From Thraustochytrium aureum (lineage: Eukaryota): 64,000 bases of DNA. The notes beneath the pieces are model-generated. The model saw only the letters and a program-made list of their open reading frames with translations, had not been told where the DNA came from and did no database searches. The translations under genes were made by a program, and so were the position numbers. Within the stretch, counting starts at the first letter, position 1, and the number at the start of each line of letters is the position of its first letter. Positions 1 to 64,000 of the stretch are shown piece by piece. The stretch spans positions 236,411 to 300,410 of the forward strand of contig BLSG01000411.1 of assembly GCA_012862495.1 (NCBI GenBank), in the 5' to 3' direction.

Positions 1-240
1 TACGACCGCTTCTTCGTGACCACGACGATGGCGCTCGACCCTGACACAGTTTGCACGGTGCTCATGTTTCTGAACGGTATCATCGTGGCGTCCAGCTTCA
101 TGGCTGCTTCGCGCGACTTGGCCGACACGAGCCCACCGCGATCATGGTTCACAACAAAGTACTTTTGCTTCCCGGTCGTCCACGACCCGCCCTTCGGGAC
201 CTGCAGAAAACCTTGCATGTCTGCCGCCGCCCTCTGCGCC
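1..240 (-). CDS. PH-domain protein, partial (runs off the left window edge; upstream exons unresolved)
   Basis: Absent from the ORF track because it has no stop in the window. My translation of the minus strand from 239 gives AQRAAADMQGFLQVPKGGSWTTGKQKYFVVNHDRGGLVSAKSREAAMKLDATMIPFRNMSTVQTVSGSSAIVVVTKKRSY, which fits the PH beta-strand pattern (GFL..K.GSW....KYFVV). An in-frame stop near 303 implies an intron upstream. Confidence 0.6.
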
Positions 241-2057
241 ACCCAGCCGAGCGCTGCTTGCTGCGCGCGCGTTTGTCCGCCTGCGTCCGGCGGTGCGTGC
301 TGTCAGCCCAACCACAGCGTGCGCACCTTTTCCAGAATCACCTGCAGCGGGCGGGCGACTCCTCGTGCGTAGCGTCAACGAGACCGCGTTGCCCGGGCCC
401 TTTCTTTGCCCCCGCGATGTCCTCGTGCAGGCAGGCCCGCACCCGAGCAGCAGGCAGCCACAGACTGCGCCGAGCTTGGGCTTTGCGTGCACCACTTGGG
501 AGTCGGGACCACTCAACGCCTCGCTCGTCCATTGTTTTCCGGCGCACACCGTCTCCAGAGGCGAGTGCCACGCTGTCGGCATTGCGCGCCGCGGAGCAGG
601 AGAGGAGAAGGCAGCCCTGTTGGTGCCGACTTCAGCTGACAAATGCCGGCGTGCGGAGAGGTAGAGGGTACGAGCTATACATGCTGTTTCTGCAGGCAGG
701 TTGCAGGTCGCGCGTCCTGACAGCAGCTCTGCTCGAACCTGTGCGGCGAGCGCTGACGCGCGCCGCACCGCAGGCTAGTGCGAGCGTCCACCTCTACTTG
801 TTCGACCGCGTTGGAGACGTCGGGGGAAAAAGTCGGTCGGTGTGGCGAGGTCCGAGGCGCCCCAAAAAATCGATGCCCAGCAAGTGCTGTCGATGCCCAG
901 CAAGTAGTACCGGTAGGAGTCTGCCCGAGTCAATCAGAAAGTCGTCGCAAGTGGTCGTCCGCCAGGTCTCGAGCGGCATCTCGGCCAGCGATGGAACTCA
1001 GCTCGTCCACATTGTGCTGCCAGCGGTGCGCGTTGGTGGCTCCAAGGTGGCTCTCGGTGACGACCTCCGTCGATCAGGATCAGGCTGTTTCGCACACAGC
1101 CGCGGACGAGGCCTTCCAGCGCCGTCCGAGCCGCTCGTGAAGGCCTCTAACAGTAGGCCTTGCGAAGACATCTACCTATCTGTTCGGCCGTCCGAGGCGC
1201 CAGCAGCCGAGGCCGAGGCGCGACTCGCCAAAGCCGCCAACTGCGGCGCCGCGCGCCGCTGCCAGTAGGACCTCACTGGCTCCAAGTCGAGCACCGGGGC
1301 CACACCCGCAAATGAGCTGATCCTGCGCTGGCACTCTTGGGGCGCTCGACGTGCGGACAAGGAGGATCCTCCTTGGTGTGGAGCAGAATCGGACATGTCT
1401 TCTGATCCACCTTGACCAGGGGCAGACTTCAAACGAGCTCTCTGGCGTGCACGGGCCGTCCTGGAGTTCCCTCGCGCAACTAACGTCGTCAACAGATCCG
1501 CCCGTCAACGCATCGGAACTCAGCGCATCGGAACTCATCGCAACGGAACGGCAATCGCTTCTTGAACTGTCCTGCTCCGCGAATAGAGTCGCGTAGAGTA
1601 CCTACTCTACTGCCTGTACTTCCTACTCCTTGTCCTACTACTTCCTCTTACTTTCCTGCGAGTCACCGTACTTTCTCCGGTACGTACTGGCATTGGCAGG
1701 ACGGCGGAGTACTTCCTCCGAGTCGTCGTTGTTTTCGTTGTTGTATGTCGTGGTCGTCGCACACCCTGGTGAAGCAGGCCTTGCCGTTCGCGCGTCTTGC
1801 GAAGTCGCGATCGCCCACGTAAGTGAGTATGTTACGCTACTTCCGACGACCAAACTCAATCAAACCCACATCCATCCGTCGCACTCGAAGCCGCATCCAT
1901 CCGTCCGTCATTTGCCAAAGCCAGGCGGCGGCTGCACGGTTTGCGCGGGCGAGCTGGAAGCCACCAGAGCCGAACAGCAGGACAGCTGGCTGGCTGTGGC
2001 TACGTACGTGTCGTTGCGCAGAGCGCTCTGGCTTTGGTGAGCCTTCTACACAGGGGA

Positions 2058-3614
2058 ATGAAGGGCGCGCTTGTCGCAGTTGTCGCGGGAGCCGCGCTGG
2101 CCAGCTCTGCAGCGGCCCAACGCGAGAGCAAGTGCCCCGACGCCTCCTGGACCAACGTAGACGACAGGTGCTACTCGCGCATCTTGGCTCGGGCTCCGTT
2201 CACAAGCGCCGGAGCCTCGTGCAATGCCTTGGCGGCAGGCGCGACGCTTGCGGTTGTCAACTCGGCAGAAGAGAACGCCATCGTCGCGACCGTAGCGAGC
2301 GGAGTCAGCTGCTGGATCGGCCTCACACGAAACCCACAAGGCACAGAGTTTGATGACTTCATCTGGGTGGACGGCTCCACATCCTCCTACCGCAACTGGG
2401 CGAGTGGGGAGCCCAACAACTCGGGCGGCACCGAGGACTGTGTGACGATCATACCTGGCGGCGGCTGGAACGATTTCGGCTGCGACATATCACAGTGCGC
2501 GGTCTGCGAGGTCGCCGCCACGTTTGCGCCATCGGCAACACCAACAAAAGCCCCCGTGACCAAGGCGCCTACACGTTCCCCAACTTTGCCGACCCCGTTC
2601 CCGACAAAGCCGCCGACGACCCTGACGCCGACGCAATCTCCCACCAAGCCGTTTGACCTCTGCACTGCAAAGGACAAGGAGACCTGGGACGCCGCCGGGT
2701 CTGACGCCTTCGACGATGACATCACAACCTGCGGGGTTGAGTGCGCCTTCGACGTCGCCACAGACGCCAAGTCGATCATTGACTGCATGACCGCCTGCTT
2801 GGCTAATCCAACGGAAGAGCGCCTCGAGGACATCACGAACACGCCGTACTCGTCTTCCTGCGCCGTGTGCTTTGGTCGCTATGCAGAGTGCATGGTCTCA
2901 AACTGCACCTGCGTTGCGGCACGCGAGACTTCGTTCGCATGTGTCCAGTGCTCGGCCAAGACTTGCGAGCCACAGTTTTCTACCTGCACAGGATTGGGCC
3001 CTGTGCCTGCCTTCAAATTCGACAACGTCAAGGAGCTCGAGAAGGACAACATCATCTTGATCGCCGCGAGCACCGGCGGTGGCGTCTTCTTGATCGTCCT
3101 TGTCACTGCTGGCCTTGCCATTTACCGTCGCCGCCACGCGAACGGTGACAATGGTAGCTCAAGCCGAGCTGCTGACGGCGAGGACTCGTTTGCAGTCGCC
3201 AAAGGCTTCAAGGTGGTGACGGATGGTAGCTCCAACAACAGCAGCAACAACCGCAAGTCGGACGGCATGATCTCCGCTTCGAATCCTCTCTTCGCCACCC
3301 CTGTTTCGACCGGCACCTCTGGATTTCCAGCAGAATTCGCGCCCCCTCTAATCCCAGCTTCGCGCGCCCCAGCCAGCTTGCCTCCTTCTCGCTTAGGGGC
3401 TGCAACCGCCCAACTTCAACCTGGCGCAACCCTTCGAGTAAAGTATGATTTCACCGCCGAGAGCGACGATGAGCTGACGGTGAAGCGCGGAGCGCTCCTG
3501 CAAGCCATCGAGGCCGTTGACGAGGTCTGGTGGATCTGCTTCGACAAGTCCACCGGCATCAAGGGCATAATCCCGATCCAGTTTTTCGAGGTTGCCGGCC
3601 CAGAAGCCATTTAA
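2058..3614 (+). CDS. Type I membrane receptor: signal peptide, C-type lectin, Pro/Thr stalk, Cys-rich domain, TM helix, cytoplasmic SH3
   Basis: ATG at 2058 (MKGALVAVVAGAALASSAAA). CTL motifs CWIGL, WASGEPNN, EDCV, GGWNDFGC. PT-rich stalk. TM IILIAASTGGGVFLIVLVTAGLAIYRRR. SH3 motifs VKYDFTAESDDELTVKRG, WW, KGIIPIQF. Confidence 0.88.
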   Translation: MKGALVAVVAGAALASSAAAQRESKCPDASWTNVDDRCYSRILARAPFTSAGASCNALAAGATLAVVNSAEENAIVATVASGVSCWIGLTRNPQGTEFDDFIWVDGSTSSYRNWASGEPNNSGGTEDCVTIIPGGGWNDFGCDISQCAVCEVAATFAPSATPTKAPVTKAPTRSPTLPTPFPTKPPTTLTPTQSPTKPFDLCTAKDKETWDAAGSDAFDDDITTCGVECAFDVATDAKSIIDCMTACLANPTEERLEDITNTPYSSSCAVCFGRYAECMVSNCTCVAARETSFACVQCSAKTCEPQFSTCTGLGPVPAFKFDNVKELEKDNIILIAASTGGGVFLIVLVTAGLAIYRRRHANGDNGSSSRAADGEDSFAVAKGFKVVTDGSSNNSSNNRKSDGMISASNPLFATPVSTGTSGFPAEFAPPLIPASRAPASLPPSRLGAATAQLQPGATLRVKYDFTAESDDELTVKRGALLQAIEAVDEVWWICFDKSTGIKGIIPIQFFEVAGPEAI

Positions 3615-3820
3615 ATTGAACATTGTGTCATGGGCTTTCTTTCTTGTGCGGAGAAGACGGAGAGGAGGCGGNNNNNNNNNNNNNNNNNNNNNNNNNNNNN
3701 NNNNNNNNNNNNNNNNNNNNNNNNNNNNNNNNNNNNNNNNNNNNNNNNNNNNNNNNNNNNNNNNNNNNNNNNNNNNNNNNNNNNNNNNNNNNNNNNNNNN
3801 NNNNNNNNNNNNNNNNNNNN

Positions 3821-3857
3821 ACGAACGAGATGTTGGCACGAACGAGATGTTGGCACG
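3821..3857. repeat. 17-bp tandem repeat (ACGAACGAGATGTTGGC) x2 abutting a gap
   Basis: Directly visible. The array may continue into gap 3672-3820. Confidence 0.8.
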
Positions 3858-4424
3858 GGCGTCAGTCCATTGATAGCCATCATGGCGTTCATGGGTGAGC
3901 CAACGAGAAGACTCGCTCTAGAGAGAGTTGTGACGGGACATCTCGGCAAGCGACGGAGGCCGCGTGCTGAGGAGCCCTCGGACCAGTCCCGAAGGGTCTG
4001 GGCTGACGACCAAAACGAAGTAGCCAAGAGCCTGGCGAATGACGGCCGTCTATTGGCGGCCTGAGGATCTATCTACTCCATGTGGTTCGTAAAACGATGA
4101 ACGAAACGGCGCAGCACCAACAGGAACGTCACTGAGCTCACCAAGTCCTGCTTGATCGGACAGTTGATCGGACACAAGGGGTGTGGGGGGAAGACAAGCC
4201 GCCAAGGTCCTATCATCGATCTCGTTTGACTTGGCCATGCACGCAGCAGACGCACAACACGCTCGAAACCGGCTTGCTGAAGAGCTCCAAGCGAATCGCG
4301 GCGACGAGCGCGGCTTGTTGTAGAATTCGCGCTAGCTAGCTAGAGCTTGTTGGCGGCCGAGATTCTCGCAGGCCCAAGGTCCGCAGGCGTGACTCTCCGC
4401 GCCGTCGGCGCTCAGCCGAGAGAA

Positions 4425-4691
4425 ATGGCGAGCCCGTACGACCCGCTGACAAAGTTCGACATCCAGCAAACGCTCCACAAGTGCACCGTGTGCGCAAGCA
4501 AGTTCTGGCGCGCGGGAGGCATGAGTGGCGCGCTCGGCGCAGCTAGCCCTGGTTCGATTTCCATGGCCGCGTGCTGCGCATCAGGGAACGACATGTGCGA
4601 CAAGTGCGATGCGGTCGTCGCAAGCGAGGGTCTCGTGGCGGTGCAAGGGCCGCGGCCAGAGGCCAAGGAAGACCGGCCCTCAAGGCTCTAA
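4425..4691 (+). CDS. Possible small Cys-rich (CxxC...CxxC) protein, perhaps a first exon
   Basis: MASPYDPLTKFDIQQTLHKCTVC...CC...CDKC. Codon usage looks host-like. No family recognised. Confidence 0.35.
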   Translation: MASPYDPLTKFDIQQTLHKCTVCASKFWRAGGMSGALGAASPGSISMAACCASGNDMCDKCDAVVASEGLVAVQGPRPEAKEDRPSRL

Positions 4692-4947
4692 GCTAACGCA
4701 TTTTCTTCTTCTTCGAGCTCTGGAGCGCGTCAAGCCTCGCGCGCGGTGCCGTGCCCACTTGTCCTGCAGGTGCGTCATGGGGAGCTCTGCAAGCCGACGA
4801 GAGAGAGTCCATCCCACTTGATTTTAGGTACAGGCAGCTTGGCAACGAATGCTCCTTCATGCTACCGCTCGCCCATGAGCGGCACGCCACGAAGATTCTT
4901 GCATGTGCTCCAATACCCAACGCGCCTTCAGCAATGTTTGTGCCGCC

Positions 4948-7773
4948 CTAGGGTTCAACGCCGGCAGCGCTTGGGGGCTGCTTTGTAGGGTCGTTAATCA
5001 ACCGATCGCGCTCGCGAGCCTCTTCAAGGATCCTGCGCGGCGTCCTAGGAGAAGGAAGGAACAGCGCTTCCGGCGTCCCGGTCGGGGCCGGCGAGGTCGC
5101 GTCTTCGCTCCCCCCTGTCGCTTGCAACCCGCTGCCGAGGACCGTCTCGGCCGCCGCTGCAGAGGCGGCTCCCTTCGCCAGATCCTCGTCGCCACGCTCT
5201 CTCGAGGTCTGCTCGATGCTCCTCAATTCAGCGACCGCCAGGGCTTCGCGCAGGTTTTGCCCGCTCACCCGCTCAATCACCTCCAGGGCCGCAATCAGCG
5301 CGGCAAGGCTCGAAAAGTCGCTCCGAAACAGCCGGCCATGCTTGAGCACTGGCGCTGCGAGAATCGATATCGTCCTCGGGATTGGAAATGCACTGAACTG
5401 CGATTCGCTCGAGGAGGACTGACGTTGAACAGACGAAGCGCGAGGGTCCAGAACAACAACCCCAGACCTTCGCTTTGCCGGGGACTCCCGCGCCTGATTG
5501 CGTTGCATCGTAAAAGCGAACCACTGCCGCGCAGTTTTCCCGTAAAGGACATAGCGGAACATAGTTGCCCACTTGCGATCGACGAGCCACGCGTGCAGGG
5601 AGCTCAGTAGCGACGCGTTAACGTCAATCAACTGGCGCTGCATCACGCTACCCAAAATCCCATTCTCTCCCAGCGCCTCGGAGAGTCGCCGGCTCATCTG
5701 AAGCTGGCGCACCGGAGCCTTCTTCAAGGGCTTCGCCTTGCCGCTTCCCGTACGGTCCGCACTGTTGGGGCCCCCGGGCGAGCTCGCTTCTTGGTCGAGG
5801 ACAACGACGTGCTGCCTCAGTCGCGTGCCCAGCTCGACCAGCGACGCAGAGTCTGGCGGGGTTCGCCTGCAAACCTCCGCAGTGATGTTGTGAAACGTCA
5901 AGCTCAGCGTGCTCAGCGTGTTCGAGTTCTTGCCTGACTGGGCTATCGCAGAGCCCACCTGCTGTCGGTTATCGATGATGCGTTCGAGCGTTGGGAGAAA
6001 GTAATCACTGGCAAGAAAGGGGTCGTACTCTGTAAGCCACACGTCGTCCACGTCGGGAACAAGCTCGAGCCCGCACAGAATCGCAAACATGCGCATAGCG
6101 CTGTCGCCGTGCTCCGCCTGCTGCCGCACAGTCGTGAACAGACGCTTCAGGTTGCGTTTGGCCATTTTCTTGGAACCATACTGCATCACGTACTGCTCCA
6201 GGACAAACTTGTCAAAGCGGCTGTTCGGCAGCCGCTTCGTGGCGTTCTTGCGGTCGCTCTCTAGTTTGGCCTGGTACAACTTGCCGATCGCCTGGTATGC
6301 TGCAGAGACGGAGACGCGGTTTCGAAGCTGTTGCTTTCCGCCTTGCATTTGCGTGAGCAGCGTGCGAAACCCAGCGAATTTGCGGTCTGCGATTGCTCCG
6401 AACATCGGGTTGAATTTGATCAGCTTGTTGTTCTTGATGAGGCTCCGCAGACGTGCGGCCCCGCAGCCCAGGGCTCTGGAACTTGAGCTCCGGGGCTCTA
6501 GCGAAGCATCTACCACGGCTTCGCCATCAACGTGCTTGGTTTCGTCGTTTATGCGCGTCACGCCCTCGAGAAGGCTTGTCAAAATCGCACAGTACTCTGC
6601 CGCATCCGAGTTAATCGACCATGTGTCGGCAATCTGAAACATGGCGTCGTCAAACATCGCCTTGGTCATCGTCGGGGCACCAAGCGTATCGTTGACCCAG
6701 TCGACCTCCGCATTCTGAATCGCTTTGGACAGCTTGATCGGCGGTGGGACAATCAAGTACTGAAACTTGACCAAGAGGTTGATATATGGGTCGCGCGCCA
6801 GGTTCCCGTCTGCATCGAGGCTCTCTTGGATGTCTACAATGGTCCAGAGCGAGTTAATCGCATTTGTCACGCTTGGGTGGTTCCGAAGCGGGGCGCTCTT
6901 TTCGAGGCGACTGACTGTATACTCTCTGAGCGTCCTGCTCGTCGGGCGACTTTGCATCTCCACTTCCTCGTCCTCGTCTTCGCGAACCTCGCCATCGATG
7001 GCGTCGTAGTTTCTTGCTTGATTTGCGTCCACGGCGTCTGAGTCCGTCTGCTCGCCGCTGCTTTTGTCGCGCTGTGCGTCGTGCTCGACCCGCGTCGAGC
7101 TTGCGTGAGCCGGCTTGCCCGACTCGGGAGCATTTGCAGGCCCCGCCGACTCTGTATCGCTCGTCTGGGATACACCAGTGCATAGCACTTGCTTTGCGTA
7201 CCTTCCTTGGGTCATCATCCACTCGCTAGCGACGCGAGTCAAGCTTGCCGAGCTGCGGCGCCCATGGGCCATCTCCACATCTCCTTCTTTCCCCGAATCC
7301 TCAGCGCGCTCCTTGTCCACGTGCGCGGCGTGGTCGGTTGACCGCCGCGAACTAATCCCAGGTTGTGCAAACCGCAATATACTGTGCTTTCTCGACGATT
7401 CAGCTCCAAGGAGTGGGCTTTGTAGTGGGTCGCCGTTGACTTCGTTGTCAGCGTCATCTTCGTCGCCACCGGAGACAGAGGAGCTGTCGTAATCTATGTC
7501 GTCTATAGCGCCTTCGTCGTCGAGCTCATTGTAGCCATCCTCCTCCAGGCTGTCTTCGTCTTCTTCAGCATGCGCAGACTCCTTGGATTCCTCTTGCACA
7601 AAGGCTGAGCTCAGCGTAGACCTCCTTGGCCCGCTGCCAATCTCTGTTCTGGAAACGCGGAGTACCCGCTCGCCGGATTCTTGCGCTTCCGTAAAGAGTG
7701 TCACGCTCACAGTGCTCGCCCTACGATTCGGTATTGACTGCAAACTGTGCGCTTCATCGCCCTCCTCCTCCAT
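4948..7773 (-). CDS. Large hypothetical protein with acidic N-terminus, EF-hand-like segment and helical domain of a kind seen in flagellated protists
   Basis: Long ORF; probable ATG at 7773 (MEEEGDEAH). Contains LDADGNLARDPY...AEVDWVND...MFQIADTW...AAEY and YQAKLESD...YGSKKMAKRNL...MFAILCG blocks. Confidence 0.7.
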   Translation of the reverse strand: MEEEGDEAHSLQSIPNRRASTVSVTLFTEAQESGERVLRVSRTEIGSGPRRSTLSSAFVQEESKESAHAEEDEDSLEEDGYNELDDEGAIDDIDYDSSSVSGGDEDDADNEVNGDPLQSPLLGAESSRKHSILRFAQPGISSRRSTDHAAHVDKERAEDSGKEGDVEMAHGRRSSASLTRVASEWMMTQGRYAKQVLCTGVSQTSDTESAGPANAPESGKPAHASSTRVEHDAQRDKSSGEQTDSDAVDANQARNYDAIDGEVREDEDEEVEMQSRPTSRTLREYTVSRLEKSAPLRNHPSVTNAINSLWTIVDIQESLDADGNLARDPYINLLVKFQYLIVPPPIKLSKAIQNAEVDWVNDTLGAPTMTKAMFDDAMFQIADTWSINSDAAEYCAILTSLLEGVTRINDETKHVDGEAVVDASLEPRSSSSRALGCGAARLRSLIKNNKLIKFNPMFGAIADRKFAGFRTLLTQMQGGKQQLRNRVSVSAAYQAIGKLYQAKLESDRKNATKRLPNSRFDKFVLEQYVMQYGSKKMAKRNLKRLFTTVRQQAEHGDSAMRMFAILCGLELVPDVDDVWLTEYDPFLASDYFLPTLERIIDNRQQVGSAIAQSGKNSNTLSTLSLTFHNITAEVCRRTPPDSASLVELGTRLRQHVVVLDQEASSPGGPNSADRTGSGKAKPLKKAPVRQLQMSRRLSEALGENGILGSVMQRQLIDVNASLLSSLHAWLVDRKWATMFRYVLYGKTARQWFAFTMQRNQARESPAKRRSGVVVLDPRASSVQRQSSSSESQFSAFPIPRTISILAAPVLKHGRLFRSDFSSLAALIAALEVIERVSGQNLREALAVAELRSIEQTSRERGDEDLAKGAASAAAAETVLGSGLQATGGSEDATSPAPTGTPEALFLPSPRTPRRILEEARERDRLINDPTKQPPSAAGVEP

Positions 7774-7920
7774 CAGCACCGCGTTCGGACTGACGGCCTT
7801 TGTCAGCCGTTCGATTCCGGTTGCCCTCGAGCACCGTGGGTAGGGCTCTGAGCCGCCAGTCGCCCTCGAGCCGCTCTGCCCTGGGCGAGATTCCACACGA
7901 TGCCCCGAATCGAGCACTGT

Positions 7921-7982
7921 CGCTGGCTGGCACGCTGGCTGGCACGCTGGCTGGCACGCTGGTTGGCACGCTGGCTGGCTGG
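7921..7982. repeat. 12-bp tandem repeat (CGCTGGCTGGCA) about 5 copies
   Basis: Directly visible. It produces the spurious QPACQPAC translation upstream of the 7773 ATG. Confidence 0.85.
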
Positions 7983-8468
7983 TTTGATGGCCGGCTGCGT
8001 GACTCAACTCTAGCCTCCAGAGCTTGGTCGAGCTTGCAGAGCTGGGGAGCTGGCCCTGCGCGCCCGGTCGCAGCAGTGCTGCTGCCTTGCTGAATGCGGT
8101 CTGTACAGCAGCCTTCTTGAGCGAGTTGTTCTGCACAAGCCTTTGTGCTCTACGTGTCAATCAAGTTCAGCAGACAGAGTACCGTTGAAAGGGCGAGATA
8201 CCGCGGCTGGCAGTGGAGCCCGCGGCTGGCAGTGGCGGCACTTTGCAGGTTCAGTCTCTGCGATCAACGTGCTCGCAGACCAAACAGACCCCCTGGGGTG
8301 CCTGAGGGGCTGGTGTCGAGGACGGCAGGCCGTGTCGAGGTCGCTTCATAACAAGGGTTCTGTTGTTACGTGAAATTGCAACGGACACAACGGACATGCA
8401 AACCAAAAACATGACGACCCTCGGCGATCGATCGATCGATCAACGTCTGCCCTCCCGCCTGAACGGCC

Positions 8469-11400
8469 TTGCCAGCGGCCAGACGCTACGCGTCCGCGAG
8501 AAAAATCCCGCGTGGCGATGGACGGGGCCGCGCCTGGGCCTCGCGGAGGAAACCGCGAAGGGCCCGCAGATGCGGCCCGTCGTGGGCAAGGTCTAACGAA
8601 CAAGGTGACACCTCTCGGACAAGCTATGCATGCCAGCACGAAGCGGTGCGGAGCGGGGCCGCGAAGGACTCCTGGCGGCACTCGGGTGACTCGGACTCGG
8701 AGTTTGAGGTGGTGCAGGACGAGAAGAAGGTTGCCCAAGACGATGACTCGGGCTGGCGTGCCCCCGATCCGCAAGTCGCACAAGCCGAACGGCTCAAGTC
8801 TGTCTTCAAAGGCGGGAAGGCGCCGTTGTGGGAGACAGGCCCGATGGATTTCGCGGAGCTCGGCACGGGTGTGACGCTCTACTTTGTTCTGCTCCGTTCC
8901 CTTGCTGTCCTCTTCGCCGTGCAGAGCCTGGTGTCCAGCTTTCCGCTCTGGGTGTTTTCCACCGGCGGGGCGATCGGATACAATGGCGTGGACATGCTGC
9001 GCGTGTCAAGAACGACGCTCGGCAACTTTCACGCCTACGACACGGCTCAGCTTCTCACTAACGTCGAGCTTGTGCTGGGCAATTCCACTAGCAATGGAGC
9101 AGGAGGCCCTGTCGGTACCGCCAACGCGACCGACCCGCGCACAATATCCTACGTGGTCTCCGGACTTGACGTACTCAACACGTTGATATTCGTGGCTTAT
9201 TTGATTTGGATTCGCCGAGCGGTAGAGCGCACAAGCCAAATCGCAGACATCCGTTTCGTGACTCCTTCCGACTTCACTATCTTCGTCCAAGACCTTCCCG
9301 CGCGGGCGACAGTTCAAGAGGTGCGAGACCACTTTAGCAAACTGTACCAGCTCGACAAGCCAGACTGGGGCTGGAAGGGCGCCTGGGGGATTGGGTCAAA
9401 GCAGCCGCGCCCCCCAGCGCAAAGGAAAATTTCTTTGTCGAAAGTGCGAGACCTCCCAGCCGCATCGTCGCTTGAGCCGGTGAAGGATTGTAGCAATACT
9501 GGCGATATGCAATACCTCGGGTCTTGGGTCTGCGAGGTCACGATGGCCCGCGCAAGCCGCGAGGTGCTGGTACGTTGCATGTCTCGTCGACACATCTTCG
9601 AGCAGATTCGTGAAACAGAGGCGCTTGTGGAAAAGTACGCGGCCGAGGGATACGCAAACGCAAATGCACAAAAGCGCGCAGAAGAGCGTCTCGAGCGCCT
9701 CGAACAAGATTTGGAGGACCTCCAGGACTGGCTCGTCGAGAAACTGGGTCGAGATGGTGGCGGGCGCGCGCCGAAAGCGAGCGCTTTTGTGGTGTTCAAG
9801 CACCAAGAGTCGTTCGAGCGCTGTGTGGAGGACTACGTCACACGCCGATGGTGGTTTCAAAACCAGCCTGTGCCCCTGCAGCTCCACGGCCACTATCCGA
9901 TTCGCGTTTCGGTGGCGGAGGAGCCAACAAATGTCAAGTGGGAAAACATCGGCGTTTCGAAAGCAGAAGCCCAGACGTGGAGGCTGCTCTCGCTTGTAGC
10001 GACCATCGTCGTCTTATTCGGAGCCTTTGTCGTGGTCTACGCATGTCAAGTCTACTTCCAAGCCCTGAAGGAGAGCTTACCAGACACGCGAATGTGCAAG
10101 ACCGACCTCCCAGCCCTGTTCGCTGGCAGCTACAGGCTCGACGAGCCCCGTTCTCAGTGGCCCGAACGAGACCCGTTTCTGGACGAACTGTGTCCCGCCG
10201 AAGGAATGATCTGGCTCACATACCCCGGCGCACACTCGGAGACGTTTCGGCTCGCAGGCGCCGCACAGCGCGTGAGCATGACCGCCCAAGACCCATGCAT
10301 TTCTCCATGTATTTATGACCCGACAACTGTGCGCTCCGTGACGAAGAAAATCGGCCGCAACCCGACCGAGTGCTACACCCTTGGCGTGTTGCAAGGATGC
10401 CCGTCTGTTGAGAGCCCGCCCCAGGCGGCAGACGAGGCCGCAATGTGCAGCGCCGATGCGCGCGCCACAAACGCAGCAGCTGCCACGGCCAAACTTCGCG
10501 ACGCCGGCATTGCTGATATGCACCGCCTCAAGGCAATCGCGCAGGCAATAGGCACCGTTCACTGCTGCGCCGCATTCGAGCTTGAAACCACCATGGCGGC
10601 GTGCTATTGTGCGCAAGAGTTGAGCCGCATCATTGACGAAGAAGGCGTGGTCCAAGCGCTGCGCAGCGTTTTTGAGCTCTCCGGCGACTCGATGTGCGCC
10701 AAGCACAACCAGAACCAGGCGATGGCGCAGGTCGTTGTCATCGCGCCCGCTGCCCTGGTCATATTGGTAAACATCGTGATCCGAGTCCTCATCCGACGGC
10801 TTGCGGAGCACGAACGCCACGAGACGATGACGCGGCAGGAGCTTTCTATTACGACCAAGGTGTTCAGTGCGCAGTTCCTCACCACAAGCGTAGTGATCCT
10901 GATCCTCAACGGCGCACTTCCGAGCTCTTCCAGCGCGGCGGCGGGCGAGCGGTCTGTCGTCTTCAACGGTCAGTATGACGACTTCTCGCGCGCCTGGTAC
11001 GTCGTGGTGGGCCAAATTGTTTTGCTCACCATGATTGCCAACGTGGTGATTCCGCACGTCTCGTTTTTATTTCGCACGGTGGTGCGGCAGAGAGTCTACG
11101 AAGCCATTGCTCGACGTAGGTGCGTGACCCAAGAGGCGTTGAACCGCGCGTACGCAGGGCCGCAGTTCCTTACGACCATGCGCTACGCGCTCATGCTCAA
11201 GACAGTGTTCGTGTCCTTGATGTACTCTGCGAGCATGCCTCTGCTCCTGCCCATCGCGGCGCTGTTTTTTTCGGTGGCCTACTGGTTCGACAAGGTTGCT
11301 CTCCTGCGGCGGTATCGCAAACCTCCAGCGTACGACGACTCTTTCGCACGTCTTGCAATACGAGCGCTGCCGGCAGCGCTTCTTGCTCATTGTGCGTTTG

Positions 11401-12200
11401 CGTTCTGGGCTTTTGGGAACGGCGAGCTAATGCCGTCTGACCGTCTCGACGACACGTCGTTCGGGCAGGACGAGTCGGGCATGTCCGACGCACTGGCAGC
11501 CGCGAGGGCCTTTGTGAAAGCTATCCAAGACTCGGACCCTGTGGGGGTGACCCACAAGGCCATGCAGATCAGCGCGTTCCCTCAGTTTCTGCTGACAATA
11601 CTGAGTGCCTTGTATCTCTTGGGTGAGATCCTCGCGAGAGCTGGTGCAAAGGACATTTCGATTGTGCCTGTTGCGGGCTACCTTGTTGCGGCTGCACGAC
11701 GTGCGCGCACCATGTCTTTGGCGGCGCTCAAGTCCACGTGCCATCGTCGAACGACAAAAGTCCATATTGAAGACGTGGACGAGGCCAGCACGCTGAAGGC
11801 GGCGTCGCCGACCCCAGACGAGCAGCCTCAAGCGGACGTCAGCAAGAAGCAAGTGTTTGCTCAAGTCCTTCTTGACAAGTGGAACAGCCCCAACCCTCCG
11901 TACACAGACTACTTTGTGCGCCCTGCCGTCGGCTCGCGCAGTCTTACGGAAGCGCAGCGCGCGGCGGGTTGGGCGCGCTGCCGAAATCATCACGGGGAGC
12001 AGTTTGAGTACAGAGTGTGGGACAATGACGGCGTACTGAACTGCGTGCCGCATAAGAAGGGCGATTTGATGCGAACGTGGGAGATTGTGGCAACGCAAAA
12101 TGTTCACACATACCGGATGGGCGCCAATCCATTCTACCGTGACATTGCTGCGAGTTTGTTTTCTGTGCAGAGCCGTCTGGACTCTTCGTTCGCGTCATGA
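8469..12200 (+). CDS. OSCA/CSC1/TMEM63-like mechanosensitive Ca2+-permeable channel (start uncertain)
   Basis: Motifs TPSDFTIFVQDLP, AFVVFKHQES, AEEPTNVKWENIG, ERHETMT, YSASMPLLLP, YWFDKVALLRRYRKPPAYD; about 10 TM helices; large Cys-rich extracellular insert. No in-frame ATG until ~8843; ATG 8518 is in another frame. Confidence 0.85.
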   Translation: MPAARRYASARKIPRGDGRGRAWASRRKPRRARRCGPSWARSNEQGDTSRTSYACQHEAVRSGAAKDSWRHSGDSDSEFEVVQDEKKVAQDDDSGWRAPDPQVAQAERLKSVFKGGKAPLWETGPMDFAELGTGVTLYFVLLRSLAVLFAVQSLVSSFPLWVFSTGGAIGYNGVDMLRVSRTTLGNFHAYDTAQLLTNVELVLGNSTSNGAGGPVGTANATDPRTISYVVSGLDVLNTLIFVAYLIWIRRAVERTSQIADIRFVTPSDFTIFVQDLPARATVQEVRDHFSKLYQLDKPDWGWKGAWGIGSKQPRPPAQRKISLSKVRDLPAASSLEPVKDCSNTGDMQYLGSWVCEVTMARASREVLVRCMSRRHIFEQIRETEALVEKYAAEGYANANAQKRAEERLERLEQDLEDLQDWLVEKLGRDGGGRAPKASAFVVFKHQESFERCVEDYVTRRWWFQNQPVPLQLHGHYPIRVSVAEEPTNVKWENIGVSKAEAQTWRLLSLVATIVVLFGAFVVVYACQVYFQALKESLPDTRMCKTDLPALFAGSYRLDEPRSQWPERDPFLDELCPAEGMIWLTYPGAHSETFRLAGAAQRVSMTAQDPCISPCIYDPTTVRSVTKKIGRNPTECYTLGVLQGCPSVESPPQAADEAAMCSADARATNAAAATAKLRDAGIADMHRLKAIAQAIGTVHCCAAFELETTMAACYCAQELSRIIDEEGVVQALRSVFELSGDSMCAKHNQNQAMAQVVVIAPAALVILVNIVIRVLIRRLAEHERHETMTRQELSITTKVFSAQFLTTSVVILILNGALPSSSSAAAGERSVVFNGQYDDFSRAWYVVVGQIVLLTMIANVVIPHVSFLFRTVVRQRVYEAIARRRCVTQEALNRAYAGPQFLTTMRYALMLKTVFVSLMYSASMPLLLPIAALFFSVAYWFDKVALLRRYRKPPAYDDSFARLAIRALPAALLAHCAFAFWAFGNGELMPSDRLDDTSFGQDESGMSDALAAARAFVKAIQDSDPVGVTHKAMQISAFPQFLLTILSALYLLGEILARAGAKDISIVPVAGYLVAAARRARTMSLAALKSTCHRRTTKVHIEDVDEASTLKAASPTPDEQPQADVSKKQVFAQVLLDKWNSPNPPYTDYFVRPAVGSRSLTEAQRAAGWARCRNHHGEQFEYRVWDNDGVLNCVPHKKGDLMRTWEIVATQNVHTYRMGANPFYRDIAASLFSVQSRLDSSFAS

Positions 12201-13302
12201 AAAGGTAAGGGCGAAGCCAACGCCCAATTGCCAACGCCACTTGCCAGGGACCGGGCTGGTAAATGACGCAGTGCGCTCGAAGAAACCAAAAAAGCCCAAG
12301 CCAGCCAGCCCGCAGAGCGCAAGCCCACAGAGCGCAAGCCAGCCAGCCAGCCAGCAAAAGCGCCTTCCAGCAAGCCCGCAGAGCGCAATCCAGGCCGCCA
12401 ATGACGCAGGTTGTGCTCGGCCTCCGCGCGCTACTAACCTCAGAGTCATCACAACATCGGAATGTGAGCATTTTCCCGATTTCGAGGTTGACACAATTCC
12501 TCACGTGCAGACGCGATCGACCTAGTACTCGGACTTCAAAGAGCCCGTCGTTAGAGCTCGATGTGGCGCAAGTCTCGGACATCCAGGTATCGCGAAGCAC
12601 TCGATCAACCAAACGTCAATGATGCCTCATTTTTTCTTTTGATCTTTTTTGAAATCTTGAATTTCTTTCTTGATCAAGAGACGAACAGAACAGAAACAGA
12701 ATTGCCGAAGAACGTGCGTGCCAGAACCACGCAAATTGATCCGTTGTACGTGTTGTGATCGGCCGTGCCCCACGGCCGACTCGTCGTTCAACACGGCGCC
12801 CTCCGCGAAGACTTGCTGCGCCCCTGGGCTATCGGCGTCTTGCGCTCTTTTATCTGCACAATCTGCTGGCTGCGTCGAGTCGGTTTGGAGCTAGCGGCCT
12901 GGATGCGATGCGCCAACCGAGCCGAGCGGCAGAGCCGGCAACTGTTGTCCGCCGTGCTTCTGCAGCGGAGCCGAGAGAGAGTGGTCGGCGGTGATCGGTA
13001 ACGGACCTCTACATGCAACATGCATACCGACTTGCCGAGCTCCGCGATCCTCAGCTTGTGCAAGCGCACGGCCCCGCTCCGGGCAAAGACAGAAGGGCGC
13101 GGCGGGACCGACCTGGCTGGCAACCTAGCGCAACGAAACCCCCAGGGAGTGCGTGAGAGTAGCCACGAGCGAGCGAGCGACTGACTGATTTGGCAGTGCG
13201 GCTGGTCCAAGCTCGGAGCAGCTGTCGCGCGGGCGCCTGGGTCGCGGCCAAACACGTCAGGGTGCGTGGCTACGACACCCAAGTCGCGCGCCCAGGTGAA
13301 GA

Positions 13303-15041
13303 ATGGGGGCTGGCGCGTCGACGAAAAGCGGCAAGGGCGAAGCAGAGGTCGCCGCAATGCATCGGCAACTCATGCTTGAGCTTGAAGCAGAGGCGGGCAA
13401 ACCGAATGGCCTGGACGACGTGGAGGACTGCCGGGCCGAGGTCCTGCGAGTCCGTGGGTGGCTCAAGTCTGTTTCGCAGCAAATTCGCGAAGCCGGCTTG
13501 GACTCCGACGCAGGCTTGAAAGCGGTGAAGCGCGGCTACTCGAGCTCGTCACAGGACGACGAAAAGATAGAGCACTTGGAAGACGGGACGGTCATCTTGA
13601 CTCGGGCCGACGGATACCGCATGCAAACAGACCCAGACGGTCTCGTGATTGAGAGCTTTCCAGATGGCCGAAAACTGCACACCTACAAGAGCGGCAAGAC
13701 GCAAGAGACATTCGTGGACGGGACCAAAATCACCAAGACCGAAGACGGGAAGATGGTCGTCAAAAGACCTGACGGGTCCAAGCTGCAGCGCAACCCAGAC
13801 AACACAACAATCGAGGTCACCAAAGAGGGCACGATGATACAGTACAACCCGCAGACGAAAATCAAAATCATCGTCGACCCCGACGGGACGCAAACCCAAA
13901 CAAACGAGGCGGACGGATCGATGATACAGGTCTTTCCGGACGGTAAGTACGAGAGTGGCAGGTTGACCTTTGAAATAATCTGGTCTGACGGTGCCGCACT
14001 TCGCCGCCGGCGGTGCGCACGCAGGAACGAAAATCGACACGGACTCGAGCGGGTGCCGGATCGTGAAATATGTTGACGGTAGGAAGGTGCAGCGAAACCC
14101 GAACGGCACGGTGATCGAGAGTTGGCCAGACGGACACAAGATCCAGACCAAGGTTGACGGCTCTCGGTACGTTTTCGCTGATTTTGTTCGCTTTCCGCGC
14201 CGCCACCGCTGCGCGCGCTACGTTGCAACGTGGCAGCTCTCCCGCCCGCACGGGCATTTGCTAACAGTGCACATTTGGATTCACGCGCAGTATTGAGGTG
14301 TTCCCTGACGGCCGCAAGGTGCAGACTCTCGTCGACGGTTCTGTGGTCGAGCAACTAAAGGACGGAACCCAGATTCGCAGCATGCTGGGGTCCTTTTTGT
14401 GCGTGCAATGCTGGCGGTGCCAGACCATCATGTCCGTGCAGCGCTCGTCATTTGTCGTCAGCTGCCGGGTGTGCCGCAACGTGCTATTGGCGCACAAAGC
14501 ACAAGTTGTCGGCGCCAAAGAAGGCTCAACTCTCAGCTCGACTGTCTCCAAGTCGGCTGCGGAGGTCGAGCAAGACATTCGCGACATTTTCGACAGATAC
14601 GACGTCAACCATTCAAGCTCGATTGATCGCAAGGAGCTCGGCGTGATGCTGGCAGAGTTGCAGTTTCCTCCCGAGGCCTTTGACTCGCTCTTCGCCAATC
14701 ATGACACGAACAACAACGACGAATTGGAGTGGGAGGAGTTTGTCGCCTTTTACGCGCAGATGCAAAAACACATCACAGATACCGCCCAAGCGCCTGTACT
14801 AGCGCTCACGCAAGAGCTACTTCAAGAGCAGCAGGCCGCGCTTCAAAAAGCTCTCGAAGAGGAGAGCGCTTCAGGGCACGCCAGCACGCAGCTCGTGCAA
14901 AAGCTCAAGGAGGAGTACGAGACCAAGACGGCACAGCTTCGACAGGCCCAAGAGGCCAAGCGGTTGCGGCAGAAGCGCTTCCTCGAAAAGAGGTTGCAGG
15001 AGCGGCAGCAACGACAAAACACTGACCGCCTGGTCGAGTAG
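13303..15041 (+). CDS. Spliced gene: N-myristoylation motif, TCP10/CENPJ-like (x)PDG beta-hairpin repeats, CxxC-CxxC zinc ribbon, two EF-hands, coiled coil. Exons 13303-13942, 14025-14166, 14291-15041
   Basis: Introns 13943-14024 (GTAAGT...CTGAC...GCAG) and 14167-14290 (GTACGT...CTAAC...GCAG) join three track ORFs in frame (FPDG|TKIDT and DGSR|IEVFPDG). EF loops DVNHSSSIDRKEL and DTNNNDELEWEEF. Confidence 0.85.
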
Positions 15042-15245
15042 GTCCCACTGCTCTAGAGCCAGCTACAGAAGTCCGCACTTGTGGGATGCTACGCACGGTG
15101 GGGTGTGGAGCGCCCGGCGGGGGTCTTCGATCGAGGCGACCAAACTCGACCATGGATTTCCCAAGCGTATTTTACACACTTACTGTACTCGTGTAACTCG
15201 TAGCAAGAAACCAAACCGCAAAAGCAACGCCCGATTTGTGCGTCC

Positions 15246-16400
15246 TCACGGCTCCCAGCCTTGGGTCTCAACATGGCTGGAGGTGGCGCCTGGGGCGCTG
15301 CTGAGGGCTGCGAACCTGGCGCCTCGCGGCTTTCGCGCCACCAAGTTGCTGATGCTGCGATGGGAGTACTGCTGGATGCTCCCAAGTAAGTAAATCATGA
15401 TGACGGCAAAGATGAAAGAAACGACAGTCGGAATAGCCAGCCCACCTGGTGTGGCGAAATCTCTCCAACCCCCTTCCGTCAGAATGAAGAGTGTCGGAAA
15501 GGCGACGCCCGTAAGAACGATCAACACCAGGCTGATAGTCACGCGCTTGCTGCAAAGCCGGATCGCGCGAATCGCGGCCTCCAACTCGCGGTTCATGGTG
15601 CTGTCAGCATTCTGAGCGGAGCCCGCCGCTGCGGCCAGCGATGTGCGCGCTGGTTTGTTTTCCAAATTCTCCATGCCCTGCCGCAGCAGCGGAACCAGTG
15701 ACCTCCGGCCGTACGCATAAGTAATCACCAAAGCCACCAGGAATGGCGTAGCCACAACCACCATGTACTCGTTGGCCTCGAGGAAAACCATGATCGTCAT
15801 CGCAAGCGCGAAAAGGCCCTGGAAGGTGTAAATCGTGGTGCGAAAACGGCGAAAGTAATACAGCCTCGAGGTGGAGAGTCGCCGTATACTGTGCGCCGAC
15901 TCGATCCACATCACCGAGACGGTCGTCGCCGCGCACATACTGAAGGTTTGCGTCGCTGCAATGACCGCCTTTGTTATTGGCTCAAAGGTGGAGCTCCGGT
16001 CCTGCCCGGTTGCCCCGCCCGCCCGCGTGAACCAGTCCAGGTGGGTCTGCTCTATCGCGTAGCTTACCTCCCACAGGCACAGGAAGAGGAGGGCGAGGAG
16101 CGTTTGCGCGAGAGTTACTGTTGAGGCATCCAGCCTCAACTTGTACCTGATGGCTTGCACCGCGTCGATTGAAGCTGAAGCGAGCAAGCAGAGCGTGGCA
16201 AGCCCGTTGATCACCAGCGTTATGTAAAAGATGTACGCAGTTACCGTGGTTGGTCTACAGTCGCCTAGCGCGCTGGGCGCGTATCCGTGCCATGTGTTGC
16301 AGACGCACAGCGAGGCGTTGGCCGGCTGAGTCGCCGCCCACGTGGTGTTGACGTAGCACAGCTCGTGCGGCGTGCAATCAAAGTCGTTCATGCAAGTCAT
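15246..16400 (-). CDS. 7-TM GPCR-like membrane protein with N-terminal EGF-like Cys cluster
   Basis: Seven hydrophobic segments with a long loop between TM5 and TM6. N-terminal CMNDFDC...C...CVC...GY...C pattern. Confidence 0.7.
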   Translation of the reverse strand: MTCMNDFDCTPHELCYVNTTWAATQPANASLCVCNTWHGYAPSALGDCRPTTVTAYIFYITLVINGLATLCLLASASIDAVQAIRYKLRLDASTVTLAQTLLALLFLCLWEVSYAIEQTHLDWFTRAGGATGQDRSSTFEPITKAVIAATQTFSMCAATTVSVMWIESAHSIRRLSTSRLYYFRRFRTTIYTFQGLFALAMTIMVFLEANEYMVVVATPFLVALVITYAYGRRSLVPLLRQGMENLENKPARTSLAAAAGSAQNADSTMNRELEAAIRAIRLCSKRVTISLVLIVLTGVAFPTLFILTEGGWRDFATPGGLAIPTVVSFIFAVIMIYLLGSIQQYSHRSISNLVARKPRGARFAALSSAPGATSSHVETQGWEP

Positions 16401-17079
16401 CTTGCGCGTCTCCAGGTGGTGCAGGTCTGCTCAGGGTCTGCGACTGGGAGCTCTGCGACTGGGAACTGCAAGGGGGCTCCAAGCGAACACGGGGTGGCTG
16501 CTGCGCTGCCCTGCGGCACACTTGTAACTGTGCCCAACCAGCGTGCTCACCACAAATCCAACTGGTTTGTACCTATGCCAGTAGTGAGTAGAGTACCACA
16601 AATCCAACTGGTTTGTATGGGTCTGTTCGGATTGTGAGCAGCGCCAGCGCGTGGCTTCGTCAGCGCGGCGGGCGGGCCGTCGTTCGCGGGCAGCAGGTAG
16701 CTCAAGCTTGAGCTTGCACCGCCTTGCATGCATGTCCGAGTCGGTCTGCTTTGCGTGCATCAAGGACAAGTCCAGTCTCCAGGTCCATCGCTCCAGCAAC
16801 GATTGCTCTTGCCCGGAGTGCCACTGACAGCTGCTTCTCCGCTTGCTCTTGGCGGCGAGATTTTGAACTGGCGTGGCACACGACAAGAAATGGCGGGACA
16901 ACTGCTACGACCCTGTGCGCTTCTATGAAAAATTATCTTATGAAAATATTTCAGGGAGAGTTCAAAGCGTTTAGGTGCACACTAGAAGTTGCCGTCCCTG
17001 AGTGACTTTTCAAACCGTCGACTTTGCGGTCACCGCTTGCGACACCGACGAGCAGCAATGTGGTAACCAGATCAGGGCG

Positions 17080-17805
17080 CTAGTCCACGTCCACGCCGTT
17101 GACCATGACGTGGATAAAGTCATCCAGTGAGAGCTTGCCAGTGCCGTCGCTGCAGACCTCTTGCACCATCTCGTCCAGCTCAAAGTCGCGAAGGACCTCG
17201 CCCATGTTTCCCAGCACCTTGCCGAGCTCCTGCGCGGTGATAAACCCGTCGTTGTCAAGGTCAAATATCTTGAACGCGTTCGCTGCGGCCGCGACGTCAG
17301 CCTGCACTGCAACAAACTCTGCAATGCTTGCAGCGCTCAAAGGGCAAGAGCGCAACCACAACTTACACCAGTCCTCCCGCGTGAACTCTTTGCTGATCTT
17401 GGTTTCTGCGTTGGCGGCCATCTGGGTCTGCATAATTTCCAAAAACTCGTCAAAGTCGATTTCCCCAGACCCGTCCCGGTCCACCTCGCTAAACATACGC
17501 CGAACCTCGGCATCGGAGGCATCCTGCCCCAGACACCGCATGACGTGTGCGAGCTCGTGCACCGACACGCCGCCGTCGCCGTCCTTGTCAAAAATATTGT
17601 ACGCGTCTCGAAAGTGCTCGACCTGTTGCGGCGTCAGCGTAATCTTCGCCTTGGGCTTGCCGCTCCTCTCCTCCTCCTCCTGGAACCGCGTCTGTTCGGC
17701 CTCCTCTTCGATCTCTTTGAGCATCGTCAGGGCAGCGTCGTCGTACCCGGCGAACGGGTCGCGGGACACGGCCGGCGAGGAGAAGTCCCCGTCATCGGCC
17801 ATCAT
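17080..17805 (-). CDS. Calmodulin/centrin-like four EF-hand protein with acidic N-terminal extension
   Basis: EF loops DKDGDGGVSVHEL, DRDGSGEIDFDEF, DLDNDGFITAQEL, CSDGTGKLSLDDF. A small in-frame intron is possible near 17300-17368 (GTAAGT on the minus strand). Confidence 0.88.
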   Translation of the reverse strand: MMADDGDFSSPAVSRDPFAGYDDAALTMLKEIEEEAEQTRFQEEEERSGKPKAKITLTPQQVEHFRDAYNIFDKDGDGGVSVHELAHVMRCLGQDASDAEVRRMFSEVDRDGSGEIDFDEFLEIMQTQMAANAETKISKEFTREDWCKLWLRSCPLSAASIAEFVAVQADVAAAANAFKIFDLDNDGFITAQELGKVLGNMGEVLRDFELDEMVQEVCSDGTGKLSLDDFIHVMVNGVDVD

Positions 17806-17812
17806 GGCACGC

Positions 17813-17878
17813 CACCAGCAGCAGCAGCACCACCAGCACCACCACCAGCACCAGCACCACCACCAGCAGCAGCAGAAG
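17813..17878. repeat. CAG/CAC trinucleotide microsatellite
   Basis: Directly visible just upstream of the EF-hand gene. Confidence 0.9.
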
Positions 17879-18115
17879 CGCACGCCACCTGAGCCGAGCT
17901 AGCCACGAGGCGCAGGCCGGCGCAAGTCCAGGCCGTGCATTGCAGCCAGACGGCGAGCTCCACCGCGGAGAGCAGCGCAGCTCCTCGAGCATGTCAACGG
18001 CCAAAAACCCGGCCATCTTGCCAGGTCACGACGGCAATGGCGGTCGCGCTCGACGATCCCTCGGCCTTCGGACGCGCGCGGGAGTAGGTCCGAGGCTTCG
18101 GGCGCGGGCAGGGCA

Positions 18116-19822
18116 ATGGAGGACCTCCTGAGCGTTTCCACGGCGTCGCTGCGTGCCCATCCAGCCCGGCAGGCGCCATGTGCACCCGGGCGCACCAGCG
18201 TCCAGACCCCGCAGGCCGCATCCCTCGCTTGCGCGCCACGGAGCGCGGCCGCACTGGGCGCGAGGAAGGACGGCAGCAACGCGAGGCAGCTTGCGAATGG
18301 CCGGGTGCGGCCCGGGGCGAGGCCGAAACGCGCCGGACGTCGCGTCGAAGAGGCGGCTCCCGAGCAAAGGCGACACGAGCAGGAAGGAAACCAGGAACTT
18401 GCGTCGGCCGCGCAGCTGGCCGGCCGGACGCGGCACGGCGCAGCCCAAGCGCCGGGGTTGCGGTACTACATCCAGAATGGAAACAACGCCGGTCTCATTC
18501 GGCAGCAATTCAAACAGCGCACGGCATGGGCAGCTGCGCTGCGGCCGTGGGAGGTTTCCGCGATGAACGATGGCAAAGGCCTCAAACGTCTCGACGAGCT
18601 CGGCGACGGCTCAACAGACTTTATCTGGTGCCAGTACGAGAGCCAGCTTGGAAAGTTTGCGGCTTTTTCAAAGTCGAGGCGGTCCGCCCGCTCGCGGCGG
18701 GCAGCGCCGGTCGTGCTCAACCACTTCGAGAACGGCCGGGTCCTTGTCCACAAACGCGCCCTTGCGGAAACGCTTGCCATGGCTGGCAAGGCGCATTGGG
18801 CACCGTGGACGCGGGTCCTTTGCACCGCCCAGGACGGCAGCGGGCCTGCCATCGAGGAGCTGCTCGAGGCCAACGACCAGCCAGATCGGGTGTACATCGT
18901 CAAGCCCGGCGAGGGCACAAATCGCGGAGTCGGGATCCGCGTCGTGCGCGGCGCGGAGGAGGCCTATGCTGCGATCTGCGCAAGTAGACGTGTCTCCAAG
19001 CAAGCAGCCGAGCCAACGCACCCTCGCACGCAGTCGTGGGTCGTGCAAGAGTACCTCGAGCGGCCGTTGCTCGTGCATGGGAGAAAGTTTGATATTCGCT
19101 GCTACGCCTTGTTGGTGTACATGGGCGGCGATGAGGCCGGCGTGGGGGGGCGTTCCAGCGGTCAAGAGGAGTTTCGCGAAACTGCACATGACGCCGAGCT
19201 CCGGTCCCCGCCAGGGGGCGCGAACAACCAGGAAGCTGACCGAGGCTCCGAGCAGGGGTTCAAGGGCTTTTTGCACAAGCAGGCCTACTTGCGGACGTCT
19301 TCACGGCCCTATTCGCTACGGGACTTGTCCGATAGAACGGTGCACCTCACCAACGACGCGGTGCAGAAGCATTCAAAGGGCTACGGCGAGCACGAGCTGG
19401 GGAACAAGCTGAGCCTTGACGAGTTTGCGGCGGTTCTCGAGGCCTGCGAGGGCGCCGGAGCCGGCGGCTGGGTTCGTGGCGCAGGTTGGCAAGCCATCCG
19501 CACAGCTTGCGCAGACACGCTGCGCGCTGGCGTACAAGCAGGCATCAACCCGGACAAAAGGCCTGGCTGCTTTGAGCTGTTCGGACTTGACTTCATGGTG
19601 GAGACTGTTGCGGGCGGCGAAAAGCGCGTGCGTCTCATCGAAGTGAACGACAACCCCTGCCTCGAGCAGGTCTGCCCTCTCCTCGCTGTTATGATCCCGA
19701 AAGTGATTGGCGACTGCTTTGACATTGTGCTGGACCACGGCTTCTTTAGGCCCGCAACGGCGTCTGGGCCTGGGCCTGGCCCCGAAATGAGCGCCGGGAA
19801 CGAGTTCGAGCGCGTGCTCTAG
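18116..19822 (+). CDS. Tubulin-tyrosine ligase-like (TTLL) family enzyme, tubulin glycylase/glutamylase class
   Basis: NHFEN, YIVKPGEGTNRGVGI, VVQEYLERPLLVHGRKFDIR, YLRTSS, HLTNDAVQK, FELFGLDFMV, LIEVNDNP. Start codon uncertain. Confidence 0.92.
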   Translation: MEDLLSVSTASLRAHPARQAPCAPGRTSVQTPQAASLACAPRSAAALGARKDGSNARQLANGRVRPGARPKRAGRRVEEAAPEQRRHEQEGNQELASAAQLAGRTRHGAAQAPGLRYYIQNGNNAGLIRQQFKQRTAWAAALRPWEVSAMNDGKGLKRLDELGDGSTDFIWCQYESQLGKFAAFSKSRRSARSRRAAPVVLNHFENGRVLVHKRALAETLAMAGKAHWAPWTRVLCTAQDGSGPAIEELLEANDQPDRVYIVKPGEGTNRGVGIRVVRGAEEAYAAICASRRVSKQAAEPTHPRTQSWVVQEYLERPLLVHGRKFDIRCYALLVYMGGDEAGVGGRSSGQEEFRETAHDAELRSPPGGANNQEADRGSEQGFKGFLHKQAYLRTSSRPYSLRDLSDRTVHLTNDAVQKHSKGYGEHELGNKLSLDEFAAVLEACEGAGAGGWVRGAGWQAIRTACADTLRAGVQAGINPDKRPGCFELFGLDFMVETVAGGEKRVRLIEVNDNPCLEQVCPLLAVMIPKVIGDCFDIVLDHGFFRPATASGPGPGPEMSAGNEFERVL

Positions 19823-19941
19823 CTACATCGAATATGCACCACCGTCCGCGACGGCCTTGTCGACGACTAGAACGGGTGCTGACAGAAACAGAAACAAACG
19901 GAATTGATTTTTACGAGGGGTGATCTTCAAGATCATTTCAA

Positions 19942-22900
19942 TCAAATAGAAATCCGCTCGGCGCTCGGCGCCTGGTGCGACCGCGCAGGCGGCGGCAGAC
20001 GGCTGACCGCTTGCACTTGATAGCCTGAGACTCCCAGTTGCAGAGAGCCTTCTTCAGAGAAGCTCGGCGAAAACGCCAAGCTCGAAGCGCTGCTGCCTTG
20101 GGAGCTCACTGGCGAGGGCGTCGTGAAGAGGACTTTGCGCACTTGGACGAGACCCATTTGATTGAGGAAGCGCAGGTGCTTGGCCACAGCGAAGCTGAAA
20201 AACCCGAGCGCGTTCTCGGTGTTGGGCCGCCCAGGCGGCAAGCCACGAATTGCCCGCAAGGACGCCTCGCGTTCTTCGATAGCGAGACGCGTAATGCTGT
20301 TGACAAAGTAGACGTTGAGCAGACCAAGGAGCGCGGCGCCAACGACGAGGACGAACCCGCCCGTGAGGTTGCCAGACATCGTGAAGCAGGTGCCCTCCGA
20401 CTCGTCCAGGACGCCAAACGGGACGAGCCAGTCCACGATGACCTTGTCAACGTCCACACAAAGTCGCCGCACTGCAAAGGACACAAAAGTACCGATCAAA
20501 CCGACAGACACTGCACAGGCCACGGCAAAGACCTCCAGCGCACAAGTTGCCGCAAGGCTCTGCACGCCGAAACACAGGAAGCGCATCTCGCGAAGGGTGA
20601 GCGGCAGAACCATCTCCAGCACCAGCAAGACTTGCTGGAGGACTGGAGCGACGATCACCGTCGCAAAGAAGACAAACTGAAGGAAGACCACGCCTATGAC
20701 CTGACTCGCCGACGCGTGGGGAATCGCGAGCGCCGTAGCAAAGTCAAAGATCGAGAACGAAACCCTCTCGCCGTCCTCTTTCAACAACCCAAGCGCAGCG
20801 CCGCCCAAACCACGGTACTGGAAGGTGACAATCTTGACAAAGAAGCCGCCAACGAGAAGCGCGATACAGACCAAAGAGCTGGCGACCCCGAAAAACTTTG
20901 CGCCAGAGATGCGCATCTGCAGCCGGTAGTCGGGGTGGGCGTGCGGCGGTTCAAAAACGTGCGCCCCAATCTTCTCTTTGCGACGGATAGCCACTGCCAC
21001 ACGACGGTCTTCGTGGCGATGCAGTGCATTCGTTGCAGTCGGGGAGGCCACCTTCCGGTGCAGGGCCGAGACAAGGATGCTGGCCACAATGGTCGCGCAA
21101 GCGCCAAGGAAGAACGCGTACAGCCCCCAGACAGGGACGAGGCCCACTCGCAAGTCCACGGCGCCGCTTGGAACAAAGGTGAAGGAGCTGCCAGCCTCTG
21201 GGAAAAGGACGCGCACGTCAAACGCGCCGATGAGCACCAGGACAAGGAACTGGTCCACGACGACCCACTTGCCGAAAAAGTCGAGCAGCGCCAGGAGATT
21301 GCCGCGCGTCTTGACGGGCAGGGCCCGAGGCGGGACGACCAGGCAAACAAGCAGCAGAAGCAGGCGCAAGAACGGCCAGGAGCCTGACATGAGCGCAACA
21401 AGCACGCCCACCCACGCGATGCCCGCGTTGAAGAGGTCGTTGATCGTGCGCGTCAGCGTGAGCTCAAAGATGTCGTCCAGGACCAGGTCCTTGTCGCTGC
21501 TTAGTGCCGAAACGGCCTCCACCCGGGCAGACACGCTCAGGTCGGCCCACAGGAAGAGGCCGAGGCTAAGCGCGATGAGAAGCAGAGACGCCAGTTTGAG
21601 ACCTTTCGCGCCTGGCGATGCGAGGAGGGAGCGCTCGTCAGGCGCCGCCCAAGACAGCACGTTGGCCTCGTTTTGCACCGGATCCTCGAACGGGTCGACT
21701 TTCTCGGCCGTCACGGTGCTGGTCGCGGCCTCCTTGATGCGCGACCTGCGCCGTGCGAAAGCGCCTACCGCTACAAGTGCGCCAGTTGCGCCGAGGAGCG
21801 CGATGCCATTGACAATGAGGACCGAAAGCACGCCAGCGTCTTCAATGCGAGCATTCGGTGCGGGTTCAGGCAGGCCTCCAGTGCACTCTGCTCCGGCTCT
21901 GAAAAGGCCGTCGTTGATAGCGCGCTTGGCGTCGCCAGAGCCAGCGGTTTTAGCTACGACTGGCACGCCCGCCTCGAGGGCAATGAGCAGCGAGTCTGCA
22001 ATCTCCTTCTCCTGGTTCGGGTCGAGGTTGCACGATGAGCAGTCGAAGGCCAAACCAGTGACGTTGACGACCAGATCCTTGATGCCGAGACCCATGTTCG
22101 GCCCGTCGTAGTCGAGCGTGCTTGCCAGGCAGGACGCGCTGACCAGATTGCCGAGCGGCAAACGCATGAGGCTGTCGAGGAGCACGCTGATCTGGAGCGT
22201 TGTCTCCAGCTCGAGGTTGGACAGGTCCACCGAGAGCGTGCCCTGCTCGTCGTAGTCAAGCTCGCCAGACCCCTTGAGCGCAGCAACAGCTGAAACACGA
22301 AGCGTCCTTCCGGCCTTGCCGAATGCGAGCTTGTTGTGTGTTGTCGTGGAAGGGTCGTCACCGGTGGGTTGAAGAAGCACCGCGCTCTGGAACGAGTCGA
22401 CGTTCTCCAGGCGTAGACTGGAGACGTCAATCGTTACCGACGAGGCGCTGTCAACCTCTATGGCGAGGGAAAAGTTGGATTCAAATGCGATGACGCCTGG
22501 CTCCGTCCCGCCTAGCTCAGACAGCTCGCGAATGATCTTGTTGATGCCAACGTTGGGGTCGTCAGCGTCCGCGATGGTCTCGTCGAGCGCGGCACGCACC
22601 GCGTCCGCACTCTTCGAGGAGAAATCGACGAGCTCACCCTCGTTCGCGTACGGGGCGGTGCTCGGGCAGGCTTTGCTCGGCCCGGCCGCAACGCGGTCCG
22701 CAAGTTCTTGGTTGACCAGCTCCGTAATCAAGGGACCCATGCCCCGTGTCGCGTTCGGGAGAACAGCAGCAAACGAGTCTTGCCACAGCATTTGAACAAG
22801 GCTGTTCAGGTCGGCCTCGGCCGCGGCCATCCCAGGGTCTGCGAAGGAGCCGATGCTCAGCTCTGCTGGCTGGGCGAGGTCGAGGGCCAGCGTCGTGACG

Positions 22901-24406
22901 TTTACGAGAAAAATCGCCGGAGCAGAGCAACCAACCAGGTTATCGAGGACCTGCCCGAGGGCGACGTCGTTGACCAGGCCGGGGGCAACGGCAGCAGCTT
23001 GAGCCACCTGGGCGTCGACGCCCGTGAGCGCGACGATCGCATCGAACTGCAGGTCGAGCCCGCGCTGGAAGACAAGGTCGCCGTTGGCAAGCTGGCCACC
23101 CTGTGCAACCAGCCGGAGTGTGGGGCGCGCTGAGAACACCAGCTCTGAGAGCGCGAAGTCCGACAGGAGCGTGAGAGAGAGGCCCTCAGCGACCTGGAAG
23201 AGGTTGAGGGCTGTGAAAGTATCGAGCCCGGAAACGTTGAACACTTCGCCGAGCGCAACTGCCCCGTCGAGCACGAGGCCGTCGGGACCGAGTGCAGACG
23301 TGAGATTCACAGACGTCGCGCCAGCCTCCGAGCCAGTGAGGTCGCGCACAAAACCATTCACTGAAAGGTCTGACATGGGGTCTGACCGGTTTGCTGGGGC
23401 GCTGAGGATTTGGTTAGCAAACCGCATGGCGACCTGAGCCAGGCCAGAGTCGCTCAGGTCCAAGGCTTGGTTGCGCTCCTCATCGCTGAGTTGCGCGACC
23501 AGAGAGCTCTCCATGTCCGCGAGCTTGCTTGGCTCGTCTTGCACGAGGTCGTCAACGAGGGCGTTGAGCGCCTCAAGGGCGGCTGTGCCGTTAGCGGAGG
23601 CCAGGGCGAGCGTGGGGCACACGAGCGTGCGCTCGAGCAAAGCCGCGATGAGCACCTTGAGCAGCCCGGTCCCGTCGCTCGAGGACGACACCCCCGGAGG
23701 AAGCTGCACCCAACTCTCAGGCGCGTCAAGCAGGCAGCTAGACTCGTCGAGAGAGAGGCCGACTGGCCTCACGGGGTCGGTCGGGCGCCGACCAGGCCCG
23801 AGGGTCCAGACTATATTCGAGGCGAAGCGAGCTGGGGTGCTCGGCCCACCTGCCGGGCGAGCGACGGAGAAATTGGCAGAGCCGCTGGGCGAAATTTCGC
23901 TACCGGTGTAGTCTCCAAAGCTGCCCACCGCCAACGAGTTCCACTCCAACTCTCCCACGCAAGCGTAGTCGACATCTGTCACGGCGAAGTTGCTCTGAAC
24001 CTCGAGCGGGCCCGTCGACGAGGCCGCTAGCGAAAGGTCTCCCACGAGCTTGACCGCTTCACAAGCCACGCCCTTGAGCAGCAAAGTTCCAGCGGATACC
24101 ACCGAGCCGACAGTCTCGCCAGCCCCCACCTCTCGCGCGGCGATCGACGCCTGAAACGGCACCGACTCGCTCAAGTCGACCGATTGAGCCAGCACGACTC
24201 CCTGCAGAAACTCATTCGCAACAGGCCAGTCCGCCTCGNNNNNNNNNNNNNNNNNNNNNNNNNNNNNNNNNNNNNNNNNNNNNNNNNNNNNNNNNNNNNN
24301 NNNNNNNNNNNNNNNNNNNNNNNNNNNNNNNNNNNNNNNNNNNNNNNNNNNNNNNNNNAGCAGCGAGAGCCGCGAGCGTGGCGAGCACAGCCGTGTGGCT
24401 CACCAT
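19942..24406 (-). CDS. Giant membrane protein: signal peptide, repeated beta-rich ectodomain, C-terminal tandem PqiA/LetA-like TM domains (spans gap 24239-24358)
   Basis: MVSHTAVLATLAALAA at 24406, then a gap, then the 1417-aa ORF. PqiA-like signature TINDLFNAG..VGVLVALMSGSWPFLRL...LDFFGKWVVVDQFLV plus a second degenerate copy (SFSIFD...VIVAPVLQ...ATCALEVFAVA). Confidence 0.78.
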
Positions 24407-25301
24407 CTTCCTTGTCCAAGCCCGAGTCCGGTCTCGAAGTCCGCGAAGTCAAAATCACTCGCTCACGAGCAAGTGAGGGAGCGAACGCACGCCGGCGCCG
24501 CGAGCGCAGCGCAGCGCACAGCAGCCGCCGCTCGCACGCACTCTGCCCCTGCGCGTCCGCGCGCCTGTGCGCCCTGTGCCCGCCGCGCACTCGTTCCTTC
24601 GTTCGAGGTCTGCTCGTCGTCACGTTCACGTTCACGTCAGCAAATTGCACTCACACTCTGCGCCATTTAATCTGTTCAATCCACTATTAAATCGAGTTAA
24701 ATCGTGCCGCCAAAAACCAGCTCGAAGACTGTGCGAAACGAGTCGCCCTCTCAACAGCCTCTCTGAGGAAACGAAACAAATCTCCTCTCAAAAGCCGATC
24801 TGTGGGATTGAAACAAATCGCAATTACAACGGATCGCCCTCTCAAAAGCCGATGTGAGGAGCTGGGCCGCTCCCCTCCTAATGGCATGAGAGGAGGAGAC
24901 CGTCCTTGACTTGAGAAAACCAAGGGAGGTAAGTACTCTCTCTGCGACGGGTGCGAAAGCCTTTCTATTGAATTCCAAGGCCCACAAGCTCTCTGCAATG
25001 CAAGCCATCCAAGCCAGCGATCCCTTGATTGGCGCCAAGATGCGACATCCTCCACGTGACGGGGGACCCGCTCTGACGTGCGTCGACGTCACGTGACAAC
25101 GCCGTGCCATGACGCGCGAGAGACGCGGTCGGCCACCGCGTCGAGTGAGGCGCGGTGGGCACGTGACGCGGGCCGCGGCGGCACCGAACAGAGCGAACCA
25201 GAGATGCTCGATGGCCAGCCAGCCAGCCAGGCTGATCATTGAGCCAGCCAGCAGCCGCAGTGCAGCAGTCGCGGCATCGATTTCAACGTTGCTGCGCGGC
25301 G

Positions 25302-26315
25302 ATGGAGCAGCCGAAAATCCATCGCGGAGGGAAAGGCAAGAATGGCAAGGACGGCAAGAACGGCAAAGGGCAAGGCCGTCCCGCTGGCCGTCACGCTGGA
25401 CGAAACGAGGTAAGCCGTGCCCAGCCGAGGTCGGGCGACGCGAAGCGAACGAGGCCAGACGGCGAGGCGGACGGACGGCGAGGCAAGCGCAGCCGCCCAG
25501 AAAAAACCAAGCCGGCCGCGGGTGGCGCAGCGGCGTCTACGCTGCAGGCGAGGTTCAAGAACAAGCTGGAAAGCGGGCAGTTTAGGTATTTGAACGAGCG
25601 GCTCTACTCGACAACGAGCGACGAGGCCGTCGAGCTGTTCAGGAAAGACCCAGCGCTGTACGAAGTCTACCACAGGGGCTTTACGCAGCAAACCCTCAAG
25701 TGGCCGCAGAGCCCCGTGGCGCTCATTGTCGACATGGTCAAGGACCATCCCAGCGAGTGGGTCATGGGCGACTTTGGCTGCGGAACTGCGCAGATCGCGC
25801 GCAGCCTGCCGCACAAAGTGCACAGCTTCGACCTGTGCAAAACAAACGAGCTGGTGACTGTGGCGAACAGCGCCAACGTCCCGCTGGAAGACGGGTCTCT
25901 GGACGTCGCAATATTTTGCCTGTCTCTGATGGGCACAGACTTTGACCGCTTTCTCGTCGAGGCGCGGCGGTGCTTGCGCGAGGACGGCCATCTGATTATC
26001 GCCGAGGTAAAGAGCCGGTTTGCAAGCGAGGCGCGCGAGGCTCTTTCTCCCGGGGCCGAGAGGCAGGACGACAAGGAATCCGCGCGGCGCGAGAAGGCAG
26101 CTGCGATGCTGGGCGGGCTCAAGCAGTTCAAGCGGATCCTCACGACGCTCGGCTTTAAGCTTGTGCGTGAAGACCTCTCCAACACCATGTTCGTGATGTT
26201 TGAGCTGCGCAAGTTGGAGCTCCGCGGGAAAACGCGCGAGCAGCTTCTCGCGGCCACGGCTGCTCTGAAGAGCGAGGGCGCGGTGCTGAAATCGTGCCGG
26301 TACAAGAAAAGATGA
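25302..26315 (+). CDS. RRP8: Ribosomal RNA-processing protein 8 (rRNA m1A methyltransferase / nucleomethylin)
   Basis: GQFRYLNERLYST, YHRGF..Q...WPQSPV, DFGCGTAQIA, VHSFDL, DVAIFCLSLMGTD, IAEVKSRF, LKSCRYKKR. Confidence 0.95.
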   Translation: MEQPKIHRGGKGKNGKDGKNGKGQGRPAGRHAGRNEVSRAQPRSGDAKRTRPDGEADGRRGKRSRPEKTKPAAGGAAASTLQARFKNKLESGQFRYLNERLYSTTSDEAVELFRKDPALYEVYHRGFTQQTLKWPQSPVALIVDMVKDHPSEWVMGDFGCGTAQIARSLPHKVHSFDLCKTNELVTVANSANVPLEDGSLDVAIFCLSLMGTDFDRFLVEARRCLREDGHLIIAEVKSRFASEAREALSPGAERQDDKESARREKAAAMLGGLKQFKRILTTLGFKLVREDLSNTMFVMFELRKLELRGKTREQLLAATAALKSEGAVLKSCRYKKR

Positions 26316-26705
26316 AGTGGCGCTCAGGGGTTGCAACGGCCGGGCCCCTGGGCGGCTTGTTGGTTTCCAACGGGCAGCGGGCTCAGGTTTCTGGGCGCGC
26401 TCTGCTTTTCCTCGTGAAATGCCGCGGCGCTGCCCGAGCGCAGTTTTCTTTCTTGCAAGATCTTTACCTGACCAAGATCCAGGAGATAACGAGTGCTCTA
26501 CGTAGACTCTAGAGAGCTAGCTCGAGTACTCACTACTACTGTAGTAGACAGACACGGAGACGCGCCCTGGATCGGTTCAGAGAGGGGGGAAATAGAAAAG
26601 CAAAAAATGCACTGTATTGCCATATGCGTTCGGCTTGCTCGCGGTGCCTGCATGCTCTTCAGAGCTCTGCTGACAGAAGAAGCGCGCGCGCGACCCAGCA
26701 AGCAA

Positions 26706-27491
26706 TTACTTTGCCGCCTTGGCCGCCTTGGCCTCCTCCTTGGCCTTCTCCTCTTCCTCCTCTTTGGCCATCGCGTCCAAGAGCACCTGAACCTCATTCG
26801 CCTTGAGCAAGTGCTGCACGAGCTTGCCCGTCACCTCGTCTTTCTTGAGAACGCTAAATTCCATGTGGTCCGGCGTGGGCGAGACCGTGTCCATCGTCTT
26901 GTTGAGCACCTTGACTGCCAGGCGCAGGCCCTCGTCGATGGAGCAGCCCTCCTCATACTCCTTCTTCAGGAGCGAGCTGGCCGCCTGGTTGTTGGGGCCG
27001 ATCGCCGTCGCCTTCCAGCCGCCATAGTTGCCCGACGGGTTGCTCTGGTAGAGCTGAAAGCCATAGTGACGGTCCCAGCCGGCGTAGAGGAACGAGACGC
27101 CGAACGGGCGCTGACCGCCGAACTGCGTGTAGCCCTGCTTGAGGTCGCAGACGCGCTGGATGAGCTGCTCGATGGGCTGCGGCTCCTGGTACTGGAGCTT
27201 GTAGCTGTGCGCCACGCGACGCAAGTAGGCAATAAGAACGTTGGCGTCGGACGTGAGCCCGGCCACGGCACACGCGACATGATCGTCGATCATGTAGAGT
27301 TTCTCGGACCCTTTGCTCGGCGCGAGCAGCTTGTTGGTCACTTTCTTCTCCGCGGCGATAATCACGCCCTCCTTGCACAGCACGCCCACGCAGGCTCCAG
27401 CCTGCTCGATAGCCACCATGGCATACTCGACCTGAAACAGCCTGCCCTCTGGTGAGAACACCGTCGTGCGGCTATCATACCTCGACCCCAT
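26706..27491 (-). CDS. PSMA4: 20S proteasome subunit alpha-3 (PSMA4/PRE9)
   Basis: RYDSRTTVFSPEGRLFQVEYA, AGLTSDANVL, CDLKQGYTQFGGQRPFGVSFLYAGWD, SNPSGNYGGWKATAIG. Confidence 0.97.
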   Translation of the reverse strand: MGSRYDSRTTVFSPEGRLFQVEYAMVAIEQAGACVGVLCKEGVIIAAEKKVTNKLLAPSKGSEKLYMIDDHVACAVAGLTSDANVLIAYLRRVAHSYKLQYQEPQPIEQLIQRVCDLKQGYTQFGGQRPFGVSFLYAGWDRHYGFQLYQSNPSGNYGGWKATAIGPNNQAASSLLKKEYEEGCSIDEGLRLAVKVLNKTMDTVSPTPDHMEFSVLKKDEVTGKLVQHLLKANEVQVLLDAMAKEEEEEKAKEEAKAAKAAK

Positions 27492-27926
27492 CTCGCCTGC
27501 GCGCCCTGACGCCTCACTCGCCCGCCCCGCCGACCTGCTTGCCACGAGCACCAACGCAGTACCCTCCGCGCCCGCACGCTGCTGCTCGCGCACCCGACCG
27601 CTCGCTCGCTCGCTCGCCCGCCCGATGCAGCTCTGCCCGCGACCCAGTTACCCGCCGCCCATGAACGAACCCCGGTGAACGCTTGCGAGGAAGCAACGAC
27701 ATCCGCCCGCAATAACGCCCGTGGCCCCCTATCCTCGCCTCCCGCCCCGTGTGTGCGCTGTCCGTGCCCTGTCTGGCGCTGGCAGGCGCAGCAACTGCTT
27801 GCCTGCCTGCCTCCTGCGCCTGCGAGAGCTGCGCGAGGGCCTCTTGCGCGCCTTGCCCGGCAGGCGCCAGCCCATGCCGACCAACAAACCACTCGCGCCG
27901 GGCGGCACGAGGGCGCGCAGAGCAGG

Positions 27927-29042
27927 ATGGCGCGACGCCAGACGCGGTCGGTGCGGCGCCGCGAGGAAGCCGCCGTTGACGCGGACGGCGCGGGCAGCGC
28001 GGCGCCGCTGACGACGGCGGCGGATATTGGGGACCCCGCCGAGCTCGACAAGGCCACGCTCGCCGAGCTGAAGCGCCTCGCGGCGCGCGAAGGGATGCCG
28101 CAGACCTGGCAGAAGGTGCGAGGCAAGCAGCGCGAGGAGCTGGCGCAGGAGCTACGGCAACGGTTTGACGGGAGGGCAGCCTTCAGGAAGAGGGTGCTGG
28201 CTTCTGCGACGCAGCGCCGCAGGGGCTTGGTGCGCGCTGGAGGCGCAGCTGCAACGAAGAAGGACTTTCTGGCATCGTTGCCCGTTGCTCTGGCAGCTTG
28301 CGTTCACTTCGTGCCCAGCGGGAGCGGGTTTGTCATTGACAGCGCGAAGCAGCTTGTCCTCACTTGCGCGCACTGCATCGACCACGACGACGACGAAGAC
28401 GAGGAGGAGGAGGAGGAGGACGAGGAAGGCCGCGAGGAGGACAAGGACAAAGACAAGGCCGCCGTAGCGCAGAGCTGCCAAGGAGAAACGCCATGGCCCC
28501 AAAACGCGCGCGTTGGCCGCGCCAAGTGCTGCTTTTTCGCCGACGGATCTGCAGCGTGGGCCACCTGCGTGGCGTCGGACGACTCGCTAGACTGTGCGTT
28601 GCTGAAAATCGAGCAGGCTCTCACCCTGCCCTCGCAATGCACGCTTGAGCAGGCCGTGCCAGCGCCCGGCACGCCGCTTGTCGCAATCGGCAACCCCTTT
28701 GACTGGGACCTTGAAGTGCAGGGCCACGGCCGGCCGCTCGGGTTTGAGCCGTTCCATGCCAGCGCCGGCTGCGTCGACCAAGCCTGCCCGCCTGGGTCTG
28801 TGAAGCCTGGGCTTGGTCGTCTAAAGCACTCGTGTTGGACCTACTGGGGCCACAGCGGTGCGCCGCTTTTCACTGCCGCAGGCCAAGTCGTTGGTATGCA
28901 CAACTCCTGGGACCCAGACACGGGACAGCGACACGCGGTCCCAGTCGACGACATGCGATCCTTTTTGGCATGGGCGCTGGCCGAAGCACAGGCTGACAAG
29001 GTTTCCGGTGCGCGCGGGACCAAGAGGCGACGAGCCTCGTGA
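27927..29042 (+). CDS. Intracellular trypsin-like (Trypsin_2) serine peptidase with N-terminal SAP/HeH-like helix pair
   Basis: GSGFVID, VLTCAHC (His), LDCALL (Asp), IGNP, WTYWGHSGAPLF (Ser), VVGMHNSWD. No signal peptide. Confidence 0.85.
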   Translation: MARRQTRSVRRREEAAVDADGAGSAAPLTTAADIGDPAELDKATLAELKRLAAREGMPQTWQKVRGKQREELAQELRQRFDGRAAFRKRVLASATQRRRGLVRAGGAAATKKDFLASLPVALAACVHFVPSGSGFVIDSAKQLVLTCAHCIDHDDDEDEEEEEEDEEGREEDKDKDKAAVAQSCQGETPWPQNARVGRAKCCFFADGSAAWATCVASDDSLDCALLKIEQALTLPSQCTLEQAVPAPGTPLVAIGNPFDWDLEVQGHGRPLGFEPFHASAGCVDQACPPGSVKPGLGRLKHSCWTYWGHSGAPLFTAAGQVVGMHNSWDPDTGQRHAVPVDDMRSFLAWALAEAQADKVSGARGTKRRRAS

Positions 29043-29180
29043 GCGCGCAAGCGGAGCGCAAGCGAGCGACTCTGGAGCGGTGAACAATAGCTAGCTAGCT
29101 CTAGAGCAAAATAGGTGGCTGGGAGCCCTCGAGAATCTGCGTGAAGCGATATGCCCTCACAACCGAGCTCAGCAGGGCTC

Positions 29181-29873
29181 TCAGCGCGATTTGGCAGAGT
29201 GCGACCGGGAGCGCGGCTCGGGGATGAGCAACAGTTGCGGCGAGCTCGCTGTGAGCCAGCCTTTTGTAAGAGCCCACACGAAGGCGCACCAGCCAAGCCC
29301 AAAGAGGATTATGGCAAACTTGACCGCCGCGAAAACGGTGGCCAAGGGGAACGCCGGCCCGCTGCTGCCTGGGTTGAGCAGGCCGTACAGGCTAAACTGG
29401 TTTTCTATGGCATCGCAGACGAGCGCAACAAACTGCGCGTAGCCGATCGTCTCGCCAGCAGCCACGAGCTGCGCTGGGGCAAGGCGCCGGTGCCGAGCGA
29501 CCTCCGCCGCCCACAAGCAGCAGTAGCAGATGGTGAGCGAATACACAACCATGAAGAGGTAGTCCAGGCCCAGCACGTAGGCGACCAAGATTCTCTGCTT
29601 GGGGGTCCAGCCACGCACGATGCGCTCCCCGCGCGCCTGCGTCGCAGCCATCTCGAACGAAACCACGCCAAGCGGCGCGTGCTCCGTCTTGTACTGCATC
29701 TCCACCAGCGCAATCCAGGCCATCATAGCGAGCGTGGCCGCCACGAGCGCTTGAGCCACCGTCTGGCGGCGCTCACTTGGGGCGAGCAGCTCAAACACCT
29801 TGGCGGCCTCGCCGGTCGCCACGAGGCCATCCACACCGCGAGGCGAGGCGCCCCCTCTGGACGACGACCCCAT
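29181..29873 (-). CDS. Small multi-pass membrane protein of unknown function
   Basis: Four to five TM segments; motifs GVVSFEMA, LGLDYLFMVVY, CDAIEN, FAAVKF. Confidence 0.7.
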   Translation of the reverse strand: MGSSSRGGASPRGVDGLVATGEAAKVFELLAPSERRQTVAQALVAATLAMMAWIALVEMQYKTEHAPLGVVSFEMAATQARGERIVRGWTPKQRILVAYVLGLDYLFMVVYSLTICYCCLWAAEVARHRRLAPAQLVAAGETIGYAQFVALVCDAIENQFSLYGLLNPGSSGPAFPLATVFAAVKFAIILFGLGWCAFVWALTKGWLTASSPQLLLIPEPRSRSHSAKSR

Positions 29874-30093
29874 CTATCGCTCTCTCGCTCCCGCGATCGC
29901 CGCCCGTCCTTGAGCGCTCGCTCGACGAGCGTCCTCCGCGGCTCGCTCTATCGGCAACCAGGGCGGGCGACTCTGCAGCGCGCGTGGCGCGCTTTTTCCT
30001 TCGGGGTCTGCTGCTCGCCGACGATGGACTCGCGCCCTGTCCACCATTCCATTCCGTCCGGCCCTGGCTGGCTCGCTCGTCCCAATCGCGAGG

Positions 30094-31947
30094 ATGGCGG
30101 ACGACCCCGGAGCGTGGGAAGTGCTGGAGGCCGCCAAGGAGTCGGCGGGCGAGGCCCCGGCAGTCGCGGGCGCCGCCGGCGACATTGAGGACGACGCGGT
30201 TTGGGAGCCCGACGGCGGGACGGGGCCCGACTCTCCCCCCTCCGGAATGGCCCCCGGCGCCGCCCCTGCTGCCAGCTGCGCGACTGACGCAGCGGTCGCG
30301 AAAGGGGCTGCGGGCGCGCGACGGTGGTGCGCCCACTCGCAGGCCGAGCTCGTTTGCGTGGCGACCTCGCGAGACTTGCTGGAGATGGTGCAGACCGTGC
30401 AGCTCCGCGGCGAAGCGCTCAGGTTGGCGCTGCAGAACGCGGCCCATGCGGCCAATCTTCTCGCGGAGGCGCTCGCGAGGGAGGAGGCCAAGACGCTAGG
30501 CGAGCTTCGCGCGCTGCTGCAGACGTGCTGCAACTGCCGAGCCATGTTTGACGGCGAACGAGCGAGCGCGCTCCACGAGCTCGCCAACTGCGGGCATCGT
30601 GTCTGCCCTGCTTGCGGGCCGAAGCTGTTTGAGGCCACAACGGAGCTGCCCAAGTGCCCTTTCGACTTTTGCGGCATCCAGACGGCGCCGCGTGACGCAC
30701 GGACGTGCTTGGGCGAGGCTGGCTTTGAAGCTTGGCTCGAAAGGGGCCTCCTGGCGGGCTGCAGCGGGCTGGTGCGCTGCCCGAACTGCTCCATGCCGAT
30801 CGAAGTGCTTCGAAGCCCACGCGGCGTCGGTCCAGGTACTGGATGCCGCGTGCGGTGCTCTTGTGGAACGGCATTTTGTAGCGACTGCGGCGTTTCGCCT
30901 TTTCACGACGGCCTCTCCTGCGCCGCATTCCGCGAGTCGGACCCGTGCCAAGTTTGCGGCACTCGGGTGGCGCGGCATGGAGGAGACCTGTGCGGGTCTC
31001 ATGTCGAGCAAGCGGCCAATGGTGTCGCTGGTTGTTTTCAGGGCCTGAGCCTAGTGCCAGCGGCAAAGGACCTTTGTGGAGCGCGGGTCGTCTGCTCCTC
31101 CAAGGACTGCCAAGAGACCGCGCGTGCGATGTGCAGGCGGACACTTGCGTGCGGGCACGCGTGCCCAGGATTTTGGGGCGAGACAGAGTGTTGCATCAAC
31201 TGCCTCGTTTGCATGGGGAGCCATGGCCAGTGCGCGATGTGCTTGGACCCGCTCCTCAGCCGGGCTTGCGTGATGCTTGGGTGCGGCCACATCTTCCACC
31301 TAGCCTGCCTCAAGCGCAAATTGGCCGTCGAGAAGGCATCGATGCAGCGCATCCCTGCAACGGTGGGCTGCTGCCCGCTCTGCAAGGCGCCCGTGTCCCA
31401 CCCGGAGGCGCTGCAAGAGGAGATCGCTCACGCTTGCTGGGTGCGGGCGCAAGTGAAGCGCGTGATCGAGGAAGAGCGCGCGCGGCTTGACGCCGCCGAG
31501 AACCAGCGCCTAGGGGACAGCAACTTTGCGGTGTTTTCTTGCTCAGCTTGCGGCACGCCGTACTTTGGCGGCCTCGAGGACTGCGAGCAGGCGCTCGCCA
31601 ACGACGGCGAGCGGAACGGGCGGCTTTTGTGCCAAAGCTGCCTCTGCGCCGAGCTTCAGGTTCCCGAGTGCGCCAAGCATGGCGCTGCTGCCATGCTCTT
31701 CAAGTGCCAATTCTGCTGCTCTCCAGCTAGCTTCCTCTGCTGGGGCACGACCCACTTTTGCGAGCGCTGCCACGCTCGCCAGATGCGTCACGAGCGCCTC
31801 AATGCGCTCACGCCTGCGGACTTTGCGCAGTGCACCTCTGCACAAACCTGTCCGCTCGGCGTCAACCACCCACCAAACGGGTCACAGCCGCCGCGCGCTT
31901 TTGTTCTCGGCTGCTCGCTCTGTCGCGCTTCGGCTGCTGGGAGCTGA
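30094..31947 (+). CDS. E3 ubiquitin ligase: RING1-IBR-like module fused to MYCBP2/PHR-type RING and tandem-cysteine domain
   Basis: CGHRVCPAC...KCPFDFC; VRCPNC...VRCSCGTAFCSDCGVSPFHDGLSC; RTLACGHACPG; CAMC...CGHIFH..C..CPLCK; CSACGTPYFGGLEDC; FKCQFCCSPASFLCWGTTHFCERCH; CPLGVNHPPNG..FVLGCSLCR. Confidence 0.88.
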   Translation: MADDPGAWEVLEAAKESAGEAPAVAGAAGDIEDDAVWEPDGGTGPDSPPSGMAPGAAPAASCATDAAVAKGAAGARRWCAHSQAELVCVATSRDLLEMVQTVQLRGEALRLALQNAAHAANLLAEALAREEAKTLGELRALLQTCCNCRAMFDGERASALHELANCGHRVCPACGPKLFEATTELPKCPFDFCGIQTAPRDARTCLGEAGFEAWLERGLLAGCSGLVRCPNCSMPIEVLRSPRGVGPGTGCRVRCSCGTAFCSDCGVSPFHDGLSCAAFRESDPCQVCGTRVARHGGDLCGSHVEQAANGVAGCFQGLSLVPAAKDLCGARVVCSSKDCQETARAMCRRTLACGHACPGFWGETECCINCLVCMGSHGQCAMCLDPLLSRACVMLGCGHIFHLACLKRKLAVEKASMQRIPATVGCCPLCKAPVSHPEALQEEIAHACWVRAQVKRVIEEERARLDAAENQRLGDSNFAVFSCSACGTPYFGGLEDCEQALANDGERNGRLLCQSCLCAELQVPECAKHGAAAMLFKCQFCCSPASFLCWGTTHFCERCHARQMRHERLNALTPADFAQCTSAQTCPLGVNHPPNGSQPPRAFVLGCSLCRASAAGS

Positions 31948-32070
31948 GTGCGTTTTGACCCAGCCCAGCGCGAGCGGCATTGGCGCCGTCCAGCCGAGCG
32001 GCATCAGCGCCGTCGCTCGAGGCAGCTCGCCGCCCAAGCCGCCGACCGCAGCGGCCTCGTCAACTCTTTC

Positions 32071-32343
32071 TGCTCCCCAAAGCCAGCCGTCCAAGGCGAT
32101 TCGCTGCAGCAGCTTGAACGCAGCACCGAGCAGGCTGGCGAGCAGGTCGGCGAGCAGTCGGGCGCTCCATGCGCCCGAGGGCGTCAAGCCGTTCTCCAAG
32201 CTGCTCGCTCGAACTCGTCGTGTCATCCTGCTCCCCGAAAAGCCAGCCGTCCAGGGCGATTGAACGCAGCACCGAGCAGGCTGGCGAGCAGGTCGGCGAG
32301 CAGTCAGGCGCTCCATGCGCCCGAGGGCGTCAAGCCGTTCTCC
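32071..32343. repeat. Imperfect direct duplication of about 120 bp (32071-32197 vs 32229-32343)
   Basis: Shared TTGAACGCAGCACCGAGCAGGCTGGCGAGCAGGTCGGCGAGCAGTC...GGCGTCAAGCCGTTCTCC. Confidence 0.9.
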
Positions 32344-32750
32344 TTACTCCCCAACGTTGTGGAGACCCTGATGGTGGAGTCTGTTTCCGCTGTACAGGAA
32401 GACAGACCCCCAACGCACAAGAGCGCCAGAGCAGGTCGAGCAACGAGCTGGCCGGCGCGAGGGAGCGGCGGCAGGAGCAGCGAGCCGCTGGAGGAGGGGC
32501 GCGACGGCGCGAGGACTGCGCTGGCGTTGCTGCTCTGCGGGCGTCGTGGCCTGCGGCAGGAGGCCGACCTGCTGGTGTCGGTCAAGCGGGCAGGCGATCG
32601 AGATTTTGCGAACGGCAACGGGGGAGCGACGGGGGTGCCAGCCTCGCAGGGGGCTGGCGGGCTGACTGGGGGACTGACTCTAGCTGACGGGCTGACTCGG
32701 TGGGCAACGCGGCCGACGGGAGTGGTCGCCGGTTGGGTTGCTGACGCGCG

Positions 32751-33224
32751 ATGACGGACTCCGAGGTTGTCGACGGGCAGGTGAACGCGTTGCAGGACAA
32801 TATTCGCCGCAAGGGACAGAATGCCTACTACTATGCGCACTCGCGTAGCAGTGAAACGGTGAAGAATTACGGCGGTGCGCCGCAGCGCTTGGCCTCTGCG
32901 AGCCCCGCAGACCTGCCCTCTGCGAAACGCAAAGTGCGCATCACCAAGTACAGCTGGGCGGACGGCAAGAAGACGGTCAAGGTGTACGTCCCTACCGAGT
33001 TTGCTGGCGAGGCCCAGGTCGAGGAGAGCGCGGTGCAAGTGGACTGGACCGAGACCTCGTTGACGCTCGTTGTGCAAGACGTCGGCGGCAAGGACTACGA
33101 GCTGGCCTTTCCCAAGCTCCACGACGAGGTCCGCAAGGTTACTCACAAGCTCAAAGAAGACAAGCTCGTGCTGACGCTGTTCAAGGAGACCGAGATTTCG
33201 TGGTTCAAGCTCGTGGACAAGTAA
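32751..33224 (+). CDS. CS-domain (p23/SGT1-like) co-chaperone
   Basis: KGQNAYYYAH N-terminal motif; ITKYSWADGKKTVKVYV...LHDEV...KEDKLVLTLFK...W..L. Confidence 0.85.
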   Translation: MTDSEVVDGQVNALQDNIRRKGQNAYYYAHSRSSETVKNYGGAPQRLASASPADLPSAKRKVRITKYSWADGKKTVKVYVPTEFAGEAQVEESAVQVDWTETSLTLVVQDVGGKDYELAFPKLHDEVRKVTHKLKEDKLVLTLFKETEISWFKLVDK

Positions 33225-33398
33225 GCGCCACGCGCCATGACCTTGGACAAGCAAGCGCAACACGCCATGACCTTGCCATCGGCGCTCGGCGGACAAGGAG
33301 GAAACTGCAGTCAAGATTCTGCTCGCGCTCTCTCGCAGAGGTAGCTTAGAAAGAAGAAGATGATGGTGAATGGCTGCCACATTGCCGCGTTGAGCCCG

Positions 33399-34043
33399 CT
33401 AGTCCGCGTGCGGGCGCCGCTCCGGGGGGCCGACAGGAGCCGCCGGGAACAAGAAAATCAGCAAGCCAGCGAGCAAGACGGTCATTGCCAGACCCGCCGC
33501 GACGAGAGCGCCCCACGCCTGGCCGTACGAAAGGCCATACGACTGCTCCAGCGTCTTTTCGAAAGCCAGGGCGCTCGTCCCGATACCAATGAGCGCGCCT
33601 TTGACGCGGCCAACAGGGCCGAACGGCGACGAAAAGTACGAGAGCGCCTCGCCTTCGTCTGATTGCGCAAATGCCGCGATGGCTGCTTCGTTGCGGCTCC
33701 GGCCAGTGAACTGGCGGACCTGCCCACCGCGCACGCTGAAAATCGTCGGAAACCCCTGAACCGGGAACCGTGCAAGCACACCGGGGTGCGCCGTGCCGTC
33801 CACTTTGGCCACCTTGACCGAGCCTTTGAGCTTGGTCGCAACCGCTTCGTAGATCGGCGCGAGGCTACGACAGTGGCCGCACCACGGCGCGTAAAACTCG
33901 ATCAGCCAGGGCTCACCACCACCCACCAGCTCATCAAAGTTGGCGGTCGTAAGCTCCACGACGTCCGACTTGGCATCCGTCATCGCCGCCAGCGCCATGA
34001 GCGCCATGAGCGCCAACAGCGCCGACCGCAGCGTGCCGCGCAT
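33399..34043 (-). CDS. Thioredoxin/PDI-family membrane protein (TMX-like)
   Basis: Signal peptide, WLIEFYAPWCGHC, VAKVDGT, FPVQGFPTI, C-terminal TM helix. Confidence 0.92.
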   Translation of the reverse strand: MRGTLRSALLALMALMALAAMTDAKSDVVELTTANFDELVGGGEPWLIEFYAPWCGHCRSLAPIYEAVATKLKGSVKVAKVDGTAHPGVLARFPVQGFPTIFSVRGGQVRQFTGRSRNEAAIAAFAQSDEGEALSYFSSPFGPVGRVKGALIGIGTSALAFEKTLEQSYGLSYGQAWGALVAAGLAMTVLLAGLLIFLFPAAPVGPPERRPHAD

Positions 34044-34478
34044 TCTCGATCGCGTGCGTCCAACCCGCTGCGCTCCGCAGCCTCAATGCCCGAGGCAGGC
34101 CCCGCCTTCGCGCTCGCTTCTNNNNNNNNNNNNNNNNNNNNNNNNNNNNNNNNNNNNNNNNNNNNNNNNNNNNNNNNNNNNNNNNNNNNNNNNNNNNNNN
34201 NNNNNNNNNNNNNNNNNNNNNNNNNNNNNNNNNNNNNNNNNNNNNNNNNNNNNNNNNNNNNNNNNNNNNNNNNNNNNNNNNGTGGGCAGACTACCGACGG
34301 AGGAAAGGGAGCTCCAGACTGGCGTCTGCGCGCCTCCATCTTTCTTGTTCGGCCGTGCCAGATCCCCAACTCCTCCGACCTTTTGAGTGTCGGTTGGGCG
34401 CCGCGGCGGCCTCTCGACAGCGCAGGACGCGACCCGCCCGCGCAGGCTGGCAGCAGCGCGGACCAGCTTGGTTGGCTT

Positions 34479-34509
<31 letters not shown>

Positions 34510-34522
34510 GACTGGCTGGCTG
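34479..34522. repeat. (CTGT)n/(CTGG)n microsatellite upstream of the first DGK gene; similar tracts at 37003-37043 and 50561-50594
   Basis: Directly visible. Confidence 0.85.
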
Positions 34523-34674
34523 GCGGCCGGCGGTCGCGGCGGTGCGCGGCGTGGGCGCGTGACGCGCTGGTGGTGGTCGCAGCTGTGCCGTGTACCGACC
34601 TACTTAGCTGATCGCGCCCGTAGAGCGCGCCGTAACTGCTCGGGCGCGCGCCGCGGCCGGCGGAGACCGCAAAC

Positions 34675-36540
34675 ATGGGCTGCGCCGGGTCGCATCCTGC
34701 AGCAGCGGCTGCCAGCAGAGCGCAAGCGCCTGTTCAAGCCGGCCAAGGAGACGGAGCAGCGGAGACGCACATTTTCTTGGCTGTGAACGGGTCCTCCGGA
34801 GGCCAGAGCGCCGCGCAACTGCTCGACATGGCCCTGCCCAAGTTTCAGGTCGAGCTCCGAGAGGGCGTGGAGGCATGGGTGCATGTCTTCAACCTTAAAG
34901 TAGAGGCCAAGCGCGAGGCTAACATGCGGCTGCTGGCCGACTTGGCCAACGACCCGAACGCCAACCACGACGTCCGCATCGTGGCTTGCGGCGGGGACGG
35001 CACGGTCAAGTGGGTGATCTCGCTGCTGTCGCAGGTCAGCGCATTGCACGTGCCGATCGGCGTGATTCCCTTCGGAACCGGCAACGACCTCGCTCGCGTA
35101 ATGGGCTGGGGAGCAAAGCCGCCGAGTCCCCTCATCGGCGTGGCGCTCAAGGCGCTCCGCGGGCGGCTGCGAATGATCTATGACGCGGAACGCATCCCGC
35201 TTGACGTCTGGATCTGCTCGGTCGAGCTGCGCGAGTCGGACCGAGCCAAGTTCGAGGAAGTCAAGGACAAGAAGATAGTGGTCACGAACCAAGGGCGGCG
35301 TTCCATCTCGCAAGAAATGATCAACTACTTCTCCATCGGCGCCGATGGCGAGCTCATGTTTGCGTTTGAGCAGAACCGGAGGAAGACCCAGTTCGGGAAC
35401 AAGACCGTGTACGCGGAGAAGGGCCTTCTCCAGGCGGTGTTGCCCCCCCCGACGCTCAAAACGTTTGTTGACTCTGCAGTTCAAAGCGCAGACGCAGTTG
35501 CGCCCGCCAGTCTGACGGCAGTTGAGGCGGCAGAGGACGTCGCTAGGGCTCGAGGCAGCGCGGGCAGTGCGGCTGCAGAGGGCGCTGTGTCTGAAGGCGT
35601 CGCTGAGGCGGCAGCAGAGGCTGCGGCCTTGGAGGACGTTGCTCAGCCTGAGGAGGCCAGCGGCGTTGCTGCAGGGCGATCTGCGCGGCCGCTCGCGTTC
35701 AAGCCTGGGGACCGTCAGCTTCTCTTCCTGAACATCCCTAGCTATGGCGCTGGCGCCGACCCATGGCGCCGATCCGGGGATGCCAAGGGCAAGTCGAAGC
35801 GCGGGCTGCAGGCCCAGTACGTTGGAGACCGCAAGGTGGAGGTCCTTTCGGTGAAGAGCACCGCCAACGTGGGCATTTCGCTCACGACAGGCATCAAGGC
35901 TGGGATCCACCGCATCGTGCAGGGGTCGGCCTTTGAGGTCTCCTTCAAGCCAGGTTCAGACGTCTACTTTCAAGTGGACGGCGAGGCGCTCAAGGCAAGC
36001 GACGCGGAGAGGGTCTCGGTGCGCCACGGGTATCAAGTGCAGTTGCTTCGTGCCAAGAAGGCCAAGGCCCGCTCGTTCCCTCACGGGGAGGAGCCGCAGG
36101 GGCTCGGGCTGTTGCCCGGCCAGATTGTCGCCCCAACTGTGCGTCCCGACGCGGCCCTCTCGCCCTCGGACGTGGAGCCCAGAGTCCCGAGCGCTGCCGC
36201 GGTCGACGATGGAGCCGTCGTTGCCCCGGACGCCGCCAGCGAGGACGCTGCCAGCGACGGGGCTCCATCTGAACCGCCTCAGGTTGATGCGCCGCCTCGC
36301 GTGGCCGACCTCCCAGCGGGAGGTCCAAGCGATGAGGAGTCGAGGGCGGGCACAAGCCCAGATGTAGTAGCCTCAGGCTCTGACGCAAGTGAGGCTGAAA
36401 GCAAGGGCGTCCCGAACGCCGAGTCCACGATCCTCGCGGTCGACAGCGATCCTGTCGGCACGGGGAACGGGATGGAGCTCGCCAAGTCCGAGTTGACCCC
36501 GAGCCAAGAAGCGATTGAGCTCGGCCCCACCTTGCAGTAG
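34675..36540 (+). CDS. Diacylglycerol kinase (catalytic + accessory domains), MGC N-terminal acylation motif
   Basis: [70 protein letters not shown]. Confidence 0.93.
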
Positions 36541-37554
36541 GGTGGTGGCTCGTCGCCATGCGTACATCCATAGGGTGGCGGATTCCACCTCCTTACCTAC
36601 CCAGCTCGCAGGGTGGCGGCGGCTGCACACTTTGGTGGACGGACCAAAACCTTGCGCTCGCGGAGTGCAGTCACTGCAGTTCCTCGCTTTGTCTTTCTTT
36701 CTCTTGTCTTTTCTTTCCTCTGCTCCTCCGCGTCCATGAAAGGAGAGGCAAAACCCAGATGGTAAAAGTAAAACCTCAGGCAGGGTTTTCTCGCGAAGCA
36801 GCGGCGCTTGCTCGCAAGACAAGCGAAGGACGCGGCCGCCGCCAGCTGGCTGCCTGCTGGAGGCAGGAAAGCAGTGCGGCAGGTCGTGGCCTGCCTGNNN
36901 NNNNNNNNNNNNNNNNNNNNNNNNNNNNNNNNNNNNNNNNNNNNNNNNNNNNNNNNNNNNNNNNNNNNNNNNNNNNNNNNNNNNNNNNNNNNNNNNNNNN
37001 NCTGTGCGTCTGCCTGTCTGTCTGTCTGTCTGTCTGTCTGTCTGCCCCTGCGCGGCCAGCATCAAAGCAGCAACCCGATGAGCGGGGTGAGTTGTTGTTT
37101 CCTACCGCCTCCACTCGCAGCGCTTGTTCTTCGGGCACCGTGAAGCACACCTACCTGCCAACTCACCTACGCTAGCACTCTAGCTCAAGAGAGTACGTGC
37201 GTGCGCTGCCGTACTTACTCCGGAGTACTTCCAGCGTGCCAGAGGGTGCCGTTGGACTCTCCTCCCGCCCCTCCACGCACAGCTATCTCGCGCCCGCCTC
37301 ACTCGCTGCTCGCTGCCGCAGGCTGAGTGGGCGATTGGCGTGCAGTTTTGGCTTGGCCGAGGCAACCAGCGCAAGATGCTGCTCGAGCGCAGACCCGCAA
37401 CTGGAAGCGTGCTGAGGGCAACCCGCGAGCGAGCTGGACGAGACGTGGACGAGGCGTGGACGAGACGTGGACGAGACGCGGTCGAGCTAGAGAGAGCACG
37501 GCGCCCCGGGGCTGGCTGGCCGGTTGAAGCGTCTTCTTTGGGCGGGCGGGCAGG

Positions 37555-39333
37555 ATGAAGGTCTCCAAGTCGAGGCTGGCGAGCGCTCTGTTCGTGTTCC
37601 TGGTCGTCTATATCGTCGGGATTGCGCTCAACACGGTGCTGCGGTTTCGCAACACCCCCGTGGACGAGTGGTCATGGGTGGGCGGTGTGCGGCCCACTAG
37701 CGCGGAGATGCGCATCCGCGGGCCGAACGGCGCCAAGCGCACCCTGGTTGTGTCCACCGCCTCCGACTTGATCAACAAGGGCGCTCGCGTCCTGGAACGC
37801 GAGCTCGAGTTTTCCGGCGACGTAGACGTTGTGCCGGTCAGCCTGACGGGGCTCGCCCCGAAGACAAAGTACTATTATGGGCACCTGGATGAAGCTGGCG
37901 AGCTGACCTGGAACGGGAGCTTTTCGACGCCGGCCCCAGACGGCGAGCGCATGAACTTTAAGGTAGCGGCGGCGGGTTGCGCACTGACGGGGTCCAGCGC
38001 CAGCATTTTCAGCGACATCGCTGCCCATGAGCCGTTCATGATGCTGCACGCGGGCGACCTCCACTATGCCGACATTGCCGATGCGGGCACACTGGACGAG
38101 CGCGTCAACGTCATGGGCCGTGTGCTTGGCAGTTCGTCGACGCGTAGCCTGTATGCGAACACCGCGATGGCGTACATGTGGGATGATCACGACTTTTGCG
38201 GCAACAACCGCAATGCGGACTGCCCCGGGAGCGTTGACGCACGCAAGTCGTACCAGAAGGCTTTCCCTCACTATCCTCTTGCTGGAATCGCGGCTCTCAA
38301 CACGAGCGCGCCAGCTGACGGTCTGTACGACGTGGCGCCGTACCAAAGCTTCACCATCGGCACAGTGCGCTTTGTGCTCACCGACCTGCGCAGCGAAGCC
38401 GTAGAGTCGACGGAGGACTCGCCCGGGTCCATCATGAGCGAGGCTCAGCGCGAATTCCTTTACGACGAGCTCCGCAACTCGGACCAGTTCGACTTTGTGG
38501 TGTGGCTCTCGAGCAAGCCGTGGGTCGGCCCGGAAGAGATCGGCGGGGACAACTGGCAGGGTTGGACAACCGACCGCCGAGCGCTCAGCGACGTGATCGC
38601 AGAGTACGTCGGAAAAAGGAAGCAAAACCTGTTTGTGGTTTCCAGCGACGCGCACATGGTCGCCTTTGACGACGGGAGCAACACCGACTACTCGACGAAC
38701 AAGTCTGCTCCTGCGGGGTTTCCGCTGCTGCAGAGCGGCCCGCTGCACAACATTGGTTCTATCAAGGGTGGTCCGTTCTCCGAAGGTTGCTTCACCTACA
38801 CCGGGCAGATGAACCACCAGTTCTCTATTCTCGAGTTTACCGAGGAAAGCGGAACGGGGACACCGTGCATCAGTGTCAAGTCGTACCGCCGCCTGTCTGA
38901 CGGCACGAACGTCCTCATCTTTGAGCGTCGCATGTGCGGGGAGATTATGAAGTCGGGAGACGCTGACAATTCACCGGTTGGGACCTGCTCGGCGGGGCTG
39001 TTTGCGCCAGTCTCTGTTGTGCTCTTCAGCCTTTGGGCCCCTGCAGTTGCGGGCATCATTTTCGTAGGCATGCGCGTTTTGCAGTCGCGCCGCGAAGCCT
39101 TGCTGACTGGGGCGCTTGTGACTGGGTTCTTGGCTCTGTGTTTTGGGGCTGGCGTCGGCGTGCCGTTGGTCATTTACACTGTGCGTCGGGTGTTTCACAT
39201 CGATCCGTTTGCCATCGGGGTCTCTGGGCTCGTCTTGTGCTCGTGCGTGTACATTTACCTCATCTTCGTTTTCCGTAGCCGCCAAGACTCGGTGGAGCTT
39301 GTCGGGGGTAGGTCTAGCAGCAAGTCCGTTTAG
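37555..39333 (+). CDS. PhoD-family alkaline phosphatase/phosphodiesterase, membrane-anchored at both ends
   Basis: LTGLAPKTKYYY, HAGDLHYAD, MWDDHD, LTDLRS, SSDAHM; N-terminal TM and three C-terminal TM segments. Confidence 0.9.
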   Translation: MKVSKSRLASALFVFLVVYIVGIALNTVLRFRNTPVDEWSWVGGVRPTSAEMRIRGPNGAKRTLVVSTASDLINKGARVLERELEFSGDVDVVPVSLTGLAPKTKYYYGHLDEAGELTWNGSFSTPAPDGERMNFKVAAAGCALTGSSASIFSDIAAHEPFMMLHAGDLHYADIADAGTLDERVNVMGRVLGSSSTRSLYANTAMAYMWDDHDFCGNNRNADCPGSVDARKSYQKAFPHYPLAGIAALNTSAPADGLYDVAPYQSFTIGTVRFVLTDLRSEAVESTEDSPGSIMSEAQREFLYDELRNSDQFDFVVWLSSKPWVGPEEIGGDNWQGWTTDRRALSDVIAEYVGKRKQNLFVVSSDAHMVAFDDGSNTDYSTNKSAPAGFPLLQSGPLHNIGSIKGGPFSEGCFTYTGQMNHQFSILEFTEESGTGTPCISVKSYRRLSDGTNVLIFERRMCGEIMKSGDADNSPVGTCSAGLFAPVSVVLFSLWAPAVAGIIFVGMRVLQSRREALLTGALVTGFLALCFGAGVGVPLVIYTVRRVFHIDPFAIGVSGLVLCSCVYIYLIFVFRSRQDSVELVGGRSSSKSV

Positions 39334-39507
39334 CCGTAGCCGTTCCGTACACGTTTATAAAAAAATTATAAAAAGAATCGCGCGCCTGCGCCGTTTGCAA
39401 GCCGTGGCTGGACGGGGCTGGCCGCCCAATGTTCATGCAAGGGAGAAACCAAACGATTACTCTTCAATCAAATAACGCAAAATCCATGCCTCGCTGCCCG
39501 CGCAGCC

Positions 39508-40195
39508 TCACTTGAACAGCTTGAACTTGAACTTGTGGTGCTTGGGCTTGTAGTGCTTGTACTTGGCGTGCCCGTACCCGACGTGGCCCGGCGTTGGTTG
39601 GTAGATCACGTTGACTTGGTGCGGTGGCGCCGGCACCGGCTGGTATATTATGGTTTGCTGCTGCGGCGGGGGCGGCAAGTGGACCACGTTCGGCTGCTGG
39701 GGCGCCATCTGGTTGAACTGGGCGTTGTTGTATGTGTTGCTGGTGTACGCTGTGTTGTTCGAGTAGTAATAGCTGTTGCCTGGCGGGGCCGGCACAGGAT
39801 AGCCGCTCGGGTGCGGAGGGGGCGGAATGGCCTGCGCTTGCGGCACGCCGTACGCAGGAGCAACCGGCAGGCCGACAGCCGGCGGTCCGCCATAGCCAGG
39901 GATAGCTGGCACGGCGTTCGTCGTTGGGTAGCTCGGAGCCGACGGCTGCGAGCTCGACGTGCCTGCGCTCGGCACGCTAGGTATGCTCGGGTACAGAGGC
40001 TTGTGTGCTGCACTTGGGATGCTCGGAAACGCAGAGACGCTCGGCGCGCTCGGCACTGGCGCCAGTGGAATCTCTGCAGCCATTGGCGCCGACGGGACGT
40101 CGCCACTAAACGTCTCCCGAAGCACTTGCTTCCCGCTCTGCGCCAGCGCGTCGTTGCTCTTCGGCTTCGCCCTCGTCGTCGATGCCGCCGGCTGC

Positions 40196-40240
<45 letters not shown>

Positions 40241-40368
40241 GGCGGCGGCGGCGGGGCCGTCGGAAGATACGAATTCTGCGCCGCAGCCGTGGGCGAGGGC
40301 AAGCTCGGCGCCCACGAGCCGCGATACCTCGGCGCCTCGTCCTGTCCCGAGCCCATGGCTTGGTCCAC
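39508..40368 (-). CDS. Low-complexity Pro/Gln/Tyr-rich protein with poly-Q tract and basic-aromatic C-terminal tail
   Basis: PSAP/PSIP repeats, poly-Q encoded by the CTG tract at ~40198-40240, tail GYGHAKYKHYKPKHHKFKFKLFK. Confidence 0.75.
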
Positions 40369-41240
40369 GAAACGCAGCGCGCTCCAAGTCGCACTGCTAG
40401 CTCAGCCGCGCTCCGAGTCGCACTTTNNNNNNNNNNNNNNNNNNNNNNNNNNNNNNNNNNNNNNNNNNNNNNNNNNNNNNNNNNNNNNNNNNNNNNNNNN
40501 NNNNNNNNNNNNNNNNNNNNNNNNNNNNNNNNNNNNNNNNNNNNNNNNNNNNNNNNNNNNNNNNNNNNNNNNNNNNNNNNNNNNNNNNNNNNNNNNNNNN
40601 NNNNNNNNNNNNNNNNNNNNNNNNNNNNNNNNNNNNNNNNNNNNNNNNNNNNNNNNNNNNNNNNNNNNNNNNGGTGCGCGCGTGTTTCTATGAACCTTCG
40701 GGGAGGTGCGCGCGTGTTTCTCTGCGTCACGGAAGAGTGCGCGCGTGTTTCTCTAAGTGCAGGGTTGGGCGCCTGCACGTGCTCGGGGGCAGGCCATGTA
40801 GGTGCACACTGCACCTTTCGCGCGCAAGTAGTTGGTCCGGCCCGGCGCTGCGCGCGAGTGCAGAGTCCCTTTCGGTCGCGGCGTGGTTTAGCCGGCGTGG
40901 AGGCTGCACGATACTTGCTCAACCTCTCGCCAGGCTCGGGTGCGCGTCGCTGGCAGCGCTCTCGCTTGCGCTCTTGTGATTGGTTGATTGATCAAGAAGG
41001 AGACGCACTTGGCTTCGGACGCGAACGACTTGCATGCAGTGCGCAGCAGGCAAGCACCTCAAGCGGACACAGGAGCGACGCTGCGACGAAAGCTGACTTG
41101 ATATCCCAATAGCAAGGCCAGGCGGGCGTCCGTGGCTTTGCTCTTGCTCCAGTTGAGTCAGTTCAGTGAGGGCGCGGGCTGGCTGGTGGTCGGGCTCGCG
41201 AGGCGATAACTATTGGCGCCAAGCCAGCCGACCCCTGGGA

Positions 41241-41795
41241 ATGAAGCGCGGCGGGGGGCTCGAAGCAGCACGGGAGCGCGCCAAGAGGAGCAGTGCGACA
41301 CTCGCGCTGGGGAGCGGGTTTGCGACGGGCGTGTTGGTGCTAACAGTTGTGGCGCGCGACTGGGTACCAGAAGGGAGCAACGCGTTGTTTGTCTCGCTTG
41401 GCGTGGTTCAGGCGGTGGTTTGGCTGGTCGCAGGGTTTAGCTACCGAGCAGCAGCGCAGCAGTCGGGCGAGACGCTCTTCGCAGCTTTCGCGGCGTGCAT
41501 TGCGCTGTTCGCGGCGGGCCTTGGCGTCCTCGCTTTGATCCCCCTAGGCGTGGCCAATGCGTACGGGCTTGGTGCTGGGAAGGGCCCATTGGCCGCTTCA
41601 CAACGCATCATTGGTGTGCTCCACGTCTCGAGCCTGGTCGTCTTTGTCGGCTTTTCTGTGTTCAGCATGTACCTGCTTCAAATGGAGTTCGCCGCCAGCC
41701 CGAAGGCGACTGTCGCCGCCGTGCACTCCGGCCCGCAAGGTGGTCCCGACCGGGCCCCACCTCTTCCTCCGAAGGTGTTTGTAGCCGGACCGTGA
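41241..41795 (+). CDS. Small 4-TM membrane protein
   Basis: ATG 41241; four hydrophobic segments; C-terminal PPLPPK motif. Confidence 0.65.
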   Translation: MKRGGGLEAARERAKRSSATLALGSGFATGVLVLTVVARDWVPEGSNALFVSLGVVQAVVWLVAGFSYRAAAQQSGETLFAAFAACIALFAAGLGVLALIPLGVANAYGLGAGKGPLAASQRIIGVLHVSSLVVFVGFSVFSMYLLQMEFAASPKATVAAVHSGPQGGPDRAPPLPPKVFVAGP

Positions 41796-41861
41796 TGGCC
41801 AGGCAGAGTGATGATAAGACGATATGTGTTTGCTCTTCTAAGCTGCGACTCAAGCTTGCGT

Positions 41862-43184
41862 TCAAGCCAATACCCTGGCGACACCATGCAACTCCGAGAG
41901 CGCTGGCTGAAACTTGATCGTTTGTCGCCCAAAACCGTTGCGCACAAAAAGCAGTGCAGATTNNNNNNNNNNNNNNNNNNNNNNNNNNNNNNNNNNNNNN
42001 NNNNNNNNNNNNNNNNNNNNNNNNNNNNNNNNNNNNNNNNNNNNNNNNNNNNNNNNNNNNNNNNNNNNNNNNNNNNNNNNNNNNNNNNNNNNNNNNNNNN
42101 NNNNNNNNNNNNNNNNNNNNNNNNNNNNNNNNNNNNNNNNNNNNNNNNNNNNNNNNNNNNNNNNNNNNNNNNNNNNNNNNNNNNNNNNNNNNNNNNNNNN
42201 NNNNNNNNNNNNNNNNNNNNNNNNNNNNNNNNNNNNNNNNNNNNNNNNNNNNNNNNNNNNNNNNNNNNNNNNNNNNNNNNNNNNNNNNNNNNNNNNNNNN
42301 NNNNNNNNNNNNNNNNNNNNNNNNNNNNNNNNNNNNNNNNNNNAACTTCCGTGCCCACAGATGTGCCCGGCCAACATTCGAACACTACATGCAGAGACGC
42401 AATCCGCATACCTAAGCACGAGTTGCTCGGCAGCTAACTTGCTCTCGGCAGTCGAGTTTGGGCTGACAAGGATCGAGCATATCTGTACCGACTTTGGCAC
42501 TCTCTGGTTTCTCTTCATCTCCTGGCACGAGTGCCATTTGTGGACCATTCCTGACGCAACCCGTGGCAGCGACTTGCGCATCATTGTCACGGTTTCGCTA
42601 CTGAGCCATCCTTTGTGGCCCTGCTCGATGCCGGCGTGAAGGGGGAGGTGATTATAGCGCAGCCCGCGTGCACACGAGTCGACGCTCTTGCCAATCCTAA
42701 CTCTGAGCGCGAGCTTTTCAAGCGCCGAAAACTCATTGGTCATGTTCTCCTTCGCCGAACGAGCAATCTGTTCATCGCATTTGTACATGAGTGTGTTGTA
42801 CAGAAAAGTCGTGCCGGTCTTCGGAATGTGGAGCCATTCGATTCTCTGGGGCGCTCGGGGATGGGCAGATTGCCGCAGGAACGCGGGCTGCAAGTCCTTT
42901 GGCTCATCCTGCGATGAGTTGGCGGTCCCACTCGGGCTGTGTTCGGATTCTACATCCAAGGAGATGAGCTTTGGTGTCGCGGGTAAATCTGTGCCCCTCC
43001 CCTCGTTCACTGTCTCGCCAGCGTCGGCCAGCACTTGCCCAACACCGCGACCAACTTGATAAGGCGCGCTCGGCCACCCTGCGAGCTGGACGGGCTTGAG
43101 TGTGACCAGCACAGCAGCGACAACGAGGCAAAGCATCGCTTTCACACCAGAGCCGCACGACGGCCTCGTCGGAAACTTCTTCAT
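41862..43184 (-). CDS. Type II membrane sulfotransferase-like protein, copy 1 (interrupted by gap; 3' end uncertain)
   Basis: N-terminal TM (MLCLVVAAVLVTL), 5'-PAPS-binding-like WLHIPKTGTTF, VTMMRKSLPRVASG corresponding to the RxPxxRxxS element. Confidence 0.7.
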   Translation of the reverse strand: MKKFPTRPSCGSGVKAMLCLVVAAVLVTLKPVQLAGWPSAPYQVGRGVGQVLADAGETVNEGRGTDLPATPKLISLDVESEHSPSGTANSSQDEPKDLQPAFLRQSAHPRAPQRIEWLHIPKTGTTFLYNTLMYKCDEQIARSAKENMTNEFSALEKLALRVRIGKSVDSCARGLRYNHLPLHAGIEQGHKGWLSSETVTMMRKSLPRVASGMVHKWHSCQEMKRNQRVPKSVQICSILVSPNSTAESKLAAEQLVLRYADCVSACSVRMLAGHICGHGSXXXXXXXXXXXXXXXXXXXXXXXXXXXXXXXXXXXXXXXXXXXXXXXXXXXXXXXXXXXXXXXXXXXXXXXXXXXXXXXXXXXXXXXXXXXXXXXXXXXXXXXXXXXXXXXXXXXXXXXXXXXXXXXXSALLFVRNGFGRQTIKFQPALSELHGVARVLA

Positions 43185-43546
43185 GCTTAGCCACGCCAGC
43201 CAAGCCCGGTTCGGCGGCGCTCGCCCACGCGACACTGCCGTAAAGTGCTCCACTCCGAGCGTTCGTTCCTGCTGCTGGCGAGCTGCGGCACTGTCCGAGT
43301 CCGTGTCGCCCAGACGCTTGCTGCTCCGAGCAGGGAAGGGACTCTGGACACATTCGTCCCTCGTTTGGGCCACACAGAGTACTCCAGGAACTCTCTGTTT
43401 TTAAAAGAGTAAGGTACGTAAACTCATCAGGAGTACGTACTTAGCCGCCCAGGCCTTTTTTAGCCGAGGTGTTTTAGGGGGGAACTGCCTTTCACAGGGT
43501 TCTTAATTGCTGTGTTGCATCCTCGCCTCGTCCTCGCCTTTGACGT

Positions 43547-44007
43547 GCGTGGGCAATGCGTACGGGCTTGGTGCTGGGAAGGGCCCATTGGCCGCTTCAC
43601 AACGCATCATTGGTGTGCTCCACGTCTCGAGCCGGGTCGTCTTTGTCGGCTTTTCTGTGTTCAACATGTGCTTGCTTCAAATGGAGTTCGCCGCCAGCCC
43701 GAAGGCGACTGTCGCCGCCGTGCACTCCGGCCCGCAAGGTGGTCCCGACCGGGCCCCACCTCTTCCTCCGAAGGCGTTTGTAGCCGGACCGTGATGGCCA
43801 GGCAGAGTGATTCCGTGATGGCCTGGCAAAGTGATGATAAGACGAGATATGTTTGCTCTTCTACGCTGCGACTCCAGCTTGTTTTCACGCGTTCTTGAGA
43901 TACCGTTGGCGCGAGCTTCACCCAATACCCTGGCGACACCCTGCAACTCCGAGAGCGCTGGCTGGAATTTGATCGTTTGTCGCCCAACACAGTTGCATAC
44001 AAAAAAA
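43547..44007 (+). pseudogene. Truncated duplicate of the 4-TM gene 3' half plus the sulfotransferase 3' end
   Basis: Near-identical to 41548-41962. Lacks the 5' half and ATG of the 4-TM gene and carries an extra ~24-bp tandem duplication near 43792-43836. Confidence 0.8.
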
Positions 44008-45971
44008 ANNNNNNNNNNNNNNNNNNNNNNNNNNNNNNNNNNNNNNNNNNNNNNNNNNNNNNNNNNNNNNNNNNNNNNNNNNNNNNNNNNNNNNNNNNNN
44101 NNNNNNNNNNNNNNNNNNNNNNNNNNNNNNNNNNNNNNNNNNNNNNNNNNNNNNNNNNNNNNNNNNNNNNNNNNNNNNNNNNNNNNNNNNNNNNNNNNNN
44201 NNNNNNNNNNNNNNNNNNNNNNNNNNNNNNNNNNNNNNNNNNNNNNNNNNNNNNNNNNNNNNNNNNNNNNNNNNNNNNNNNNNNNNNNNNNNNNNNNNNN
44301 NNNNNNNNNNNNNNNNNNNNNNNNNNNNNNNNNNNNNNNNNNNNNNNNNNNNNNNNNNNNNNNNNNNNNNNNNNNNNNNNNNNNNNNNNNNNNNNNNNNN
44401 NNNNNNNNNNNNNNNNNNNNNNNNNNNNNNNNNNNNNNNNNNNNNNNNNNNNNNNNNNNNNNNNNNNNNNNNNNNNNNNNNNNNNNNNNNNNNNNNNNNN
44501 NNNNNNNNNNNNNNNNNNNNNNNNNNNNNNNNNNNNNNNNNNNNNNNNNNNNNNNNNNNNNNNNNNNNNNNNNNNNNNNNNNNNNNNNNNNNNNNNNNNN
44601 NNNNNNNNNNNNNNNNNNNNNNNNNNNNNNNNNNNNNNNNNNNNNNNNNNNNNNNNNNNNNNNNNNNNNNNNNNNNNNNNNNNNNNNNNNNNNNNNNNNN
44701 NNNNNNNNNNNNNNNNNNNNNNNNNNNNNNNNNNNNNNNNNNNNNNNNNNNNNNNNNNNNNNNNNNNNNNNNNNNNNNNNNNNNNNNNNNNNNNNNNNNN
44801 NNNNNNNNNNNNNNNNNNNNNNNNNNNNNNNNNNNNNNNNNNNNNNNNNNNNNNNNNNNNNNNNNNNNNNNNNNNNNNNNNNNNNNNNNNNNNNNNNNNN
44901 NNNNNNNNNNNNNNNNNNNNNNNNNNNNNNNNNNNNNNNAGAGTAAGTAGTTGGAGACCGAGGAAGGCGCGGGTCGATCCGCGAGTCGGAGGCGCAGGCC
45001 GTGGTCGGGCGCACCACACCACCGTTCTTTCTTACCTCTGAAATTCGTCGAGTGTCTGTTTGTTGGAGTTTGTTGAAGTCCTACCAAGGAGGATCCGACC
45101 TACTCTTCGGCCGACGACGAAATGGGGAAACAGGTGTCCGGGGACGATTTCGTCCCGACGAATCGGGCCGCCATTTGTTCTCGTCGGCAGTGTGCTTTGC
45201 TGCCACCCAAACTCCGTGCTTCCAAAGCCCCGAGGCACCCGCTGCTCACTCTGCTCAGAGAGTCTCTTCGGCCGCTTTGGCAAGGGCCAAGAGGGCAAGC
45301 ACCCCAGTCTTCCCGCTCCACCACGATGATCGTCCACGGGATCTTCCAGACCAGCTGATTGGGCGAGGGGTCGTTCGAGGCGGGCGGCGAGCGGCTCGTA
45401 CCTTCATCACGGGCAATCGGATCCTTCACCACCGAGTCTGGCAGGACGCGCAGGATCGTGAGGGATCGCTCAAGTGAGGTGAGCCAATACTGCTTGCTAC
45501 GTCGGCTCCCAGGCGCAGGCAGAGGCCCACACCCGAGCGTAGATCTTCGGAAGTGGGCTTCGAGAGAGCCCTCGAGAAGGTGTCGGAGCTGATCGTATTG
45601 CCAACTTTTGGTAGTCCCAGCCAGCGAAACTGCGTCGCCAGGGAGTAGTACTGTGTCAAAGTGCTTTGCTCGGACAGTGCCGCTCCACGAAAAGGATGAA
45701 TTTTTTTTGATTGAAGTGGGCCACAATGCACAGAGGGCCGCGTGATGCGCACAAGATAGTGAGCGTCGTCGGAGCGGCAGCCGACCTGAACTCGAGACGA
45801 CAAGGTCTGGGCAACACAGATTCCGACAGTGCCGCAACTCGCCAGCAGTCGCCAGCAGGAACAAACGCTCGGACGCTCGGACGCTCGGACGCTCGGAGTG
45901 GAGTACTCTAGAGAACGGCAGTGTCGCGTGAGCAAGCGCCGCCGAACCGGGCTTGGCTGGCGCGGCCAAGA

Positions 45972-47318
45972 ATGAAGCAGTTTCCGATGAGGCTGTCGTG
46001 CGGCTCTGGTGTGAAAGCGATTCCTTGCCTCGTTGTCGCTGCTGTGCTGGTCACGCTCAACCCCGTCCAGCTCGCAGGGTGGCCGAACGTGCCTGATCAC
46101 GTTGTTCGCGGTGTTGGGCAAGCGCTGGCCGACGCTGGCAAGACAGTGAACGAGGGGAGGGGCACAGATTTACCCGCGACTCCAAAGCCCATCTCCTTGG
46201 ATGTAGAATCCGGACACAGCCTGAGTGGGACCGTCAACTCATCGCAGGATGAGCTAGAGGACTTCTTGCAGCCCGCGTTTCTGCGGCAATCTGCCCAACG
46301 CCGAGCGCCCCAGAAAATCGAATGGCTCCACATTCCGAAGACCGGCACGACTTTTCTGTATAGCGTACTCATGTACAAATGCGATGAGCAGATTGCTCGT
46401 TTGGCGAAGAAGAACATGTCCAACGAGGTTTCGGAGCTCGAAAAGCTCGCATTGGAGGTCAGGTCGGGCAAGAGCCTCGACTTGTGCACACGCGGACTGC
46501 GCTTTCATCACCTCCCCCTTCACGCGGGCGTCGAGCAGGGCCACAAAGGATGGCTCAGTAGCGAAAGCGTGACAATGATACGCAAGTCGCTGCCACGGGT
46601 TGCGTCAGGAATGGTCCACAAATGGCACTCGTGCCCGGAGATGCAGGCCGACCGGAGAGTGCCAAGGTCGGCAGAGGTATGCTCGATCCTTGTCAGCCCA
46701 AACTCGACTGCCGAGAGCAAGTTAGCTGCCGAGAAACTAGTGCTTAGGTATGCGGATTGCGTCTCTGCATGTAGTGTTCGAATGTTGGCCGGGCACATCT
46801 GTGGGCACAGAAGTAACAAGTCCCAACCTAATGAGATCAAGGTGCGAGAAGCTGTTACAAAGGTTGACCGACTGGCCTTTGTGGGAATCACAGAGCACTG
46901 GGCAGCGTCGACTTGTTTGTGGCAAGAGCGTTTCAAGAGGCCTTCGGGCCGTGCCTATCCAGTCGAGGACATCAACACAAAACANNNNNNNNNNNNNNNN
47001 NNNNNNNNNNNNNNNNNNNNNNNNNNNNNNNNNNNNNNNNNNNNNNNNNNNNNNNNNNNNNNNNNNNNNNNNNNNNNNNNNNNNNNNNNNNNNNNNNNNN
47101 NNNNNNNNNNNNNNNNNNNNNNNNNNNNNNNNNNNNNNNNNNNNNNNNNNNNNNNNNNNNNNNNNNNNNNNNNNNNNNNNNNNNNNNNNNNGTGTTTTGT
47201 GTGCAGCTGTGTTGGGCGACAAACGATCAAATTCCAGCCAGCGCTCTCGGACTTGCATGGGGCCAAGGAATCCGAAAGCTTAGCCAGATCATGGCCCAGC
47301 TCATTGCCGTGCTCGTGA
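45972..47318 (+). CDS. Type II membrane sulfotransferase-like protein, copy 2 (inverted paralog; spans gap; 3' end uncertain)
   Basis: Collinear with copy 1 (IEWLHIPKTGTTFLY, KSLPRVASGMVHKWHSC); also LAFVGITEHWAASTCLW, matching the sulfotransferase FVG.TE element. Confidence 0.75.
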   Translation: MKQFPMRLSCGSGVKAIPCLVVAAVLVTLNPVQLAGWPNVPDHVVRGVGQALADAGKTVNEGRGTDLPATPKPISLDVESGHSLSGTVNSSQDELEDFLQPAFLRQSAQRRAPQKIEWLHIPKTGTTFLYSVLMYKCDEQIARLAKKNMSNEVSELEKLALEVRSGKSLDLCTRGLRFHHLPLHAGVEQGHKGWLSSESVTMIRKSLPRVASGMVHKWHSCPEMQADRRVPRSAEVCSILVSPNSTAESKLAAEKLVLRYADCVSACSVRMLAGHICGHRSNKSQPNEIKVREAVTKVDRLAFVGITEHWAASTCLWQERFKRPSGRAYPVEDINTKXXXXXXXXXXXXXXXXXXXXXXXXXXXXXXXXXXXXXXXXXXXXXXXXXXXXXXXXXXXXXXXXXXXXXXCFVCSCVGRQTIKFQPALSDLHGAKESESLARSWPSSLPCS

Positions 47319-47734
47319 GGCTCAACAAGTGTACGAATGTTGCGCTCGTGAACGTAAATACCTTGGCTGAGCTGCAAAAAAAAGTCAGCGTTGCCACCGC
47401 CAAGGCTGCGGACAAAGCTTTGGAGGACAAACGCAAGATAGCCGAGCTTGAGCGCAGGCTTGCGGAAGCGCAGAGACAAGTGCAGCCGCCGCCGCAACCG
47501 CAGCCGCCGCCGCAACCGCAGCCGCCGCCGCAGCCGCAGCCGCAGCCGCAACTGCAATTCCCCCAACAGGATGCGAGCCAAATCGAATTATGGAGATTGA
47601 TGAATGGCATAAATGCGTTTGGAGGAGCCGGCTGGGGTGGTGCTGGTTGGAATGGAGGCAGGCAGTACCACACCGGGCCAAGGGGTGGGGTCTACTACAT
47701 CAACAGGAACGGAAACAGGCAGTACGTGCGCTAG
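47291..47734 (+). CDS. Small coiled-coil/PQ-repeat protein ending in a GPRGGxYYINxNGNxxYV module
   Basis: ATG 47291; coiled coil, (QPPPQP)n, C-terminal YHTGPRGGVYYINRNGNRQYVR. True start may be upstream. Confidence 0.6.
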   Translation: MAQLIAVLVRLNKCTNVALVNVNTLAELQKKVSVATAKAADKALEDKRKIAELERRLAEAQRQVQPPPQPQPPPQPQPPPQPQPQPQLQFPQQDASQIELWRLMNGINAFGGAGWGGAGWNGGRQYHTGPRGGVYYINRNGNRQYVR

Positions 47735-48395
47735 CTGCCAGCACGGTGCCCTGCCCGGCCCGCGCGCCAAAGCAAATGCAACGCCAAGCTGCAAGCATCA
47801 TCAAATGTATGTACTCTTACTCAGCACCCAAGCGGGACTCTTGCCTCCCCTTGACGGCCTAACCCTGCGTACAAAAACTGAAATGTGGGAGCTCTTACTA
47901 TACCACCCCACGCAGCCCGCAACACCAAGCAGGTTTGTGCCGATGCGGTGCGCCAGAGCCAGAGCGTTCGAGTTGGCCCATCCCAATCGATTTCACCATT
48001 TGGACCGGCCGCGTGCGCGCATGGCAGGGATGGATTCACATGCTCGCAGAGCAAACGCATGCACCCTCGCCGAAAGAACACAGCTCGGGGGGCGCGTCTG
48101 GCAACTAAACCCCTTCACTCGTCTCTTCCACGCCAGCGGAATACACTTTTGACGTCCATCGTGCAAACCACCAGCCTCCGGGATGTTGCAGAAAGTACGC
48201 CGAGCAGCCGTGCACCCACACACACCCCGCATTGCACTCGCCATTCGGGTGGCGAGGTGGGATGAGCACGTGCGAGAGGTACTCCTCAAACCCTCCAGCT
48301 GCTTGGCGTTCAACAGACCTGGCGAGGCGCGCAGCAAACGCCCATCTCCGAGTCCATCAGAGCACCAGCAGTACTGGCAGGCGCCGGGCGAAGGC

Positions 48396-48440
48396 CGACC
48401 CGCACGACCCGCACGACCCGCACGACCCGCACGACCCGCA
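48396..48440. repeat. 9-bp tandem repeat (CGACCCGCA) x5
   Basis: Directly visible upstream of the second DGK gene. Confidence 0.9.
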
Positions 48441-48559
48441 AGCCCGACTCGCAAGACGCAGAGCTAGTCGTTCGCGCCGTCTCGCGCCTCGCTGTGCGAC
48501 ACAGGTGAGGGCAGGGCAGACCCGTAGGCGCGGCTTGCTGCGTGTCAGCACGAGGCAGG

Positions 48560-50072
48560 ATGGGGGTGCATCGAGTCCAAGGCGCCCCCGGCGGCGCCTG
48601 AGCCCACGCCGCTGGGCGAGCTGGACGCGCAGGTCTTCCTGATGGTGAACGGAACGAGCGGCGGGCAAGCCTCCAAGCAGCTGCTCGAGATGGACGAGAG
48701 CGAGTTCGAGTGGACGAGCAAGAAGGGCAAGCAGGTCAAGGTGTGGGTATTTGACCTGCGAAGCAGCGATTCACGTTCAGCCGGATTCGCTCGCGTGAGC
48801 GAGGAAAGCAAGCGCGTCAAGTCTGGCGCCGGCAAAAGCGACCTGCGCGTCGTCGCATGCGGCGGGGACGGAACCGTCAAGTGGGTGATCAGCGAACTTT
48901 CCAAGGTCGACTGCCTCCACTTGCCGATCGGGGTGATCCCGTTCGGCACCGGCAACGACTTTAGCCGCGCCATGGGTTGGGGCGCCTCAGCGCCAAGCAC
49001 CCTCATCGGCAAGAAAAAGGCCGCGCTAAAGGCGCGCATGGAAGTCGTAATTGAGAGCAAGGTGGGCCCCCTTGACACCTGGCTGTGCGATATCACTGTG
49101 CGCGACGATGGCTTGTTCAAGGAGGTCAAGGACGGCAAGATCACCACGACGCACGAGGGCCAGCGCACGATCACGCACGAGTGCATCAACTACCTCAGCT
49201 GCGGCGCGGACGCCCAGATCGTGTTTGAGTTCGAGCAGAGCCGAACCAAGAGCCAGATTGGGAACAAGTGGGTCTACGTCAAGAAGGGGACGAACCAGGT
49301 TGTCAACCGGCCGCGCAAGCTGAAAAAAATGGTCGCAGCTCTCGAGGACGAGCAAGGCGAGGCAATCAAGTTTCGCAAGCGCGACCGCGTGCTAGCGTTC
49401 CTCAACATCCCGTCGTACAGTGCGGGCGCCAACATCTGGCGCCCGGGCAAGGGCCGCTACGGCACCTTCACCTCGCAGTTCGTTGGCGACAAGCGGCTTG
49501 AAGCGGTCACCGTGCACACCACCACTGACGTCGCTGTGCACATCGCCACCGGGTCCCACCTGGGGATTTTCCGCGTCGCGCAGGCGGGCGGGTACAACAT
49601 CAACTTCAAGGAGGGCTCGCACGTCTACGTTCAGGTCGACGGGGAGGCCATCAAGGCCGAAAACCTTGCCAACATCACCATTCGCCACGGCTACCAAGTC
49701 AACGTGCTGCGCAGCCCCAAGGCCAAAGCGCGCTCGAGTCCCGCGTCCAAGGCGCCGGCCAAATCTGCCACCCCCGAGCAGCTAGGCGGCGAGGTCGACG
49801 ACGCTGGAGACGTGGACGACTCGATAGTTGCGACGGTCGCCTCTGCGGCCAAAATCACCGTCATTGAAGAGGAGGGTGTTCAGTCGGACGACGAGGACGA
49901 GTCCCCCGAGGGCGCAGACGATGAGCAGCCCGACGAAGCGACGCCCGTTGCCCAAGTCACCTTTGACGAGGAGGACACTGAAGCGCTCACTAAAGCCGCT
50001 CTCATCATGCAAAAGAAGATCCGCTTGCGCGCCAAGGCAGCCCAGCCGCAAGCTGGACCTGCATCCGAATAG
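48560..50072 (+). CDS. Diacylglycerol kinase paralog 2 (apparent +1 frameshift in a G-run at codon 2)
   Basis: Same DGK motifs ([34 protein letters not shown]). Removing one G from ATGGGGGTGC gives MGCIESKAPPAAPEPTPLGELDAQVFL in frame with the 48642 ORF. Confidence 0.9.
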
Positions 50073-50559
50073 CTTAGAGTAGCCTCCGCCGCCTTTGACA
50101 AGTAGCTCGAGTGCCTTCCTTGCGGACCAAAATCTCACAACTTGGCCTTGCCCCAGCCCTGCGCGTCGACCGCTCCAGCGAGAGGCGAGGCAGCGAAGAA
50201 GGCAGGCGGTGCTGTCAGCCCTTTCTTCGTGGGTGTCCCACGGGCGCGTGACCCGAGGCCACATGAAAACCCAGCACATGTCAAAGGCAACCAAACCATC
50301 CAAGGCCGAGGCAAGCGTGCGCGAATCGCTGTCGATTCCTCGCGCCGCTGCAGCGCGCCATCGCCATCGCCAGGCACGCAAGCTCGAGCGCTAGCTAGAA
50401 TACTTGGTGTTCAATCAACTCGAGTATGTTCGTGCCCGAGCACAACGCGTCACAGACCCGAATCCGAGCAAGCCAGGCCGGCGCCACGCAGGCGCGCAGG
50501 CAGGCTGGCTGGCAGATTGGCTGGCGCGCAGGCTCGCTGGCTGGCTAGCACATAGGCGT

Positions 50560-50592
<33 letters not shown>

Positions 50593-50615
50593 CAAGCGCG
50601 CGACGAGCAGCGGCC

Positions 50616-53404
50616 ATGGAGGCAGGCAGGCAAGACGCGCCTGCACGCGCTCGCCGTGCTCCACGAAGCGTGAGTGTCGACGAAGGCACTCTTGGGGAAC
50701 AGAGCCGGCCCTCCAGGTCGGAGGGCCGCCGGCAGGCAAGCGCGCTTGGCGCCGAAGGAGACGACAGGAGGCCACAAGCTGTGTCGCCGCGCAGGGCGTA
50801 CTTGTCGCACTTTGCGCCAAAGCCGGTGGCTGGCGAGTCGCGCGAGGAGCCAGGCTTTGCGTTTCTGGCGAGGTCATGGGTGCCCGACCGGCTTGCGCCG
50901 ACCTGCTTCAAATGCGCGCGGCACTTTGGCAAGGCCTACATCTCATGGGGCCAGTCGTCGAGACACCACTGCCGCGCTTGCGGCAACTGCTTTTGCGCAA
51001 GCTGCAGCGGCAACAAAATGCAGCTGTTGTCTGGCGAGGAACCCGTCCGTGTTTGCGACGCCTGCCACCGCGCCATCTTGAATTATTTGAGCGGCGAGGT
51101 TTCAAGCAGCGGCGACAGTGTGTCGGCCGAACTCGGCGGCGGTCCTTTGTCAGTTTCGGCCCCGGATTCGAGCGGCCAAGCTGGCGCGGAGGCATGCGAC
51201 GCAGTGGAATCGAGCGAAAGCGAAGACGGAAGCGACAACTTTTCAACCAGGAGCGCTTTCGAGGAAGACGAATCGCTCTCTTCGATCCGGCGGAATCTGA
51301 TGCCCGGGGAGAGCATTGTCTCCCACTTTAGGAACGTCCGCTTCGAGTACACGTTCGGAGACATAGTTTTGACAACGTTTCAGATGATCCTGCTTGATCG
51401 CGCGGGAGACGAGGCCGCTTTGAAGCCGGCTTCCCAACCAACGCCCTACCGGCGGCCCGGGGGGGGCTCGAATTCATCGCCAATACACTTGCCCCTCATG
51501 ACGCTTGCTCGTGTCGAAATCACCCTCAACGCAGACTACGACGCTGGCCTGATGGACATTTTTTGCAAAAGCGTGCGATTTGTGCGAATCGTTGTTTTTG
51601 GCCTCGTGGCCCAACAGCGGTTCAGGGATTTTCACGAGCTCGAGCACCAGATAGTAAACCTGGCCTTCCCACCGCGTTCAACGCGATTCGAGGATCGCTT
51701 TTCGTGCCTGGTCGAACGCCGGCAGCCGCCCTCGACCGAGGAGGCCCTAACGTTCTCCGCATGCTGCCTCGACAAGCACTACGACGACTTGGACGAGTTT
51801 CGGCGCATCCTGCCGCCCTCGGAGCGTTCGTGGCGCATATCTGCCGCGAACCGGGGCTTTGCCTCTGTGACTCGTACCCGCGCTACCTGATTGTTCCGAG
51901 GGCTATAAGCGACAAGGAGCTCTTTGAGGTGGCAGACTTTCGCTCCCGGCGCCGGATCCCGGCGCTCTCCTGGCTGGACCCCGACTCTGAGGCTGCGATC
52001 GTGCGCAGCAGCCAGCCAAAGGTGGGCATTCTGCGGGGCAGGTCGAGCGCAGACGAAAAGCTACTCGCGTCGGTGGCGCTGGCTGGGGGGAGCGGTTTGG
52101 TCATCATCGACGCGAGACCTGTCGTCAACGCGACCGTGAACAAGGTCACCGTGAACGGCGGGTTCGAAGACATCGCGAGCTACAACGAAACTCTGATGCG
52201 GATGCGCGGCCGCCGCAAGCGAGGGGGGGGCGAGCTGGGCAGAGACCGGATCACGATCGAATTCATGGACTTGCAAAACACAAACACAGTCCGCGCCAGC
52301 TGGCATCGCGTCAAGCGCCTCATTGGCTACCGCCTAAAGAGGCCGCCACGGTTCCCCCCGCTGCAGCAATGTGGTGGCCCTGCTGGCCTGAACCAGCGCA
52401 GCCTGCTCGAGCACGCAGCCGACGAGGAGGACAACGTGTTCGAAATTCGCTGGCTGCAAAAGTTTGCCGAGAGCCGCTGGCACGAGCACCTCGGCTATAT
52501 TCTCAAGGCGGCCGTCAGGGTGGTGCAGATCGTCAAGACCGAGCAAAAGTCTGTCTTGGTGCACTGCTCTGATGGATGGGACCGCACAACTCAAGTCGTC
52601 TCGCTCGCGATGTTGCTCATGGACGGGCGGTACCGGACCGTTGAGGGTCTGCTGGCGCTTGTGCAAAAGGAGTGGCTGTCGTTCGGCCACCCGTTTCGCC
52701 GCCGTACGGGGACTGGCGAGCCCGCCGTCTCCGACGCTGCGCAAGAGGTCATCAAGCACAACTCGTCGCACCTAAGTGCCGTGTTTTTGCAGTTTGTCGA
52801 GTGCGTGTGGCAGATTGGCAACCAGTTTCCCACCGCGTTCGAGTTCAACGAACTTCTTTTGGTCCTCCTTCTGGACCGCCTGTACGATGCGCGCCACGGT
52901 ACGTTTCTCGTGGACTGCCGCCGAGAGGTCCAGCTTTACGGGCTATTGTCGCGCACAACATGCATACACTCTGAGGTCGCTGAACGGCGCGAACGGTTTG
53001 TCAACCCGGCCTTCGAGGCGGGCGCTGCTGGTGTTTTGTTTCCCGCCTTCAGCACCAAAGTGTTGCAGTTTTGGCAAGGGTACTACCTAAGGTTCGACGA
53101 GAGCTGCGCCGACTCGCACTCGGCGGGGGAGCGCATGGATGCTTACTCGTCAACAAAGCCTTCGAGCTTGGCGATCGATCCACTCCACCGGCGTCGCTCA
53201 CAGTTCCAGCGCACTGCGAGCACGTTGCTGGTCAGTCAGCAACTGGCCGACCACGCCTTTTGTGCCGCAATCGTCCGCGACATTGTTTCTGACGCCATCA
53301 TCGCCAGCCTCGAGCGCCGCGCCGAGCGCCTAGAGCACAGTCTTGCGGTCTTCTCTAAGCGAGCTGCGCATGAGCAAGGCGACGCCAAACCGCGAGAGGT
53401 TTGA
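50616..53404 (+). CDS. Myotubularin-family phosphoinositide 3-phosphatase with N-terminal FYVE and PH-GRAM domains (apparent 1-nt frameshift at ~51862)
   Basis: FYVE WVPD..CFKC..RHHCRACG..RVCDAC; WRISAANRGF continues in a different frame as LCDSYPRYLIVP; FRSRRRIPALSW, RSSQP, IIDARP, catalytic HCSDGWDRT, KEWLSFGHPF, QFPTAFEFNE. Confidence 0.92.
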
Positions 53405-53717
53405 CCACTTTGCTCGACCGTTGTACCACCGTGGCGTTCGCTCAGTCCTGTTTCTCTAGCTCTACTAGAGTTCTGTAGCGTCGCGGGCCCGTCGCAGTGC
53501 GACCTACTGTACCCCACTACTAGTAGTAATGTACAAACTCACGATGTTGATATTCCCCGATCTTCCTCTGTTAGACTGCTGCGGACCTCTAGGGCCACAG
53601 CGGCGGTGTCCTGTTGATGGCCGGGGCTCGGCCAGTGCAACGCCGCGTCGTTCTCAACCGTGCCCCTGAAGCAGACGCATGAAAGCCTTGGCATGAAAGC
53701 CTTGCGGCGTGACAAGA

Positions 53718-53817
53718 AACGCCCGTGACGACCTTGAGCAGCGGTCAGAGCGGCCACGTCAGAGAACGCCCGTGACGACCTTGAACAGCGATCAGAGCGG
53801 CCACGTCAGAGAACGCC
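53718..53817. repeat. 47-bp tandem duplication (two copies plus a partial third)
   Basis: AACGCCCGTGACGACCTTGAxCAGCGxTCAGAGCGGCCACGTCAGAG at 53718 and 53765. Confidence 0.9.
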
Positions 53818-54359
53818 TACGAGTAGCGCTGCCCGAGCCACCAGATGATGCCCGCAACAGGCGCAGAGGACTTGAGGTCTCGTCGCAAGGCCCTCCTCTG
53901 TCCTACGTACCCGTGGTTCTTCCGATTTCGCTGTTCTTGCCCTCCGCGCTTGCCTTCCGCGCCGCACACATTTGGCGGCCTGCGATGCAGCAGCAGCAGC
54001 AGCAGCAGCAGCAGCGCGGGTTACCATGCATGTGTTGCCAGGAAAGCTGATGCGGAAGCCCTGTCGGGATAGAGCGTGTTGGGGGCAGCGGCGCGGCATT
54101 CATTCCTTTCTCGTAAACTTCCGTACTCTACTCAGCGTCCTCTTTTTCAAGTCCAACTCCTGCGCGACCAAGACGCTCAACGTCTTCACACGGAGCACCA
54201 GAAGGGAACGTTGAGGCCGTACGAGGCGATCGGCCCGTTCGGAGGTGTCAAAAGGCTGTTTGCTGCATCAGTCACGGTTCGACGAGCGCCGCAGTGCCCG
54301 AAGTGAACCCATCTCGGCGAGCACGACGCGCGGCAAAAGCCGCAGGGCCAGGCGCAAGC

Positions 54360-56729
54360 ATGCATCGCGCTCTGCAGGACAGAAAGCGCATTGACGAAGC
54401 GCGACGTCGCAAGCGCGTCGAGGAGCAAGAATTGCGAAAGGCGAGGCAGCGCTCGCCCAATGGCGTCGAAATGGCCTGCCAGACCGAGGCCAGCAGACCG
54501 AGTGGCCACGCGAAGACTGAGAGCAGTGCGCAGACCCGCGACACGGATATGGTATTTGCAAGGCACAGCCGCCTCCTAGAGGTGGAGAGAAGCGAGAGAC
54601 ACGAGCGGGCCAGGGCTTCCCACGAGCAGCTGGACGCACAATGCGGGCCAGATCCGCCCCAGCGGCGCAACCTCGCGCGCGAGCTTGGACTGGAACCTGG
54701 AGAAGATCGGGCAATCGACCCAACAACGCGCCGAAACCAGACCAAGCAAAAGGCGCGCCTTGAGCGGAGGGCGAGCACGGGCACTGGGCTAACAGACGCG
54801 CGACGCGCACGACTCGAGCGGCTCCTCGAGCGCGAAGAGCGCAAACCGTACGTTTCGCTGTTCAGCAGTCGGAAAGAGCAAGACGCGGAGGACGGCTTTG
54901 GCCGGTCCGCTCTCCGCACAGACCGGGGAGACGTGGACTTTGACAGCAGCTGCACGTCCGGTGAGGATCTTGACTCGCGCATGGTTGTGGAATCGGTGAC
55001 TCAGGGTGTCGCATCGAGTTTCTGCAACGGGAGCAGCGTGGTTTGCCACGATTTCTGTCCTGCCTCGGACGAGGAGGACATCACAACGTTTGCCGTGGAG
55101 ATGTGGATCCTGCCAGTGCGAGACCAAGTCGGGGACAAGGACCTGCGCACAAAGAGATCTGGTAACAGTGTCGACAACAAGCTTTTGGCGCGCTCGCAAG
55201 CGCAGTCTGAGTGGCGCTATCTCGTCCACAAAGGCAAGCCCGAGCGCGAGCATGGCGGCCTAAACGTCACCCTGGAAAGCGCGCAGAGCGGCGTGGGGCG
55301 TGCGGTGGCGACCAACGCGCCTCGGCAAGGAAACCTAACCCCGACGATCCTAATCAGCGCGCGAACCGGGCAACTTCGAGTCCTGGTGTCGTGCCGCGAC
55401 TGGTTCGAGCGCGACGACCTCGTCGAGTCTGACGCGCTCGCCACCTTGATGGCCAAGCAAGACGTTGCTTCGTTCGAATCTGAGCGCTGCCTTCCGATTG
55501 CAACCTGGTCGCACGTCTCGCTTGTGGTCTCTCCTGTGCAGGTCACGCTGTTCGTGAACGGGCAGCGTGACGCATTCTTCGCCCCGACCCCAACAGGGAA
55601 GCGGCGCGTTGCGTTCAACTGGTCGCCCTTCTATTTTGGGGCTAGGCCAGAGTTGCGCGACTTGCCTACCAGCACAAGCGCGGGCAAAGTAGGATCAGGA
55701 ATTGCCGGGCGGGAGGGGTTTGTCGGGTTCATGAGCCAAGTCAAATTGGCGCACGGCGTCTCGTCGCTGGACGGCTTTGCTTTTCCATTCAGCGAAACGC
55801 TCTGCCCGCCGTACCCTGAGGCGCACAACGAGTGGAACGACTTGGGCCAGGTCCTCGTCGACGCGTCGCAGTGTCCGGGCTCAATCCTTGCGCTTGGTGG
55901 GGCAGCGTCAGCTGGGGCGAAGCGGGACCGCGACCTGCAACGAAACCTCAAGCGCGAGCTTGACGAGCAACTGCGCTTCAAGCAGATGCAGGCGGAAGAA
56001 GCGCAGCGCGAACGCGAGCGCGAGGCTGAGCAGCTCGCGCGTGTTTTGCAAGCGCAGAGTGACGAAGAGCGTCGACAGCGTGAGCGGCGGCTCAGAGAAC
56101 GCGAGGCGGCGCACCAAGAGATGAAGCTCCAAGTCGAGGAATCTTTTCAACGCAAACGCCACGAGGCTCTGCGGGACCTGCAAGAGGCCCTAATGAGCTC
56201 GTCCGAAGGGTTTCAGGACAGGTCGGGCCGGCAGCCCACTGCTCGGCGTCAAGCGGACAACACCGAGTACTGCAGAGAAATGCAAGAGCTCGCGAAGCAG
56301 CGGGAGCGAGCGCGGCAGATTGAGCGCGAGGCGGAGGCAGAACTGGAGCGCGCGCGCATACAGGCTGCCGTTAGCGAGTACCAGAGAGACGAGCAGTTGG
56401 CGAAAGTTCGCCGCCTGGAAAAGCAGGCGCAGCTTCGGGCAGACCTTGACGAGCAAATGGCCCAGCGCAAGCTCGACCAGGCCTACGGCAACCAGAGGTT
56501 TCTCTCGGCTGACGAGCGTGGGATCAATGCCAACTTGCTCCGCATCTTGGACGCTGATAGACGCTCGCGCGATCAGGTGGAGAGCAAGGAGGACGGCTCA
56601 GCGGCACGCGACTTGGGTGCGCGTCGCGACGGCTGGGAACCGCGCGGCGAACAAGTCCAGTCGTCCGAGGCATTCTCCGTCTTGTCGCGAGGGGAGATGG
56701 ATCGCATCCTGCGCTCACTGGTGCGCTAG
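54360..56729 (+). CDS. Intracellular LamG/ConA-like domain protein with long C-terminal coiled coil (ciliary/trichoplein-like)
   Basis: FAVEMWI and WSHVSLVV...VTLFVNGQ (Laminin_G_3-like); E/R/Q-rich coil with LDEQ repeats and LSADERGINANLL. Confidence 0.7.
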   Translation: MHRALQDRKRIDEARRRKRVEEQELRKARQRSPNGVEMACQTEASRPSGHAKTESSAQTRDTDMVFARHSRLLEVERSERHERARASHEQLDAQCGPDPPQRRNLARELGLEPGEDRAIDPTTRRNQTKQKARLERRASTGTGLTDARRARLERLLEREERKPYVSLFSSRKEQDAEDGFGRSALRTDRGDVDFDSSCTSGEDLDSRMVVESVTQGVASSFCNGSSVVCHDFCPASDEEDITTFAVEMWILPVRDQVGDKDLRTKRSGNSVDNKLLARSQAQSEWRYLVHKGKPEREHGGLNVTLESAQSGVGRAVATNAPRQGNLTPTILISARTGQLRVLVSCRDWFERDDLVESDALATLMAKQDVASFESERCLPIATWSHVSLVVSPVQVTLFVNGQRDAFFAPTPTGKRRVAFNWSPFYFGARPELRDLPTSTSAGKVGSGIAGREGFVGFMSQVKLAHGVSSLDGFAFPFSETLCPPYPEAHNEWNDLGQVLVDASQCPGSILALGGAASAGAKRDRDLQRNLKRELDEQLRFKQMQAEEAQREREREAEQLARVLQAQSDEERRQRERRLREREAAHQEMKLQVEESFQRKRHEALRDLQEALMSSSEGFQDRSGRQPTARRQADNTEYCREMQELAKQRERARQIEREAEAELERARIQAAVSEYQRDEQLAKVRRLEKQAQLRADLDEQMAQRKLDQAYGNQRFLSADERGINANLLRILDADRRSRDQVESKEDGSAARDLGARRDGWEPRGEQVQSSEAFSVLSRGEMDRILRSLVR

Positions 56730-56837
56730 CTCTCTAGGGCTAGAGATAGCAAGACTTTTTTTAAAAAAGTGTCCATCGTGCTTATTTCAAGTTGGCGGCG
56801 CGAGGTGACCTCGCGCTCGGCCTGCGCGTTTTTAAAA

Positions 56838-57437
56838 TCAATTGGGCCCCCGCTGCATTGCGCCGCGGGCAAACCCCAGCGGCGCTTCGTCTTGAGACGC
56901 AAAGAAGGCCATGCTGTTGACGGTGTGAATGTTGAAGTAGAAGCGCTCTGGAAAGTCTTCGAGCTCTTGTAGGAGCTCAGCTGTTGTCATGTTGGTCACC
57001 TGGCCTTCGACTCGCACTCCCGGGACATCCAGCTGCACTGCGCGAAACTGCCTGTTCAGCTGCGTGCAAGGTACTGGGTATGGAGTTCCATCGTCAAGGA
57101 GGGTTGAAGAGCCGCAAAAGTTGATCACCGGCGGGCCAAAGCCCGTTTTTGCGTTGCCTTCGTCCACAATGTGGATGTGGGCCGCGACGATAGGCGAGAT
57201 TCCGTTCCACTGCTTGAACGTCGTGCTGCAGGATATCGTCGGCTCGGAAACTCCGCTTGCGGTCGCGTTGCAGAGCTGGCAGGTCAACGCTCCTTGCGCC
57301 TTGATGAATCCGAACTCTGCGGTGCCGCGGAGATTGTCCCCAACGCCGAGCTTCGCGGTCAGCATCGTGCAGCTGGTTTGTGCAGCGTGAGCCTGTGCAG
57401 CGCCGAGGGCCAGGGCGAGTGCAATTTGGACCTTCAT
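56838..57437 (-). CDS. Secreted single CHRD-domain protein
   Basis: Signal peptide MKVQIALALALGAAQAHA; GTAEF, IVAAHIH, GPPVINF, PERFYFNIHT, GFARGAM. Confidence 0.82.
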   Translation of the reverse strand: MKVQIALALALGAAQAHAAQTSCTMLTAKLGVGDNLRGTAEFGFIKAQGALTCQLCNATASGVSEPTISCSTTFKQWNGISPIVAAHIHIVDEGNAKTGFGPPVINFCGSSTLLDDGTPYPVPCTQLNRQFRAVQLDVPGVRVEGQVTNMTTAELLQELEDFPERFYFNIHTVNSMAFFASQDEAPLGFARGAMQRGPN

Positions 57438-58878
57438 GTCGTTTGTTTTGATCGAGTTGGAGCTTGGGAGCGCGAGTCTTGTGTTTGGTGTTTTGGTCTC
57501 TGGTGTTTTGGTGTCTGGTTGCATCTGGCGCCGCGAGCACGTTGAGGAAGCTGGCTACGTTGACCAGACGCCGCCGCGAGCNNNNNNNNNNNNNNNNNNN
57601 NNNNNNNNNNNNNNNNNNNNNNNNNNNNNNNNNNNNNNNNNNNNNNNNNNNNNNNNNNNNNNNNNNNNNNNNNNNNNNNNNNNNNNNNNNNNNNNNNNNN
57701 NNNNNNNNNNNNNNNNNNNNNNNNNNNNNNNNNNNNNNNNNNNNNNNNNNNNNNNNNNNNNNNNNNNNNNNNNNNNNNNNNNNNNNNNNNNNNNNNNNNN
57801 NNNNNNNNNNNNNNNNNNNNNNNNNNNNNNNNNNNNNNNNNNNNNNNNNNNNNNNNNNNNNNNNNNNNNNNNNNNNNNNNNNNNNNNNNNNNNNNNNNNN
57901 NNNNNNNNNNNNNNNNNNNNNNNNNNNNNNNNNNNNNNNNNNNNNNNNNNNNNNNNNNNNNNNNNNNNNNNNNNNNNNNNNNNNNNNNNNNNNNNNNNNN
58001 NNNNNNNNNNNNNNNNNNNNNNNNNNNNNNNNNNNNNNNNNNNNNNNNNNNNNNNNNNNNNNNNNNNNNNNNNNNNNNNNNNNNNNNNNNNNNNNNNNNN
58101 NNNNNNNNNNNNNNNNNNNNNNNNNNNNNNNNNNNNNNNNNNNNNNNNNNNNNNNNNNNNNNNNNNNNNNNNNNNNNNNNNNNNNNNNNNNNNNNNNNNN
58201 NNNNNNNNNNNNNNNNNNNNNNNNNNNNNNNNNNNNNNNNNNNNNNNNNNNNNNNNNNNNNNNNNNNNNNNNNNNNNNNNNNNNNNNNNNNNNNNNNNNN
58301 NNNNNNNNNNNNNNNNNNNNNNNNNNNNNNNNNNNNNNNNNNNNNNNNNNNNNNNNNNNNNNNNNNNNNNNNNNNNNNNNNNNNNNNNNNNNNNNNNNNN
58401 NNNNNNNNNNNNNNNNNNNNNNNNNNNNNNNNNNNNNNNAATTAGCGTCAGAATTTCGCCCGATTCCCAGCCCCAGGTCCAGCCTCCAAGCTGGAATTCC
58501 AACAATACGCTGTTTCTCTTGAATTCCGTAAATTCACCGAGGATGGTGCATAATGTTACCCATTTTAGATAACAGCAAGGTTACACATCTGAAAACACGG
58601 GGCATCGGAATTTCCAATGCGTTGCTACTATTTATAGTAATGAGTCTTAAGGCGTTGCCTCTCCGACGACTCGCAAAGCGGTTTAGTCCGGTACCCGATT
58701 CCATGGCCTTGTGCTCCTATGAAACAAGACCCCGTGTCAGTATACCGTTCTCAACAGATCTCAAGCCCGCAGTATCTGTCTGCCTACTTGCGCGCCACTT
58801 CGGCGCGCGGCTGAAACGCTTCCGCGCTACTCTCTCTCCGCGCTGGCCGAAGGGGATCGAGAAAAACGGCTAGAGCCT

Positions 58879-58922
58879 CCGCGCCAAGTCCGCGCCAAGC
58901 GTCCGCGCCAAGCCGCGCCAAG
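58879..58922. repeat. Four copies of the decamer CCGCGCCAAG
   Basis: At 58879, 58890, 58903 and 58913, upstream of the resolvase ATG. Confidence 0.9.
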
Positions 58923-59079
58923 CCATGCTCTGGAGTCAAGTTCATCGCTGCTTGCACGCACGCCAACCTCACACAGGCAAGCAAATCCTCTTCCGCGTCG
59001 TGACCGTCGAAGCGGATTGGTCTGGGCGCACGCGATTAACGCCGCGGCTGGGTGGGTGGTCGAGCCTGAGGGTGGAAGG

Positions 59080-60048
59080 ATGTCCGGCATCCGAGCTGAA
59101 TCGCCAATCGACGTGACGGAAGCGAATGAGGAGGCACAAGCCCCTGCGTTCAGCATTGCGACAATGACGCCCACGGGCAGCACGACGTCCACAAGCAACA
59201 CACAGAACGACAGATTCCGTAACGCAAAGAGGGCTGCGCCATCGGCATCGCACCCAAGATCAGATTTGGAAGCGCCCGACTCGTCAACTGTCGCCGTGAG
59301 ACCGGGCAAGGCGATTCCACATTGGTTTGGAAAGCAGCAACAAAAGGCCCCAAAGGGAATCCAACCAACGCGGCGGATCCTGAGCTTCGACTGTGGCGAA
59401 GCCAACCTTAGCTTCTGTATGCTAAGCGGTGAAGTGCGACCCGTTGTCGCGGTTGGCGGCACCTCTATCGAGCACGTGGACTGGGTGGGGCTCTCGGGCG
59501 TGCAGATCTTGAAATGGCAGCGCGTGGACCTGAAAGCGCAATACATGGAAGGCAAGCGCCTGGATCGGAGTGTAGCTGAGCTTGGGGAAAGCCGCAAACA
59601 GCGAAGAGTAGGACTTGTAAGCTCCTCGTCCGGAAAAGCCAAACTCACAAAACTTCAACTTGCAGAAGCACTGACCAATTTCCTGTGTGACAAAGACCAG
59701 CAGTGGATGAAGACGATGCCAACGCTTATCGTGATTGAGCAACAAGTGCGGGAAAATGCTCGCATGGTCACACTATCGGCGATACTGGCAAGCTTTTTCT
59801 GTCAGGCGGGTATACCGGTCCGATCGTGCCTGGCGAAATCAAAGTTCGCGTTCCTGCCTGAGCCCCTGCGAAGCCCACCTGCAAGGACAGTGCGTCGGTA
59901 CAAAAGCCACGCAATTTCCATTGCGATTGCCGTAGTGAAATCGCTTAATCTAGAAGCCGCCTTTGCAGAGCAGCTAGCAGAGCCAAAGCTTGACGACTTG
60001 GCCGATGCCTTGCTGCAGGGCCTGAACTCACTTTGCTGCTTTCGATAG
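59080..60048 (+). CDS. RuvC-fold Holliday-junction resolvase, poxvirus A22/NCLDV or Ydc2/Cce1 type
   Basis: RILSFDCGEANLSFC (Asp 59389), LIVIEQQ (Glu 59737), AKSK, YKSHAISIA, KLDDLADALLQG (Asp 59992, 59995, 60004). All acidic catalytic residues are present. Confidence 0.85.
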   Translation: MSGIRAESPIDVTEANEEAQAPAFSIATMTPTGSTTSTSNTQNDRFRNAKRAAPSASHPRSDLEAPDSSTVAVRPGKAIPHWFGKQQQKAPKGIQPTRRILSFDCGEANLSFCMLSGEVRPVVAVGGTSIEHVDWVGLSGVQILKWQRVDLKAQYMEGKRLDRSVAELGESRKQRRVGLVSSSSGKAKLTKLQLAEALTNFLCDKDQQWMKTMPTLIVIEQQVRENARMVTLSAILASFFCQAGIPVRSCLAKSKFAFLPEPLRSPPARTVRRYKSHAISIAIAVVKSLNLEAAFAEQLAEPKLDDLADALLQGLNSLCCFR

Positions 60049-60124
60049 CCTCGCTCTCTAGCTAGTAGAGCTCTGCCAGAGCATAGTTTAAAAAAAAGTG
60101 CTTCAGATTTTTACCTTGCAGTTG

Positions 60125-63100
60125 CTAAGTTACATTTGGTCGGTTGGCGCGATGTTGGTTGTCGAGTTCTTGCGGTGCCGGCGGTGTCGGCGCCGACTCA
60201 GGCGGACGAGGCTGCGAAGCTGGAGGCGGTTGCACTGGCAGAGACGAAGATGATGGTTGAGAGCTTGACGCTGGTTGAGAGCTTGACGCATTTGGAAGCG
60301 GAACTTCTCCACGCCTTGGCGCGGCAGAGATTACAGTTCTGTGTTGTGCCCTTGGTGGGTGCCCCTGGAGGGACCGCCGAGATTCTTCAGAGATCAAATA
60401 GATTGCGAGTCTGTTGTAGTTGAGCACCCCTCCTGCGCTTGATGCTTGCACGTTGCAGCCGTCAGCAAGGAGCTGATCATACTTGGCGGCAAACCTTTGA
60501 TCGGCGAAGGCTTTTCGGCGCTCACTGACATTTCCGCTGCCAGATGCAGACGATTCTTGGATTCCAGCGCACGCCTCGTTCATGCCCAGGCTGTACAAGG
60601 CCGCGATCGCCTTGCACTTGGACCATCTCTTCTGGCCCGACAGCCCTTGGGCATAGATCCCTTTGTTGATCTTCTCGGCTCTGAAACACTCCTCGAGCCT
60701 CAACAGAGGGCGCTGGAACCGCGGATTACCTGTATCTGGGTCATCCACGCGCACGCCATTGTAGAACAGGTTCCAGAGGAAGTAGGGTTCGTTCGCAAGG
60801 GTGGGCTGCTGCAAACCTGCTGCAATCGCGAGTAGCGCCTCCTTCGAGTCAGCTTGTGACACAACTGCGATATTCGGAGACGGCCGGCCCACCGCAGCAA
60901 CCCGCGCGCGGCTTGCATCGCCCTGTCCTGATGCGCTGCGAGTCGCGGTTGGTGGCTTCGGTGCAGCACCTGGGACTTGCGAGGCGGGACTGTGTGAAGA
61001 GGAGCTCGAAGAAGTTTGAAGGGGGTCAGCCGTTGGCTCTTGAGTTCGCATGGTAGAGCCGCTGCTCGCAACACGAGGCCTCTTTGCTTGCTTGAGAAAG
61101 GAGCGCCCCCCCCCCATCCTGCTTGCACGGTCTTGGCCTCGATCTGGAGCCCGGACGCGCTTGGAGGCTTCCTGCGCTCGCGGCAAGTCACTCGCATCGC
61201 TCTCATCACCTAGCCCACAATCATCGTCAGACTCGTGCACATCGTGCGAGCGGCTGGTCGAGCCAGCTCGACCTCGAGCCCTACCTGATAGAGCGGCATG
61301 CATAGTCAGCAACTTTTCGTCGAAACTGCTCGCAGCGACTTCAATGGCGCTTTGAGATGCAATTTGACAGTTGCGCACGTCAGTGCGATACCTCTCTATC
61401 GAGTTTCGCGCCGCCTCGACCGCCTTTGTCGCGTTGTGAACAAGGCCCATTACTTGGCCTTGGTTCGCTGCGAGTTTTTGGAGCGCCGCGAGGAGCTCCT
61501 GAGAGAAGCCGAGGGAGGCGATGTTGTAGTCGTCCAAGGTCATGACTTTCCGCACTTCGTCACGAACCCTGACCTGGAAACTCGGCCAAAGTGCATGCTC
61601 GAAGACTGGGTGCTGGTAGACCGGCAAGTTGTTGAATTTGTCCTTCATGGGGGTGCCATCCAGGGTGCCGTCCCACGGAGCCGCTGCGTCTTGAAGGAAG
61701 ACGTTTGCCATGTACAGAAAGTAGTCAACAAGCCCTTGCGTGGCGAGGAACAAGTGGGCTTGTTCTGGTTTGTGGCTCTGCGGATTGCTGGCACGCCAAA
61801 ACGGGCTCGCAAGGCACTCGATGTCGTTTTCGAGAGATGGAAAGATCAAGGCGACCAGTGGCCAGAACTCGGAGCCCGGCCTGATCATGGGCACTTGCCG
61901 CGGCATACACCACGACTTGCCGTCTGGAACAAAGCCGGTGCTTCCGCGAACAGCCTTGGTCGACGGTCGGCTGCGGTAAAACAGTTGCCGCACGCTCTTG
62001 CTCTTTGCACCCGTAGACTTTTTGGACGCGTCGACGCTCCAGCCAGCGTGGTACTCGATCTCTTCGCTGTCCGCGGTGTTGAAGTCGGAGAGCTTCCGTC
62101 CGATCTTTGTGATTGCTGGGCTGTGGATGTTTGCTCTCTTGAGCATGCAGTGGTAGTCGACCCGCATGACGTTGTAGGGCACGGGCTTCTCCCCGTCCGC
62201 GGGGCCTGGGCGTACGTAAACGGTCCGCTTATACCACGCCGCTCGCGTGCTGATGTCCGGCCACGCGCGGAATCGCCCACCTGGTGTGTGAAAGGAAAAC
62301 TGGAACACCTCAAGCCGCGCCCTGTCACCCTGACCGCAAAGGATGACATCCCTGTCCCGGCCTTCAAAGGTTGCCCACTTGTGCGAGCCGCGGATGTTTT
62401 TGGCCTTTTGGATCTGCACTCCAACGAGGTAAGGTGTGATGTCCTGTGTTGGGCTGGTCCCAAGGTCGGGACACGGGAAGGCGCTCACGTCCATCAGCTT
62501 TTTGTCACGCTCTTGCTCACCACGGATATAAGTGTGCATCTGGCAGCCGAACATGGCCAGGGTGTTGAGGATTCGGTGCGGGTTTGCCAAGAATTTGCAC
62601 TCTGCTTTCCACGTTTTGAGGGCGTTCCGGTGGTCGTCAGCAGCCTTTCGCTGGAAAGCCGCCTCCTCCTCTTCGGTGCGCTCCTCGGCACTAGCAGCCT
62701 CGCCGCGCTTTTCAAGAAGGAGCTGGTAAGTCTTGACGTCTGGAGCCTCGCGCTCGGTTTGGGCGAGGAGACTGATTTTCATCTGCCGCAGGGACTCTTT
62801 GTCAAACTTGTCGAGGTGGCTCTCGAGCGCAGACTCGTCAAAGGCTTTCATTGCCCGCTGGTTCTTCTCCCTCTTGCGTTCCAAGACGTACGCCCTAACC
62901 ATCTTGTCTTGCGGGCCTGCCTCGACGGCGCTAAACAAGTGCGGCAGGCAAATCTTTTCCCGCTCGAACATGAACAGAATAGCCGACGTGTACTTTGTCA
63001 GTGTATCTGTGCTCAAATGGGCCAGGTGTTCTGACTGGAGGAAGAGGATCACCCTGGGACTCGTTGTGAAAGGTGGTTCAAAACCCAGTTTGCCTGCAAA

Positions 63101-63640
63101 GGAGTCTGGCTGGCGGCCACAGGTATCAAACACCCAGGTAATGTACTTGAGGGCGTACGGCTTGTACTGCGTGCGGAGTCTGCCTGTGTCGTGCCCATCG
63201 TCCAAAATTGTGGCGCACTGCCGCCGGAGGGTCTCTCGAAGCAGGATGTCCCGACCCTCCGCCTCCTCGCCTGAGATTGCCTGCCCCGAATCCTGGAGGT
63301 ATTTTGTGAGCTGAGCAAAGGCGATTTCCTCATCGAACTCGCAAAGACCTGCGAGGTATCCATTGATTGACGCGTCTCGGCTGCTTGAGTTGGCAGTGAC
63401 ACTGTCAAGCTCATCGTCGTCGAGGCAGGCGCTCTCGTTTCCGTCATCGCTGGAGCTGTATTCAACCTCGTCCGCGAGGGCCTCGGCAGTAGATTCAACG
63501 TCGAGGTTCACAGTCTGCTGTCCACGCTCCAAGCTCTTTCCGGAACACACGCTTGCTTCGTCTTCATCACTGTCTTTGGCGGCTCTGACTGCTTTGCGCT
63601 TCTGCGCGGTTACGGTCTTGTTTTTCCGCGTTCGCCCCAT
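60125..63640 (-). CDS. Crypton (CryptonF-like) tyrosine recombinase: NDC10-II-like YR domain plus C-terminal GCR1_C-like domain
   Basis: YIRGE..R...LMD, QKAKN, RDRDVILCGQG, WPDISTRAAWY, AITKIGRK, HAGW, FYRSRP, GF...MPRQ, IFPSLE, VFLQDAA, PVYQHPVF; GCR1_C-like LWNLFYNG..PLLRLEE..KRWSKCKAI. Uninterrupted 1171-aa ORF. Confidence 0.85.
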   Translation of the reverse strand: MGRTRKNKTVTAQKRKAVRAAKDSDEDEASVCSGKSLERGQQTVNLDVESTAEALADEVEYSSSDDGNESACLDDDELDSVTANSSSRDASINGYLAGLCEFDEEIAFAQLTKYLQDSGQAISGEEAEGRDILLRETLRRQCATILDDGHDTGRLRTQYKPYALKYITWVFDTCGRQPDSFAGKLGFEPPFTTSPRVILFLQSEHLAHLSTDTLTKYTSAILFMFEREKICLPHLFSAVEAGPQDKMVRAYVLERKREKNQRAMKAFDESALESHLDKFDKESLRQMKISLLAQTEREAPDVKTYQLLLEKRGEAASAEERTEEEEAAFQRKAADDHRNALKTWKAECKFLANPHRILNTLAMFGCQMHTYIRGEQERDKKLMDVSAFPCPDLGTSPTQDITPYLVGVQIQKAKNIRGSHKWATFEGRDRDVILCGQGDRARLEVFQFSFHTPGGRFRAWPDISTRAAWYKRTVYVRPGPADGEKPVPYNVMRVDYHCMLKRANIHSPAITKIGRKLSDFNTADSEEIEYHAGWSVDASKKSTGAKSKSVRQLFYRSRPSTKAVRGSTGFVPDGKSWCMPRQVPMIRPGSEFWPLVALIFPSLENDIECLASPFWRASNPQSHKPEQAHLFLATQGLVDYFLYMANVFLQDAAAPWDGTLDGTPMKDKFNNLPVYQHPVFEHALWPSFQVRVRDEVRKVMTLDDYNIASLGFSQELLAALQKLAANQGQVMGLVHNATKAVEAARNSIERYRTDVRNCQIASQSAIEVAASSFDEKLLTMHAALSGRARGRAGSTSRSHDVHESDDDCGLGDESDASDLPRAQEASKRVRAPDRGQDRASRMGGGRSFLKQAKRPRVASSGSTMRTQEPTADPLQTSSSSSSHSPASQVPGAAPKPPTATRSASGQGDASRARVAAVGRPSPNIAVVSQADSKEALLAIAAGLQQPTLANEPYFLWNLFYNGVRVDDPDTGNPRFQRPLLRLEECFRAEKINKGIYAQGLSGQKRWSKCKAIAALYSLGMNEACAGIQESSASGSGNVSERRKAFADQRFAAKYDQLLADGCNVQASSAGGVLNYNRLAIYLISEESRRSLQGHPPRAQHRTVISAAPRRGEVPLPNASSSQPASSSQPSSSSLPVQPPPASQPRPPESAPTPPAPQELDNQHRANRPNVT

Positions 63641-64000
63641 TTCTGTGGTTTGCTGGCCTGGTTAGCGCCTCGTTCAGCGATCACCGGCGCCCCTTTGTGC
63701 TCTTTGGGTGCCTGCTGCTGTGCTGTTGCCGGCTGCCCTTGTTGTCTTGCGTGCTGTCGCTGAGTTGCGGTTTTGCTCACCGAGTTGATTGAACGTGTCT
63801 GGGTCTAGAGGCTGCCTTTTGCTTTGCTTCTTGGCAAGGCTCCACACCTGCTTAGCACTCTGCGCCACGAGATCCGCGCTGTGAACTCCGCGCTACACGC
63901 TCGTCGCGTTCTGCGCTGCTCGTTCGAAGCGGTGTCGTGCGTCGCCAATTTGAAAATCGCTCACGACTGGCGTTCTCGATCAATCAAACAGCAGAGTCGA

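What the first reader, a model, noticed from the sequence alone, without database searches (positions are those of the whole stretch)
58440..63640. Crypton tyrosine recombinase paired tail-to-tail with an A22/Ydc2-type Holliday-junction resolvase: candidate new two-gene mobile element
Seen: two intact intronless ORFs converge with only 76 bp between their stops, directly after an ~860-nt gap and an A/T-richer non-coding flank. One has the NDC10-II/CryptonF YR motifs plus GCR1_C; the other has the complete D-E-DDxxD RuvC resolvase site. Established: tyrosine recombinases work through a Holliday-junction intermediate, and A22-type resolvases cut four-way junctions and resolve viral concatemers. 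Inference: the element may encode its own resolvase to finish or redirect a half-completed YR reaction (single-strand-pair exchange, replicative integration, or resolution of circular/concatemeric intermediates). I am not aware of Cryptons described with this cargo, but I could not search.
Basis: partly seen in the sequence, partly recalled or inferred. Interest (0 to 1): 0.9.

Follow-up and report, generated by a model that had tools for sequence, protein, structure and literature searches.

The report
Crypton-like element carrying viral-type resolvase
In a protist genome, an intact Crypton-type DNA recombinase gene and an intact giant-virus-type junction-cutting nuclease gene sit tail to tail on a stretch that appears about three-fold amplified in one related sample, and they likely form one mobile element whose nuclease would finish the recombinase's half-done DNA exchanges.

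Summary
Both ORFs are real. 60125-63640(-) encodes a divergent CryptonF/NDC10-II-type tyrosine recombinase. Its H-x-x-R histidine is replaced by lysine, and GCR1_C was not detected. 59080-60048(+) encodes a giant-virus A22-type resolvase with a complete D-E-D-D site.

The 76-nt spacer is weak evidence, because host convergent pairs are also close. Stronger evidence: in public sample S1, contigs over both genes have 2.6-3.5 times the depth of the host flank, and one contig bridges the spacer. Both genes therefore appear amplified together.

Against: this rests on one sample, and another organism's run shows no excess. A diverged second copy branches off without a detectable resolvase. Resolvase polymorphisms show no constraint. 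The element's ends are not visible, and linkage in other species could not be tested.

Best reading (0.45): a CryptonF-like element whose own resolvase cuts stalled Holliday junctions. Rivals: the arm of a larger endogenous virus, a host duplication, or passenger cargo.

A recombinase plus A22 pair is published for a polinton-like virus and for phaeoviruses; I found none for Cryptons. This scan earlier noted Crypton-plus-resolvase pairs on other DNA (unchecked notes).

The parts
59080..60048 (+). A22-type (Nucleocytoviricota-like) RuvC Holliday-junction resolvase, 322 aa: a low-complexity N-terminal ~98 aa, then the nuclease domain; catalytic codons D104 (59389), E220 (59737), D306 (59995), D309 (60004)
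   Evidence: Pfam; Atlas top hits are Nucleocytoviricota A22 clusters at 0.93-0.94; alignment A4; the A4 profile hits poxvirus resolvases 6P7B/6P7A/5E6F and Ydc2 1KCF; a viral-only profile finds this frame at E 6e-18
60125..63640 (-). CryptonF/NDC10-II-type tyrosine recombinase, 1171 aa; catalytic region about aa 345-700 (62608-61541) with R373, K414, K512-x-x-R515, W534, Y555
   Evidence: residue roles assigned by alignment to homologs and by recalled CryptonF motifs
60049..60124 (.). 76-nt convergent spacer with the host-type CTCTAG motif and an A/T run; bridged by one contig of run X2 (59758-60254)
58446..63983 (.). Stretch with raised contig depth in run X1 (12.1 over 58446-60065, 13.7 over 60090-60469, 16.1 over 60608-63983 and 214 nt beyond) against 3.9-5.5 in the host flank: the minimal amplified unit; neither end is defined
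58445..58487 (.). 43-bp segment shared with a second sequence outside the window (depth 16.2 in X1; also seen in X3, X4 not shown, X5, X7): an internal repeat, a target remnant or an att-like core; unexplained
   Evidence: loose ends (X1, X3, X5; X1, X7); no other 11-mer match in the window
60405..60659 (-). Part of the recombinase C-terminal region (aa 994-1079) shared with a second, diverged copy; that copy leaves the window sequence on both sides
   Evidence: X1 records 5, 6 and 8 (depths 6.35, 19.3, 4.4)
58821..58927 (+). Cluster of five TCCGCGCY motifs (likely a host-type promoter) followed by an ATG at 58925 that is out of frame with the resolvase in this sequence, X1 and X2, but in frame in one low-depth record of X10
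63873..63894 (+). Two TCCGCGCY motifs upstream of the recombinase start
57582..58439 (.). 858-N assembly gap between the low-depth host genes and the high-depth unit; may hide the left end

Best explanation
The two intact genes likely belong to one low-copy CryptonF-like DNA element that captured a giant-virus-type A22 resolvase, and this nuclease would cut the Holliday junctions that the element's tyrosine recombinase is predicted to leave unfinished.

Shown: both genes, their families, the complete nuclease site, the R-K-K-R-W-Y set of the recombinase, their physical link, and raised depth over both in one sample.

From established knowledge: tyrosine recombinases work in two strand-exchange steps through a Holliday junction. 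Cryptons recombine at 4-6-bp matches. Poxvirus resolvase cuts branched DNA with little sequence preference.

Inferred: (1) The recombinase pairs the element end (or an excised circle) with a short target and makes the first exchange. (2) With so little homology, and with lysine in place of the H-x-x-R histidine plus an insertion before the tyrosine, the second exchange often stalls. (3) The resolvase dimer cuts the unexchanged strand pair and host ligase seals the nicks, completing excision or integration. Cutting junctions met by a replication fork, or multimeric circles, would let the element gain copies rather than only move.
For: Depth in X1: 12.1 / 13.7 / 16.1 across resolvase, spacer side and recombinase. 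The six flank contigs shown (of 59 records laid) have a length-weighted 4.66, giving ratios 2.6-3.5; per bin the ratio is 4.0. The GC-matched CHRD gene has depth 4. X2 (same sample): all 8 records shown (of 12 laid) lie in the unit, and one bridges the spacer. About 13.7 of the 16.1 depth units of the intact recombinase continue toward the resolvase. Copy state differs between organisms (X4 ratio 1.14), as expected for a mobile or variable unit. There are no stops among 23 coding substitutions; the recombinase has 8 of 16 synonymous (p 0.023 vs neutral). The resolvase is of viral A22 type. CryptonF/S elements are known to carry second genes (PMC3212892; PMC13565253). Active CryptonF excises cleanly yet gains copies, with no mechanism known (PMC9977147).
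Against: Multi-copy evidence comes from one sample (X1 = X2), the runs were found through this stretch, and the tool warns that contig depth is not a copy number. X4 shows no clear excess (1.39 vs 1.22). No ends, direct repeats or empty site were seen. A diverged copy (depth 4.4-6.35) continues for about 1.7 kb without laying on the resolvase. Resolvase substitutions are 6 nonsynonymous to 1 synonymous, which is compatible with no constraint (p 0.87 for a synonymous excess; the difference from the recombinase is not significant, Fisher p 0.18). The lost histidine and undetected GCR1_C could mean decay or domestication. Promoter-like and 3' motifs are host-type, and divergence between runs tracks host genes. 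In integrons, half-reaction junctions are resolved by replication and do not need RuvABC (PMC3458562). No second genome with this linkage was found by my own calls.
Confidence: 0.45

Rival explanations
1. The two genes are the left arm of a larger integrated or episomal DNA element (a polinton-like virus, another endogenous virus, or a giant cargo element). The recombinase integrates it and the A22 resolvase serves viral replication or integration.
For: The right end is beyond the window; X1's contig runs on 214 nt past 63983. OmPLV encodes Y-rec plus a PF04848 resolvase, and its authors suggest the resolvase resolves integration structures (PMC12721341). Ectocarpus phaeovirus EVEs all encode an A22-like resolvase (PMC13236599). 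The 43-bp segment is shared with a sequence of matching depth, 16.2 vs 16.1.
Against: No capsid, ATPase or polymerase gene lies in the 5.5 kb seen. The recombinase is NDC10-II/Crypton-like, and no relative was found in viral contigs by pattern scans or in 0 of 182 overlapping A22-bearing loci. GC content and flanking motifs are host-like.
Confidence: 0.2
2. A host segment was duplicated in one isolate. The recombinase is a settled or domesticated Crypton gene and the resolvase is an independent host gene (for example a mitochondrial Ydc2/Cce1-like enzyme of viral origin), so the two are neighbours by chance.
For: The locus is present in four coded organisms with host-like divergence. X4 has no depth excess. 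Short convergent spacers are normal here. The histidine is lost; domesticated CryptonF genes such as Ndc10 lose catalytic residues (PMC3212892). One X10 record puts an upstream ATG in frame, giving an Arg-rich leader like a mitochondrial presequence (depth 2.7, may be an error).
Against: The depth step falls at the gap that borders these two genes. R, K, R, W and Y are kept. The window, X1 and X2 have the upstream ATG out of frame. All Atlas clusters shown for the resolvase are viral, none eukaryotic. A second, diverged recombinase copy exists, as expected for a transposon family.
Confidence: 0.2
3. The unit is a Crypton-like element, but the resolvase is a captured passenger that plays no part in transposition and may be decaying.
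For: 6 of 7 resolvase substitutions are nonsynonymous; the start codon is uncertain; one diverged recombinase copy lacks it.
Against: At 23-30% identity to viral A22 proteins, every catalytic and several junction-binding positions are invariant, which implies long selection for nuclease function. No stop was seen in any run laid.
Confidence: 0.15

Closest known systems
CryptonF DNA transposons (Goodwin 2003; Kojima and Jurka 2011, PMC3212892; CryptonF-1_cRei, PMC9977147)
   Same: NDC10-II-type tyrosine recombinase with an N-terminal helical region and a long C-terminal extension; some families carry a second gene (C48 peptidase, DDE transposase, Fanzor).
   Different: The second gene here is an A22-type resolvase. 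The H-x-x-R histidine is lysine, GCR1_C was not detected, terminal direct repeats could not be seen, and the closest relatives are only 27-34% identical and unnamed.
Oxyrrhis marina polinton-like virus, OmPLV (PMC12721341)
   Same: Integrated eukaryotic mobile DNA encoding both a tyrosine recombinase and a Pox_A22 resolvase; its authors propose a role in resolving integration structures.
   Different: OmPLV has capsid, packaging ATPase, helicase-polymerase and terminal inverted repeats. None is seen in the 5.5 kb available, and the recombinase here is Crypton-like.
Phaeovirus endogenous elements of Ectocarpus (PMC13236599)
   Same: Tyrosine-recombinase-bearing endogenous elements that also encode an A22-like resolvase.
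   Different: Giant viral genomes, where A22 is discussed for replication; here there are only two genes in a host-like setting.
Poxvirus A22 / fowlpox resolvase (PDB 6P7A, 6P7B; PMC6962361) and giant-virus A22 proteins; S. pombe Ydc2 (1KCF)
   Same: D-E-D-D active site with matching spacing; end-to-end alignment with giant-virus A22 at 23-30% identity.
   Different: About 98-aa low-complexity N-terminal extension; lacks the cysteine motif of the long giant-virus forms; encoded beside a eukaryotic recombinase.
Integron integrase pathway (PMC3458562)
   Same: A tyrosine recombinase that performs only the first strand exchange.
   Different: Resolved by replication and independent of RuvABC, so it is a precedent for the half reaction but against the need for a resolvase.

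Membership tests
CryptonF | Tyrosine recombinase of the CryptonF/NDC10-II type | tested here: met
   Relatives at E 6e-30 to 3e-24, three of five stored relatives above the NDC10_II cut-off; Atlas 0.96 with NDC10_II clusters; direct match weak
CryptonF | Catalytic R-H-R-Y tetrad | tested here: not met
   R373, R515 and Y555 present; the histidine position is K512, while all four relatives that cover it have H. Activity untested; lysine at this position in type IB topoisomerases and protelomerases is recalled, not checked
CryptonF | C-terminal GCR1_C domain | tested here: not met
   No Pfam hit up to E 10 on aa 930-1050 or on two homolog C-termini; MAFFT aligns the region but without significance. 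A divergent domain is not excluded
CryptonF | 4-6-bp terminal direct repeats, no long terminal repeats | not testable with these tools
   Left end at or in the gap, right end beyond the window; no genome held
CryptonF | Dispersed copies or insertion polymorphism | tested here: inconclusive
   About 3-fold depth in sample S1, none clear in X4, one diverged copy; positions of copies unknown
A22-type Holliday-junction resolvase | D-E-D-D active site in RuvC order | tested here: met
   D104, E220, D306, D309 invariant in A4; fowlpox D7, E60, D132, D135 (PMC6962361 passages); profile hits 6P7B
A22-type Holliday-junction resolvase | RNase H-like fold | tested here: inconclusive
   Single-sequence model pLDDT 35.9; Foldseek found no match
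A22-type Holliday-junction resolvase | Cleaves four-way junctions | not testable with these tools
   Needs an assay
Mitochondrial Ydc2/Cce1 | Mitochondrial presequence and single-copy host gene | tested here: inconclusive
   Leader in frame only in one low-depth X10 record. The Pfam Ydc2 label does not discriminate, since viral L074 also scores higher on it than on Pox_A22
Polinton-like virus | Capsid, A32 ATPase, terminal inverted repeats | not testable with these tools
   None in 58440-64000; the rest of the unit is outside the window
Fanzor/TnpB | TnpB-type RuvC with zinc finger and omega RNA | tested here: not met
   Only Ydc2/A22 families hit; no Rfam match at gathering scores

The most novel reading that the evidence does not exclude
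A family of eukaryotic tyrosine-recombinase transposons has outsourced the second strand exchange to its own virus-derived Holliday-junction resolvase. The recombinase, with a topoisomerase-like K-x-x-R site, makes only the first exchange, and the resolvase's choice of strands decides between excision, integration and copy gain. The 43-bp shared segment would be an att-like core.
Probability: 0.25. Interest if true: 0.85.

Novelty: new variant of a known kind. Interest (0 to 1): 0.6.

Why it matters
Crypton transposition has not been demonstrated experimentally (PMC13565253, passages), and an active CryptonF both excises cleanly and gains copies by an unknown route (PMC9977147, passages). An intact element with its own junction-cutting enzyme gives a two-protein system in which the Holliday-junction step can be tested directly. 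It would also be a case of a giant-virus replication gene recruited by a transposon, and a recombinase-plus-resolvase route to integration at very short target matches.

Tried and rejected
No whole genome is held, so copies and ends could not be searched directly.

Searches that found nothing:
- Word-based protein searches, for either gene.
- Single-sequence PDB searches: nothing meaningful; the recombinase profile had no PDB hit.
- Pattern scans for recombinase relatives: no confirmed locus in metagenome, viral or prokaryote contigs. The single-protein resolvase scan and the phage tblastn found none.
- The 30-nt edge pattern: 0 matches in viral contigs.
- The recombinase profile: no hit in 182 A22-bearing loci, many of them overlapping.
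- PHROGs: only chance-level hits.
- Exact look-up: 0 of 8 window proteins in the collection.

Both AlphaFold models were made without alignments and are unusable (pLDDT 33 and 36); the fold search on one was meaningless. No terminal or long inverted repeats and no unusual folding were found in the flanks. No RNA holder was listed on record; X5 and X7 are only guessed to be RNA, so their thin cover of the unit is not used as evidence on expression.

Rejected: the 76-nt spacer and the A/T-rich flank as evidence of one element (host pairs look alike); the Pfam Ydc2 label as evidence of a mitochondrial gene; Fanzor identity; the 578-aa opposite-strand ORF as a gene (it is the codon-aligned shadow frame of the recombinase). 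The host was not identified; a thraustochytrid-like stramenopile is a guess from recall and was not tested.
Full report
Setting. The window is an intron-poor eukaryotic scaffold of about 60% GC with nine N-gaps. Left of the last gap lie ordinary host genes: a diacylglycerol kinase, a myotubularin, a Laminin_G_3-like protein and a CHRD-like protein. No whole genome is held, and 0 of 8 window proteins looked up are in the protein collection. The host was not identified.

The two ORFs. Both are as described: 59080-60048(+), 322 aa, and 60125-63640(-), 1171 aa, with 76 nt between the stops, right of an 858-N gap.

The resolvase. It passes the Ydc2-catalyt cut-off and nearly reaches Pox_A22. All five Atlas rows shown are Nucleocytoviricota clusters at 0.91-0.94. 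I gathered A22-bearing viral loci with a motif scan and ranked them (scores inflated by the selecting motif). I aligned 17 of the 120 with the window protein, chosen mainly from the top ranks plus two short forms. Identity is 23-30% end to end, and D104, E220, D306 and D309 are invariant, matching fowlpox D7, E60, D132, D135 (PMC6962361, passages). The alignment profile hits poxvirus resolvases and Ydc2 in the PDB. The top viral loci carry TFIIB, small-chain ribonucleotide reductase and DUF5767, so they are giant-virus contigs. One of these viral proteins also scores higher on the Ydc2 model than on Pox_A22, so the Pfam label does not make the window gene mitochondrial.

The recombinase. It has no Pfam hit whole and a weak NDC10_II match on aa 350-580. 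Atlas neighbours are diatom and oomycete clusters and NDC10_II clusters at 0.96-0.97. The full HMMER search gave 4 hits. P0004, P0005 and the cluster member P0007 pass the NDC10_II cut-off; P0003 does not, and P0006 is truncated. A profile without the window sequence finds the ORF at E 3.6e-71. In the alignment, R373, K414, R515 and Y555 match the relatives, and W534 matches two of four. The H-x-x-R histidine, one of the catalytic pentad in Cre and Flp (PMC4381057, passages), is K512 here and H in all four relatives that cover it, and about 10 extra residues precede Y555. GCR1_C was not detected by three tests. I therefore call it CryptonF-like and do not file it as a CryptonF member.

Is the pairing more than adjacency? 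The spacer does not show it. Among eight hand-picked host convergent pairs, five have gaps of 108-204 nt and six hold the same CTCTAG motif. The left flank's 47.5% GC equals a host spacer's 48.1%, and the TCCGCGCY motif upstream of both genes also occurs outside the unit (7 of 19 matches are in the unit's flanks).

Depth evidence. Ten public runs hold part of the stretch; I laid seven of them in two calls. In X1, contigs over 58446-60065, 60090-60469 and 60608-63983 have depths 12.1, 13.7 and 16.1. The six flank contigs shown have 3.9-5.5 (weighted 4.66), so ratios are 2.6-3.5, or 4.0 per bin, which counts uncovered flank as zero. In X2, from the same sample, the unit averages 1.24 and the flank 0.05, and one contig bridges the spacer. 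Both genes therefore appear amplified together in sample S1, and the homology does not end in the spacer.

Limits of the depth evidence. It is one sample, the runs were selected through this stretch, and the tool warns that summed contig depth is not a copy number. X4, another coded organism, shows 1.39 vs 1.22. Divergence from the window is similar for unit and flank (0.18 vs 0.45% in X1; 0.44% in X5 vs 0.45% in X7; 1.28% in X3 vs 1.9% in X4), so there is no sign of recent horizontal arrival. X1 also holds a second, diverged copy that shares 60405-60659 and leaves on both sides; its 1752-nt left contig does not lay on the resolvase at 80% identity. Of 23 coding substitutions none is a stop. 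The recombinase has 8 of 16 synonymous (p 0.023) and the resolvase 1 of 7, which is compatible with neutrality. Neither end of the unit is visible. A 43-bp segment at the gap edge is shared with another sequence of depth 16.2 and remains unexplained.

Other genomes. I could not test linkage. No scan returned a locus for the recombinase, and its profile hit 0 of 182 A22-bearing loci. The scan's own notes list a Crypton with an A22/Ydc2-like gene in Rozella (e1-9755806) and Cryptons with YEN1 or RusA resolvases (e1-7284068, e1-7617607, e1-7550844). These are unchecked notes; I use them as leads and not as support.

Mechanism. Tyrosine recombinases exchange strands in two steps through a Holliday junction (PMC4381057). 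Cryptons recombine at 4-6-bp repeats and are proposed to move through circles (PMC3212892, text parts 1-2 of 7). Fowlpox resolvase cuts junctions without sequence preference. I infer that this recombinase makes the first exchange, often stalls, and that the resolvase cuts the other strand pair; cutting junctions during replication could explain copy gain. That would address an open point: CryptonF-1_cRei excises cleanly yet rises in number (PMC9977147, passages), and Crypton transposition is not experimentally demonstrated (PMC13565253, passages). Against it, integron half-reactions are resolved by replication without RuvABC (PMC3458562, passages). My split is 0.45 functional coupling, 0.15 passenger in the same element, 0.2 arm of a larger virus-like element, 0.2 host duplication.

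Novelty. Nine literature searches found no Crypton described with a Holliday-junction resolvase. Listed second genes are C48 peptidase, DDE transposase, HTH and Fanzor (PMC3212892; PMC13465315 passages). The six supplements of PMC3212892 hold 0 occurrences of resolvase, RuvC or Holliday. The pairing of a tyrosine recombinase with an A22 resolvase is published for OmPLV (PMC12721341, passages) and for phaeovirus EVEs (PMC13236599, passages). Passages of PMC5718144, PMC12220804, 10.64898/2026.07.28.741200 and 10.64898/2026.09.21.753150 added nothing on this pairing. Repbase entries, subscription papers and preprint supplements could not be seen and may hold a description.

Verdict. A real and unusual gene pair, probably on one repeated unit: a new variant of a known kind, interest 0.6. 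The functional link is plausible and testable but not shown.

Noticed in passing
window 62726-62791: One contig of run X7 (guessed RNA, depth 3.3, 31 letters on the short side) skips 66 nt with GT..AG ends on the + strand, i.e. antisense to the recombinase and in phase with the 578-aa shadow ORF 61298-63034; possibly a spliced antisense transcript.
   Followed up: partly
window 58445-58487: 43-bp segment shared with another sequence that has about 3.5 times host depth in X1 and is also present in X3, X5 and X7; it could be an att-like core, an internal repeat of the element or a piece of a multicopy host gene.
   Followed up: partly
window 59105-59187: X7 shows a backward joint with 10 letters between (93 nt by my count, frame-preserving), and X3 a loose end at 59105: a tandem expansion in the resolvase's low-complexity N-terminus.
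   Followed up: no
window 58925 and 58970: An upstream ATG in good context is out of frame with the resolvase here, but a 2-nt shorter dinucleotide run in one X10 record brings it in frame with an Arg-rich leader.
   Followed up: partly
window 3916, 15051, 26507, 29099, 32678, 56732, 60056: CTCTAG recurs in 6 of 8 host convergent spacers and in the 76-nt spacer; a candidate 3'-end signal of this organism.
   Followed up: no
P0003-P0007: The only relatives of the recombinase among 1.84 billion representatives (4 hits, plus one cluster member) are unnamed 464-1111-aa proteins from ENA and Logan: a deep, undescribed branch of NDC10-II-type recombinases.
   Followed up: partly
window 41862-43184 (-) and 45972-47318 (+): Two paralogous ORFs broken by assembly gaps; a multicopy family by depth (11.9 in X1 at 46.0-46.6 kb). 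The label 'sulfotransferase-like' is recalled and untested.
   Followed up: no
window 34675-36540 and 48642-50072: Two diacylglycerol-kinase-like genes 12 kb apart; the second was confirmed by Pfam, the first only resembles it by eye.
   Followed up: no
window 56838-57524 (-): Small gene with a hydrophobic leader and a weak CHRD-domain match (E 1.1e-4, just under cut-off) directly left of the gap.
   Followed up: no
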